A stretch of 55,482 bases of DNA, from positions 1 through 55,482 of the forward strand of contig KZ539027.1 of assembly GCA_000934665.2 (NCBI GenBank). Reading direction: 5' to 3'. The position numbers were made by a program, and so were the translations under genes. Position 1 is the first letter of the stretch, and each line of letters opens with the position of its first letter. The notes under the pieces are model-generated. The model searched no databases. It had not been told where the DNA came from and saw nothing but the letters and a program-made list of their open reading frames with translations. This document shows, piece by piece, positions 1 through 55,482 of this stretch. Source of the DNA: Catajapyx aquilonaris. Its lineage: Eukaryota.

Positions 1-444
1 CGTGTTTCATTTCCTTTTTCATCCGCTCTTTGTGGTTAATTATTATGTTTGATGCCTCATCTTCTCCTTGAGGAGCCACGTTTTGGAGTGAAGTAAGGCG
101 ATTTCCAAAACAAACCATTTTTGCTGTAAGTGGAACAGTAATTAGTGCTAACGCCAAAAATGCACTCAAATGGGGGAAATCAAATAGAAACGGAGTGTCG
201 CATAGAGGAACAGATCAAACATATAGTACGACAGCAGTGTAAATGTCAACAAATACGGATACATTATTACTTGGTTATCTAGGCTACTTACGTTGCTGAT
301 GTGTCCATTGCACTCGCGGCCTTCCGTTGCCAAACGAAGGCTGCTTCAGTCTTGTCAGTATAAGTTGCCTCCTGATCACCGCAAACCCGATAGACCTGAC
401 CTTCATCATGATGTCACACGCATGACGTTATCCCTAATCAAACA

Positions 445-827
445 GTTAATTTATTCACTTCCTGCATAAAATGCATAAAAGCAGTAAGTGAATGGAAAAA
501 AGCAGTCAATTATTTCATTCACTTACTGCATTTTATGCAGTAAGTGAATAAAATAACGCACTGCTTATGTTCCATTCACTTACTGCATAAACTGCGTGAA
601 ATGAATAAAAATAACGTGAATATGCACTATATGAATAACATTATTCATATAGTGCATTTAATTACTTACTTAGTGAACATTGTCGCTGCATAAATTTATG
701 CAGCTTTCAAAAGTGAATAAAATAATGCAAACCATTGACATTTCGTGCATAATTTCATGCGATAGATGCATATTCTGCTCCACATATTCACTTCGTGCAT
801 ATTTTAATGCACTCCAGGTTTTCAGTG
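445..827. mobile_element. Putative EnSpm/CACTA-like transposon end with subterminal repeats
   Basis: Degenerate direct and inverted copies of TTTATTCACTTACTGCAT/ATGCAGTAAGTGAATAAA, ending in TTTTCAGTG (reverse complement of CACTGAAAA) at 827. The other end is not seen. Confidence 0.45.
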
Positions 828-957
828 TAGATGCTTATTTTTAAGCATTTACTTTGGAAGAGTTACATTTAGTAGTTATAAAAAGTATTGGTTAGTAGGT
901 AATCTTAGGTTGTGCAGACTGTCATTTTTAATTATTTCATGATGGATAGTCCTGTTG

Positions 958-1316
958 GGGGAGGTGTGGTGGCCGTGATGGTAACGTCACGGCTTGCTGT
1001 GTGAAAGGCCCCAGGTTCGATCCCCGCCTGGGGAACTTTCCTTTCACCTGCGTCAGGAGGGTCTCTGACCTGCACCAAGGAGGTGTCTGGCAACCTAACC
1101 TCCTGGGGAACAGCACATGACCCGTTTGCAGACGTGCACCTTGCACCCATGTTCCCTCCCCAAAAATTCCCTATCCCTTCCCCATGTCCTTTCATCCTTG
1201 CACCGGAGTGAAGAAGAAAAAATAGAAAATTGAAGCAAATGGTGGTATCCCACCCCCCTAAAAGGGCCCATGGCCCTAGCACGGGGTAACGTAAAAAATA
1301 AAAAAAAAAAAAAATA
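958..1316 (+). mobile_element. tRNA-derived SINE, family A
   Basis: Pol III A box (TGGCCGTGATGG), B box (GGTTCGATCC), poly-A tail and 16-bp TSD ATGGATAGTCCTGTTG (942-957 / 1317-1332). Closely similar copy at 42721. Confidence 0.9.
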
Positions 1317-2811
1317 ATGGATAGTCCTGTTGAGGACTAAGTTTCTTGTTGTTTTTGTGACTTTTTTGTCTTCTTTTTGTCCAAAATGTGATGTAATATT
1401 AATGAATAACAATTTCGCCCCAGAATTAATCATTTTGATTCGTGGTGGTCCTTTTGAATGTAAAATGCCAGAAAAAATTCATCTAGGGTGTTCCAGAAAT
1501 AATTTTGTAAGAATCATCTGGCTCTCAGAACTTCGATAGTGTTTTATTTGGACCCTGTGATGACTCTTATAGGTTCTATAGGGGGGTGGTATACCACCAT
1601 TTTTCTATCAATTTTCTGATTTATCTTCACTCCGGTGCAGGGCACAGGGTGCAGGGAGGGTGGGATAGAAGTGTCCGGGGGCTGGTTATCGCTATCCTGA
1701 GGGAGATGGTTGACCTTCAAACAATTTCCATATACTTTGATCACTTGTCATGTCAAGTTGCATGTGAACCAGAAATTACAAGTACAGTACCATACTTGTC
1801 ATGACTATTAGATTTTCCAACACTTGTCCCTGGCTGCTGGCATGCGCCCCTGACAGGAATGCTACCAACCATACATACCACCTTGAATCTAGGCCTCCCA
1901 GATTCCAATATTCCAACAAAACACTTGTCACTAGTCTCTTTTCAACCTTTATGAAACTCATTGGTTGTAGTACAAGAGCCCCATTTACTGGCCTTATCTG
2001 CTTGTCATCCTGCTTTTCATCAATTTGTCACTAATAGTTTTATGAGACCAACCACGGATTATTACAAGGGACAAAGTCACTTGTATCAACGGTTCAAAAA
2101 GAATTGTCCCTCGCGTCTTTTTTGACTGATGATACAACTTTTCTGGTTTATGATAAAGGCTCCTGAAGTATTTTATGGTGATAATGTTGTCTGACTGAAG
2201 TCTTTAAGTAAATCTGGCTGGGACTACTGACTGCTGGGACTACAAAATCCATGTGCGCAACATTATCCCCAAATGATCTACCCATTGGTCCTATGTCTCT
2301 TGATGACATCCAAGGTCATCATTTTGTAATTACTAATATGAAATTAATGTATTATAAATAAATGCCTTTTGATACATTGAATGATTAAAATGTCTTGATG
2401 GTGCATTAGTATTGTTGTTGGTTTTGTTGTAATAAATACATTGTTGGAGGTAGGCTTATGTCTAGTATGTTACTAAGCAAACCCAATGCAGAAAGCAGCA
2501 GTTTTTACAGGTGGAATTTACTGTGTAGATTTTTGACACTGTGAAATTCTATTTGTGACTTGCAATATATTCTCATTTACAGTACCTACATGAAGTGGCC
2601 GAAATAATCCCCGAAAAACTGTTCTTGCTTTAAGTTTGATGTTCAGATTGTTTATTGCTTTTAATCATTAAAAATAGGCCATATAGCCATGACAGAGTTT
2701 CTGGTAAGTAAGGTCTCACAATTTGTTCTTGGACGTATCCCAGAGGACATCGTAGTCGTTAGTATAGTGTATTTCAGTGCCTATTACCATGACGAGTGAT
2801 GTTGATGTGTT

Positions 2812-3283
2812 TGTGATAGTCATGCCAATTAATCACATGATTATCTATAACATCATGAATAATTTTAGTGAGGGCCCTCACATAGATCAGTAATTAATCC
2901 CAACTGTCACAGTTGCAAGACGAAATTACTATAGACATTACAATATTACATTATCCCAGTTGCAGCGACCATTATCCTAGCTTGAACGACAACATCATGC
3001 ACAAGAGATGGGGTAACATTAGAATGCATAGGTCAACAAGAGATGCAGTATAAAAGGGAACACTATCTTATGACATACAGGTAGATGAGACAGTTAGGTG
3101 GTAGCAAGGGGTAACGAGCTACTACAATGTAACGCCTATTGTGAGGGGTAAACCCCATTTGTTATACTGTAACTATCTCTAATATATACTCAGTTTTGTA
3201 GTTGTGCGTCATTCTATATAACCCCAAGTCCTTCCGCATTACCCAACAATCACCACTTGTCACATTGGCGTCATGAACAGGAT
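2812..3283 (+). mobile_element. LTR retrotransposon remnant: 5' LTR plus primer-binding site
   Basis: TGTGA...TCACA ends (2812-3264), internal TATAAAA near 3049, followed by TGGCGTCATGAACAGGAT (3266-3283), complementary to the 3' end of a tRNA-Ser(CGA)-type tRNA. No gag/pol visible. The LTR start is inferred. Confidence 0.65.
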
Positions 3284-5432
3284 TAGGGTTGTGAGTTGGA
3301 AAATAGGACTGAGTAATAATAAACTGTTAGGCATGTTTGCGAATCGACATCGAGACGATGTGACGCTTGAACTGGTGTCATCACAGGTGCAAACACAGGT
3401 GAGTATAGCCATTTATTCTGCATTTTGAAGGCCATAGCTCTGAATAGTTGTTAGTGTGAGTATGTATGGAAGAGGATACTCCGGAGTCCGGAGACACAAC
3501 TAAACAGTGTGGAGAGAATATTAAGGGGGGGATAAAGATAATTTGGTAGTAAAAAGTTCTCTCTAACTAACAACAGCAGAACCGATTTTTTTTTTTTTTT
3601 GTGTGTAAGTGTAACTGACCTCTCTCTTACACATGTGTGCTGTACTTTTCCCATATTCTTAATGTAGATATTTTAAAAAGTCATTTGCATTCAGGAGTCA
3701 TTTTCGCCGTCGTAAAATTTTAAGTCATGGCGTAACAAGCACCCAAAAATGCGGAAAAATGAGGTGCTCCGGACCCGTGAAGCTGATTTTTATATTTAGA
3801 TATAACCTTTCGGCAAATAATAATTTTGTCAAAATTTGACTGATTTGAGAACTACTAGAAGTTGGGGGAACCCTAATTTTCACAGTTTTTATTGTGCCTA
3901 GGGGGAATGGTCAACCGCAAACGCGACCCTTCTTTTATGTAGGGAGGGTGGGATCCAGTGTCTCCTCTTTCGGCCAGAGTTGGAACTCGAAGAAGTCCTG
4001 ATTTTCGTTGTCCCCGCCTTAAAGCACAGTTTGCTCGTGAAGCCGAAATTCTACGAAGACTTGTAGACATACGGGACGAGAATAGGTTTCTCTGGCAGAC
4101 ATTGGCGATAAGTAATATGGAGGGAACAGGAGACAGCAGGAAGTCGGACACGGTGATAATACTCGTACTTGCACATGCAGATGTTAAGACAGCCGCGACA
4201 CAGACCGCCTGACAAATCCAGACAGGATTATTGCAGTCTGTACCAATTTTGTATGGGAGGAACGACAAAAATGTGACACTGTTCATAAGCAAAGGATTAG
4301 CATAAGTTGCAAATCATCCTCAGAAACTTTCTCCCTCTGGGTTTACCCATTATTTGCATTTGCTCAGTAGGTCACTGAATTTCATGAATATATTCCTTGT
4401 TTATCGAGGCAACAGAAGGGTTTGAATTGACTTTGTGCAATCTATATGAAACTTTCAGAGATGTCATTGGGATTGTCACTGCCATAGATCTTCTGAATTA
4501 CCAATACTGGTACTGTTCTTTATAGCATTGGGCAGTAGGACTGTTGATTAGAAAGAATAGGCCGAAAATGCATGGCACCCAAAATGAAAGAAAATAAAGA
4601 ATTTGGCATAGCTAGTGACTGATTAGTGCAGGAAGTTATTTCATTACTGAAAAACCCAATACTTGATGCAGATAATTATGTGCAACAAAATAGTATTTTT
4701 GTACAGTACTTGTGTACCAGTGTATAATGCAGTTGTGGGCTACAAACAATGATGATAAGTACATGCCTATCTTGATATCATTTCTTTATGCCCACCCTCA
4801 ATATTGGTGATGTAGCCAAGTACTTGTACAACAAAATAATAGCACCTGATTATTATTTATGTCACATTTCTTGTGCCACCAACCTGTGATCCAGAAGAAA
4901 AGGTGTCTGGACTATGAAGTGTCATACTTCAATTACACATATGAACAGGATTGGAGCATTCCCAATAAATATTACCAGTAGGTCTACTGTCTGCCTCCCT
5001 TGACCTTTTTAAATTGAGAATATACAGTAGCTAGTAACAGTACACTGTACACATACTTTGTGCATGAGAGAGCAGGGCAGATTGAATGTTGTTTTTTTTT
5101 GCACTTACAGTACATTATTTTGTCCCAACTTTTTGTTAAAAAAATTCGCAGATCATTGTTATTCTTGAAGCTTTGTACTCGTCATTTTTTACATCAACAT
5201 TACAATCTTCAAATCATATTAGGTCACATTTATATTTAGTCTCCCAGTGATTCAACCGGCCATCACACTCGTGGGGCACTTGAATCATGGCATGAAGCAA
5301 GGTAAACTATTGTATGAGCAAAATGGAATAACATTTAAACACCTAGAAGGGGAGTGAATCCACAAATTCAACGAAGAAACTTCTTGCCATTATTTCGCCA
5401 AGTTCATGACTTGAAGTAAGAATTTGACAATA

Positions 5433-6147
5433 GAGGGGTGTGGTGGAAAAACATGATAACCCTCATTTTTGACCTAAACACCTAGCAACTATGTAAAGGA
5501 CATGACAAACAGTTTGGTATAGGCTACTCAAAGTTCACGTATCATGCACGATACGGCAACATGGACTAGATCAAAACCTGCATTCCCTATGATTTGTGAA
5601 GAGAGTTCGACCAGGGAGCATAATTATACTACATAAGAGGCGCAAACTTCTGTCGGCGCCTTTGATGTTCGCGTCTCTCTGTATTTATAGGGCGTTGCCA
5701 AGGCTGGCGGCCATGTTGAAGTGCGTGGTATGCCAACGAGGTATAAATAGGGTACAGGCAAAAATAAGGCCAGCCATCTTTGATGCTTTTAGCGGCCATG
5801 GCAACTACACGGCAAGAACACGCGCGAATTTGAATTCAATATTGGAATGGGTAAGTAAATTGTTGCTGCCGTGTATTGCCATGGCAGCCAAAACCATCAA
5901 AGATGGCGGACCCCCGCGGACCTTGACGCCCTGCCTGTAGCCTACGCTATTTATACCTCGTTGGCGCACCACACACTTCAAAATGGCCGCCAGCCTTAAC
6001 GCCCTATAAACAGAGAGACGCAAAAATCGAATGTTTGCGCCTCTTATGTAGTATAATTATGCTCCCTGGTTCGACCTTCAATTCGTTCTCCTGACAAATT
6101 ACACTTTAGAGGGTTATCATATATGTTTTCCCCGGCCCACACCCCTC
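5433..6147. mobile_element. MITE family H (host element), interrupted by a nested insertion
   Basis: Ends AGGGGTGTGG...AAAACATGATAACCCTC / GAGGGTTATCAT...CCACACCCCT. Internal sequence is homologous to 35488-35888. Confidence 0.7.
5612..6068. mobile_element. Palindromic MITE with 7-bp TSD (P-element-like termini)
   Basis: CAGGGAGCATAATTATACTACATAAGAGGCGCAAAC and its reverse complement at the ends, near fully palindromic, TSD GTTCGAC (5605-5611 / 6069-6075). Confidence 0.85.
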
Positions 6148-6184
6148 AGTATTGTGTGTTGCAGTCACAGATTCCTGTCAAATG

Positions 6185-6288
6185 TACTATATCGCTCAAA
6201 AAGATAGAGACGATTGGCATTTGATTCAAGTGCAAGTTGCACTTGAGTCAAATGCAAAATCGTCTCTATCTTCTTGGGCGATATAGTA
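6185..6288. mobile_element. ~100-bp hairpin MITE (family P100)
   Basis: Near-perfect palindrome TACTATATCGCTCAAAAAGATAGAGACGAT...ATCGTCTCTATCTT...GCGATATAGTA. Further copies at 9139-9241, 27283-27386 and 50580-50669. Confidence 0.85.
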
Positions 6289-6926
6289 TACCTCATTTCT
6301 TTTCGTTCTCATTCGTGGTTTATAAATTGAAATGGACACCGTAAGCCACTGGGGCCAACTTACCCCATCAGGTGTCACACCCATTTGTTCAATGTACTTG
6401 ACTCTGCAAAGACTTTTCAAATCTTGGCCATATATGGTACTGTAATATGTATCAAAATTTTAAAAGTGAATAATGCATAGACATCCTGTACGTCAAAAGT
6501 TTGCCAATAATGCATGTCTTTGTATTTCATAGTTTTACTACGCAATTATCATTTTCAACTTTACATTCACAAATGCAAAATAATGGGGCTCTCTGACCGT
6601 GATTTTGCATTTGTGAATGTAAAGTTGAAAAATAATGAGAATTGCGTAAGAAATTTTAAAACATGGACTACCTTATTTTCCAGCCTTAGAAACATACCAT
6701 ACTCATTCACTTGAAGGGATGAAATAATTTGTATTTAAAAATAGCAAAATAACCACGCCGTTAGTGTCAGACACCCTAATGGGAATTCTAACAATAATGT
6801 GACCTTAGGAATATTCTGAATCACTCTGCTCATCTGCTGACAGAGTGCCACTTAAAATATTATACAAGGTTTTAAAATTTGGTTATTGTCAAATGTGGCA
6901 GCGCTATAGTGATATAGGCCTACTCT

Positions 6927-6928
<2 letters not shown>

Positions 6929-6978
<50 letters not shown>
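6929..6978. repeat. (CT)n microsatellite
   Basis: Direct observation. Confidence 0.97.
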
Positions 6979-6983
<5 letters not shown>

Positions 6984-7115
6984 GGTATTTGTGCACCCAA
7001 ATATGCTGTGCACAGTATTATGCCGATTGATAATATGGCATATACTGTCCTGTACCGTACATAGTGTATACAAGGTGATTCACTTGATAGTTGACCCAAA
7101 TGTACTGTACCTTCA

Positions 7116-7286
7116 GCGGCGTTCAAACGGAGAGAATAGGAACCTGGTTGCAGCCCCCGGTTGCAGAAAAGTTGCAGGATTTTTTTGGGTTGCTGCAACT
7201 TCCTATTCTCTCCGTGTATTTCAGGTTGCATGCAACCAGGTTGTAGCCACGTTGCTGCAACCAAGTTGCCTCGTCTGAACGCCGCT
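7116..7286. mobile_element. Short MITE with GCGGCGTTCA.ACG inverted ends
   Basis: GCGGCGTTCAAACG ... CGTCTGAACGCCGC, with internal GTTGCA/TGCAAC repeats. Confidence 0.5.
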
Positions 7287-7824
7287 TTCCTGATTGCCAC
7301 AGAATGCAAGCAAAGACACTGTATTTTGCTTTAACAGGCCATATTTGGTGATGCAAAAGGTGATGACATCAGAGTAGGACAGTAGGTGAGACTGAAAGTG
7401 GCCGACGCGACGCGAACTCCAGACACGGCGCGAATAACACTCCAGCTCTATAGTACAGGGCATCTATAAATCAAAATACCGTATTTAAAATGTGAAGATT
7501 GAACTTATGCTGTTCTTAATATTATGAATTGATTTAATACAACAGAATTCTGCAAGAGAACTTCCAGACAGGCAGCAACCCGACCAAATAATATTGCATT
7601 ATAAAAGTAGTTGTTTGAAAATCAGTAAAAACTACTGTGATTGGTTAATAGGCTACGTTAAGTTACACGAAGGCAAAGTCAAAACTTCAGCTGCAATATT
7701 GGGAGAGGCAGTCAGCATATTGGCTTATGTTACGCAGCCAGTGGCAGACTATTTTGTGAATATTACCAATAGCTAATTATTAGCTCTTGATATTACGGCT
7801 GTTATCAGATGCTTCAGACTTTAA

Positions 7825-8688
7825 CCCTTTGATGACGAAGTTTTTGAGCCATTGCCTTACCCCAGGGCCGGAGTTCTTTTTCCCCTTTTCCGGGATGACC
7901 TCACCGATTTTCTTGAAATTCGGTGCGTTGGTAGCCCACCCCAAGGGATGAAAAACGCACATATAGTTACCTGATCAAAATGACCCTGTGACCCATTTTT
8001 GAGGGGGGCAGAGGTCAAATCATGAAATTCCGACCTCACCGATTTTCTTGAAATTCGGTGCATTGGTAGCCCACCCCAAGGGATGACAAACGCACCTATA
8101 GTTACCGGATCAAAATGACCCTGTGACCCATTTTTGAGGGGGGCAGAGGTCAAATTCCGACCTCACATTTTCCTGAAATTCGGTGCAATAGTAGCCCGCC
8201 CCAAAGGATGAAAAACGCACCTATAGTTACTTGCTCAAAATGACCGATAATATATTTAAAAGGGGCATATGTCAATGTACCGAATTTCAAGAAATAGTGA
8301 GGTCGGAATGTGACCTCTGCCCCCTCAAAAATGGGCCACAGGGTCATTTTGAACAGGTGACTATAGGTGCGTTTTTCATCCCTTGGTGTGGGCTACCATT
8401 GCACAGAATTTCAAGAAAATCGGTGAGGTCGGAATTTGACCTCTGCCCCCCTCCAATATGGGTCGCAGGGTCATTTTTATCAGGTGACTATAGGTGCGTT
8501 TGTTATCCCTTGGGGTGGGCTACCAATGCACCGAATTTCAAGAAAATCGGTGAGGTTGGAATTTTACGAGTTGAAAAATGCCCCAAGTTGGCAGGGCAAA
8601 TCTCCGACATCATAATTTATTATGATGTCCGTAGACCCTACAGCAAAGTAAGCTCGGACATCATATGATGTCCGTAGGCATCAAAGGG
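7825..8688. mobile_element. piggyBac-type non-autonomous element with internal inverted arrays of ~125-135-bp repeats
   Basis: TTAA|CCCTTTGATG ... CATCAAAGGG|TTAA. About three repeat units (GACCTCACCGATTTTCTTGAAATTCGGTGC...) in each orientation. Confidence 0.85.
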
Positions 8689-9138
8689 TTAATTGTTATT
8701 AATAATATTATTTATATACGTATAAAAAACCGACAAATGACGAATAACGAAATACAATGTTTACAACTACGTATATTGTCGCAGATGAGTAGTTAGTCGC
8801 CAATCAAGCAGTACCGCCCCGAGCTACACACTTACCATGTTCAGGAAAAAGACACACTAAAATATATTCAAACATTATTCCAACAATCAATCAATCAAAT
8901 TGAGGCAAGCGCTGATGCCCTTGCTTCGTGTGTTCCACCAGGAACAAACTGTCCATCATGTTGTGCATATAACTTACATAATATTATGTGACGCTTCTTT
9001 CCAGTAGCCTACCCTGAAAACTAGTTAAGTTATTATACTTTTTGGATTTAGTTGCCAATAAAACACCAAACCTGCATCTTTTAGTCTCCGTTGTTTGTTT
9101 GTTTGTTTGTTTGTTTTTTTTTTGCTGGCAACAGTACG

Positions 9139-9241
9139 TATATATCGCTCAAAAAGATAGAGACGATTGGCATTTGATTCAAGTGCAAGTTGCACTTGAG
9201 TCAAATGCAAAATCGTCTCTATCTTTTTGGGCGATATAGTA
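9139..9241. mobile_element. Hairpin MITE, P100 copy
   Basis: Near-identical to 6185-6288. Confidence 0.85.
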
Positions 9242-9366
9242 CACTGTATTCTGTATACTCCCGAAGTCCCGATACCGTATATCCGGGCTAATGACTGCAC
9301 GGGTGGTCGAAAAATGGTCCTATAGATGCAGCAAAATGCAATGAATTATTCGCAGGTTTTAAATGA

Positions 9367-9680
9367 TAATAATAATAATAATAATAATAATTTGATACCC
9401 CATTATCAGCCTACGGGCTTTCCTAGGGGGGGATTTCTCCCAATTTTTTGTCTGGAACTCTTCCATTTTTACTATTTTTCTCATCACCGGAATGAAGCAG
9501 GGAAAGGGTAGGAAGGAGGCGGCTGTGGCCTATATTACGGTAACGACCCCGGAATTATCCTGCAAGGACCATGGGAAACCACAGAAAGCCATGGTCAGGG
9601 TCGCCGGCCTCCGGGATTCGAACCCAGGACCTCCCGATTAGCAGTCGGCCACCATACCACTACACCACTACTGCTTCGGT
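9367..9680 (-). mobile_element. tRNA-derived SINE, family B
   Basis: Minus-strand head ACCGAAGCAG, B box GGTTCGAATCC, (ATT)n tail, TSD CAGGTTTTAAATGA (9353-9366 / 9681-9694). Confidence 0.88.
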
Positions 9681-10309
9681 CAGGTTTTAAATGAACGACT
9701 GTACTACCGGTACTTTAAATAATATTTAATCAAAATTAGAAAAATTTGCATAAATTTTTAGTTTGTCTACTGGAAAAAGTCTGTTATATTTCTTTGTTTG
9801 CAAAAAAATTTGCAATTTTTCTTACTGTTCTTTGTTTTAGTCATGCACGGATAATCCGAAACACGGATAGGCACCCAGATAATCGGGAGTACAGTGTAGT
9901 TCAATACTCGTGCAGCAAAATTGTCAATAATGCCCATCGCTCTTAACCATACGTACCACAACTCAGATCATAGAATGGCAGCATTTTAATCCCCACATAA
10001 ATCCAAATGCCCCTTGTATATACAAAGGCTCCCATTTGTATACGCATAATTATCTAGATGGGATACAGTATAATATAGTACACTCATGAAATATATTCAA
10101 GAACAATGATTTTGAGTGGCCTGGATCACTAATAATGATTTTTTCATTACATCATCTGAAACGTGATCTTGCACATTGACATGGATGGTGAATTGGTGAT
10201 TCAAGGAAACTCCCATTTCTTTTCATGAGGATGCGGTTGGAGGCTGACCGCAGTTTACCTGCTAAAGAACGTTCTAGTTCCGCAAATAAACGTCAATTAC
10301 TTTTGACTT

Positions 10310-10465
10310 GCGAGTGCCATCAGCTGGTTGGAAGTGAGGCTAGAGTCGGCGCCGTCGCGAAACAGGAGGTCGCCGACATTCCGATATCAACAGGTGAAAG
10401 GCAAGACCAAAGTTGTTCCACTCTAGCCGGGAGGAATTGTACCCTGGCACCCACCGCTCCTACAC
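10310..10465 (-). pseudogene. Possible degenerate ankyrin-repeat fragment
   Basis: Minus strand reads VGARVQFLP, then after a frameshift SGTTLVLPFTC*YRNVGDLLFRDGADSSL. This resembles the ankyrin consensus (GxTxL...VxxLLxxGAD) but carries a stop and a frameshift. Confidence 0.3.
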
Positions 10466-13400
10466 TGAGGGTACAATACAAGCATATCCTACTAACGTTC
10501 TATTGCAACGTAAGTCATCACTTTAACGTTGTTTTCATTATTATTTTATTATTACTTTCAAGTGGCAATTGCAGTTTAGTTTATAGGCTACCGTATGTTT
10601 CAGAATTGAGGTCATATCCCGAATCTCGTTCTTACGAACTTCTGAGTCATGTTTCGCGTGAAATCATGCACACCGTGTGGCCTATTAAATGGGCTTTCAG
10701 GGGGGGGGGGGTGAATTCATTGCCCCACTTGAAGGTGAGGCGAAGGAGCGAGTGGAGATGCGCATTTTTACAGATACGGATGTGACCTTCTTCTGAAACG
10801 CACTGGTATCCTACATATAGGCTGAAGCAGGTGGTCTGAGGTCACACCGCCCTTCCCCTGCCAAGAGTATTATTATGAAAAATAATGAATCCATAATGGA
10901 AAACTTTGTAGTTTAGACACTATACTGTATAGTCTCTATGAACCTGTCCTTGTTCAATCATTAGCTGAATTTAAATGCCCTCTACAAATTATGTGGTGAG
11001 TTTCTTACAATGTTACAAATTGCATGATACTGTATAGCGCTGTATAGCTTGGAACTATTAGACGCGTGGATGTGTTAATTTTGGGATCTTAGAAAGGACA
11101 CAGTCCAGATTCATTCTTGGGTATGATGCATATATCCACTTGTTGTTGGGAAATCATGACGTCAAAAGTATCACTGACGTCAAAGCACCTGGCACTTGGG
11201 CGTTTGTATCATACCTGGAATAAGAGGACGGTCATTCCGTAGGATACAGACGAATATTTCCCGCCTTCGTTTCCTATGCGCATAAATATTTTCTCTTGTC
11301 AATAGGTTCGGTCATGTCATGAAGTAGCTATGCACAATGTGATAATTATAAGATACCGCTGTGTTAACTATGTCATATTAAAGATTCCAGGCACCTAGTC
11401 AACATTTTTTGTCAAAGTGTTATAAGCCCAAGTTCACACTTGCCAGCTACAGACCTATGGCCTAATAGAGGAGAGGAGAACATGACCTTGCAAAGGCCAG
11501 TAATGCCGCGAATATTATATTATTTGCGATCAGTTTGCCACGTACGTTTGTTGTTGCCAGACAGGCAGACTGTCTCCTGGACGTCTGCGACCAATGAAAT
11601 ATTGAAAAACAGTACTGATTGCATATTTGGGTGATAAAATTATGCTGTGCTTTCATGTGTAAAGATGAGGAGCTGTGGGAACTATCAGAATCGAAGAACT
11701 CGTTCTTACATAATTCACGAGGATTTTATAAAGATGTTTAATGCATTTATTGTCTTGTTGAATCTCAAGGTAAGCCTACGACTCTTAACAATGTGAGGGG
11801 AAAACGCCGTATCACTCTGGGGTAGTGCGTGTTTTGAGTGACTGGATCGGCTTTTCTGTTCTTCTGCTAATTAGAAATGCTGCTACCGTCAACAACTTTG
11901 AACCATGGTAACCCGTGAGAAACCTTATGGGAGAATCCTCATTAGCACAAGCAAGGCTACTATAGCAGCTAGTCTTAGCAGGAAGACGAAAAATCCACCC
12001 ATTGTTGTTGAAGAAAATAAGAAGCCCCATTAGAGTTACACGCCATAAAAATAAATTGGCAAAGAAATTATATAGGCCTACGTAAAAATAAGACAAACAT
12101 TATTGCAGGATTCTTTAATGAAAAACAATTGCTTCGAATGAACACCACAATTCATTCATTAGTAGATAGTCCTTGAGATGGAATCTTTTCCATCGATTCA
12201 TATTCGAAAAGTCGGTCACGCAATTTGGTCATTCTGAAGTGAAGGTTACTTCCCCTACTGGTCCATATTTTTACCGCAAGTCACATTAACCAACCTCAGA
12301 AATAACTTAATGACAAGGCCTTTCCGTTCGATAACGATCGTAATTCATACATACCTTCTCGATTGACTTAAGGAAAAATCCAATGACCTGCACTCTTGTG
12401 TAAACAACGAGCCTTAACTGATTTGATGGTTGAAAGTAAAGGAAATATCCGGCATTTTTAACCGCTTATTATTACCCAAGGTCTCCACCTATACACAACA
12501 TGACGTAATTGTTCCCACCAAAAATAAGGTAGCAGCACGTGCCACATCTGAAATTTGTGACCTTCGAAAAGAAAATACATTGTGGAGTGGGGGTTGTAGG
12601 GTTACAACTGTCTTAGCAGTAGGGTAGGTTTGAGTGAAAGAAAGGACTACTTTACACACAGGGATCCCTCTAAAATCGGAAGAGGTGAATGAAAACCGGG
12701 AGTGGCATGTAGCCAGTTGGCTCCCAATATTTCTAAGTAATTATGAGGCACTTACTGGGCATCCGACACACACACAAAATACCGGGAATCATATGGAACC
12801 CCCCNCCCCCCCCCCCCCGAGAGTAGTAGCAGTGGTATAAATGACATTCGGAAAAGATTATAGTGGAAGGTCAGTGTCATTTTAAAATAAATATATCAGG
12901 GTGAGATCAGTAAAAAAAACATTAATGATTTTGTGGCATATGATAAAATTTTGCATCACTTAGTGCTTGTTAATTTCCTGTATCTTTTAATCAATCCTCA
13001 CAGTTGTTTCCTTTATGGTCACTGTTGCTGCTTGGACCTTCCAGAGGCCAAGACTTAGTAGCCTTCAGTTTGAGTACACTTTATCCTGACGAGTAGGCAG
13101 CCATGGTGTCAGTATGCCTGAGTGGGTGAAGTAAGTTACAGGCTAGATTTGTCGTTAGCCTTGTCAACAACATATAACCTACTGTATTTTGCAATATGGC
13201 GGGGGAGGACATCCCGGTTTGCGTCATGAAGCTAGAGGAATGCGGTAAAAACGCCGGATATTGTTGCCCAACCTGGAGCCCTTTTGTAGGCTACCCCATG
13301 TGGATCGGCAAGACCACTTCCCGAAACTTCTTACCATGTCATTGAGCAATGTTGTACTTTGGACTTAGTGTCGCCATGTATTCATTAGCGAGAGGAAGCA

Positions 13401-16400
13401 GTTGAATTTTTGGCCCACTATTGAGCAACGTCTTCAATTAGAGTTTCAGATTTGTCGGGCCCTTTTCAGAAATCGAATATGTAAAAGGAATGGGAGGCAC
13501 GTGTATTTAAAAATAACTTCCGTTGAGCTGGAGTGGCTCATTATTGTTATCGTCCTTATCAGAGGATTTGAAGTGCCTGTTACATATTATAAGGCAATGA
13601 TTCGGGCTCCCTATTGTGCCACATCATCCAAGTGATATTGCAACGCCGTTGAGAACTGTATAGTTAAAATGCCTATGGCTGATAATACATCAATAAAGTA
13701 TTGCACCCGTTTTAATTCATAAAATTAGGTTTTTAGTAATATCTGGAAAAATTGACTTCTCAGACCGGTTGCTCGCCGTCATAAATTTTTGATGCATAAT
13801 GTCTTTGCTAACCGACGAAAATGAATATTTCAAGCTCATTCCCAAAATCATTTGCCCTTGGAACAGTATGAGCAGTAGCCTTGTACCTAATCTTTTCTGA
13901 CAATTATGTAACATCTCTCAGCTCAACTAAAATAGATAAAGTGCAACAATAGTGTCCTTCGAGTGGGCCTCGCACTCGATAAAGCCATTAATTAAACATC
14001 CATATCAAAGTCCGCCTGAATGATTACAGCTCAACTGAATTTGACCACAATCCTCCTACCCAAACGTATATATTGTAAAGGATTAATTTTCACATTCTAT
14101 GAATCAACGGTTCACTGGAGCCTTCTCTTCTCCGAGGATAAGAGTCATTGATATTACCAATCAATTAATTAGTAATCCAATAAGGAATCGTCAGGGTAAC
14201 CGCGTTTACTGTCCTAGTCAATGAAATAACATCGATTTTTTAGTGTCTGATTCATGACAAACGAGTTAGTGGAAGCCATTCATGTCTTATGCAGGAAATG
14301 ATCTTTTTTTAGGAGATATGACTCCCATAATCGTAACGATATCCTTAGAAGTCATGAATTTTTAGCGACTCTTATTATTGGGCTATACGTTGCAGACAGC
14401 CCTCAATTATTCTAGTGCTTGGGCATAAAAATGACATAATAGTGGAGCACAAAAAAAAGCATATTTCGGTCCACGAAAAAGACAGGCGGGAAGCCCAATT
14501 CGTCATATAGTTTAGCTGTAAGTCGGCCAAGTGGAGGAGCAAAGGTTGCTGGGCTTGGCTTATAAAAGATCCCCAGCATAAGTAAAGAGAGACAGAGTTC
14601 TTCTGGACACCATTTCGCAAGGGGACGCACTTGTCAACTCAGGATTCAAATCACCTTGTCTCGATTCTGAAATTCAGATTCACTCTAATCCCGTCTTCGG
14701 AAGCAGTGCGATTGCATCTACTTTAGGTGGTGTTATTCTGGAGTGTGATTGGTGGCTTGGGCTTCCATTAGTCTTCCTCCTCTTCTGGCACATCAACCTC
14801 AGCCTTTATAAGAAAGCGCGCCAACACATTGCCAGGATTATATTTCGTAGGCTCGCTTCAGGGTTACACTGCTGCATAAAGGTAGGGTTACCAGATCATT
14901 TGTTAGCCTCTAATTTTAACTGGTGCAATTTTTGGCCTTAGTAACAGGAAAGATATATTGGAGTTATTTTCGACTGTGAGTGATTATATTTGGTCATTTC
15001 GAAGGCAACGTGTCTCATACATCGTGGCAATAACTTCAAAGTATCACTTAAATTATCAGTTTAATTCGGAAGATTGGTTAAAAAACTGCACTCGCATGTC
15101 AATATCCAAATTTTAAAATCAGGTCTTATCATAATTACAATGGTACTGTACATAATAAGAAAATATGTTGAATGCATAGCACCAGACTTTTTTCTGTCAG
15201 TGTGTAATATTATACTGTAATAGTATTACAAGTACATTAAGAGGTGTAACTTATTGTATAGGCAGTATTTATGCAATTGGTTTGATTCATTATCAGTTAT
15301 TGGATAGGCTTACGTGAGAGTTTGTAATTGTTACGGCATGTTGAGTATGTTTCGCACAAAGTGACCAATCGTGACGTCATGGATAAGTATTTTAAAATGC
15401 CTTGAGAGTGAAAGAGTGGGCAGGATACTGTAAGGAATGCGAGCAGTTGCCAAGACCCTGACCTCCACCAATTTTTGCGCATTTTTTTTGCCTTTTGCAC
15501 TACTTAAGGTTTTCTGATCTGCTAATTGCGAGATAAAAACTAACCGATAAGAGTGCATTGATTTTATGATTGAGAGCAAATATGCGGAACGAAGTTTATG
15601 AATTTTTTTAGACGTTCAGTGGAGTGAGGTAGATCGCTGTACTTCCAAGACGATAATTGTAAGTTTGCAAAATCACCCAATTAGCCAATTATTGATGAGG
15701 TAGTGAAACTTCAACTGATGATAAACAGCGATTACGAGCGGTCAAAGGTTTTTCGGTTCTTGCTTCGTTTCCTACATATCTTCAAGGTAAAATGCGCGAT
15801 TTGAACAAGTACGAGCGCCTCGTTCATGTAGTTGACCTTCACTTTTTTTTGTCTCATTCTGCAGATTGCATGACTTTGCTGAAATGTTCACTGATGAAAA
15901 GGTTGTGTCAAAGACATTTTCTCGGATTATGACCCATCCAATCTACAGACACTGATTGATTTTTATGAAGTGTATGAACAATGTTAATGCCCTATAACAT
16001 ATCCTGCACCTGCTGAGACATATGACCCCACATCCGGGGCCAAAGATTAGAGGTTGACGAATAAAGTTGTCCATCATGTATCACAAGTGATAACTTCTTA
16101 ATAGCCGATAAATCCAAAATCAATCAAAATTTTTGCAAAAATTGTGTTCATTGCGAGAGTGGTTATTGGAAGTGTGCTACAGTATAAATAATATAAAGTG
16201 GATCCTTGACCTCCTATTGGCAACATTTGTACGTAACACTCGATTTACGCAATAGTTATTGTCCTTTCAGATAAAAAATAATATTTCCTGAGATTGCGTG
16301 TAGCGTAGTGTAATACCTGTCACGAATTTTGCACTACTTATCACCAAATTTCCCCCTTGTGCAGGAATTTCCAATAACCCACGTTCGGTTTTTTTTCCTC

Positions 16401-16463
16401 CTCTATCGTGATCGACCTTTGCTTCGCACGCGTTTGAATCTGGTTCTGTGATAGGGCAAGGAC

Positions 16464-16470
16464 TATAAAA
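16464..16470 (+). promoter_or_regulatory. TATA box of the secreted peptide gene
   Basis: TATAAAA with an Inr-like TCACT about 30 nt downstream. A probable short non-coding exon 1 (donor near 16575) precedes the acceptor TTTGCAG immediately before the ATG. Confidence 0.6.
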
Positions 16471-16660
16471 ACGGGAGGGCAACATATGAATATCACTAGT
16501 GTGTTGCCCCTGACCATTCGCAAGCCGCTGTGTACCGAGGCAGAGGGAAGTGTCTCAATTCAACAGATCGGCAGGTAGCAATAGGCTATACACCCAAATA
16601 ACCCTACAAATCATTTTTAAGTATCACTGTAATCACTAATTGGCGGTCCTTTATTTGCAG

Positions 16661-17259
16661 ATGGCTGTGAGGTCCCTAGTACTATTAGCAGTGGGTGTCC
16701 TGGTTCTGGTCGCAATATACGGTCAGTCCGAATCCAGGCCGGCCTACGACAGCAACCGGACAGAGAATAGCAACTATCTGCGACATCGAAACATCAAGCA
16801 TCGTCGTGAGGACAATGCTTGTGAACAACAGCAGGTGAGATGAGGTTGTAAGGTGTTTTGACACTGACACCGGATCCCCGCATGCTAACCTGGGAGCTCA
16901 TCAATTGCTCCGGATGAGACATAGGGGACCCGGTTCAGGGAGAATCCAAGGCGCTACCAGTTGTGTACACTTGGCGCTCAGATTGCTTGCTTGCGTCACG
17001 TTGACAAAATTTTGGGATAGATTTGTCCCTTGGAGAAGCTTCCGCATTCAAGCTTGTTTGCATATTAGGGTAGTCCTGTAACTGAGGCATTTCATTTTCT
17101 ATAGTATGCTTTGACACTTTTTAGGGGGATGTGCGAGCTCTGTGCCAACGATGTGCGAAGGCAACCAAATCCCACGTGGTGTATCCTGCGTGCTGCGACA
17201 AAAGGACCAACGTACGGGAGTGGTGCGAGTTGTACCTCAACTTCGGCATTAGCAAATAA
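16661..17259 (+). CDS. Small secreted cysteine-rich prepropeptide (neuropeptide/hormone-like), 102 aa; exons 16661-16834, 17125-17259
   Basis: MAVRSLVLLAVGVLVLVAIYGQSES (signal peptide), RPAYDSNRTENSNYLRHRNIKHRR (dibasic site), then EDNACEQQQ|GDVRALCQRCAKATKSHVVYPACCDKRTNVREWCELYLNFGISK*. Canonical phase-0 GT-AG intron (CAG|GTGAGA ... TTTTTAG|GGG), six Cys, AATAAA at about 17810. Confidence 0.85.
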
Positions 17260-18973
17260 TGTCGTTCATGTCAGCTTCCAGTTATATTTTCCGACGAATT
17301 TACATCCCCTCCAATGGGAATCTCGGACCTGGGATGAGGACTTTTATATCCATATTTCCCATAACTTAAATTCCTTATTTATTTGCTTTCAACCCACTCC
17401 TTGGATAACAGAAAAAGACTTGTCAGACGACTCGTTGGTATCACTCTCAAGAGAATCAAGTGGAAGAGAGTATGTGGAGTGGGTAATAATGAACAGTACA
17501 CTTTCGATATGTACCTTTAAGATATTGCTTATGTGTTTTACTTTTGCAATTTTTTCTTTTGAGCGATCAGATTGGTCAGCGAGACACCTTTTTTGAAGAA
17601 GGTTAGTTCAAGTATGTCTTGATGAGCATAAATAAGACTTCTTGCTAAGTGAAGATTCTCACACTGCACAGTATTTTTTATTTTGAATAACTGGTATGAA
17701 ATTCAGGAAAAAAAAAGTTGCGGGGCTATACGTTCAAATCAGAGTTTGTTATCATTTTTATTCCGTAAATCCCTCCTCCCCCGTGCGTTCTTTATTCACG
17801 TATTTATTAAATAAAGTGCCCTTTGTTACCATTTTTTACTTGGAAATGTCCCACTGAATCCATGCCTTTACCATGGTTATATTTATCAAGCAGAGATGGC
17901 CCCTCGCTAAACAAGCCTGTATCACTATTCACGTAGGCTGTACTGTTTTGTGGGAATGTCTTTATTGTCAGCCACATTGTGTCATCAGTTAATATAATTT
18001 ATTGCACTGGATTCAACTTTTTTATTTTCCTCACTATTCTTCACTACCCAGTATAATCCCCTGAATTTTGTTATTATCTTCTTAGGGTCATCCTGATGAT
18101 CTTACCATGTCATATCAATTACTTAAAGTCATGAGTGAGAGAAAGTCATCATCATTCTGTCATCATACCGTAATTTTTTTTATTTTATTTATTACGATAC
18201 CCCTTTCGAGGGCAGTACCCTTTTTGGATGATCATATACCGTAAAATCATCATGCGTAAAAAGTGTGAGAAATAAAAAGATAACTGGCTCGAGATATTTC
18301 CATGCTATTATTGTAACCTGCTATGCTGTGGACATGCCTTATTAAAACACAAGACTTGAAAATTATAATGCATCAGTATCACATAAGAATAACCTCTGAA
18401 ACTGACTCTCTGGACATCCAGTCGTATGCACCTATACACAGTCATATGCGGTAATGTAAGTTACTGCACATAACCACAGTGTAGATATTTCCTGAAACTA
18501 TAGGCTACCTCTTTCCCGTGAAGTCAACCAAATCTTTTTTGACGTCAGCATGTGTAGAAGCAAGAGCTAATAACTTTATTAACTTATTAGCTCTTGGTAG
18601 AAGTAGTGTGTGTAGTAGTGTTGTGTAGTTCATTCGGCAAGTAGAAGGCGTTCCATCTGGAAGCCTGGAGGTTATGCTGCCCTCCTTCGTCCCATGCAAG
18701 GCGACGGGATGTGGTCTGGTGGTGCCAACAACTCATCAATGAGATGGCACTCCTGCTTTGCCCGTCCTTTGTTGGTGTAATTACGTCACCTGGGACAAGC
18801 CGAAGTCAACAGCCAGCATAGCACCCCCCCCCCCCTCCATTATTTGCGAGTACCTGACCAGGCTTCAGATTTTTTTGTGTGTGTGTATATGTATGTGGTC
18901 ATACGAGGATATTAAGGACCTCATCCTCAATATCCGCTGGCAACCCCATATCTGTTTGGGAAACGCCGTGAAG

Positions 18974-19045
18974 NNNNNNNNNNNNNNNNNNNNNNNNNNN
19001 NNNNNNNNNNNNNNNNNNNNNNNNNNNNNNNNNNNNNNNNNNNNN
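18974..19045. other. Assembly gap (N run) next to a poly-C tract
   Basis: Run of N characters. Confidence 0.99.
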
Positions 19046-20522
19046 CCCCCCCCCCCTCCCCGATTAATTTTATAATGTGAAGGAATTCCAACGGAGTTTT
19101 CTACCAGCCTGTTCGAATGGGCGGTTTTCTATCGGCTATCTCGCCCATTCCTCCTATCATTTTCCAGAAACAATATATTCCTTCCATATCCCCCCCTCCC
19201 TATTATGGCCAATAGCTTATTAGTATAGGTATAGCTTCGATCCCCCAATAAATGATAAACCAAACCTTACCGACCCAAATGTTATATAAAAGCTGATGGG
19301 GAGGATTTGTGCAGAAGAGCCTTCTGCTTTTTGAAATAAATTACTTGGAATTAGTTGCTTTGACGTATATCAGACTTGCTTTGAACATAATAAAGTAGGA
19401 GTCAAGGAACACATTGAACAATGCCCAACTCAATTCCGCCCAAATTGTGATTATATTCATTCTGAATTATAGTTGTTTACATAATTTTGGTGTTGTTTTT
19501 TTGTTCGAGCTGTAAATAATTATGGCACATCTGTACTATTCCATAAGGTATGCACTGTACGTCAGCCTGTCGGCAGCTGGAAAAATATGCCACATTGTTT
19601 TGTTTTTCTTCGAAGGAACCCCGCCGCCTGCCTCTCCAAGAACTCGTATAATTTTCGACGTATACGTATAGAACTGTGTCCTGAGATCAATTAGGTGGTG
19701 GAAGTAGAGATTTGGTGAATTAATATAATTATCTTGCGTTTCTTGTCTATAATGCATTTAATTTCTGGCCCGTTCATAGAGGCTCTATCATAAATGGTTA
19801 CCCCGGAGATCCTCTTTTAAAATAATAGGCCTACTCTATTCTATTCCTACGCTACTGCTGAGTTTTGATAGTGGAAGGAAACAGCAAAAATTAAGAGAAA
19901 ATCCACGTGTACAATGAGAGAAGTAAGCAATCGACACTATTTTGCACCTGAGAAATTCATCTGTCTCATCCGGGGATCAAAGTCGGGACCTTAGAGGCCT
20001 TGTCCCTTGTGTATAACTCCAATATAGGTATGCATTTTTGATCAGTTCAAAAGTTCAGGTCTGCAGCACACCTGTGCTGACCACACTTTGAGAATCACTG
20101 CTAACATCCTGATGATGATCAATAATTTTGCACCCCTCCAAATATATTGTGATGTCTATGTGCCTGAAGCATAACCCAAATGTGGCTACCAGACAATAGG
20201 AAGGAGAATGTGACGACTGCACTGTTACAAGGAATCCATATCACTTGATTCTCAGTGTTTGAAACTGCCGCGCGGATAAGTACCATTCACAACAATTTTC
20301 CACGAAATCCGGCAAATGCACCCCAGCACATGCCACCACGGAATATGTATGGGTAAACAAAAGGCTGCATAACTACGCATAGTTCAGGACGGTTCGGGGA
20401 AAAAAGCGGCGAATACCTGCAGTTCATACTTGCTGAGTCACTGTACCGGCCTGTGTTCTTGACGAATACGATACCGTAACGTGTAAGCGTGTCCATCCGC
20501 TGGTGGCGCCACCTATTGATTG

Positions 20523-20530
20523 TGACGTCA
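20523..20530. promoter_or_regulatory. CRE palindrome TGACGTCA upstream of the TMX gene
   Basis: Perfect CRE about 58 nt upstream of the ATG, in a CpG-rich proximal region. Confidence 0.45.
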
Positions 20531-20587
20531 TCAAAGTGTTTAGACAGCAACCGTCGAACAGAGAAGAGAACGAGGGGCGAATCGAAG

Positions 20588-23500
20588 ATGTCGAGGGCAA
20601 TGTTCTCGCCGTGTTTTTCGCCGTCTAGGGCTGTGCTCTTCCTTTCCTTGTTTTCGGCCCTGCTAGTGTCTGCCGGGCAGGCCAAGCCCAAGTCCGGCCT
20701 GGTGAAACTAGACGAGGACAACTGGTGGCAAATCCTGAAAGGGGAATGGATGGTTGAGTTGTGAGTTGTGCTATGGAATGATTTTGGGAGGGGATATGAC
20801 ATGGAAGAAAGTACAAATGGACAGTGGTTGACAGCTATCTTCATTTTATAGCTTTGCCCCATGGTGCCCAGCTTGCAAGGCCTTGCAGCCCATCTGGGAG
20901 GAGTTCGCAGGATGGAGCAACGACCTGGGGATACAGGTTGGACAGGTCGATGTGACAGCTTCACCTGGACTGAGTGGAAGATTCATGGTTGCGGCCCTGC
21001 CGACTATTTACCAGTATGTATGATGTTCACATAGGACATAGCCCACTGCATTACAGCCGGGTCTGGTGGTTAGCGCGCTCGCCTCTAGACCCAAAGTTGT
21101 GGGTTCAAACCTGGCCGAGGTCGGTGACTTTTCTCCTGGTGGTAGAAAAGTGAGAGTGCGCCTTCTTTTGGAGGGGAAGTAAAGCCGTCGGTCCCGTGTG
21201 CTTGTGACATTGCGCGAGTGCACGTTAAAGATCCCCAGAGTGGCCAAATTTCCAGGAGGAGGACCACCCCCTGGCGTCGGTGTTGAGCCTAGCAGCAGAA
21301 ATAGGCCGACGTTAAGCCCCCACTAAAGCCCACTGCATTTTGCTGGGGCTGATATGCTGGGCATTACAAGGGTGATCATTTTTTAAGGCCCAGCCTGCAA
21401 TAATTACTGATAACCTGTGGGTTTTACTAGGAAGAGACTGTGCTACAACATAGCCCGGAGCCCAACAGGCTCGCCAATTAATTTAAGATTTAAGTCTATG
21501 ACAAAGTGGCATTTTAGCCATAATGAACAGTCTTGTTCTGTGTGACCCTCTCGCTTGTCTATTATTTCTCACGTGGCAGTGTTGACAGATTTTGTGGTTT
21601 GATTGGGAAGAAGCCAAACAGAGTAAAGGCCGGTGTACACATAAAGATTTCTCGCGCGCGAGGAGCCGATTGCACATGCCCGGATCCAAGGAACGAGGAA
21701 AAGTAGAAAATTTTCAACTTTGATCCCCTTTCCGAGGGACCAAAGGGGCCCTGAGGCGATAAAGAGTCTGTCTCGACGGACAAGATTCCTGGCTCAAGAG
21801 GACTCGTGCCCGAGAAACTTTTACGTCGATACAAGCCTTAAGGCTAATATGCTATTAGAAGATATGTGGGTGGAACAGATGGGGATAGAAACAAAGAAAA
21901 AAAGGAGGCCAGAGAAGACTGGTGTGTCGCTTTTTCTCCTAACCCAAAAATACATTTCCAGCTTGGGAGATCCTGTCAGTAGCTATAGCTTATAGCTGTT
22001 GGGGTTGTAAGAAAAATACAGCAAGGTGGCGATACCATATGGGGACATTTTTGCAGTAGGTCGTGAGTGTGACACCTGCTCAGGTGCCAATCATCACATC
22101 ATGTGCTGGCTACCAGCTGATGAATATTTTATTTATATACTACAGTAACCTAATAATTATAATCTAACCTCCCTTTCCTAACATATGGAAACCTAATTGG
22201 CCACTTTTTCTAGGCTGCACACAGTAGTATGCGATCTTATTGCTGCTCCTTCACTCACAGTCAGTGTCCATCACTCAACACCAGCCTTTTCCTTTTCCTT
22301 TTTTCCTTTTTTTTTTAAATTCCAAAAAATGGTTAGCTCGCAAAATATATTCTGTAAACAGGTCAATTCAGGTTCCAGACACTGTCCCATACAAGCAGTT
22401 TTTTGCAGTGAAAAAGTACTTAGAACACTCCCAAGGCTTGACATTAAGCAGCTGTGAAGTGTGAAGTTGTCTTCTTTGTACAGTAAATTACTCCAACTTT
22501 AGAATAATCATTGCAAAAGCATGATTTTGTATTGCTCGGTAGTGTGAAATCTCAGGTCCATTATGTCATGGGATCATACCGTTATCATAATCACCTCACA
22601 CTTTCCTCTCTTACCAAAGTATTATTGTGAAATAATACGAGGAGTGATCAGAAAGTAAGGTCTCCAAGGCTGTAACCTTTATTCTGTATGAACACAAATG
22701 ACGAAACTTACAGGGTAGATGAGGACAATGGAGATCTACTTTTCGATGTAGTTACCACACCGAAGAACGCACTTATCCCATCGCCAGACCAGTTTCTCAA
22801 TCCCTTCCCAATAGAAAGGGGTGCCCTGTTGACAGCACCAGTCACACACAGCCTTCTTCGCCTCATCGTCGCTTCGGAAATGCTGACCTGCCATGTCTGC
22901 TTTCAGGGCTCTGAATAAGTGATAGTCTGTGACGGCTAGGTCGGAACTATAGGGTGGATGAGGAAGAACTTCCCTGTCGTATTCATTCTGCAAAGCCATG
23001 GTATCCCTCGGTGTGTCTTGACGGACGTTGTCGTGGAGAAGGATGACCCCAGCAGTGAGCAATCCTGGAAGTCGCGACTATCAATTCGGAGAGATACGCA
23101 GTGAGCAATCCTGGAAGTCGCGACTATCAATTCGGAGAGATACGCAGTGACCCTGGCGAAGTTGCAGAAGGCCATCAGGTGGAAACGACCAGGATTGCTC
23201 ACTGCTGGGGTCATCCTTCTCCACGACAACACCCGTCAAGACACATCGAGGGACACCATGGCTTTGCTGAATGGATACGACTGGGAAGTTCTTCCTCACC
23301 CACCCTATAGTCCCGACCTAGCCCTCACAGACTATCACTTATTCAGAGCCCTGAAAGCAGACATGGCAGGTCAGCATTTCCGAAGCGACGATGAGGCGAA
23401 GAAGGCTGTGTGTGACTGGTGCTGTCAACAGGGCACCCCTTTCTATTGGGAAGGGATTGAGAAACTGGTCTGGCGATGGGATAAGTGCGTTCTTCGGTGT

Positions 23501-25279
23501 GGAAACTACATCGAAAAGTAGATCTCCATTGTCCTCATCTACCCTGTAAGTTTCGTCATTTGTGTTCATACAGAATACAGGTTACAGCCTTGGAGACCTT
23601 ACTTTCTGATCACTCCTCGTATGTCAAATGATGATTGTGTAAATTTATGGTTATTGTTTTGCTATAGCCTTCCATGATTATTCAAAAGCTGATTAACATG
23701 GAAGGTGACTACACAGCTGTTTAGTGCCAAGTCTAAGGAGTCTTCTAAGTACTTTTTTCATGTGATAAACTGCCAGGAAGAGGCAGTTTTGGGGGCATGA
23801 AGTGACCTATTTGGCTGTCTCTTTTGCTAAGCTGCCATTTTTCAGATCTGGAAAATATTTGAAGAGGGTGAAATGATGGACAATTCATGATGGGAGGATC
23901 AGTATGATCATGCAATACTGCATGCATCATGGGAAAATTTGTCAGATAGGTTTAAGAACCTTAAGAAAGGGAGGTTAGGTTAGGTCAGCGTAGGTTGGTA
24001 TGCCTGTTAAAAATTAGTCACAGGATCACCTGGCAGCTAGTGCATGATGTAATGATGATGACTTGGGCAGGTATTGCACTCTGAATAGTCGACTACTCCA
24101 AAACTTCACAATTAGTCCTGGGCAATAAATGGCCAATGTGAAAAATGGATGCACAAAATTGAGCCAAGTTCTCAATAGTTGAAATACCACTATGTCATGT
24201 TTTTCAACCTTGAAAGTGTACTTGGTGAACCTTTTGGGTTCTGTGCTACGTTGGAGTGTAGGGGTCAATTTTTCATCCTACTAGGCTACTAGTAATCATG
24301 GTATCCCATGAAAAGCTTATGGGAGACTCTTGACTAGTAGAAGCAGGCTAGTAGCAGAGCCTTCGCAAGTGGACAAGAAACCAACCCTAGGTTTTTGGAA
24401 ACTCTTCCAGATTATGGTAAAATAATTACCAAATTTAGCATGTATATTTCCTCAGTATGTTCAAAGGTTAGTGGCTGGGTTATGGAAATCTCAAGTCTTT
24501 TTCTGTGCTTTCTTGACTCTTGTGATTTACATTTTACTTGTTGCTCATTAATTGATTAGAACATAAGGGCATTACTGTTGGCCTGGTGAGCAGAACATTA
24601 CTCAGCATCTATAATATTAAATGCTTCGTTGCACGACCTAGCCCTCTGATTGCCCCGGCCGCATATTGTTGTTACCGCACGCTTCCTATTGGCCCCCATT
24701 TATTGTTACCTCGACACCTCCAATTGGCCCCATTCCGAGCATGCGCAATGGGTGGAAGAACGCCACGGTCGCTTGCTGGACATCAACGAGGACACTTCTC
24801 TCCCGTGAACACCCCTCTATCCTTCCGCCCTCCTCCACCCACGTCGTCACGGTGACCTCACAACAGGGGAGGGGGAGAGGAGGGGGGAATGGCACGCCGT
24901 AAACAAACAGAACACAGGCTATAGTCAGGATCTGTTATTTATCAGTGGTGCTAACTCCACGGACGTTTAATAAATAAAGTAAAATAATTTCAGTTTTTAA
25001 AGCAAGGTCCTTACTGGTACCCCCACGGAGAGAGTGGGTAACCAGGATTGACCGGGATATACAACACTGAACCCGGGGATAGGTCGAGAACGTCAGAAGA
25101 AAGTGTCGGGGAGAATGAAACCAGTGTTTGATCATTTAATACAAACACTGCCGAGTTCCATGGACATTTATAAGAAAGGGGAGTTATGAGCAGTTAGAAA
25201 AACGTGGTCTGAAAGTGTGCGTATAATTTAGATACATGTGCGAGTGCAGAGGCAATAGAGGTTGTGAGTTTCCGTTCAT

Positions 25280-25354
<75 letters not shown>

Positions 25355-28300
25355 TGTAATTTTTTAATGCCAAAGGTATGGACATGTGAGGTTGGAAAAT
25401 GCATATTTCCCAGCCAATGCAAAGGTGGGATTTCAGACGGTTCGCAAGGTAGAACAGAATCATGGATATCAGAACGGAATGACGGATGCATAAACGGGTG
25501 GGGTGGGGAGTACACATATGATTGGGGGATGGGAATCATCACTGACTATAAGTCGGAAGCAATTTAAAATGAATTGTCTACCGCAGGATTAGAAAAACGT
25601 GAGCGAAGTGAGCGGTTTCTATGCCTGCACCATAGAAAAATTCGAGAGTTTTTCTAGTAAAATATAATAAAATCTTATCATCTTGTGGCCTAATATGTGA
25701 ACCTGATCCAAGATTATTTACCTGGATTTAATACCTTTCAGTGTGAAAGATGGAGAGTTTCGCCGTTACCATGGGTCTCGAGATAAGGATGAGTTCATCA
25801 GCTTCATCGAGGAAAAAAAATGGGAAAACATGGAGAAGATACCAGGATGGAAGTCACCTGGATCTTTCCAAATGAGCCTTGTTGCGTGCTTCTTTAAACT
25901 TTCGATGACCCTTCGTGTAAGTAGTCTCTTAATGTCCTCCTTTTTGAGAAAGCGCACCATGTTGCATGCATACAGTGGTGTATCATACAGAGTGAAGGGT
26001 AACTCCCAGGTAGACTGATAGTACTTGAAAAACTAATATAGGGATGTGCAATTAGTTTTTGGCTCCATTGCGTAGTTAATGTGTACAGCGCCCTTAAAGT
26101 GTAGAGGGACAGATGGTAAAATACGAGGTAAAGTATGACAAAGTGCATGGGTGTTGCACCAGGATTCTTACTGACAGGATTTGATCACCTATTGCACATA
26201 GACGATGAGATAGGGTACCAAGGCCAGATTATTTGCAGGTCCTCGAGCACTTTTAGAAACAGCTGGAGCAGATGTGACGTCACGAAACTTTGAAGGCGCC
26301 TTACGCAACTATGGACATACGAAACTAATTGCACATCTCTATATTAGTTTTGCAAGCACTATCAGTCTACTGGGCGATTATCCGCGAGTTTCCCTTCACC
26401 CTGTCTAGGGGCATTTCGGAACATGAGAAGGGAATCCCTACATGACCAGAAAAAGCCAAGAAAGTGCAGATTGTTTTATTTTTACTGTATTTTTATTGTA
26501 AAGAATATAAGATGAAAGACTTGGCCTGCTCACCTTCAAGCCTCCTGTAGACAAGTAAAATATTTTCACCTCAAAAGGAAGGGCAAAAACCATGAACAAC
26601 GGTAGTTAAAAGTGTGAATCAGCTGCTATGCCATTGGTTTGAAGGAAAGCAACTCAAACATATGTGTTGCATGTGAATTTTGCCTGCAAGTCAACAAGGT
26701 TTATAGCATATTTGATTGCCTATGGCTCCAATCTGGGACACTACTTAGTCTTCAGTCTGGCCTATTGAAGTTGCTTCTCTTTAAGCCCTCAGTTGCTACC
26801 TGAAGTTTTTTTGTGGAATTTATAAGCACCCTGTACAGGTAAGTCCAAAACGAAATGTACAAGTAATCCTAATTAAATTGACCAGCTGACATGTCGGATG
26901 ATAATTATGCTGGATCCACTTATGGAGGCTACTATTAACCGCAAAAGTAATGTCACACTGTTATGTGATGGTGTCCACAACTTGTTGTTTAACATGGGTT
27001 GTGGATTCCGTAATATTGCCAAATTAACATCCGTAACTCGGCCACGCCCATGCTAAGCAACAAATCGCGGACGCCATCACATAACATTACTTTTGCGGTT
27101 AATAGTACACTGTGTACACTAACTGTAAGTGGCAGGACATTGAAAGCAGTAACAAGTGCCCTCTAATTTATATGCAACCCCTTTTTTTTGGCAATTTTTG
27201 ATGTTGCACTGCATGAAGACCAATCAGAAAATTCTTCATCATCATCCTACAATTGGATGGTCACCATACAGAACATCCCATGTACTATATCGCCCAAAAA
27301 GATAGAGACGATTTTGCATTTGACTCAAGTGCAACTTGCACTTGAATCAAATGCCAATCGTCTCTATCTTTTTGAGCGATGTAGTACATCCACAGTCGAA
27401 AGTGAGGTATTAGTGCCAATGAACAGAGCCTCCTTCAATGCATATGTACCAAAACAGTTGCATTTCGAAACAGCATATGACACCTTCAAATTATAGTGAA
27501 ATCTCAATATACAGTAAAACTTCTATAAGTCAAAAAAACCATGGGACCGGAAAAAAACTTAGAGTTATAGGATATTCGAGTTAGAGAAGTTCGGAAATTT
27601 TTAATCACATAACTCTATAAGGATGCCTACCTTTATATCCAGCGACAAAAGGCGTTCAAAACCTAAAAATTACTGTCACTATGACACTACAATGTTCCTC
27701 ATTGTTTTGTTGGGAAAAAAAAATCTCCGTTATGCACATTTGCCTACTCTTAGATCGACTCTCACTTTTAATAAAATATTCAATTGTCACAATCGAGTCA
27801 AACACTTCTTTCGGTACGTCTGGTCGCGATTCCACCCACACACACGAAGATTGGCCTACTCTTGACCCTTCGGCTGGGAGAGAAATGAGAAAATTTTCCG
27901 TACTCGCCAACATGAACTTTGACTTAGGGAGACTGAAAATGCATCAATATCCCATCATAAGGCCCTGTCTGCTCTTCAAGTTATGGAGAACTTTGGGTTA
28001 TAGAAATTCGAGTTAGGGAAATTTATTTCCTATTACTTGACATTGTGACCAACCAAGCTCATAATTTTCTTCAACTTGACCGAAGCAGGTTGGCATAGTG
28101 GATAAGGCGTCCGACTGCTAATCGGGAGGTCCTGGGTTCGAATCCCGGGGCCGGCAACTCTGACCGTGGTTTTCTGTGGTTTTCTGTGGTTTTCTGTGGT
28201 TTTCCGTGGTTTTCCACGGTCCTTCCAGGAAAATTCCGGAGTTGTTTCCGTAATTAACAGGCCACAGCCGCTTCCTTCTGTCCCTATCCCATCCCAAAAA

Positions 28301-31300
28301 GTGCAGTAAAATGAAAGCAAAGAGTTCCAGGCAAAAGAAAACTTCCCCCCTAAAGAGCCGAAAAAGGCTGATAACGGGGTATGAATTATTATATAATTAT
28401 TATTAATTTTCTTCAACTTATATAGAAGTTCGACTTATAAAAGATTTACTGTAACTCTCTTCAAGGGGCCGTTCAAAAGAAGCGTTATAAGCAGGAATTC
28501 ATGATATGCGGGAAATGGGTTTTTATGCATCCTTTTCTCAGGAAATAAATGCTCCCAAATACATACCCTTACATTTTGAACTACTTTTGGATTTGGGAGA
28601 TAACCTGCCACTTGCTTCTTTTGGTGACTTCATTCCATCTTTTCGTGTTGTTAAAACTTAATGTATCACTCTTTATTTCAGTCGGTGCACAACTCAATGG
28701 TGGAGGAACTGGGACTACCTACATGGGTTTCTTACCTTGCTTTTGCTGCTGCAACTATTATTGTTGGAGCTCTGCTGGGCTTGGTAAGAACTTACACATT
28801 TTTCAACTTGATACATGCAACTAAAGTAGTGACTTATTGGCCCTGCATTAGTAGGGACTGTGGAATGAATAAGTGACTTGGAGAGTAGAAGCATCGAGTG
28901 TTATTGAAGGAGGTGCAAAGTATAAATCATGTCTCCTTTTTTAAAGGTACTGGTTTGCATTATCGACTGTGTGTACCCACAAAAGGGATCCCTATCCCCC
29001 AAGGCCAACATGGAGGATCATCCAGAAGATGAGGGTGTAGTTGAAAGCGCTAACCATGATGTAAGTTCATTTATGTGTGTGAATCTAACCTAACTATAGT
29101 TGCAGCATATGAGTGGTCATGTGATTTCCCAATCATTTTTAATCAAAAGGACAGCTCAGCATATTCTAAAATTTAGCACAGCTGGACTGTTATTTTCAAT
29201 GTGATTAAGTTCAAGTGACTGTCTATGTATCTAAGCACAGTTGTGGTAGCAAGCTCCATATATGTTGTGGGCTGGAAGACCGGAGCTGCCAGGGTAGTCA
29301 AAGATATGATGAAAAACCCATGTTGTGGTCATTTTTAGGTTGATGCTAGGGGAAGTCTTCCATCTGGAAATGGGATGGTCAAGGTCACCAGTATATATTT
29401 TAAAGACATTTATTGCACATATGGCAAAAAAACAAGAAGTCCAGCAATTTGCTAGGTGTATTTTTGACATTTTAAAATTCTTCACTAATGACAGTAACAA
29501 AAAAGCCAAAAAAGCCATGCTCATTGTTTACTTAATTGCAACAAAGAATCAGACACCTAAGCCAATAAAGTCAGCGGCAATCGAACCTGACAGGATGTGA
29601 AACCTCCCTTTGCCAAAGCCCCTCTTCCAGCCATCATGAGCAGGGAGTTTTTTAAAAGGTGATTTGACGTCGCAAATTCACTGACATGGTGGCATCCATG
29701 TAAGTTGCAAACTGTCCTTCATACTTCATCGAATGTGTATTGTGACTCATCAATTGCCAGATTGTTGATTGGACCTCTGGGTTTGTGGTAGTACTGATAG
29801 GTCAGCCTGAACAAGGCAGAAGGCAGCAGGATTGAAATTCATGTAATTCTTTTTGCCATGTTAATATCCCATTCTTTTGGGACAACCAGAGCAATGGAGA
29901 CCAAAAAACTTATCCCATTAGGGACACTTATTTTTAGACCCACTCATAATGCAAGCAGCTCAGAGTACTCTCTGTTCTGAATACTACCCACAGGTAATAT
30001 ATTATCAGATGGGTTTACCTTGAAATTGGTATGTTCATAAATTGTTACTGTACTCTGAGGGTGAGAAACCTGCATATATTCATTGCGGAACATATAGACG
30101 GTATGGGGATGTGTGTCACTTCAGCAGGCTTGTGAGTGGCATGGGCAGTTTAAAAGCGTGGTGTCAAACTGGGATGATGCAGCTCACTCTGGCACCTGAC
30201 ACTATTAATGAAGTGTAACGGGTGGTACAGGAAAACCACAGGTAACAATTGACGAATTGAGTGCTGAATGGAAGATTAGTTATTGCTTGGCCCACCACAT
30301 CGTTTGCTATCTGCTGTGTACCGGAAAGTGTTCACCAAGTGGGTACCAAAACAACTCAGCCCCAACCTGAAAGAAAATGTTCTTTCAGGTCGGGGGCGAG
30401 TTGTTATGGTTTGGATGTTTGAGAAACTCTGTTATGATCTATCTACAGGGCCTTATTTCCCAATAGGCAAAGTAGGCAACTGCCTAGAGTGGCAAATTTT
30501 TAGGGGTGGCAAATGGGAGCGAAACTGTCTCTTGTACTGCGGGAAAAATTGTGGCAGGGTCGTATTTCCCGCCATGGAAGTTGTACGATAGTTTGCATGT
30601 ACAGTAAAAACTAAACAGTTTAAAAATTATTCAATCAGTTGATAAGTTTTATTTCCATAAATACCATCTAATGTGGTGAGATTGTGCCAGCGCATTTTTT
30701 GGACAACAGTGTGCCCTACTGGGAGCAGACGTCAACTAAGCGAATTTAGACATGTTTCTCTACATTGAGGAATGGTCACGGTTGGCAATGACGAGCACGT
30801 GACGAGTAAAATTCACGTTTTGTTGTGATAAGGCTCGTAAAATAAATTTTTGTTGATGTTTTGATTTTCGCCAAGTGTTGCATTGGTATAGTGTTGGTTG
30901 GATGATTCTTTCTCGTGAGCAGTAATAAAGGTGGCGTTTGGTAAATATATTTTATATACAGGGTGTTTCAGAGTCATGGGTCAAGCGCGCGCGAGGGGGT
31001 GGGGAAAAATCGTAGGTGGCAACAACCCCAGTCAGATTTATAAAACAATTAGAAATACGGCAGTAATCAATTTATTTATTATGCCGGTACGGCGTGACGT
31101 CACATCCTTTCTGTTCGAATTGACTGGCAGATGCAGCATGGGTTGAACCTGGTTGAACGGCTTTTTAGCCTTGTGGGTGCACTGAAAAAGGCGCTCTCAT
31201 GCTATACCGGTAGGATACTGTACAAAGTAGTGTACTACTGTACAAAGTAGTGTACTACTGTACAAAGTAGTGTACTACTGTACAATAGTGTGTACACTAC

Positions 31301-33566
31301 CCTGCCGTTATAGCAGGAGTGCGCCTTTTTCAGTGCAACCCGCAAGGATAAAAAGGCGTTCAACCAGGTTCAACCCATGCTGCATCTGCCAGTCCATGCC
31401 AGTCAATTCGAACAGAAAGGATGTGACGTCACGCCGTACGGGCGTAATGAATAAATTGATTACGGCCGTATTTCTAATTGTTTTATAAAACCGACTGGGG
31501 TTGTCGCCACCTACGATTTTTCCCCACCCCCTTGCGCGCGCTTGACCCGTGACTCTGAAACACCCTGTATCGTGTATACGTATTAAAAACTGAACTCAAT
31601 TGAGCTCTTGCCTGTCTTGTAAGCAAAAGAAAGGCAAAGTTGAGCGTTTCATTTTATTTCATTTTTGTAAAAACTGCCAATGACTTCCTGGCAATAATCT
31701 GGACATAAGCCTACTACTGTAAGTACTGGGTTCACAAGGAACGGGTTAAAAAAGCTACTTTGATTACGACTGGGCGTTTTAAATCCAGAGTTGTGCAATT
31801 ATGCTTGAACTATGACAAAATTAGTAAACAAATGTGCACTTGACGGAGTGAGAGTGTGCCACTGTGTTTTCACCACTATTTCACTGATTTTCATGTGATG
31901 GGACGAGTTTACGTGAAGATCGGTCAGAAGCTTTGGCAGAAATCAACCTTTTTTAAATGAAAAAAAGTGACAAATTGAATGTAGCCAAAGCTACCAGAGG
32001 AGCTGTGGTACAGAAAAGATCAGGTGAAGCGGAAGATAAGACAGTCCATGCAGCAATAAAAATCAGGGGAGTGGCGTTAACATAATAGACAGGAAACCTT
32101 GGGTTTCAAAGTTTTGTTGGTTTTTAAAATTTCATTTTTACCTATGTGCCTACCTATAACTAGTCCTCTTCGCAGGTTTCAACATTTTCTATTTGTAGGC
32201 CTATTTTGAATTCCTTCAGTTAGTATGTCTACTATCCGTTTATTTAATATAGAGCCCTGTGTTTGACTCTAAACTCCCAGGCAAATTATTAAAAAAAATA
32301 AAGTTATATATCGTTCGAAAGCTTGTTTAAATCCACGTTACACATGTGCGAGCTGCATTCCTATTGTCAGTCTCTAATTTTTTATTGTAAAAAGAAGGCG
32401 AAAAGTGTCATTTTTTGACAAGTTGCTGACGTTGTACCGCAAAGTGAATTTTTTATGACACTTTCAGGAGGCCAAAAAAATCCCCCTGTGAACCCTGGAT
32501 AGTGCACATCTTTATCTATCTATTGATATATTTGAAATATTGAGATCGCCATTTCTGTAATCATAATTAAGTCAATTGCACACCTCTGTTATCTCTGCTG
32601 TTTATAATCCGAATTACTTCGCGAATGTATCGACGGCAAGCCAGAAATGTGCGTGATAAGATTACATTGTGCTCTATTACACTAAAAAATTTAAAAGTAT
32701 TGTTTTAGTGAGTTTAATAGAAAAGGACCCAGCCCTCTTTCTGGCGGGAATAGACGGCGATAAATTTTTTAGTGTAATAGAGCACAATATTATTCTGGTT
32801 TGCTAATAAGAAAAACCTCAAATTGTGGCACAATCTCACCCCGTTTGACTACGAATTATCTGTATGCTCATTCTGCGTATTTACAGAAGGAATGGTGGGG
32901 GGGGGGGGGAGGCGGCAGATGACCAACTGCCGACCCGCAAAAAAAAGTGTAAATACAGCCCTGTCTATCTACCACATCCTCTATATTCACCTGACCTTGT
33001 ACCATACGATTATCAATTGTTTGGATGTGGTAGGTGGAAGAGTTTCAGTACCGACGATGTGGTAAAAGAGGCAGTACATATGTGGCTATGTATTCAGTTA
33101 TAAGATTTTTTTTCTGGAGGAATTCAGGCATTAGTGAAGTGGTAGCATACCTGCATTTAATGTGGTGGGTACTATGTTGGAAAGTGATAAAGCGTGTGCA
33201 ATCATATTTCTACATGTGATGTTCATAAATACATTAATGTCACTTCTTGACTCACCCTTGTATTGTGCTGGCTCCATGTGATATGCTTGTTCTGGTGCAG
33301 CAAAACTATAGTTTCTCTTCTATCATTAATCAATTAATGAACCAATGCTGCAGGATGAAGAAGATGAGGATGACATCATTGAAGATGATCGTGAAGAAGA
33401 AGGCTATGAATCCCTTCAGGAAACGCACGAAACCAAAGAACATGCTGCCAAAGAGGAGGAAGAGGAGGAGGAAGAGGTGGAGGGGGAGGATGAAAAGGTA
33501 GAGAATGAGAAGGAGGAGCAGCCAAGTGGGGAAGTGCGGAAGAGGAAAGTTCAGAGGGTGGACTGA
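20588..33566 (+). CDS. TMX1: Thioredoxin-related transmembrane protein 1-like (ER oxidoreductase), 312 aa; exons 20588-20760, 20852-21013, 25742-25916, 28682-28783, 28947-29060, 33354-33566
   Basis: Signal peptide, GEWMVEFFAPWCPAC active site, PGLSGRFMVAALPTIYHVKDGEFRRY, TM helix (WVSYLAFAAATIIVGALLGLVLVCIIDC), acidic tail ending in VRKRKV. All introns are GT-AG with compatible phases. Confidence 0.93.
21053..21326 (+). mobile_element. tRNA-derived SINE, family C (TMX intron 2)
   Basis: A and B boxes (GGTGGTTAGC, GGTTCAAACC), body containing GCACGTTAAAGATCCCC, TSD AGCCCACTGCATT (21040-21052 / 21327-21339). Confidence 0.85.
22638..23619. mobile_element. Fold-back mariner derivative: two inverted copies of the 3' half of a mariner transposase gene plus TIR
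   Basis: TA-flanked 431-bp inverted arms (22638-23068 / 23189-23619). The right arm encodes ...LLHDN...PHPPYSPDLALTDYHLF... (mariner catalytic motifs), and the left arm is a slightly diverged copy. 46-bp tandem duplication in the spacer. Confidence 0.93.
25285..25351. repeat. (AAT)n microsatellite
   Basis: Direct observation. Confidence 0.97.
26930..27107. mobile_element. Palindromic MITE
   Basis: TACTATTAACCGCAAAAGTAATGT ... ACATTACTTTTGCGGTTAATAGTA. Confidence 0.8.
27283..27386. mobile_element. Hairpin MITE, P100 copy (opposite orientation)
   Basis: Close to the reverse complement of 6185-6288. Confidence 0.85.
27512..28451. mobile_element. Tc1/mariner(pogo)-type MITE hosting a SINE
   Basis: TA|CAGTAAAACTTCTATAAGTC ... 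GACTTATAAAAGATTTACTG|TA. Confidence 0.7.
28078..28403 (+). mobile_element. tRNA-derived SINE, family B, nested in a MITE
   Basis: ACCGAAGCAGGTTGGCATAGTGG...GGTTCGAATCCC, TSD TAATTTTCTTCAACTT (28062-28077 / 28404-28419). Confidence 0.9.
30959..31567. mobile_element. Palindromic Tc1/mariner-type MITE with a central 20-bp tandem repeat
   Basis: TA|CAGGGTGTTTCAGAGTCA ... TGACTCTGAAACACCCTG|TA, about 250-bp arms, centre (TACTGTACAAAGTAGTGTAC) x about 4. Confidence 0.9.
32666..32788. repeat. Short inverted repeat / MITE
   Basis: ATTGTGCTCTATTACACTAAAAAATTTA ... TAAATTTTTTAGTGTAATAGAGCACAAT. Confidence 0.7.
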
Positions 33567-34807
33567 ACTATTTTGTGGGCAAAAGTTAAAAGGTGAAAGT
33601 TGTGCCTTGTAAGGATATGACTTGTGTGAAATAGAAAATATGGAGTGGGTTATATGTGTGCGTGTGTGAATGCATGTGTGAGGTGTGATCAATGTCAAGG
33701 AGTTTGGAATTCCAATACATGAGGAGAGAGATGATAATCAGTTTTTATTTTCAAACATTGATCTCGCCTTGGTTTTCTGCCCTCCAAAGACTTGGAGGGC
33801 TATTATTATTTTCTTCTGCAAGTAAAGATGAGAGAGAAGGCTGAGTCTGTCAGAAGCTCAATATTTGTAGCGCACAGGGCAGCTTTTTTCCCCCCTCCCA
33901 TATGTCCAACGATTACCAAGCTTGTGCACCACTTTCACTTGGCCCTTTTCTGCAAATGCCCATTTCAATCTTGATATTTTTCAAGAGACTGTTGTTCAGT
34001 TGAGATTACAAGTGGCTGATAGATCTACATGAAATTTTGGACTGCAAATGGCAGAAGAGTGCTGATAATTTAAATCTTTGTGGAACACAAACCTTAAATC
34101 TAAGAAGTTAATCCCAAAACACACCTAGCTGAGTTAATTAAGAGCAGATAAAAATGAGATTTGAGTGGGGATTACCTCTCTACTTAAACAAAGGTGCAAA
34201 TTGAAATGTTTTGAGATTAATCTTTTTAAGTAAGGTAGTATTGTATTACCTGGTATTCTGAGGCATGCTGGTAAAAATGGGGTTGACCAGATTTTATCAA
34301 ACACATCTCATGGCTATACTGGCATGCTAGTATAAGGTGGGGTCAGCCGGTATAGAGTGGAGTTTTGTCTATGTTTTACTTGCAAAAAGTGCGTAACTTT
34401 TTTTGAGCTGTTAAGTGACATTGTGTACTGTTCCCCCATCTGCATCACCAGTCTGTCTGGAACAGCTGCTGTAATTCACTTTCTAAATGTTACAATAAAA
34501 TGCACCCTCCCCTCCACTCCATCATCGAGGACTAAGGAGTCAACATGGTTGCATTCTATGGCTGCCATAAGAGCTGTGCAGCTAAATGGATTAAATTTTT
34601 AAGCCTTATTGGCATTTGCATAAAATATTTTAAACATTCGAACTTATTAGTATTTATATCATTGGGAACACCAGTAATTTCGAAGGGAAGGAGAAAATCA
34701 CGAAAATACCCACTTTATACCGGCCAGCCAGTATTCTCAGGTTATATCGGCCTCTTGATTGACCTCGTTTCATACTGGCATTCTGCAGAATGCGGGATAG
34801 TATGTTA

Positions 34808-35203
34808 CAGGCAGCCCCCAACTTAAGTAAGTGGGTCATTCCGCAAAGTTGTATGTAAATGGATTTTCACGTAACTCGGGACTTTTTCAAAATCATACAG
34901 CATACTGTACTGTACCTTATGCATCGATGCTGGATGGAGTCAGTCTTATTCCATTGAGACATTGTAAGATGGAAGGGATTCCTCACAAGGCCCAGTAACG
35001 AGGTGTAAATGTCTGTCATGTGTAAATTGAGTTGGGGAATCTTGGCAGGCAGGTTTAAGTTGTCACCCGCAGCAATTAATGAGTTTTTTGCAATTGGTAG
35101 AATTTTATGATCACAGTTTGTTTTGTCAAGTCTGTAAATTTTTTTGCGTATATAAAAATTTTAAAATGTAAAGTTCAGAACTACGTAAGTCGAGGGTTGC
35201 CTG
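34808..35203. mobile_element. Tigger/pogo-like MITE
   Basis: TA|CAGGCAGCCCCCAACTTA ... TAAGTCGAGGGTTGCCTG|TA. Confidence 0.6.
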
Positions 35204-35487
35204 TAGTTGGTCAATTTTAATTTATTCTTGAACTGAATGCAGTCCATTACAATTCCATGCGAATTTTCTTGTTTTTCACTTTGAATTGTCATAACATGGT
35301 AATGGCAATATTGTATTCCTTCACTTTGTGTTAACTGTACTTTCTGTTTAAAAGATTTTTTTCAAGTTTTTGTCTGGCCTTTTTTATTGCTTAGCTCTCT
35401 TGGTACCTTACGAGTACCATGCAGAAGTGGTGGATCTGACAAAGTTAATTTGGAGCCTAGAATGGGAAATTAGCATGGCATGAATAG

Positions 35488-35888
35488 AGGGCTGTGGGGG
35501 AAAAACATGGTGACTGACATTTTTGTCATTTTTTACCTAAACACCTAGCAACTATGTATAAAGGCCATTTCACAAAAAAAAAAACGCGCGGCAAACGGCG
35601 CGCGTTGCGGCATATTTATTATTTATATTTATTATTGCCAAAAATTAATAATAATTGGCGGGGCAGGCGTTTGCCGCTTGACGCTGCCGCAAAATCTTTT
35701 TGTGTTTTGGCCTTAAGACATGACAAACAGTTTGGTATACTCCAATTTCATGTATCATGCATGAGACGGCCACACGGACTAGATCAAAACCAGCATTCCC
35801 TATGATTTGTTAAGCAAATTCAAACTTCAATTCGCTCTCCTGAAAAATTACTCTTTTGTCAGTTATCATGTTTTTCCCCTACACCCCT
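35488..35888. mobile_element. MITE family H copy with a nested ~150-bp Harbinger-like insertion (about 35563-35712)
   Basis: Homologous to 5433-6147. The insert has GGCC...CACAAAAA / TTTTTGTG...GGCC ends flanked by TAAA/TTAA. Confidence 0.7.
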
Positions 35889-37729
35889 ATAGTACCATGT
35901 GGAAATAAGGATTACAGCAAAATCCTCTTGCAAGAGCTGGTGGTGAGTCTTATGGAAATTAATGAGGAAGGCAAGGGCAGGTACAATTTTTATATTGGGT
36001 CATAAGTCGGGGAATTATGAATAGTCAATATGTCCCAGGGTTGCCAGTTGCTTTGTCAGGAGCACCTGTCCTGCCCTGCCCTGCCCTGTAATATTTCTTT
36101 ATAACAAGATTTTTGTTGTCACACCTCATGTTTATTCAAATTTACACTTAGGGCTATTTAATTAACATGAAAAGCAACCACTTGCTATATCCACTTAATT
36201 ACAACCTGAATGTTAGACATTGGGAACATATTTCTCTCTTGCCTACCTCTAGTATGCAATTAGTGTGGAGATGTAAAGTGTGTACAAATTGAAATATCCA
36301 TAGTGATGAGCTTTTTTTTTTTGCACACAGCTGCTTATTTTGCAGGAATTACTTTGAATCTGCTACTGGGAGAGTTTATTGAAAATATTAGAATTTGCTC
36401 ATAATGATGCTGAATGGGCTCATTGTTTTGAAGTAATGGAGGAGAGTCGAGGCTTTGAAAAATTGATCCAACTATTCACCTCAGATGCTAATAGGTCAAC
36501 AGGGCCGCTTGCAATGTGTTTCACTTGGAAATTGATCGCAATTAGGACCTGAATAAATGCTTGCAGTCAACATAATACTAGCCACTAATATTTTGACAAC
36601 TGAAGTAACTGTTCAAAAGTAATTACTTAATAAGCAGCTTGGTGGCCAGAAATGGCTAGTCACTGCAGGCATTTCAATTGGAGCATGCTACATTGTGAAA
36701 GTAAAACTAGCATCACAGTGCAGTCAGATATCTATAAACATGATACTGGTGAAATTTACTGTGCTCTGAAAGTTCCATATGAGTGGAAATCACATGCATC
36801 CCTTCCTGGTTCCTGAATCTTGCAAGAGCTTTGAGTCCACTCTGCATGTTACCCAGCTTGCCAGAGTACCATATTTCAAAAGTCACATGACCCTTGCCCA
36901 ACAAGGTTGTTACCAACGCTGCCTGCGGTTTTTGTGACACCTTCCAAACCAACTTCCTTGCCAGTGCTCTCCTTTCTTGGTGAACTCAACTGCCCTGCCG
37001 CCATTAACTTGGCTTGTCTTTTTTGGGGATGATTTTACCCCAGAATTGTTTTGATCCGAAAATGTGGCCATGTCCCTTGTTGCAAGACATGGCCATAACT
37101 TGCAAGGCATTTCTTGGCCAATTCAAATGGAAATGCCTCTGAGAATGATGTGGTAGGTTGAATGAAACAAGTAGATTCTTGTAGCAGAAAATTGCTTTTC
37201 TCAGTATTGGTAGAATTCATACATTTGTTTATGCAAAATTTTATTGCAGATTTGATAAAATGTGGGCTCATACAAGTGTTGCTTTGTTTATCCAAGATTT
37301 TTGATGACAAAATGCAGGATTTTCTGAAAATTTAGGATCATGCAACCCAAAATGTAGTCATTGAAAATTGTGTATTACTGTCGAAATATTCAAGTGCAAG
37401 GATAGATTTTTATGTGTTGTTATAATATTTATAGTGCAACTCGTTCCTAATAATAATAGATGAAAAAGTGAAACTTACATGTGTCATACATGTTATCTGA
37501 GTAGTGAAAATCTGGCCCTGAAAGTCGGAAATTTGAAATTTTTGAGTTTTCAAATGATCACAATGGCAGTATAGTTTCATATTTTAAAGGATTAAATGTC
37601 ATCATCATTGTTGTCATTTCTAAGAAAGTTACAACAGCAATGGTAAGGTAACAAAGGTAATGTTATTAGGGCCTTGTAAAAATTGGACTATAGAAACCTT
37701 CAGCATTTTTATGGCAGTGATAGCTATAA

Positions 37730-38010
37730 TAATAATTATTATTATACCCCGTTATCAGCCATCGGCTCTTTAGGGGGGAAGTTTGTTTTGCCTGGAACTC
37801 TTTGCTTTCATTTTACTGTGCTCTTTGGGATAGGATAGGGACGGGAGCGGCTGTGGCCTATTAATTACGGAAGCAACTCCGGAATTTCCCTGGAAGGACC
37901 GTGGGAAACCACAGAAAACCACAGTCAGAGTTGCCGGCCCCGGGATTCGAACCCAGGACCTCCCGATTAGCTGTTGGACGCCTTATCCACTATGCCAACC
38001 TGCTTCGGTA
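37730..38010 (-). mobile_element. tRNA-derived SINE, family B
   Basis: Reverse complement of the 28078 copy, TSD CAGTGATAGCTATAA (37715-37729 / 38011-38025). Confidence 0.9.
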
Positions 38011-38199
38011 CAGTGATAGCTATAAGATGTCCAATATTTTTGACCGTCATTTTTCATGAAACAGATATTTAATGAAAATCGATATTTGCACAATGTTGGT
38101 TGTGCAGTGTAGCAACGCTTCAGATGGGGTGTTAGAATGGGGAATCATGATTGCACACACACCAATTTTATTCAATATTTGTTTCAGTAGACAATATGC

Positions 38200-38433
38200 A
38201 CCGAAGCAGGTTGGCATGGTGGATAAGGCGTCCGACTGCTAATCGGGAGGTCCCGGGTTCGAATCCCGGGGCCGGCAACCCTGACTGTGGTTTTCTGTGC
38301 TTTTCCATGGTCTTTCTAGGATAATTCCGGGGTCGCTTCTGTATAATAGGCCACAGCCGCTTCCTTCCTTCCCTATCCTTGGAGGTTGAAAGGAAATGCT
38401 GGGCCAACCTCCTTAATATCAATTATAAAGTAA
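38200..38433 (+). mobile_element. tRNA-derived SINE, family B head with a different 3' end
   Basis: Same head and body as 28078 up to CTATCC, then an unrelated tail. TSD ACAATATGCA (38191-38200 / 38434-38443). Confidence 0.8.
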
Positions 38434-39439
38434 ACAATATGCAACTCAAAACATCATTGACTATTGACATTGTTTCAAAATCCTGGAGGGTACCTAGTGC
38501 CATGTGTGGCTATTTGAAAACCTGGAATCAAATGTGACTTGCAATGCCAGATAATTATAACTCATAAAATGGGGGGAAATTATTAGTTTTATTTCGAAAT
38601 ATATTTCATTAGGAATAACTTGCACCAAAAATTCTGGTGTGATGTGGCAACATCATGTCAGTCCTTAAACAGATCTGTCAATCAAGCCATTGCGTTGATT
38701 TGTTACACCATCTGCCTATAATTGACCATGACGTTCGAACTATTCTTAAGACAAAGCACTGAAATGTTCTGCTTCCTGACACATGAAAACTCAGGCTTCT
38801 ACTTGCCCATTATAATGTGCATCGGGGAACTATGTGTCTCATATTTTCAAAGTCAAATCACCTACTCAGTGGCACTGTCAGATGCAGAAAAATTTGGATA
38901 GCCATGTCACGTTAATTTTATGCATGTAAGTTAACATCAAACTTTCAAGAGGTCCTGAATAACACAATGAAATTTGTAATGAAGGATATTTTAACTTTTT
39001 CAGTCTGGGAAGCCACAGAAGAGGCTTTATTTTCTCCTCCTGGATTAGGCATTTTACTACCCCTGTCTTTCCATCCCTTGCCAACCCCCAACTTCTCGCC
39101 CTCGAGTCATGAGTTCCAGAACCCTTGTTGCCGTGTGGAATATATTTGACCTGCCATTTCCAAGGCTTGCATTTATCAGCTGACTTTGATGAGATTACTC
39201 ACACTGTTTTGTAGCAGCTGGCTAATGGGCACCAAAAATGTGGCGATTTCTTCCTGTAAAAATATTATGCATGGCTGTCTCATTCCCCTTTTCAACTTCT
39301 GCAGTTGTCACTTTTATTAATGTGTTGCAGCAGTATCCTGAAATATGACCCTACTGCAACAAAGTCAAGGCCATTGCTTTGACAAAGTCATCTAAACAAT
39401 CCATTCACCTGTTGTCACAATAAGCATCAACTACTGAGC

Positions 39440-39625
39440 AGGTAATCTCATCTAGGAGTTTGGCTTTCAGGCTGTCATATGAGAGGTCCCAGGTTCGATC
39501 CCTGTGATGATTGTCCTGATGGGGGTTTCCCAAGCTTTACTCAAATAACTTCCAGGGCCATTCTGGGATGGTTTCCTTTCAGAAATGGCCAGAGTTGCTT
39601 CCATTCTTATCCCCTTCCCTAATTA
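39440..39625 (+). mobile_element. Degenerate tRNA-derived SINE
   Basis: B box AGGTTCGATCCC and a body similar to family B (GGCCA...GCTTCC...TATCCC). Confidence 0.55.
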
Positions 39626-40722
39626 CAGTGTTAATTGAACATGGACTGTCTTTATAAGTAAAAGGTCCCTCTGGATGCCAGGACACCTGTTCCTCCATAC
39701 AACAGCAACAGCTGCACTTATCACCATTTCCTTGGCAACCTTGGAGATGCATAATGCATATGATGAAAAATAGTAGAAGTGCGATTATTAGCTGTAAAAT
39801 TTATGTGGGATACTGTATAAAAACGGCGGTGTATTTTAAGTTATGCTTACATTGATTTTAAATATGTAATTTAAAATTTTGCACTTGATACTGATATTTG
39901 TAAAAGGTCAGGGAACCAGTAAATTCAAATTTCGAAATCAGCAATATCTGCATGTTATTCACTTCTGGTTCAGTTTCTCTTGCTATGAAGGGCCTCAAAA
40001 GTTCAGATAAGCACATCCTATGGTCAGGCTGAAGGTCAAGCAGGGAGAAGGTCATAGTACTCATACTAGAGTGGTCCTTTACCAATGGTTTAAGTAGAAA
40101 TCTCCTTAATTCTTCTTTGAGGTTAGCCACATCCCTTCACAAATAAATAATTATTTATCATTTTCACACATGTAGGATTTCCTTATGGCATGAGTCGGAT
40201 GGTTAAAACGTTTTGACAAAAATTGTAGATATAATGGCATAATTTGGCATTGAATTGATGCCTGGTACCAAGAGGGTTAATTATAGTACTTGAGAGAGTG
40301 AATGAGAAAACTTTGTGTATGCATTTGTGTCTGATATAACTGTACTGAACATTTGCAAGCGAACCTTGATTAAAAGTAGTTTTGACGAGCTTTGCAAGCT
40401 TTTTCTCATGTGCCCTGATGTTCTATTTCAATTTTCAATTGTATGCTAGAAAGTTATTCTGTTATGTGTGTACAGGGTGGTGCACTGCATAAGTCCTCAT
40501 GTAAAAAGGGGTAGGGGAAGAAGTTATGAACAGCTCATCCCTGTAATTAGTTTCAAGAGTAAGGGAGATCGGGGTCAGTTGTAACAGGGTATGGTTGTAA
40601 CATCGCCAATAATAAATACGTTTGGAAGGACCTGAAGCTGAAACTCACACAGTACATGTGTCACAATGGCTTCTAGGCCAGGCAAAACTTTGGCTACTCC
40701 TTTTTTGTTTTTTGTTCTTCTA

Positions 40723-41554
40723 CAGGGTGTAAATGAATTAGGGGGACAAACTTGTAGGGGTAATAGAGGGGACCAAGACAAACATATTTGACCTAGGAAC
40801 CCGTGTCCGGAAACGCCATCTAGAGGGGGTTCATAGACAAGGAATGAGTGCGCTCAGACGCGTCAGGCAGGCGGCTTTAGCGAGCAGACCGTTTAGTTGC
40901 TAGGTGGCGTGCGGATTGTACACAACTTCGCAATTTGCCATAACCTGGAAACAACAGAGCCACCTAACAACTAAAGTCAGCATGCTAGGTAGCGCCAAAG
41001 AGTTCTGCTATTATAATTATAATATAATACCTAGAGGAGGTACTCCCTATCCTTCTCCATTAGACAGGCTGAGGCAGCGGCCATCTTGTTGGAGGTAATA
41101 TTGTTGTTCTAACAGTTGTCTAGCAACTGGGACAACAACCAATAATGACAACTGGGCGACAATTAGTTCAATAATGTCAGGGGTCTGCCATCTTGTTGGA
41201 GTAAATATTGTTGCCTGCATTGTTGCCTGCCTCACATTTCAGCCCGAGTGCCTCCTCTAGGTATATATATAAAATATAGCAGAACTCTTTGGGTAGCGCA
41301 CAGATAATAAACAACAACTCTGTTGTTGCCAAGTTATGGCGAATTGCGAAGTTGTGTACAATCCGCGCGCCACCTAGCAACTTAACGGTCCGCTCGCTAA
41401 CGCCTCCCACCTGACTCGTCTGAGCGCACCCATTCCTTGTCTATGAACCCCCTCTAGATGGCGTTTCGGGACACGAGTTCCTAGGTCAAATATGTTTGCC
41501 TTGGTCCCCTCTATTACCCCTACAAGTTTGTACCCGGAATTCATTTACACCCTG
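40723..41554. mobile_element. Large palindromic Tc1/mariner-type MITE
   Basis: TA|CAGGGTGTAAATGAAT ... ATTCATTTACACCCTG|TA, with arms over 300 bp. It appears nested in a larger element carrying GGGTCAGTTGTAACA repeats (about 40560-42305). Confidence 0.9.
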
Positions 41555-42601
41555 TATATGCAAAAAACAAAAATCCTGGTGTGTTTCCAACTTATTTGAG
41601 TGGCAGTAATTAAGTGATTATTGGAAGATTTACTGAATTGCCCTTGGTATCATGAGAAAGGTTATTTTAGTGGGGTCACACTGACGGTATGGTTGACCAA
41701 ATCATGTGCACAGTTAAAAAGTAGTAAGCATATCTACAAGGCAACACATAATGGGGACGGTTGTAACAGCTTCCCTGGGGTCAGTTGTAACATGGTAAAA
41801 TCGTGAGAGAAAGGTCAAGTCTGTGTATAGATGTTACAACTACATATTTCACAGGATAGTGAGAGTAAAAATAGATATTATTTTGTGCAATAAAGCCTCA
41901 ACCAGTATATCGAAAATTTATATGAATAAAAAATCCATTTTCTTGTTATACTTATCTGCTGAATAAATCCCAGTGTATCAAGAGATAAAGAGTCATCTAG
42001 GTGGACCAAACAGGCTCTAAGACAATTGTCGAGAAGATGAGTGGATGTAAACTGTTCTTCCATATTACATTTACCATTTAAGACAGAGTGTTACAACCGC
42101 CCCTATGATGGGATCAGTTGTAACATTCTGCCTTGCCTAGAAAAAATATTTATAAATCCATCAATTTTTCATCTTAAGATTTTATCATGTTAATTTCAGA
42201 AAGAGGAATGTTGCCTTATTTCCACCATGGCATAAAACTTTGCCTAAATGCATATATGTAACTGAATTTAAAAATTCAGACTAAAAAGTGTTACAATTTC
42301 CCTTACTAATTGGCAGCAAGAAATGGCACATTCATTTATTGGGATTGTTGTTTCTCTTGAGAGTAGTTGCTGGAATTAACCACATAAATAATTTTTAAAC
42401 ACTGTAACATTGCATTGTAACTGCATTTTGGTGCAAGACCGTTGATTTCTGTATGTATCCAGCTGAAACTAAAATTTTAACCAAGATGACAATAGGACCA
42501 AGGGTGTCAGCAATGGCACACTCTAGTGCAGCTATGTGTATTATAAGAACTCTCCATGTGTCAATGGGAAATATATGCCAAAACTAATATCAGTTACTGT
42601 A

Positions 42602-43269
42602 CAGGTTGAGGATCCTTTATTAGAAATTCCAAGAACCAAATATAATGGAAAATTCCACGTGAGTGTAACATTGACTAGCATAATCTCTATCTGTACATAT
42701 ACAAAATTATTTAAAATTTCGGGGGAGGTGTGGTGGCCGTGATGGTAACGTCACGGCTTGCTGAGTGAAAGGCCCCAGGTTCGATCCCCGCCTGGGGAAC
42801 TTTCCTTTCACCTGCGTCAGGAGGGTCTCTGGCCTGCACCAAGGAGGTGTCTGGCAACCTAACCTCCTGGGGGACAGCACATGACCCCTTTACCGACATT
42901 GCGCTTGCACCTATGTTCCCTCCCCAAAAAATCCCTATCCCTACCCTACAGCCTTGTCTCCTTGCACCGGTGTATGAAGTTAAGGAGTGAAAATGGTGGT
43001 ATCCCACCCCCCTAAAAAGGCTAAGCCTTAGCACGGGGTAACGTAAGAAAAAAATATATATTTAAAATTTCTATGAAACTACCTCCAGGGTTATGTATAA
43101 CCTCCATTAAGAAATGTTTGTGGATATCGTGTTGAGGCATTTATCCCATACCAAAGCCGTCCCATTTTATATATGCAAATACTGTATGCAAAGATTCCAA
43201 AATATGAAAAAATATGACATCCAAAACCCTTCTGGTCCGAAGCATTTTGGATACAGGATTCTCAACCTG
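42602..43269. mobile_element. Tigger/pogo-like MITE hosting SINE A
   Basis: TA|CAGGTTGAGGATCCT ... AGGATTCTCAACCTG. Confidence 0.65.
42721..43058 (+). mobile_element. tRNA-derived SINE, family A
   Basis: Closely similar to 958-1316, TSD TATTTAAAATTTC (42708-42720 / 43059-43071). Confidence 0.9.
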
Positions 43270-43488
43270 CGTAAAAGGTTTTACAGAAGATCTGCACTAT
43301 CAAGAAGGTTTTTGCATCTTCATGTTGTATGAAATATGAGGTATAGCATTGCAGACAGCTAATGTTACATAATTATGTAGAACTGCCAAAGTATTATTGC
43401 GCAATTAATTTCACATGGAGTTTGAAGAAAAGTCTGGTTATAATTTTGTGGCACGTCCCTACCCCCCCCCCCCCCCCACACACACACA

Positions 43489-43790
43489 GTCTTGTAAGAC
43501 ATTAGCTATGGGGACATTGATAACACAACTTTTGAAACCTAGTTTATCCTAACAAAAACTAACCTACCTTATCCTACTTAACCTAACCTACCCTAGTAAC
43601 CCTACCCTACCTAGGCTGAGAAAAATGGAATTTTGGAAAACCCAATTGTTGGGACATGTCTCCACTGAAGTAGTACCACATCAGGCATTTTAGCTGTGGG
43701 GACCAAATATGTCCCCACAATTTGGAAAATGTCCCCACAGTTACAGTTAAAACACCCACTTCCGTCCCCAGAGCTAATGTCATACGGTCA
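43489..43790. mobile_element. Non-autonomous element with (CTAAC)n-like tract and GGGGACA/TGTCCCC repeats
   Basis: GACATTAGCT.TGGGGAC ... GTCCCCAGAGCTAATGTC inverted ends. Related copy at 47995-48316. Class uncertain (Helitron/Helentron-like or MITE). Confidence 0.6.
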
Positions 43791-43900
43791 CGAAATCTAT
43801 CTATGGCACACCCAGACATGTGTGGACTGTTGTAGAATCTTGAATGAACCGTCTTGATCAGTGGCATTTAATTAGACGCAAGAATAATTTTTTTAAATGC

Positions 43901-43906
43901 TTTATT
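43901..43906 (-). terminator. Polyadenylation signal AATAAA downstream of tectonic
   Basis: TTTATT on the + strand, 60 nt past the tectonic stop. Confidence 0.65.
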
Positions 43907-43965
43907 ATGACAAAACAGTATAAATAACAAATTGATTGACTCTTACATTACTAACATTGCAAGAA

Positions 43966-45840
43966 TTAATAAACTTGGTGAGATAAAACGCATCCCCAAA
44001 ACAATCCAGGTATTACCAGCATGAAGGTGAAGAGACACCAGCAAGACATTGAATCATCCTTAGTGCACATAAATGGGTAATAAAAGTCATGTGGTAACCT
44101 GAAGTCCACTCTCGGTGGATATCCAAATATCTGTTCCACTTCTCCTGTCAGGTCTACAAAGCTGACCTGAGTTTCTAGGTGCAATGGTGGGCAACCTGTT
44201 TGACCACATTTTATATCCTTCCTTGTGCCGAGCTTGTACCTGACCCCTATCACTTTGGCTTGGGGGTCGTCCACGTCACCCACATTTGCGTAGATGATAG
44301 TTATATCTAGGAAGTATGGTATGGATGTGCTACTTGCAGTAGGGCATACCACCTTAACCCAATCATCACCTTCCAGGGCATCAAAATTACCAAAAGCGGC
44401 TGCATACATTTGGTTGTTTCTATTGCAATTATCCACCAAGTCACCTAGTAGCAACTCAGTTGCACTTTGATGCAAGTCAGGGAAGTTGTTGGAATGGTTT
44501 ATGAGACATGAAATTTGTGTATCAACACCAAACTCAACTGCTGATCTATGTGAATTGCAGTCTTTTGTGAGTGTGGTCACAACTGTTGTGTCAGTAGAGC
44601 TGTCAGATGAATTCGTCATTTTCAGCATGATAGGGGAACCATGTTGATACCCAGGGTTGCCACTACGATGCCATATGGTAATGTTTGATGAGTTATTATT
44701 GTCATTGTGCCAGTGGAATGTGATGCTGAATTCCTGCTCAAGAGTGGGTTCAGTAGTGTTTTGCAATGTAAAGTATGCATCTATGGAATCGATACCAGCT
44801 GTATTGTTTTGGTGTACAAAAAACGACACTGACTTGACTGCATTGTGACACTTCCCACTCTCTGATTCATATGGTGTTGGCAAATCATTATTGCACTCTG
44901 GGACATCGCAGTAGGCATGGTAACACCAGCATACAGACATATTCACCGAGTCATATTCAGTTGGTGATTTCAATATAGCCACATTGTACGTTGACGCTGC
45001 AAGCGCTCCCATCTTGTTGCATTCTACTTTTTGTGTACATGTTTGTGTTACATCTCGCATATACCGAACAGGCCAGGCCACGTTGCACTGGTCACCCAAC
45101 ATGGCTGCTGGTAGACTCCATTCTGGCCCTATTGTATTGTCAAAAAGCAGGATGGGCTTTCCAGAAGTATATGATGTCATGTGGCCACCTGTGACACGCT
45201 TGGGGGAGTGCCACCGGTATTGCTTTTGCCTTGTTACTTTCCGGAACTCACTCAAAGTTTCAATTTTACTGTGTTCTGGCAGTTTGCTTTCTTGTACTAG
45301 ATTGTCTCGGTATATGCAAAACATACCTGGAACTTTACGGCTGACATAGTACTCCGTATTGTTCCATAGCACTAAGTCACTCTTGAAACAATATCGTGGA
45401 TCTATCAGTGGTGGCTCATGATCAACACACCTTGAAAATGCTTGCCGGTCCCATGTAGTACAATTAGGATCACAACAGCAGTCAATGTCACATGTTTCAA
45501 CTGTGAGGTCACACTGGCATGCATCGGCTTGTCGATATGCGAAAGGTCTTACATAGCTCTCTGGGGGCTTTGTGACATTACATAATGTTCCATTTTCACA
45601 CAATGTTGAATTGTCACATAATGTTCCATTTTCACACAATGTTGAATTGTCACAAGATGTTTCATTGTAACACAATGTTGCATTGTCAAGCTGCATTGTA
45701 ACATTATCATGCAGAAATGTCACATTGTCATACAGAAATGTCACATTGTCATACCATAATGTCCCATTATCAGGTGAGACTGTTGTAAAATTTCTGCTGA
45801 CTACTCCAATTGCAAAAAGAAAAAAAATACTGTAGTACAT
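43966..45840 (-). CDS. tctn: Tectonic family ciliary transition-zone protein, 624 aa, single exon
   Basis: Signal peptide MYYSIFFLFAIGVVS, tectonic hallmarks CQCDLTVETCDIDCCCDPNC, SGNPGY..G.P and LPHDFYYPF, and a hydrophobic C-terminus. The first ATG is at 45840 (the ORF track starts at a TTG). Confidence 0.93.
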   Translation of the reverse strand: MYYSIFFLFAIGVVSRNFTTVSPDNGTLWYDNVTFLYDNVTFLHDNVTMQLDNATLCYNETSCDNSTLCENGTLCDNSTLCENGTLCNVTKPPESYVRPFAYRQADACQCDLTVETCDIDCCCDPNCTTWDRQAFSRCVDHEPPLIDPRYCFKSDLVLWNNTEYYVSRKVPGMFCIYRDNLVQESKLPEHSKIETLSEFRKVTRQKQYRWHSPKRVTGGHMTSYTSGKPILLFDNTIGPEWSLPAAMLGDQCNVAWPVRYMRDVTQTCTQKVECNKMGALAASTYNVAILKSPTEYDSVNMSVCWCYHAYCDVPECNNDLPTPYESESGKCHNAVKSVSFFVHQNNTAGIDSIDAYFTLQNTTEPTLEQEFSITFHWHNDNNNSSNITIWHRSGNPGYQHGSPIMLKMTNSSDSSTDTTVVTTLTKDCNSHRSAVEFGVDTQISCLINHSNNFPDLHQSATELLLGDLVDNCNRNNQMYAAAFGNFDALEGDDWVKVVCPTASSTSIPYFLDITIIYANVGDVDDPQAKVIGVRYKLGTRKDIKCGQTGCPPLHLETQVSFVDLTGEVEQIFGYPPRVDFRLPHDFYYPFMCTKDDSMSCWCLFTFMLVIPGLFWGCVLSHQVY

Positions 45841-45841
45841 G

Positions 45842-48800
45842 TTAGTACTCGACTCCAAAGTCTCTGAAGTTTTTGAACACGATGGTCAACTCGAGATGCA
45901 CTGTTCCCATGGACTGTGTTTGTAGCCGGTACCGGTCTACTCCAGTGTAGACCAACTCGGGGGATTTCAGTTCAGGTCCTCCTCCAAGAAAGAACTGTAT
46001 GATCCTGTCCTGGGTTGAGCTGATTGGTCGCCAGGTCTGCACCTCAATTTGATGGAGTCCAGGTGTGCATGGGATGTAGCAACAACCGTATGCGTAGATC
46101 TCACTGCGGCCAAATACGTCTAGATGGTACACTTCCACATGTATCTTCGGCCAACCTATGAGCAAAATCCAGTTTTTAAAATCATTATGTAACATTGTAG
46201 AAAGAAGACAATCTTCCTATTATTAATTATTTTCCTAGTTGGAGAGTAGAATTCGTAGGAATTACAATAAAGGGAACAATAATGGTTGAGTAACTTTATG
46301 AAGTTTAGGGCGACACGGTGGCAGAGTGGTTAGCGCCGGAGCCTTCCACCTCTAAGGTCCCGAGTTTGATCCCCGGATCGGACAGAGGATACTTATGTGG
46401 ATAGAGTTTCGATGGGTTCTCTCCGTGTTCGCGTAGGTTTTCTCGGGGTTCTCCCGTTTCCTCCCACTATCAAAATCGATCACAGCAAAGGCAATGATTA
46501 AAGACGGTAAATTAAAAAGATGATCCCCTAAAAAGCCCAAGGAGGCTTATCACGGGGTATCCATTATAAACTTTATGAAGTTTATCATGGCAGATTTATA
46601 TACTGTATGTCCTTGATTAATTATACTATTTGTTTGCTGATCTCTCTCATTGAGATTTCCCCCTTGATTTGTTCTTGCCAATTGATGTCGCTGATGTACC
46701 CAAATGTGTATATGAAATAATAATTATGTATCATTCATGTCAACCCAAACAAAAGTGGTCCGTAGGCCCCTCAAAAGGGGTATGTGAAAATATTTCAGGT
46801 GTGTACAGGGTGTCCCAACTGAAATGGACATAGAGGTTAGCGATTTCTTACACTAATCTGCCTCCTGATCAGTTACTTTAGTAGTTATCAAAAATATGAA
46901 CTGATAACATTAGCTTGAATGGGTGCATTCATTCAAAGTATCAGTTGCAATTTACATTCTTCAGACATTGTGACTGTCACTTTTTAACCCACTGCAGATG
47001 CACTTGATGTCAATAGTTGGGCTCATTAGCACTTCCAACATTGTGTTACTCGAGAGGGGCTTGACCAGAATATTTGGGCAAAGGATGCACATGCTGACTA
47101 ATCAAACTGTATGTGTCTAAAGGCTGATTACCAAACACCTCTGCACATGCTAAAGTCCGCTATGCTCAGCAATCAAGATGTATAAATGATGGAAAGAGTA
47201 ACCCTTCCGGGCGTGCAGGAGGAGGCAAGGGGAGTGGTGGCTGGGGGTAGCTTGGCTATGTCGCAAAGGGAAGGATGCAAAGATTGATTTTTTGGATTTT
47301 CGAAGGGGTATGCTGTACCAACCTAACCAAACCAAGCCTAACCTTCCTTCCTTGCGGATACAGACCTATCTTTGCGACACAGCCCACTGCCCCCACCGAC
47401 TACTACCCTCCCGCCTCCCTCACGCCCGTAAGAGCAAGTATATCCTAAATGATAAGCCGGACTTAGCACAGGTATCTCATTTTCAATTATTGTAATATAT
47501 TATCACCATTATGTAAATATCCTTAAATACAATTGAAACCATACCCTGCTGTCTCTTTATCTCACTGGAACATGTTTTCACTGTTGCCAATTATTATCCA
47601 TTGGCTGTGCCATAGATGTTACCTGATGTTACCCAAGACCTGTGCATACTGAGGTTCTTTTACCATATGTTCCAGGGCCTGAGATCAAGACACCATTTCA
47701 ATCGTATTTAATGATATTTACAAAATGGTGATAATTACAATAATCGAAAACATAATCACCTGATATCTGAAGAGGCGCTGTATTGTTGGCTAGAGATGAA
47801 CCTGGATGCGAAGAGATACCTGTCCTAAGTCTGACTCATCTTTTATACATCTTTATTGCTGAGGATAGCGGACTTTAGCATGGACAGAGGTGTTTGTTAA
47901 CCAGCCATTAGACATGTACTGGTACGCTGGTACTATGGGGCTCAAATCTTGAAGGAACCCTTATTCACAGACACACACACACACACCCACTCTTGTCTTG
48001 ACTAAGGCGTGGGGACGGACATTGATCACTTTTCACTGCGAGTGTAAACTGATCTAACCTAACCTAACCTAACCTAACCTACCCTACCTAACCTACCCTA
48101 CCCTAAGTAACCTAGGCTGAGAAAAATGGACTTTTGTGAAACCCTACAAATGAAAATAGTGGGGACATGTCCCCACTAATTTACACATGTCCCCACTGTA
48201 ATGGTACACTTCGCGTGTGTGAGACTGTGGGGACCGACAAATGTCCCCACAATTGGAACTGGTCCCCACAGCTACAGTAAAACCACAGACTTCCGTCCCC
48301 AGACCTTAGTCAAGACCTGATCACCTGCTCAACGTGGGGCCTGTGAGAAGGGTTGCTTCAAGTTCAAGACCAGGATAAAGTGGCCAAAACAATTTGAGCC
48401 CCATAGTACACTTTGATTTGTCAGGGTGTGCATCCTTTGCGCAAATATTCTGGTCAAGTCCCCCTCGAGTAGCAATGGTTTGAAAAGGATGCACTCTGGA
48501 CCTGCTAATATTTTATAACTTCAAACATAGCTATTTTAAAGTCACTGATTATAAGTAATCAGCTTAGTGTGAAAAAACACAAACCAATAAGTTATGTACA
48601 ATTCATTTGGAACCCACTAATAATGGTTGACAAGTTATTGGCATTAGTCTGATATAATTATTACAGTATCAGCATGGGCTGATTACCTGAGGTCAATTAT
48701 GCTGAGGCCAGAACATATGGAAAAGTGTGCTTGTAGTAATATGGTAATATGCACTTATACAGGATGGCCATAAAATCTGGAACCAAAGGCAGTATTTTTT

Positions 48801-50320
48801 TCAAGTTACAGGTAAGCTATGGCAATGACAAAGACGACTGGGTTGTGTTAATCCTTCTTTGTGGACAAGAGGTATGGACGCAAAGAGAGATGGTGTCCAA
48901 GTTCAATAGGAGGCATCTGGAGAGGTCAATAAGTCATAGGGCAGTTGGAAAATTACTAATTGGCTTATTGACCTCTCTGGATGGATCCCATTGAGCTTGG
49001 TCGCCACTTCCCTTTGCATCCATTCCTCTCATCCACAAAGAAAATTAACACCACCCGGTTGTCTTTCATCACTACCATAGCTCACCTGTAATCAGCAAAC
49101 AATACTGCCATTGGTTCCAAACTTTATGGCCACCATTTGGAATTGGAAAAATTATGTGACAGATTATTATTGTTGCACAGGATTATAGCAAAGTTTGCAG
49201 AGAGAAGAATGGTTCCATGGCAGGAAAAAAAGTCAAGACCCCTGGCTTAAAGCTAATCAAACCATGCAGTTTTAATTTAAACTGTGCTCTCATGAGATGT
49301 ACCAGTGACCCAGGCTGTGACAGTGTCATAGGTTCTCTCCACAAAAAGGGCATGATACAGTTTACTCTCTGAATAATGGAAATTTTCTCAGTTATGATAT
49401 TTTGGAGATTAAATAACATCTACTCATAGAGTGATTCCCTATAACCCAGGAACTCACTCTTTAATGTTATTGTAATGTTTATGAAACACTGCATCATTAC
49501 TAAATGAATGCCCCTTGTACAGGATGGCCCTAAATGCCTAAAGTCTGGACACAGGCATATGTAATTTTGTATTGTATTGCTGGTTGACAACTGGCAACCA
49601 ACAATACAATATGTGCCCAGACTTTAAGGCCACCCTGTGTAGTGACTGTAAATGGGAATGTGAGGAACAGTGGTAGGTAGACTTATGTTGTAACTATACA
49701 CACCTTTGATACCTTTGGTTCCATAATGTATGTCAATAGGGTGGCTCCAGCAGGAAAAGTTGTCATGAACGGGGCAGTCTGCTTGTGTTTGTCCTTCAAC
49801 CTCACCTTCCAAAACCAACCATGCGTCTCCTAATAAAATATTTTTTTTGTATAAGTTTAACAAGTATCAGGAGCACAAGTACAGTTTTAAAAAATTACAT
49901 GCATGATACCTGCTGTAATAACAGAGCGAGAGTGATTCAGGCCGGGTTGCACCGACTCCCGGAAAATCTATCCGTTCGAAAAAGAGCCAGGATAGTTTAT
50001 TATTGATTGTTGACAGAATTGTTGACAACAATCAATACCAAACTATCCTGGCTCTTTTTCGGACGGATAAATTTTCCGGGAGCCGGTGCAACCCGGCCTC
50101 AGTCATGGATACAAAACTAATGCATATCCCTGCCATCTTGTTCCCATATTATGTCAAATGAAATCAATGTTGGTGCATGACAGTAACGGGTTATTTGTTT
50201 ACTGCATTAAAAGTGCCAAGTTTGGGTCATACCTGCGCCACAGTAAAACTTGCAGAAGATGTTTCGACCTGGAAAGGACTTGCCTCCGACTATCTCTCCG
50301 ATTACGTGAACTTCAGCCAT
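45842..50320 (-). CDS. B9D2: B9 domain-containing protein 2, 175 aa; exons 50320-50233, 49829-49704, 46155-45842
   Basis: MAEVHVIGEIVGGKSFPGRNIFCKFYCGA|GDAWLVLEGEVEGQTQ...WSHPIDIHYGTKGIK|GWPKIHVEVYHLDVFGR...FRDFGVEY*. Exons of 88+126+314 nt with phase-1 GT-AG introns. Confidence 0.95.
46308..46568 (+). mobile_element. tRNA-derived SINE, family D (B9D2 intron 2, antisense)
   Basis: GGTGGCAGAGTGGTTAGC A box, GAGTTTGATCCC B box, TSD AACTTTATGAAGTTTA (46292-46307 / 46569-46584). Confidence 0.88.
47050..48470. mobile_element. Nested inverted-repeat TE cluster in B9D2 intron 2
   Basis: Outer arms 47050-47170 vs 47858-47915 plus 48408-48470. Inner TACTATGGGGCTCAAAT...ATTTGAGCCCCATAGTA element (47932-48409), which itself contains the CTAAC-repeat element (47995-48316). 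Confidence 0.7.
48760..49136. mobile_element. Palindromic Tc1-like derivative
   Basis: GGCCATAAAATCTGGAACCAAAGGCAGTATT ... AATACTGCCATTGGTTCCAAACTTTATGGCC. The left arm has an HTH-like remnant (QREMVSKFNRRH...ISHRAVGKL). Confidence 0.7.
49940..50098. mobile_element. Harbinger-like palindromic MITE in B9D2 intron 1
   Basis: GGCCGGGTTGCACCG ... CGGTGCAACCCGGCC with 3-bp TSD TCA. Confidence 0.85.
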
Positions 50321-50331
50321 TAGTTCTTGAC

Positions 50332-50345
50332 GTTTTCATGGCAGG
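50332..50345 (-). promoter_or_regulatory. X-box-like (RFX) motif upstream of B9D2
   Basis: Minus strand CCTGCC-AT-GAAAAC matches RYYNYY-N1-3-RRNRAC except at the first base, about 12 nt upstream of the ATG of a ciliary gene. Confidence 0.5.
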
Positions 50346-50579
50346 TAGCGACCACTGCGACGCTACCACTAGGATACAATAACCCGCCGGTCGATCGTCC
50401 AATGCTTGATGACTCAGAGTGCAAGCAGGAAGCAGGTGGCTGCCAGGTGTTCACCTGGTGGATGGTAGGGAGTTCAATCGATATGACTTCAACACTGTAA
50501 AGGCTGCCAAAGAATTGTGTTGTAAACAACTCTAGTTCAACAATAACAATACTGTTGTTGCTACGCAGTTTTTCAGCTA

Positions 50580-50669
50580 TTATATCGCTCAAAAATAAAG
50601 ATATTTGATTCTAGTGCAGGCTGCACACGAGTCAAATGCAAAATCGTCTCTATGGTTTTCAGCGATATA
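50580..50669. mobile_element. Degenerate hairpin MITE, P100 copy
   Basis: TTATATCGCTCAAAAA...GAGTCAAATGCAAAATCGTCTCTAT...GCGATATAA. Confidence 0.7.
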
Positions 50670-51554
50670 ATACATCAACAAGCACTGTTTACTTTTTACA
50701 ATCCTTATTCATTACTTTATTCACTACCCGACTCTTTTACGTTAATCGGAAAAAGCTTTTATTACAACAAGGCATAAGGGTACACACTGTATATTACAAC
50801 TACGCAATATGCTCCCCGGAATATATCGAAAGTGAGATTTACAAAAGAGTGACAAGAGCAAATAACATGGATTATTTTTCATATCTGGCCCTGATGTGCA
50901 CACAGTAGCATATTGAATAAATATGATCTACTAAGCTTTCATACACACATTCTGCAATGGCTTTCTTCCGATAAGGTATAGTCGATATACCGTACAGGAC
51001 ATACGGGTTGTGATGCGCCATTCGTAAGTAGAAGGAAAATATATGAAAAAACCTCGATCTATGTTTATAGTAGTGCAACAGAATGTTGAGTAGCCTAGGT
51101 TGGGTATTAGCCGCAGTTTAAACGGAACGTGACCGAATTCAGCGCCTCGCTCGAGGCTATTATCGAATGTTCCAGACACTCCAGGGTCCAGGCACTGCGC
51201 ATTTATTCAGTATGAGATCATTCACTGGCCCTTGAACTCCCTACGGACTTCCTCGTCTATTGCCTAACTACGTTTTAGGATAAAATGCGACAAACACCTC
51301 CCCTTAGCGTATTTTCGCATAGGCACTTTCAGAACAATCATGCGCCGGGATGTAATAAGTTACATAGAATAAGCCTACTTCTGGATGCTTTCAATATCAA
51401 TTTAATTACTCGGTACAGTCTACTTGGGTTATTATAAAAATCGACCACGGGTTCGTTTTTAGGTTTATTTTTACGAGTTTTAATTATTAGTTCATATATG
51501 TTGGGTTAGCTTTCATCTCCCTTCATCGCTGACTACCCCTCATAGGGAAATGTC

Positions 51555-51555
51555 G

Positions 51556-51622
<67 letters not shown>

Positions 51623-51640
51623 ATGATGATGATGATGATG
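51555..51640. repeat. (GAT)n microsatellite
   Basis: Direct observation, with one interruption. Confidence 0.97.
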
Positions 51641-53115
51641 ACCACGGTCTGCGAGGTCTCATTGAAGTACCTTAAATTTTTGAGAATTTTCCACAACAAT
51701 GTTATAATATTAAATGACAATTTGCTCATGGTGACAATATACTAGTCATAGTAGCTAAATTTGGTGATATAATTCCGAGTGCAAAATTTAAAGGTACAGT
51801 CGTTATAACATTTGTGAAAATTTTGCATAAGGGCTACGCTTTGCATTTCCCTCTCACCGTTCAATAGTGTCCGTAACTATACGGATTTTGCGCTGTCATT
51901 TCGTTTAGCGGATTTAGCCAATGAGAATTCGACTTCTTTTCATTGTGCCGCGCAATTCCAGTCCCCAGCCTCTCCCTCCCTTCAGGTCGCACTTATTGGA
52001 AGTTCAAAGTCCTATACCTCTATTGCGCAAAACAAAGGCGCGGGATTATTTGATAGTTGTTCATGGTGTGGTTACGGGTCACATGGTTTGTACTGCTGTA
52101 CTCGAGCTATACCCCAGCTTCCTGCAAGTTCCTCTCCAAAGCTTCAGGTTCTGTTGCATGCGCCTAGCAGTGGAAGACGAGGAGTGACAAGTCTACTAGT
52201 GCGAAAGGTATTTGAATATCCAGTATTCTTCGAGTCAATGACAAGTCATACAATATTGTATTGATAGTGCATGTGATTATTTGATCATTTTCTCTGCGTC
52301 CTTAATATGGACCCTAGTTTCGTCTTAATAAAAGGATGGACCCATTCGACTTAATCTCAAAAAATATAGCTGTTCCAAAGTAACTGTCTAAAATAAGACG
52401 CGTAAAATCTACTTCGAGCCACACACAGTTGGAACACAATGCGTACGAAGCAAGTCATTTGTGTGCTTGTATGTATGTATGGTCAGAAAATATTTTCTAG
52501 CCCACTCCAGACCACATACAGTATACAAAGCTGAATTATTATCTGAAATTACAGCTGGAGATTCCCATGATAATATTAGCTTATCATATATGACGTAGGA
52601 GATTTCGGTGTGTTTCTTGTGCCGGGTCATAGTGCAAAAAAATGTGGGTTTTAGTAATTTTTCAGTATATTAGTGGGCCAATTTTGAGCTCTGTAGGTAG
52701 TCTGAAAGTGGGTTAGAATTTCTTAACATACCTATACTATACGACATAGTGTGGTTTATACTTACGTATAGGGTATAGTGATGTAACAACTTGAACTTTC
52801 ATTACCTGAACAAACATTATTGATTTAGGCCATATTGTGCTGTACGGTACACTACCTGTAGAGTGTAGACGAATACTTTCAGCTTATTATACAGTACTGC
52901 AGACAAACAGGAACGGAAATGTAAATGCTGTACTATAGAAACATAAGAAGTCAGTTACAAAAATAAGCTTAGTTATTTATGGATTATAGTTCGACATAAC
53001 TTTTTTTTAAGACTTTACTTAAGCAGGTATTGTACAGTAACTTAGCCTACATGATCAATATTATATTTACCCTAAATATTCTAGGTTGTATGTCATAATG
53101 TTATTACTTTAAATC

Positions 53116-53444
53116 GGGGAGGCGAAGTGGTGCTGTGGTAACGTACGCGCCCACGGATGTTAAGGTCCCGGGTTCGATCCCAACCCGGGGACACCCCCTT
53201 CATCTCGTGCAGAGTTCAGGGTCACCTCTGGCTTCGTCTCGGGTGGTATTTCCAACAGACTAAACCACCCGGGGGAGTTCACTAAAAATGGCCACAGCGT
53301 CAGATGCACTGCACCTTGCACATCCCCTCCTGTCATCCTGCCCGTGGGCCCGGGTGTTACGTATAAAGGCTCCAATGTACACGACAAAAATAAATAAAAG
53401 TCCGTGCTACAGCATACCTCTGATGAGGTCAGCACTACCCCGGA

Positions 53445-53518
<74 letters not shown>
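53116..53518 (+). mobile_element. tRNA-derived SINE, family E, with long (ATT)n tail
   Basis: A/B boxes (GTGGTGCTGTGG, GGTTCGATCCC), TSD TTATTACTTTAAATC (53101-53115 / 53519-53533). Confidence 0.85.
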
Positions 53519-53525
<7 letters not shown>

Positions 53526-53768
53526 TTTAAATCATCACTATTTTCCGCTATTTTGGGGGGTAAATATCAATTTTGCATATCCCGTAGTTTCCAATCGATT
53601 TTCTTCAAATTTGTTAGGTGGGTAGCCCACCCCAATGGGTGCAAAACGTGCATAAAATGAACTGGTCATATTAACGCAGCAAATAGACTTTATTTACGAT
53701 AAGGTGAGGGTATCACGAGAGGACCCAGGTGGCACAAACACATTTCCGAAATGTTGCAGATACGTTTA

Positions 53769-54210
53769 CCCAGCAACCGTTGAAACGTTGCGGAAACGTA
53801 GAGGAAATAACGTTTTTGTAAAGCAAATATGTCACGTTGCGCAACGTTGCGCACAACGTTGTGCAAAACGTTTTCAATACGTTGCCTTGGGAAATGTTTC
53901 GTTTACATTTTGAGGACGTTTGAAATACGTACCCTTGTGAAACGTTTCGATTACATTTTTAAGACGTTTGAAATACGTGTCCTTGTGAAACGCTTCGATT
54001 ACATTTTTAAGACGTTTGCAATACTTTTTTGACTAGGCCTACCATTTTGGAACGTTTCTAGGACGTTGCATATACATAGCGCAACACAACCGTTGCACTG
54101 CATCCGTTTCATAAATGCAATGAGCGAAACGTTTTTGCTACGCAAATTCGTCTTGTTGCACACAATGCTTTGAATACGTTGCATTGTAATGATGTGAAAC
54201 GTTTCCACTA
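53769..54210. mobile_element. Putative EnSpm-like transposon end (CCCAGC terminus) with AACGTT subterminal repeats and a 48-bp tandem repeat
   Basis: TA|CCCAGCAAC followed by dense AAACGTT/AACGTTG motifs. 48-bp unit x about 2.5 at 53902-54020. Confidence 0.5.
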
Positions 54211-54997
54211 CCTATTCAATACATTTCATATACAGTATAAAGTGTACGTAGGGCTGAAAAATGTTTAGGAACCATTGCTGATGTGATGCATAAATAAGGC
54301 ATAAATAATAAAAAGTCACACATTTTATTACATAACATATGTGAAGTACAGTTACATGGAACCTTTTAACCCTTCATTCATATTACCTTGATATTACTGT
54401 ATTGTTATTTAGTTTATTTCAATATTTTAATATATTTTACACACCATGCCAGCATACTATTTTAATTCCGATCAAAGAAATACAAAAGAGAACCGTCAGT
54501 CTCAACGAGACTGATGGTTGTATTTCTGTGATCGGAATTAAAATAGTATATAGTGTGTAAAATAAATTTAAATATCGAACCAGAATCAAAACAATTAAAA
54601 GTAAGAATAAAACTAGGAACAACTACTATTAACCCTGTTTGACTCAGCCCATACTATAACTTCAAAGTCATTGGGTCAGAAATGACCAAAACATAATAAA
54701 AACCCTCCTTAGGTCGCCCATGATGAGAAAAAGACGTCCAGTTCCCAAAATCCTAAATGTGTGCAGTACAGAGTTAAAATAAATATTGCATTGAAGGAAA
54801 TATGCCCTTAAAATCATCCTTGAGACTGGAATGTTAAAAATGAAGTATAGAATTATACATTAAAAGGCTTTTTAATGTATAATTCCATACTTCATTCAAA
54901 TTAAGGGCATTTAGTGGGGGGGGGGGGGNNNGGGGGGGGGGGGGGCGAATCTTAGTTTGCCCCGGAAAGAACCTACAGTAGTCGCATCCATGTAGAA

Positions 54998-55113
54998 TCA
55001 CAGGTCCTTCCGCCTCTGCAACCTGGAGGGGGCAAACCTCAGCCAGCTCTTGATTGTGTTGCCCACCCCAGACAGGCAGGCATTTGAACACAAAGGGTTG
55101 GCCTTAACTGCAG
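54998..55113 (-). pseudogene. DUF4806-like C-terminal exon (transposon-associated)
   Basis: Acceptor TTTCAG then (A)AVKANPLCSNACLSGVGNTIKSWLRFAPSRLQRRKDL*, resembling the I.xWLR.A.xR ending of DUF4806 proteins. The upstream region looks decayed. Confidence 0.45.
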
Positions 55114-55180
55114 CTGAAATGCAATAGAGATACATGACATCACAATATATCCTGTATATCCTGTATCCTGTATATGGAAC

Positions 55181-55237
55181 CTGCCAATCCCACATTAAGA
55201 CACTATAATATATAGTGTCTTAATGTGGGATTGGCAG
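55181..55237. repeat. Short perfect-armed palindrome
   Basis: CTGCCAATCCCACATTAAGACACTATA-ATA-TATAGTGTCTTAATGTGGGATTGGCAG. Confidence 0.9.
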
Positions 55238-55482
55238 CATGTGCCACATTAATTTACTTTTGCTATTATGCATACATTGCATCATACGTGCTTCAAAGAA
55301 AATGTTTTCTTCAGTGACCCAGTGTCATTTTAGATTCTGAAATTTTTTAAATGAAGAGGTTTGTTGAAGCCTGTGGGGATTATTATTGTGACTGTACATT
55401 AGGTATTCCTTGCCCCATCTTCTCATCTTCTCATAGGGCAAGTGTGAGATGCGAGCTACTTTTCAGACTGAATACATGTTTC

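Follow-up and report, generated by a model that had tools for sequence, protein, structure and literature searches.

The B9D2 and tectonic genes

The window, meaning the whole 55,482-nucleotide stretch of Catajapyx aquilonaris DNA analysed here, carries two adjacent genes on its minus strand. The initial annotation had named them B9D2 and tectonic, both proteins of the ciliary gate, and Pfam matches, relatives and alignments bear out both identities. Their coding features are as follows.

B9D2 coding exon 1: 50233..50320, minus strand; ATG at 50320-50318, 29 codons and one extra nt, followed by the donor GT at 50232-50231
B9D2 coding exon 2: 49704..49829, minus strand; 126 nt, phase 1 at both ends, Pfam B9-C2 at 3.8e-08
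B9D2 intron 2: 46156..49703, minus strand; 3548 nt, repeat-rich, with a (CTAAC)n array at 48054-48114
B9D2 coding exon 3: 45842..46155, minus strand; stop TAA at 45844-45842 included, Pfam B9-C2 at 1.4e-34
Tectonic ORF: 43966..45840, minus strand; intronless, 624 aa plus the stop TAA at 43968-43966, with no internal stop

The B9D2 model consists of three exons with GT/AG at all boundaries and totals 528 nt, encoding 175 aa plus the stop. Its translation aligns end-to-end and gap-free with planthopper B9D2 (97/175 residues identical). A homologous-protein search with exon 3 as the query returned two matches, and this exon shares 60% identity with the Nilaparvata lugens B9 domain-containing protein 2. 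The position of intron 1, after codon 30, recurs at loci L021, L037, L040, L050 and L020. The upstream cistron is a B9D2 ortholog. Intron 2 is the sole non-coding place that could house a possible internal promoter for tectonic.

With 639 codons from stop to stop, the tectonic frame is the longest in the window, where the second-longest has 231 codons (among 25 that reach 110 codons or more). Given this difference in length and the retention of 26/26 invariant columns of a 33-sequence tectonic alignment, the ORF is not a chance occurrence. Pfam analysis revealed DUF1619_N at 4.6e-08 and TCTN_DUF1619 at 2.4e-18, the two families being PF25752 and PF07773. At E <= 0.001 there are 700 relatives, the top-ranking ones including named arthropod tectonics, and the best identity to any representative is 36%; a separate homologous-protein search with tectonic as the query gave two matches. 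As read from the translation, the N-terminus is hydrophobic and signal-peptide-like, and a C-terminal segment is hydrophobic too. The frame remains open for 15 codons upstream of the AUG. The downstream cistron is a tectonic ortholog that starts at an AUG of its own and has an N-terminus resembling a signal peptide. Among the 118 other window frames of at least 75 codons, a Pfam scan yielded only sub-threshold DUF3915 and DDE_3.

The stop-start junction

Read on the minus strand, B9D2 ends with GAG TAC TAA (45844-45842), a C follows at 45841, and the tectonic ATG occupies 45840-45838 with an A at position -3. The letters confirm the TAA-C-ATG junction and the good context of the ATG at 45840, as first described. 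Three further features define the locus.

Whole intercistronic spacer: 45841..45841, minus strand; a single C
First canonical poly(A) signal after the junction, AATAAA: 43901..43906, minus strand; 60 nt past the tectonic stop
Second poly(A) signal past tectonic, ATTAAA: 43872-43867, minus strand

On the minus strand from 50700 to 43600, introns excluded, no AATAAA or ATTAAA precedes the sites past the tectonic stop, in agreement with the earlier observation that the first plausible signal lies after tectonic. Nematode and tunicate spliced-leader operons are co-transcribed neighbours that are cut into monocistronic mRNAs, and they need an intercistronic 3'-end signal and a trans-splice acceptor. 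Since a 1-nt spacer leaves room for neither, the locus would not be an operon resolved in this way.

The Drosophila counterpart

In the FlyBase table (Crosby et al. 2015, File S1), tectonic and CG42730 share a locus with the entries 'all di/polycistronic' and '2 nt bet. stop/start'. Vieillard et al. 2016 (PMC5037411) equates CG42730/CG42731 with B9d2/tctn, describes the genes as ones that 'overlap in the genome', and reports that both are required to organise the MKS complex. The adjacency and dicistronic status of the fly genes, which the initial annotation had put forward, are right according to File S1 and PMC5037411. In the literature searched for the fly pair, one supplementary file aside, the dicistronic status appears only in a supplementary table.

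Comparison of the two loci shows the same genes on one strand and nearly abutting, at 2L:6127872..6130651 in Drosophila (B9d2, CG42730; tectonic, CG42731; 2 nt apart) and with 1 nt between them in the window. Every annotated transcript of the fly pair is dicistronic. The host of the window locus is a deeply diverged arthropod, its B9D2 contains a 3.5-kb intron and its tectonic is intronless. To judge from the gene order in other arthropods, B9d2 would be the upstream cistron in the fly, and we infer its place there on that ground. The window locus is another copy of an arrangement already annotated by FlyBase, and the arrangement as such is not new.

Other FlyBase dicistrons have similarly short spacers, such as Rad1/CG34314 (1 nt), CG13175/CG33964 (15 nt) and Snapin/CG9960 (18 nt). 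Each of them places a pair of unrelated full-length proteins on one mRNA, as proposed for the window locus, with only a few bases from stop to start. What sets B9D2 and tectonic apart is that they share one protein complex; their junction can also be traced across many arthropod lineages.

Conservation in other arthropods

Database gene models from Daphnia, shrimp, bee and wasp fuse B9D2 with tectonic, which implies the same order and strand. In Daphnia magna, the 806-aa model KZS20961.1, named 'B9d2', is such a fusion, as is a 796-aa model in D. sinensis, and each of these models reaches the start Met and signal peptide of tectonic about 11 residues past the B9D2 part. Palaemon carinicauda isoforms X1 and X3 are fused as well, and a B9D2 N-terminus is found in two of the 150 representatives listed, Habropoda laboriosa XP_017794479.1 and Eretmocerus hayati KAJ8682994.1.

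Analysis of 76 metagenomic tectonic loci revealed B9D2 directly upstream on the same strand in 20, representing 14 lineages, and in none was B9D2 on the opposite strand or downstream. From stop to ATG, the 14 lineages show one overlap of 17 nt, two of 1 nt, and spacers of 4, 5, 5, 7, 7, 7, 8, 13, 15, 47 and 47 nt, with TGATG and TAATG junctions among them. A survey of this spacing, proposed when the locus was first described and here run on the relatives, thus recovered a tight junction in 12 of the 14 metagenomic lineages, with values between the 17-nt overlap and a 15-nt spacer. The 47-nt spacers belong to two termite-like lineages and contain two small intervening AUGs. A purine occupies position -3 of the tectonic AUG in 13/15 junctions, and tectonic keeps its own AUG and a hydrophobic N-terminus in 14/14 lineages. 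Because the tectonic proteins of these lineages are only 25-40% identical, the spacing has persisted through considerable sequence divergence.

The lineages with a kept junction include branchiopods, decapods, hymenopterans, termite-like insects and some that group with chelicerates. One locus inside the arthropod clade (L028) includes the start of tectonic, yet the approximately 980 nt upstream contain no B9D2. At the loci nearest to bryozoan, limpet, crinoid, rotifer and choanoflagellate sequences, no B9D2 was found upstream. The initial proposal of a possibly ancient, functionally coupled eukaryotic bicistron holds within arthropods (four named crustacean and insect genera and 14 metagenomic lineages); across eukaryotes it gained no support, as the linkage was found only in arthropod-like sequences. 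By order, strand and few-base junction, the window locus appears to be a B9d2-tectonic gene of the Drosophila type. Our literature searches met no account of arthropod-wide conservation of this stop-start junction, and no relevant paper on a B9D2-tectonic fusion in Daphnia.

One mRNA or two

Given the fly annotation and the many arthropods with the same arrangement, B9D2 and tectonic are probably expressed from one mRNA. Indirect support for a processed mRNA with both ORFs comes from a contig of a relative, L043, which lacks exactly the 70-nt GT...AG intron of B9D2 kept by L021 and continues through TGATG into tectonic. A spliced RNA carrying both ORFs would be the simplest explanation. A 62-nt gap of L053 relative to L021 was also considered as a spliced intron and rejected, as it is not canonical and breaks the frame.

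Regarding the promoter, 6/11 loci carry X-box-like (RFX) motifs in the 500 nt that precede the B9D2 ATG; the 11 matches there compare with approximately 1 expected at the background rate, in keeping with a ciliary promoter ahead of B9D2. In the window itself, the palindromic consensus at up to 3 mismatches gave 6 matches against 2.8 expected, and the degenerate consensus at up to 1 mismatch gave 10 against 12.9. Upstream of its B9D2 there is no convincing X-box, only a 2-mismatch site at 50332-50345, and no X-box with up to 1 mismatch was detected in the interval from B9D2 exon 1 to the start of tectonic.

The two genes could instead be overlapping but separate transcription units, with a tectonic promoter in B9D2 intron 2 or exon 3 and ordinary scanning to the tectonic AUG; the B9D2 mRNA would then end at a non-canonical poly(A) site or carry tectonic as an untranslated tail. 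The 3.5-kb intron 2 gives room for such a promoter, L028 has a tectonic without B9D2 directly upstream, and RefSeq holds a separate 642-aa Daphnia magna tectonic model that stands alone. According to PMC4528330, at 114 of 159 Drosophila dicistronic loci at least one of the two genes also has a monocistronic transcript. However, an independent promoter would give the tectonic AUG no reason to remain so close to the B9D2 stop, at most 15 nt away in 12/14 lineages; the fly pair is listed as dicistronic throughout, and spliced B9D2 is joined to tectonic in L043. The X-box-like motifs, found upstream of B9D2 in relatives and, at up to 1 mismatch, absent from the stretch between exon 1 and tectonic in the window, also speak against separate units, which we consider quite improbable.

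The fused shrimp, bee and wasp models raise the question of a spliced B9D2-tectonic fusion protein as the main product. Both B9D2 donors of the window are in phase 1, and an acceptor within the 15-codon open stretch would be in frame. However, no two fused models share a join site, and the signal peptide of tectonic is lost or buried at these joins; such variation is expected when a predictor that allows one CDS per mRNA meets a dicistron. Furthermore, the window B9D2 is full length, with its own stop and no gap relative to stand-alone B9D2, and the separate AUG and hydrophobic N-terminus of tectonic persist in each of the 14 lineages. A fusion protein thus has very little probability as the main product.

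Proposed translation of the second cistron

The reading that we favor, at a probability of roughly 60%, is that one dicistronic mRNA serves both genes and that tectonic is translated by termination-reinitiation. As an ortholog of the Drosophila dicistronic gene, the window locus would be transcribed from a promoter upstream of B9D2 exon 1 into one pre-mRNA, from which both B9D2 introns would be removed and which would be polyadenylated only after tectonic. Cap-scanning ribosomes would first produce B9D2, which is cytosolic, 175 aa long and part of the MKS module. After termination at the TAA, a fraction of the small subunits would remain bound to the mRNA and resume at the AUG two bases downstream, producing tectonic, the signal-peptide-bearing and membrane-anchored partner in the same module. 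The outcome would be a fixed expression ratio of two interdependent proteins, possibly both made at the ER surface.

According to PMC10275272, restart after a long ORF, on the scale of these 175 codons, is regarded as inefficient and is documented mainly in viruses with special RNA elements. No such element stood out at the B9D2-tectonic junction: TURBS-like UGGGA is not conserved, being present within the final 120 nt of B9D2 in only 2/5 sequences, the 151-nt junction region folds no better than shuffled sequences (z = -0.13), and an Rfam search of 43000-51500 gave no match.

Tectonic could also be reached on one dicistronic mRNA by other routes, namely an IRES in the 3' part of B9D2, shunting or leaky scanning. 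In PMC4528330, the FlyBase authors suggest that many fly dicistrons may rely on an IRES. In 7/11 loci, the window included, position -3 of the B9D2 start codon is a pyrimidine, so that some leaky scanning may occur. As a main route, leaky scanning was rejected. The four complete B9D2 ORFs tested contain 4-6 internal AUGs (6 in the window, three of them in good context, and 4-5 in L001, L023 and L039), which would block it, and the 5'-truncated ORF of L043 contains 3. In 5/5 B9D2 sequences, the frequency of out-of-frame AUGs matches that of synonymous-codon shuffles. An IRES would offer no reason for the conserved abutment of stop and start, and the ordinary fold and lack of an Rfam match also count against it. 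Taken together, these routes seem unlikely.

Comparison with bicistronic systems

Viral cases of termination-reinitiation include calicivirus VP1/VP2, with a TURBS element in which UGGGA is the 18S-complementary motif, and influenza B M1/BM2, with UAAUG. In B9D2-tectonic, as proposed for the coupling, two functional proteins would likewise be made in a fixed ratio. Unlike the viral TURBS type, the gene is cellular and shows no conserved TURBS-like motif or structure; its second cistron may depend on translation and termination in ORF1. In green-algal bicistrons, the first AUG is reportedly weak and the upstream ORF free of AUGs. This depletion does not extend to B9D2, whose internal AUGs are no fewer than in shuffles. 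The likeness to both systems lies in the layout: a long first ORF with stop and start overlapping or a few bases apart is shared with viral 'scenario 2' of PMC10275272, and, on the proposed reading, conserved pairs of ORFs on one capped mRNA are shared with the green-algal nuclear loci, ascribed to leaky scanning in PMC11892635.

Implications

What the present analysis adds is that the stop-start junction has been kept to within a few bases across lineages whose tectonics are 25-40% identical. Conservation of the junction despite this divergence speaks for selection acting on translational coupling as well as on gene proximity. More tentatively, and at somewhat less than even odds, the gene may have formed an obligate dicistronic mRNA since the base of the arthropods or earlier and held it since, with tectonic translated by ribosomes that have just terminated on the 175-codon B9D2 frame, an element-free cellular form of stop-start coupling. 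B9D2-tectonic would offer a natural cellular test case that is open to Drosophila genetics.

Pipelines that allow one CDS per mRNA fuse B9D2 and tectonic or drop one of them, and as a result arthropod ciliary gene catalogues may wrongly call tectonic or B9D2 missing or chimeric. As for the benefit of the coupling, we infer that, if it is real, it would fix the ratio of the cytosolic and membrane partners of the MKS module and could co-locate their synthesis on ER-bound mRNA.

The junction and its two genes

On the minus strand, B9D2 ends in GAG TAC TAA (45850-45842), a single C follows (45841), and the ATG of tectonic begins at 45840, in agreement with the junction proposed in the initial annotation. 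Translation from this ATG gives 624 stop-free codons, closed by a TAA at 43968-43966, and Pfam matches of the product to DUF1619_N (4.6e-08) and TCTN_DUF1619 (2.4e-18) place it in the tectonic family, as had been claimed for this 624-aa ORF. Measured from stop to stop, the tectonic frame spans 639 codons, compared with 231 for the runner-up frame in the window, and at each of the 26 invariant columns in an alignment of 33 tectonic sequences the ORF has the conserved residue. Both ends of the translation are hydrophobic, as expected for a predicted signal peptide and C-terminal membrane anchor.

The upstream gene was likewise confirmed as B9D2, with Pfam B9-C2 matches of 1.4e-34 on the frame ending at the TAA and 3.8e-08 on an upstream frame. 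Its coding exons were read from the splice sites as follows:

50320-50233, minus strand, B9D2 coding exon 1
49829-49704, minus strand, B9D2 coding exon 2
46155-45842, minus strand, B9D2 coding exon 3

The 175-aa product aligns over its full length, without gaps, with the B9D2 of Nilaparvata lugens, also 175 aa (97/175 identical).

Several local features accompany the two genes. Two in-frame tandem repeats, at 45580-45688 (period 36, 3 copies) and 45697-45772 (period 21, 3.6 copies), lie in the N-terminal, N-x-T/S-rich part of tectonic, a region whose length and sequence also vary among relatives. Positions 45841-45847 (minus strand) spell TACTAAC, the yeast branch-point consensus, and T-rich signal-peptide codons and then an AG come after it; since the motif is not conserved at the junctions of relatives, we take it to be a coincidence. 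A short upstream ORF at 50313-50339 (minus strand; ATG at 50339, 8 codons and a stop) covers the B9D2 start codon in a different reading frame and is relevant only if transcription begins further upstream. Intron 2 of B9D2 holds 12.6 tandem copies of CTAAC (48054-48114), which read as TTAGG, the ancestral arthropod telomere repeat, on the opposite strand. This interstitial telomere-like tract fits an arthropod origin of the window. Elsewhere, two transposase-like frames that resemble each other, one on each strand (22739-23518), are what is left of a mariner-type element; one of them has a sub-threshold Pfam DDE_3 match (8.4e-04). The window also contains a run of N at about 18.9-19.0 kb.

Conservation of order and abutment

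A full HMMER scan at E <= 0.001 returned 700 relatives of tectonic, of which the best has just 36% identity; spider, tick, mantis shrimp, hemipteran, orthopteran, shrimp and krill are among the best named matches. Metagenome contigs were also scanned with two conserved tectonic motifs, yielding 76 loci, at which B9D2 was sought by tblastn with two B9D2 proteins and by HMM search of the six frames. B9D2 was present at 20 loci, in every case upstream and on the same strand. Among the 56 others, 26 have less than 1 kb ahead of the first detectable tectonic segment and 30 have at least 1 kb, several of which begin mid-gene or are intron-rich; the loci lacking B9D2 that were looked up have as nearest named relatives a bryozoan, a limpet, a crinoid, a rotifer and a choanoflagellate. 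The 20 positive loci represent 14 lineages, with L021/L043/L053, L026/L027/L029 and L031/L033/L034 each counted as one.

Spacing between the end of the B9D2 stop codon and the tectonic ATG at metagenome loci
L059: 17-nt overlap
L021 group: 1-nt overlap (TGATG)
L050: 1-nt overlap (TAATG)
L036: 4 nt
L016 and L023: 5 nt
L002, L039 and L040: 7 nt
L020: 8 nt
L001: 13 nt
L037: 15 nt
Two termite-like groups: 47 nt each

At all these junctions, the downstream ORF starts hydrophobic and runs into tectonic either directly or past an intron. The tectonic of L020 is 63% identical to that of Daphnia, and those of the termite-like groups share 59-61% identity with a cockroach tectonic. Tectonic is free of introns in the window and in L021, L037 and L039; the smaller upstream B9D2 has introns at conserved positions. 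Near its position 1084, L053 is without 62 nt (L021:1574-1635) that L021 and L043 retain. The ends of this gap are not GT/AG and the tectonic frame is broken; the gap probably arose as an artefact of assembly or reverse transcription.

A quick maximum-likelihood tree united the window and every included positive locus in one clade with named arthropods (SH-aLRT 91). Within it the window fell near tick and spider, with weak support and long branches, and the tree is taken only as showing that the window is arthropod-like. The same clade includes the one exception, L028 (positions 1-1500), which has a clear tectonic start and a signal-peptide-like N-terminus, with B9D2 absent from the roughly 980 nt upstream; either the linkage was lost in this lineage or the locus is a second copy of tectonic.

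In the fruit fly, B9d2 (CG42730) and tctn (CG42731), whose genes overlap, are both needed for assembly of the MKS complex (Vieillard et al., PMC5037411), and the core proteins of the MKS module include B9D2 and tectonic (Pratt et al. 2016, PMC5087661). The entries for tectonic (FBgn0261697) and CG42730 (FBgn0261683) in File S1 of Crosby et al. 2015 (PMC4528330) give a single locus, 2L:6127872..6130651, with the remarks "all di/polycistronic", "unrelated" and "2 nt bet. stop/start". The Drosophila dicistron named in the initial annotation is thus correct and its arrangement was already annotated; its spacer is 2 nt in the fly table, whereas that of the window is 1 nt. The window holds an ortholog of this dicistron. 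Throughout Pancrustacea, and probably throughout arthropods, the two genes keep their order and their stop-start abutment, a conservation that we did not find reported in the literature searched.

Fused gene models

Fused forms were sought with a B9D2 query against the full protein set and with Pfam on 30 of the 150 representatives listed. Among the 150, two join a B9D2 N-terminus to tectonic, and further fused models occur among cluster members.

Fused B9D2-tectonic gene models
Eretmocerus hayati: KAJ8682994.1
Habropoda laboriosa: XP_017794479.1
Palaemon carinicauda (cluster member): isoforms X1 and X3; X2 instead begins with a signal peptide
Daphnia magna (cluster member): KZS20961.1, named "B9d2", 806 aa
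D. sinensis (cluster member): 796 aa

Such models could be read as a genuine fusion protein made by splicing, which we consider very improbable. Both Daphnia models contain the whole of tectonic, start Met and signal peptide included, about 11 residues past the B9D2 part, and the join point differs from one annotation pipeline to another, as expected if gene predictors limited to one CDS per transcript were applied to a dicistron. Another H. laboriosa protein, KOC70282.1 (2619 aa), is a "Rho guanine nucleotide exchange factor 12" model that starts with the B9D2 N-terminus; it is a further mis-joined model at the B9D2-tectonic locus.

A probable single transcript

A single transcript for both genes in the window is supported indirectly by the fly listing, L043, X-box-like motifs and the spacer. 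The 1-nt spacer cannot contain a promoter or a 3'-end signal, which upholds the earlier remark that there was no room for either. Between 50700 and 43600 on the minus strand, AATAAA and ATTAAA are confined to introns until 43906-43901, 60 nt past the tectonic stop, where the first plausible 3' AATAAA had been placed.

At L043, "...cgattcag" runs straight into "gtgataac...", at the point where L021 has a 70-nt GT...AG segment, and the sequence goes on through the TGATG junction into tectonic. The two loci also differ by indels in a repeat region and are thus different alleles or strains, so an intron-loss allele is possible, although a template of spliced RNA explains the join more simply.

Of 11 loci, 6 have X-box-like motifs in the 500 nt ahead of the B9D2 ATG; these upstream regions gave 11 matches in 4,622 nt, and the background 75 in 330,312 nt. 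In the corresponding region the window has a single site of the kind, at 50332-50345 (minus strand), 12-25 nt from the B9D2 ATG; it has 2 mismatches and is by itself too weak to be called an RFX site. Expression of tectonic from an internal promoter appears quite unlikely, given that the File S1 entries list the fly pair with dicistronic transcripts only (PMC4528330).

Translation of tectonic

We favor, with a probability of about 0.6, a locus working as one dicistronic mRNA in which tectonic would be translated by termination-reinitiation, ribosomes that end B9D2 at its TAA beginning again at the tectonic AUG. A purine occupies position -3 of this AUG in 13/15 junctions. Together with it, the TAA-C-ATG, TGATG and TAATG junctions, the 4-15 nt spacings and the one 17-nt overlap can be understood as forms of termination-reinitiation. 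Restart past long ORFs is regarded as inefficient without special elements in the account consulted (PMC10275272), and no conserved element of this kind was found at the B9D2-tectonic junctions.

Leaky scanning is unlikely: in the B9D2 of the window, ribosomes would meet 6 AUGs before reaching tectonic, three with a good context; the three relatives whose B9D2 ORF is complete present 4-5, and the 5'-truncated ORF of L043 has 3. Out-of-frame AUGs in B9D2 are as common as in synonymous shuffles. Another mode of internal initiation at tectonic is unlikely; an IRES gives no account of the tectonic AUG staying beside the B9D2 stop, and the junction region showed neither an unusual RNA fold nor an Rfam match.

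Arthropod annotations lose or fuse dicistrons of the B9D2-tectonic kind. Owing to its conserved order and abutment, the pair is a good model for cellular translational coupling.

Follow-up and report, generated by a model that had tools for sequence, protein, structure and literature searches.

In the 55,482-nt stretch of Catajapyx aquilonaris DNA analysed here (contig KZ539027.1; hereafter the window), a B9D2 gene ends one nucleotide before the start codon of a tectonic gene, and a UGGGA motif near the B9D2 stop resembles a viral termination–reinitiation signal (TURBS). We place about even confidence in the reading that UGGGA is a by-product of the codons for Met154-Gly155, that the adjoining 4-bp helix is due to chance, and that the locus would be an old arthropod bicistron whose tectonic cistron is reached mostly by scanning. 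By analogy with fruit flies, both genes are probably carried on one message, on which scanning would be a more likely route to the tectonic AUG than ribosome tethering. The locus is laid out as follows.

50313..50339, minus strand: uORF of 8 codons (context GCC-AUG-A) that overlaps the B9D2 start and stops 5 nt past it
50233..50320, minus strand: first coding exon of B9D2, whose start AUG is in weak context (C at -3)
49704..49829, minus strand: B9D2 exon 2
45842..46155, minus strand: B9D2 exon 3, last codon TAA at 45844-45842
45838..45844, minus strand: stop/start junction TAA-C-ATG, tectonic AUG with A at -3
43966..45840, minus strand: tectonic ORF, intronless, 624 aa, with hydrophobic stretches at the N- and C-terminus
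43867..43906, minus strand: first AATAAA/ATTAAA signals 3' of the B9D2 stop

The upstream ORF, joined from three exons, encodes a 175-aa B9-C2 protein (PF07162), B9D2, and the downstream ORF encodes tectonic (PF07773, PF25752). A single C separates the B9D2 stop from the tectonic ATG (45840-45838, minus strand), and this TAA-C-ATG junction is identical in all four genomic copies. Scanning for AATAAA and ATTAAA revealed no poly(A) signal from the B9D2 stop to the end of tectonic, and an Rfam scan of positions 45700-46100 returned just two sub-threshold snoRNA matches, on the opposite strand. An orthologous pair on the same strand with stop and start a few nucleotides apart is what characterizes a dicistronic locus of the Drosophila type.

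The same two genes form a dicistron in Drosophila, where B9d2 (CG42730) and tectonic are separated by 2 nt, compared to 1 nt here, and are listed as "all di/polycistronic" in FlyBase File S1 (PMC4528330; see also PMC5037411). In the available portions of these two sources the locus is annotated as exclusively dicistronic, its gene order can be deduced from the common forward primer of two GFP constructs, and no mechanism is stated. The C. aquilonaris locus differs in that tectonic is intronless and four diverging copies are present. Linkage of B9D2 to tectonic was also found in three further lineages: L029 (2-nt gap), nine termite-like loci (47 nt) and L017 (41 nt). uORFs overlapping the B9D2 start occur in L029 and L017 too, and in the paralogues C1679 and C1305 the uORF frame is retained despite insertions of 1 and 5 nt. 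No B9D2 relatives were found in the genome-contig or viral-contig collections searched, and the B9D2 tree resolved no deep branch. These comparisons indicate that the gene pair is real and its stop/start coupling old, and the arrangement known from flies is apparently an old one among arthropods.

Fused B9D2–tectonic gene models exist in bee, stick insect and beetle (P0111, P0017, P0275), a further sign of linkage and also what would be expected if a fusion protein were made by readthrough, frameshifting or splicing. However, the three models differ in their join points, each tectonic ORF begins with its own hydrophobic leader, and the frame relation varies between loci (gaps of 1, 2, 2, 41 and 47 nt). 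This lack of a conserved frame leads us to reject fusion by readthrough or frameshifting, and a fusion protein of any kind seems barely credible. A cytosolic B9 domain in place of the signal peptide is topologically implausible.

The earlier note on this DNA had proposed that the end of B9D2 may carry a TURBS driving tectonic translation, composed of the following elements.

45912..45915, minus strand: AGUC, 5' strand of a candidate 4-bp P1 helix, in Gln-Ser codons, preceded by C
45905..45910, minus strand: AUGGGA, candidate TURBS motif 1, coding for Met154-Gly155, its AUG 70 nt 5' of the tectonic AUG
45859..45862, minus strand: GACU, 3' strand of the candidate P1, in Asp-Phe codons, 14 nt from the stop and 18 nt from the AUG

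These elements lie where the earlier note placed them (ATGGGA at 45910-45905, AGTC at 45915-45912 and GACT at 45862-45859, minus strand). Met154 is the sole internal methionine of B9D2 in the window, and its AUG opens a 22-codon in-frame mini-ORF that shares the B9D2 stop. In TURBS, the fourth pair of P1 is C-G, a C lies 5' of the helix, the distance to the AUG is 12-23 nt and to the stop 12-24 nt, and the frame ranges from -8 to +6 (PMC11921876). As in the viral TURBS of caliciviruses, influenza B BM2 and hapaviruses (PMC11921876, PMC3035654), RUGGGA in the window follows a 4-bp P1 by one base, with a 5' C, a C-G fourth pair, linkers of 14 and 18 nt and frame +4. The likeness therefore goes further than had been claimed, in the preceding C, the C-G fourth pair and the 18-nt linker.

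Such agreement with every primary-sequence rule of PMC11921876 is what a functional cellular TURBS would show, in which UGGGA would pair with 18S helix 26, retain the post-termination 40S subunit and allow restart at the tectonic AUG. We turned the rules into a descriptor (RUGGGA; P1 of at least 4 bp with a C-G fourth pair; 12-23 nt to the AUG), which matches at only 5 of the 2,315 ATGs on both strands of the whole window; when the 5' C is also demanded, the B9D2–tectonic site is the single match. Among 20,000 synonymous recodings of exon 3, on the other hand, RUGGGA appears in 43% and the full descriptor in 16%, or in 12% when only Watson-Crick pairs are allowed. The signature thus exceeds chance when compared to random DNA but not when compared to what the encoded protein yields. 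MG is the most frequent dipeptide at the Met154-Gly155 column (41 of 143 aligned rows), Met-Gly being found at this site also in fungi, an amoebozoan, molluscs and vertebrates, and GGA makes up 12 of the 20 Gly codons in the window B9D2. Most of the signature can be accounted for by the encoded protein, and UGGGA is most likely a mere ancestral Met-Gly codon pair, not a ribosome-tethering signal.

Computed folds also differ from those of viral TURBS. Folding z-scores of +0.8 to +1.4 place the predicted stability below that of shuffled sequences, and the forced TURBS structure is predicted at -4.5 kcal/mol, compared to -12.5 kcal/mol for the free fold. The predicted probability of P1 is 0.001 in a 79-nt segment; in longer predicted folds it rises to as much as 0.35-0.5, but then the run of Gs is itself base-paired. 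No stable predicted fold leaving UGGGA unpaired was obtained at the junction, no P2 adjoins the motif despite a 42-nt loop, and no covariation of P1 was seen between the two tight-junction lineages compared, the P1-like helix of L029 having two G-U pairs and a shifted register. The window site is thus unlike viral TURBS in lacking a stable predicted fold, a P2 by the motif and covariation, and in having a motif that the protein explains.

The tightly linked L029 retains AUGGGA together with a descriptor match (chance about 0.10), and UGGGA occurs in three of the four linked lineages versus none of five unlinked loci, where GGA is likewise absent. In the cockroach/termite-like loci, however, tectonic still lies behind B9D2 but the codons are ATG-GGT and the gap is 47 nt, while L017 retains GGA with no P1 and a 41-nt gap. 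In 7 of 26 insect proteins, counted regardless of linkage, UGGGA is not encodable ~30-96 nt from the stop. Furthermore, UCCCR is present in 0 of 8 distinct 18S helix-26 loops, which were chosen by one sequence type. The species' own helix 26 was not found in the assembly, where the profile match was a 5' 18S fragment only (model positions 57-388) and two pattern searches gave no match. Of two 18S patterns run against viral contigs, one had no match and the other 16, none with 18S context; the 18S fragment, used as a query against plasmids, led to nothing useful.

Altogether, the earlier interpretation stands as far as the stop/start coupling, which is real and old, and the geometry are concerned, and is not supported where it makes UGGGA a functional rRNA tether: the Met-Gly pair is ancestral, linked termite-like loci have GGT, and no stable or covarying P1 or P2 was found. 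Free variation of the Gly third position among species keeping the bicistron had been named as contrary evidence; it has changed once in linked species, to GGT in the termite-like lineage, which also lost the tight junction, and this change is not fully decisive. We consider a functional cellular TURBS highly improbable. Very unlikely, too, is a version confined to the lineages with 1-2 nt junctions (window, L029), in which Met154-Gly155 would have been co-opted as a TURBS while the Met154 AUG also feeds scanning ribosomes to the stop.

Start contexts and methionine content are more consistent with scanning. The B9D2 start has a pyrimidine at -3 in all three linked lineages with a visible start (window, L029, L017), whereas A occupies -3 in the paralogue pair with a decayed tectonic, in L016 and in L035 (one-sided Fisher p=0.05, post hoc); L018, with ambiguous tandem AUGs, was left out of this comparison. 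All four linked lineages have A at -3 of the tectonic AUG. The 22 insect B9D2 contain on average 1.18 internal methionines and the 27 others 2.44, the insects being one clade and not independent; outside column 154 the counts are 8 and 48, respectively. A weak ORF1 context and AUG scarcity are described, in the available part of PMC11892635 (which cites Wall et al. 2005), as the signature of bicistrons in green algae and of Drosophila stoned and Snapin, which the present locus resembles in its weak ORF1 start, strong ORF2 start (by the -3 base, in a small sample) and Met-poor ORF1. Unlike these bicistrons, it keeps one in-frame Met in most insects (Met154 is retained in 23 of 28 insect B9D2, although competition would be expected from an AUG in frame), and the window copy shows no depletion of out-of-frame AUGs (5, one of them in good context, versus 6.6 expected; P=0.27). 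Termite-like B9D2 carry ~9 out-of-frame AUGs and two more AUGs in the spacer. Since AUGs are not depleted here and the termite-like load is high, pure leaky scanning is unlikely and resumed scanning would be needed. FlyBase curators, in the part of their account available, hold that most fly dicistrons lack what scanning requires.

We therefore propose a mixed form of scanning. Scanning 40S subunits would skip the weak B9D2 AUG, or initiate at the overlapping uORF and then resume scanning; the short ORFs out of frame and the 22-codon ORF at Met154 would then be bypassed or translated briefly, before initiation at the strong tectonic AUG. One mRNA would in this way supply both subunits of one ciliary transition-zone complex.

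The paralogues bear on two alternatives to scanning. In the C7061 copy, a stop lies 193 nt 5' of tectonic and exons 1-2 are absent from the contig, yet 482+74 tectonic codons are open, and tectonic dN/dS between the window and the C7061/C4983 copy is 0.40 (p=0.001). The C7061 paralogue thus keeps an intact, constrained tectonic behind a broken B9D2. We count this copy in favour of the proposed reading, and it bears indirectly on whether tectonic translation requires termination at the neighbouring stop. A constrained tectonic with just an exon-3 remnant upstream would be expected if most tectonic were translated from a shorter transcript of its own, with a start in intron 2 or exon 3, and the junction were a leftover of tight packing. 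The two AUGs in the termite-like spacer fit this as well, and monocistronic isoforms exist for many fly dicistrons according to the material available on them. The Drosophila locus, however, has no annotated monocistronic isoform, and a shorter transcript gives no reason for weak B9D2 starts and Met depletion; we regard it as unlikely. Alternatively, closeness of stop and start, or an unknown signal, could support reinitiation independently of UGGGA, ribosomes restarting 1 nt after ending B9D2 or the Met154 ORF. Three distant lineages agree with this in having gaps of 1, 2 and 2 nt, internal AUGs would hinder pure scanning, and TURBS-free coupled reinitiation in cells is on record in the accessible text of PMC5972666. 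Against it, the gap measures 47 and 41 nt in two other linked lineages, the depletion of in-frame Met would not be predicted, and tectonic is maintained in C7061 behind a broken B9D2, though Met154 could still feed the stop. This explanation is doubtful to us.

No contig or transcript joining an intact B9D2 to an intact tectonic was seen in the species among run X5 contigs (depth <5). Those contigs have equal depth (4.94) at exons 1, 2 and 3, letters of the C1679 type and ends near exon borders, and include two low-depth tectonic pieces. The pattern resembles a spliced transcript of B9D2 from the C1679 copy, reaching 44 nt beyond the stop; at depth <5 it is a hint only and does not enter the case for a bicistronic mRNA. 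We gave up the idea that the window copy is at half depth: in the tectonic contigs, two copies seem to have been collapsed into one.

Cellular TURBS have been suggested before: putative motifs of this kind, with UGGGA 5' of a close stop/start in cellular mRNA, have been described for mouse GAD and human SLAMF1 in the available part of PMC5972666; there the mammalian helix 26 is complementary, unlike the helix-26 loops sampled here. If Met154-Gly155 had been co-opted after all, it would be a working TURBS within a cellular coding sequence, fixing the ratio of two ciliary subunits. With a cellular TURBS unlikely here, the significance is modest but useful: the bicistron would unite two subunits of one complex and explain the fused B9D2–tectonic database models as probable annotation errors. 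Its spacer (1-47 nt), its start context and its Met content vary naturally, and the genome holds duplicated copies in which either gene has been lost, so that the locus may serve as a tractable system in which to ask how bicistronic mRNAs of animals are read.

The minus-strand ORF upstream of the junction encodes B9D2 (a B9-C2 protein; 175 aa from three exons), and the ORF downstream encodes tectonic (624 aa, intronless):

45844-45838, minus strand: B9D2 stop and tectonic start, TAA-C-ATG, read from the sequence

The closest named proteins to this B9D2 are those of hemimetabolous insects (58% identity), and a B9D2 tree gave no resolution. B9D2 intron 2 (46156-49703) spans 3.5 kb and contains high-copy repeats, e.g. 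at 46307-46567 and near 48300-48410; the same intron is 310 nt in contig C1679, which carries another copy of the locus. N-x-T sites are frequent in the short repeats of the tectonic N-terminus (45580-45780, minus strand), where a 36-nt unit varies among locus copies. Elsewhere, plus-strand exon-like frames at 20480-20761 and 25707-26015, which look like a thioredoxin-related transmembrane protein, had no Pfam match, and two fragments on opposite strands at 22739-23518 look like a mariner-type transposase.

In Drosophila, CG42730 and tectonic are listed as 'all di/polycistronic' with 2 nt from stop to start (PMC4528330 File S1, in excerpt); CG42730 is B9d2, its gene overlaps that of tectonic, and GFP constructs for the two share one upstream primer (PMC5037411, in excerpt). 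A literature search, with most subscription papers outside its reach, found no paper on the conservation or mechanism of the pair. Public gene models P0111, P0017 and P0275 fuse B9D2 to tectonic, in a bee (Habropoda), a stick insect (Timema) and a beetle (Popillia). These models point to adjacency in those genera, and the fusions probably arose when the bicistron was annotated as one gene. The pairing itself is a real and old arrangement, probably bicistronic here as well, and Drosophila annotation already records it.

The earlier note proposed that a viral-type termination-reinitiation signal (TURBS), whose UGGGA motif pairs with 18S helix 26, may drive tectonic translation. Its elements lie where the note placed them on the minus strand: ATGGGA at 45910-45905, and AGTC (45915-45912) facing GACT (45862-45859). 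Putative cellular TURBS motifs were proposed earlier for GAD and SLAMF1 (PMC5972666, in excerpt). The consensus comprises a purine before UGGGA, a C-G fourth pair in helix P1, 12-23 nt from P1 to the AUG, frames -8 to +6 and, in the large class, a C immediately 5' of P1 (PMC11921876, in excerpt). The candidate agrees with every one of these rules, a likeness beyond what the note had claimed. A descriptor built from them matches 5 of the 2,315 ATGs in the window, and only one when the 5' C is added; this rarity is the strongest point in favor of the proposal. The proper null for the motif is the encoded protein. Among 20,000 synonymous recodings, 43% regenerated RUGGGA and 16% satisfied the whole descriptor, a share that falls to 12% if P1 is restricted to Watson-Crick pairs; GGA accounts for 12 of the 20 Gly codons of this B9D2. 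The junction segment is less stable than shuffled sequences (folding z +0.8 to +1.4). P1 has a predicted probability of 0.001 in a 79-nt segment; longer segments raise this to 0.35-0.5, but the G run is then paired. A forced TURBS structure is predicted at -4.5 versus -12.5 kcal/mol for the free fold.

TURBS function depends on helix-26 complementarity, since the yeast response improves with a motif matched to the yeast loop (PMC3035654, in excerpt). A search of the assembly for its own 18S gave a 5' fragment only. This sole match (C4628:14626-15032) is divergent and very GC-rich, and is followed by tandem repeats. Helix-26 loops were sampled from eukaryotic 18S contaminants in prokaryote assemblies (10 of 18 submitted loci Rfam-confirmed: L053-L056, L058, L069, L070, L073, L075 and L080). 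UCCCR occurred in none of the eight distinct loops, the search pattern having selected one 18S type, and duplex energies were -0.1 to -7.8 kcal/mol versus -10.7 for a perfect complement. L053 may be fly-type and L055 a common insect type.

The window B9D2 has a single internal Met, Met154, which the motif's ATG encodes. Met-Gly outnumbers every other dipeptide at this column, with 41 of 143 aligned rows. Among named proteins, it occurs in 23/28 insects (two named entries lack coverage there), 5/5 lophotrochozoans, 3/3 fungi, 4/13 vertebrates and 1/7 crustaceans. From protein sequences alone, 7 of 26 insect B9D2s (three butterflies, a caddisfly, two of three midges and a phylloxeran) could not encode RUGGGA in the region some 30-96 nt ahead of the stop codon.

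A single metagenome scan yielded 20 related loci, 16 of which show the junction; L028 stops short of the B9D2 stop and three have no final exon. A domain search confirmed tectonic in L017, L029, L021 and L026. Nine cockroach/termite-like loci (four distinct sequences) all read ATG-GGT at the Met-Gly site, with 47 nt and two AUGs between the stop and the tectonic AUG. L029, whose nearest named protein is from a thrips, has the junction TAA-CC-ATG and retains ATGGGA, with a possible P1 that includes two G-U pairs and is shifted by 2 nt; under its own codon usage (GGA in 10 of 14 Gly codons) the chance of such a candidate is about 0.10. L017, an unplaced animal, has ATGGGA, a 41-nt gap and no P1, and its geometry rules out a TURBS. 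The Gly codon, whose third position the earlier note suggested as a test, is GGA in 3/4 linked lineages and in 0/5 unlinked loci (GGT in four, GGC in one; tectonic undetected within 0.5-3.4 kb downstream), a trend in favor of the proposal that is too small to weigh. With Met-Gly widespread, the descriptor recurring in 12-16% of recodings and a fold worse than shuffles, we regard a functional TURBS as very improbable; it keeps a slim chance because both tight-junction loci read retain UGGGA.

The genome holds four copies of the locus, the window and three partial ones (C1679, C1305, and C7061 with C4983), with identical junction and motif; divergence is too low for this to be informative. C1679 and C1305 retain open B9D2 exons under constraint (dN/dS 0.21, window versus C1679), and their tectonic is frameshifted, truncated or interrupted. 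In C1305, an element with inverted ends (L037:1715-2290), resembling window 40721-40989 and 41318-41558, is inserted a few bases past the tectonic AUG, and a tectonic fragment farther along is inverted. In C7061, a contig that does not include exons 1-2, a B9D2 stop codon lies 193 nt upstream of the tectonic AUG, and tectonic stays open across 482 codons and a further 74 in C4983, which is taken to be continuous with it (dN/dS 0.40, p=0.001). Because tectonic is constrained behind a broken B9D2, full-length B9D2 translation is not needed for it. A separate tectonic transcript is rather unlikely in our estimate. A loophole remains: Met154 is the sole AUG between the premature stop and tectonic, and its 22-codon ORF terminates at the normal stop. 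TURBS-independent reinitiation seems to us about as doubtful as a separate transcript.

Weak B9D2 starts, strong tectonic starts and few internal Met are also features of bicistrons read by leaky scanning, in algae and at the fly loci stoned and Snapin (PMC11892635, in excerpt, which cites Wall et al. 2005). At -3 of the B9D2 start, the window, L029 and L017 have a pyrimidine, and C1679/C1305, L016 and L035 have A; the linked-versus-others contrast is post hoc (one-sided p=0.05; L018 dropped as ambiguous, L030, with T, of unknown linkage, termite exon 1 outside the loci). Tectonic has A at -3 in 4/4 linked lineages. The window, both paralogues, L029 and L017 each have a uORF that overlaps the start of B9D2; that of the window (50313-50339, minus strand) keeps its frame in the paralogues through compensating indels. 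Insect B9D2s have half as many internal Met as others, a share that drops to roughly one fifth once column 154 is set aside; p=0.0003 overstates the contrast, since the insect counts represent one clade. Out-of-frame AUGs in the window B9D2 are not depleted, which counts against pure scanning; the five present open short ORFs of 6-32 codons, all over by CDS base 326. Ribosomes may scan through B9D2, resuming after short ORFs, to reach the tectonic AUG. We consider this the best mechanism, ahead of its rivals, with an even chance of being right.

L017:748-1243 comes from an AT-rich animal with B9D2-tectonic linkage, and because its B9D2 is not clearly insect-like, the pairing may be older than hexapods. 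In the present genome, two copies kept B9D2 but lost tectonic and one kept tectonic but lost B9D2, as if duplication were breaking the bicistron up into separate genes.
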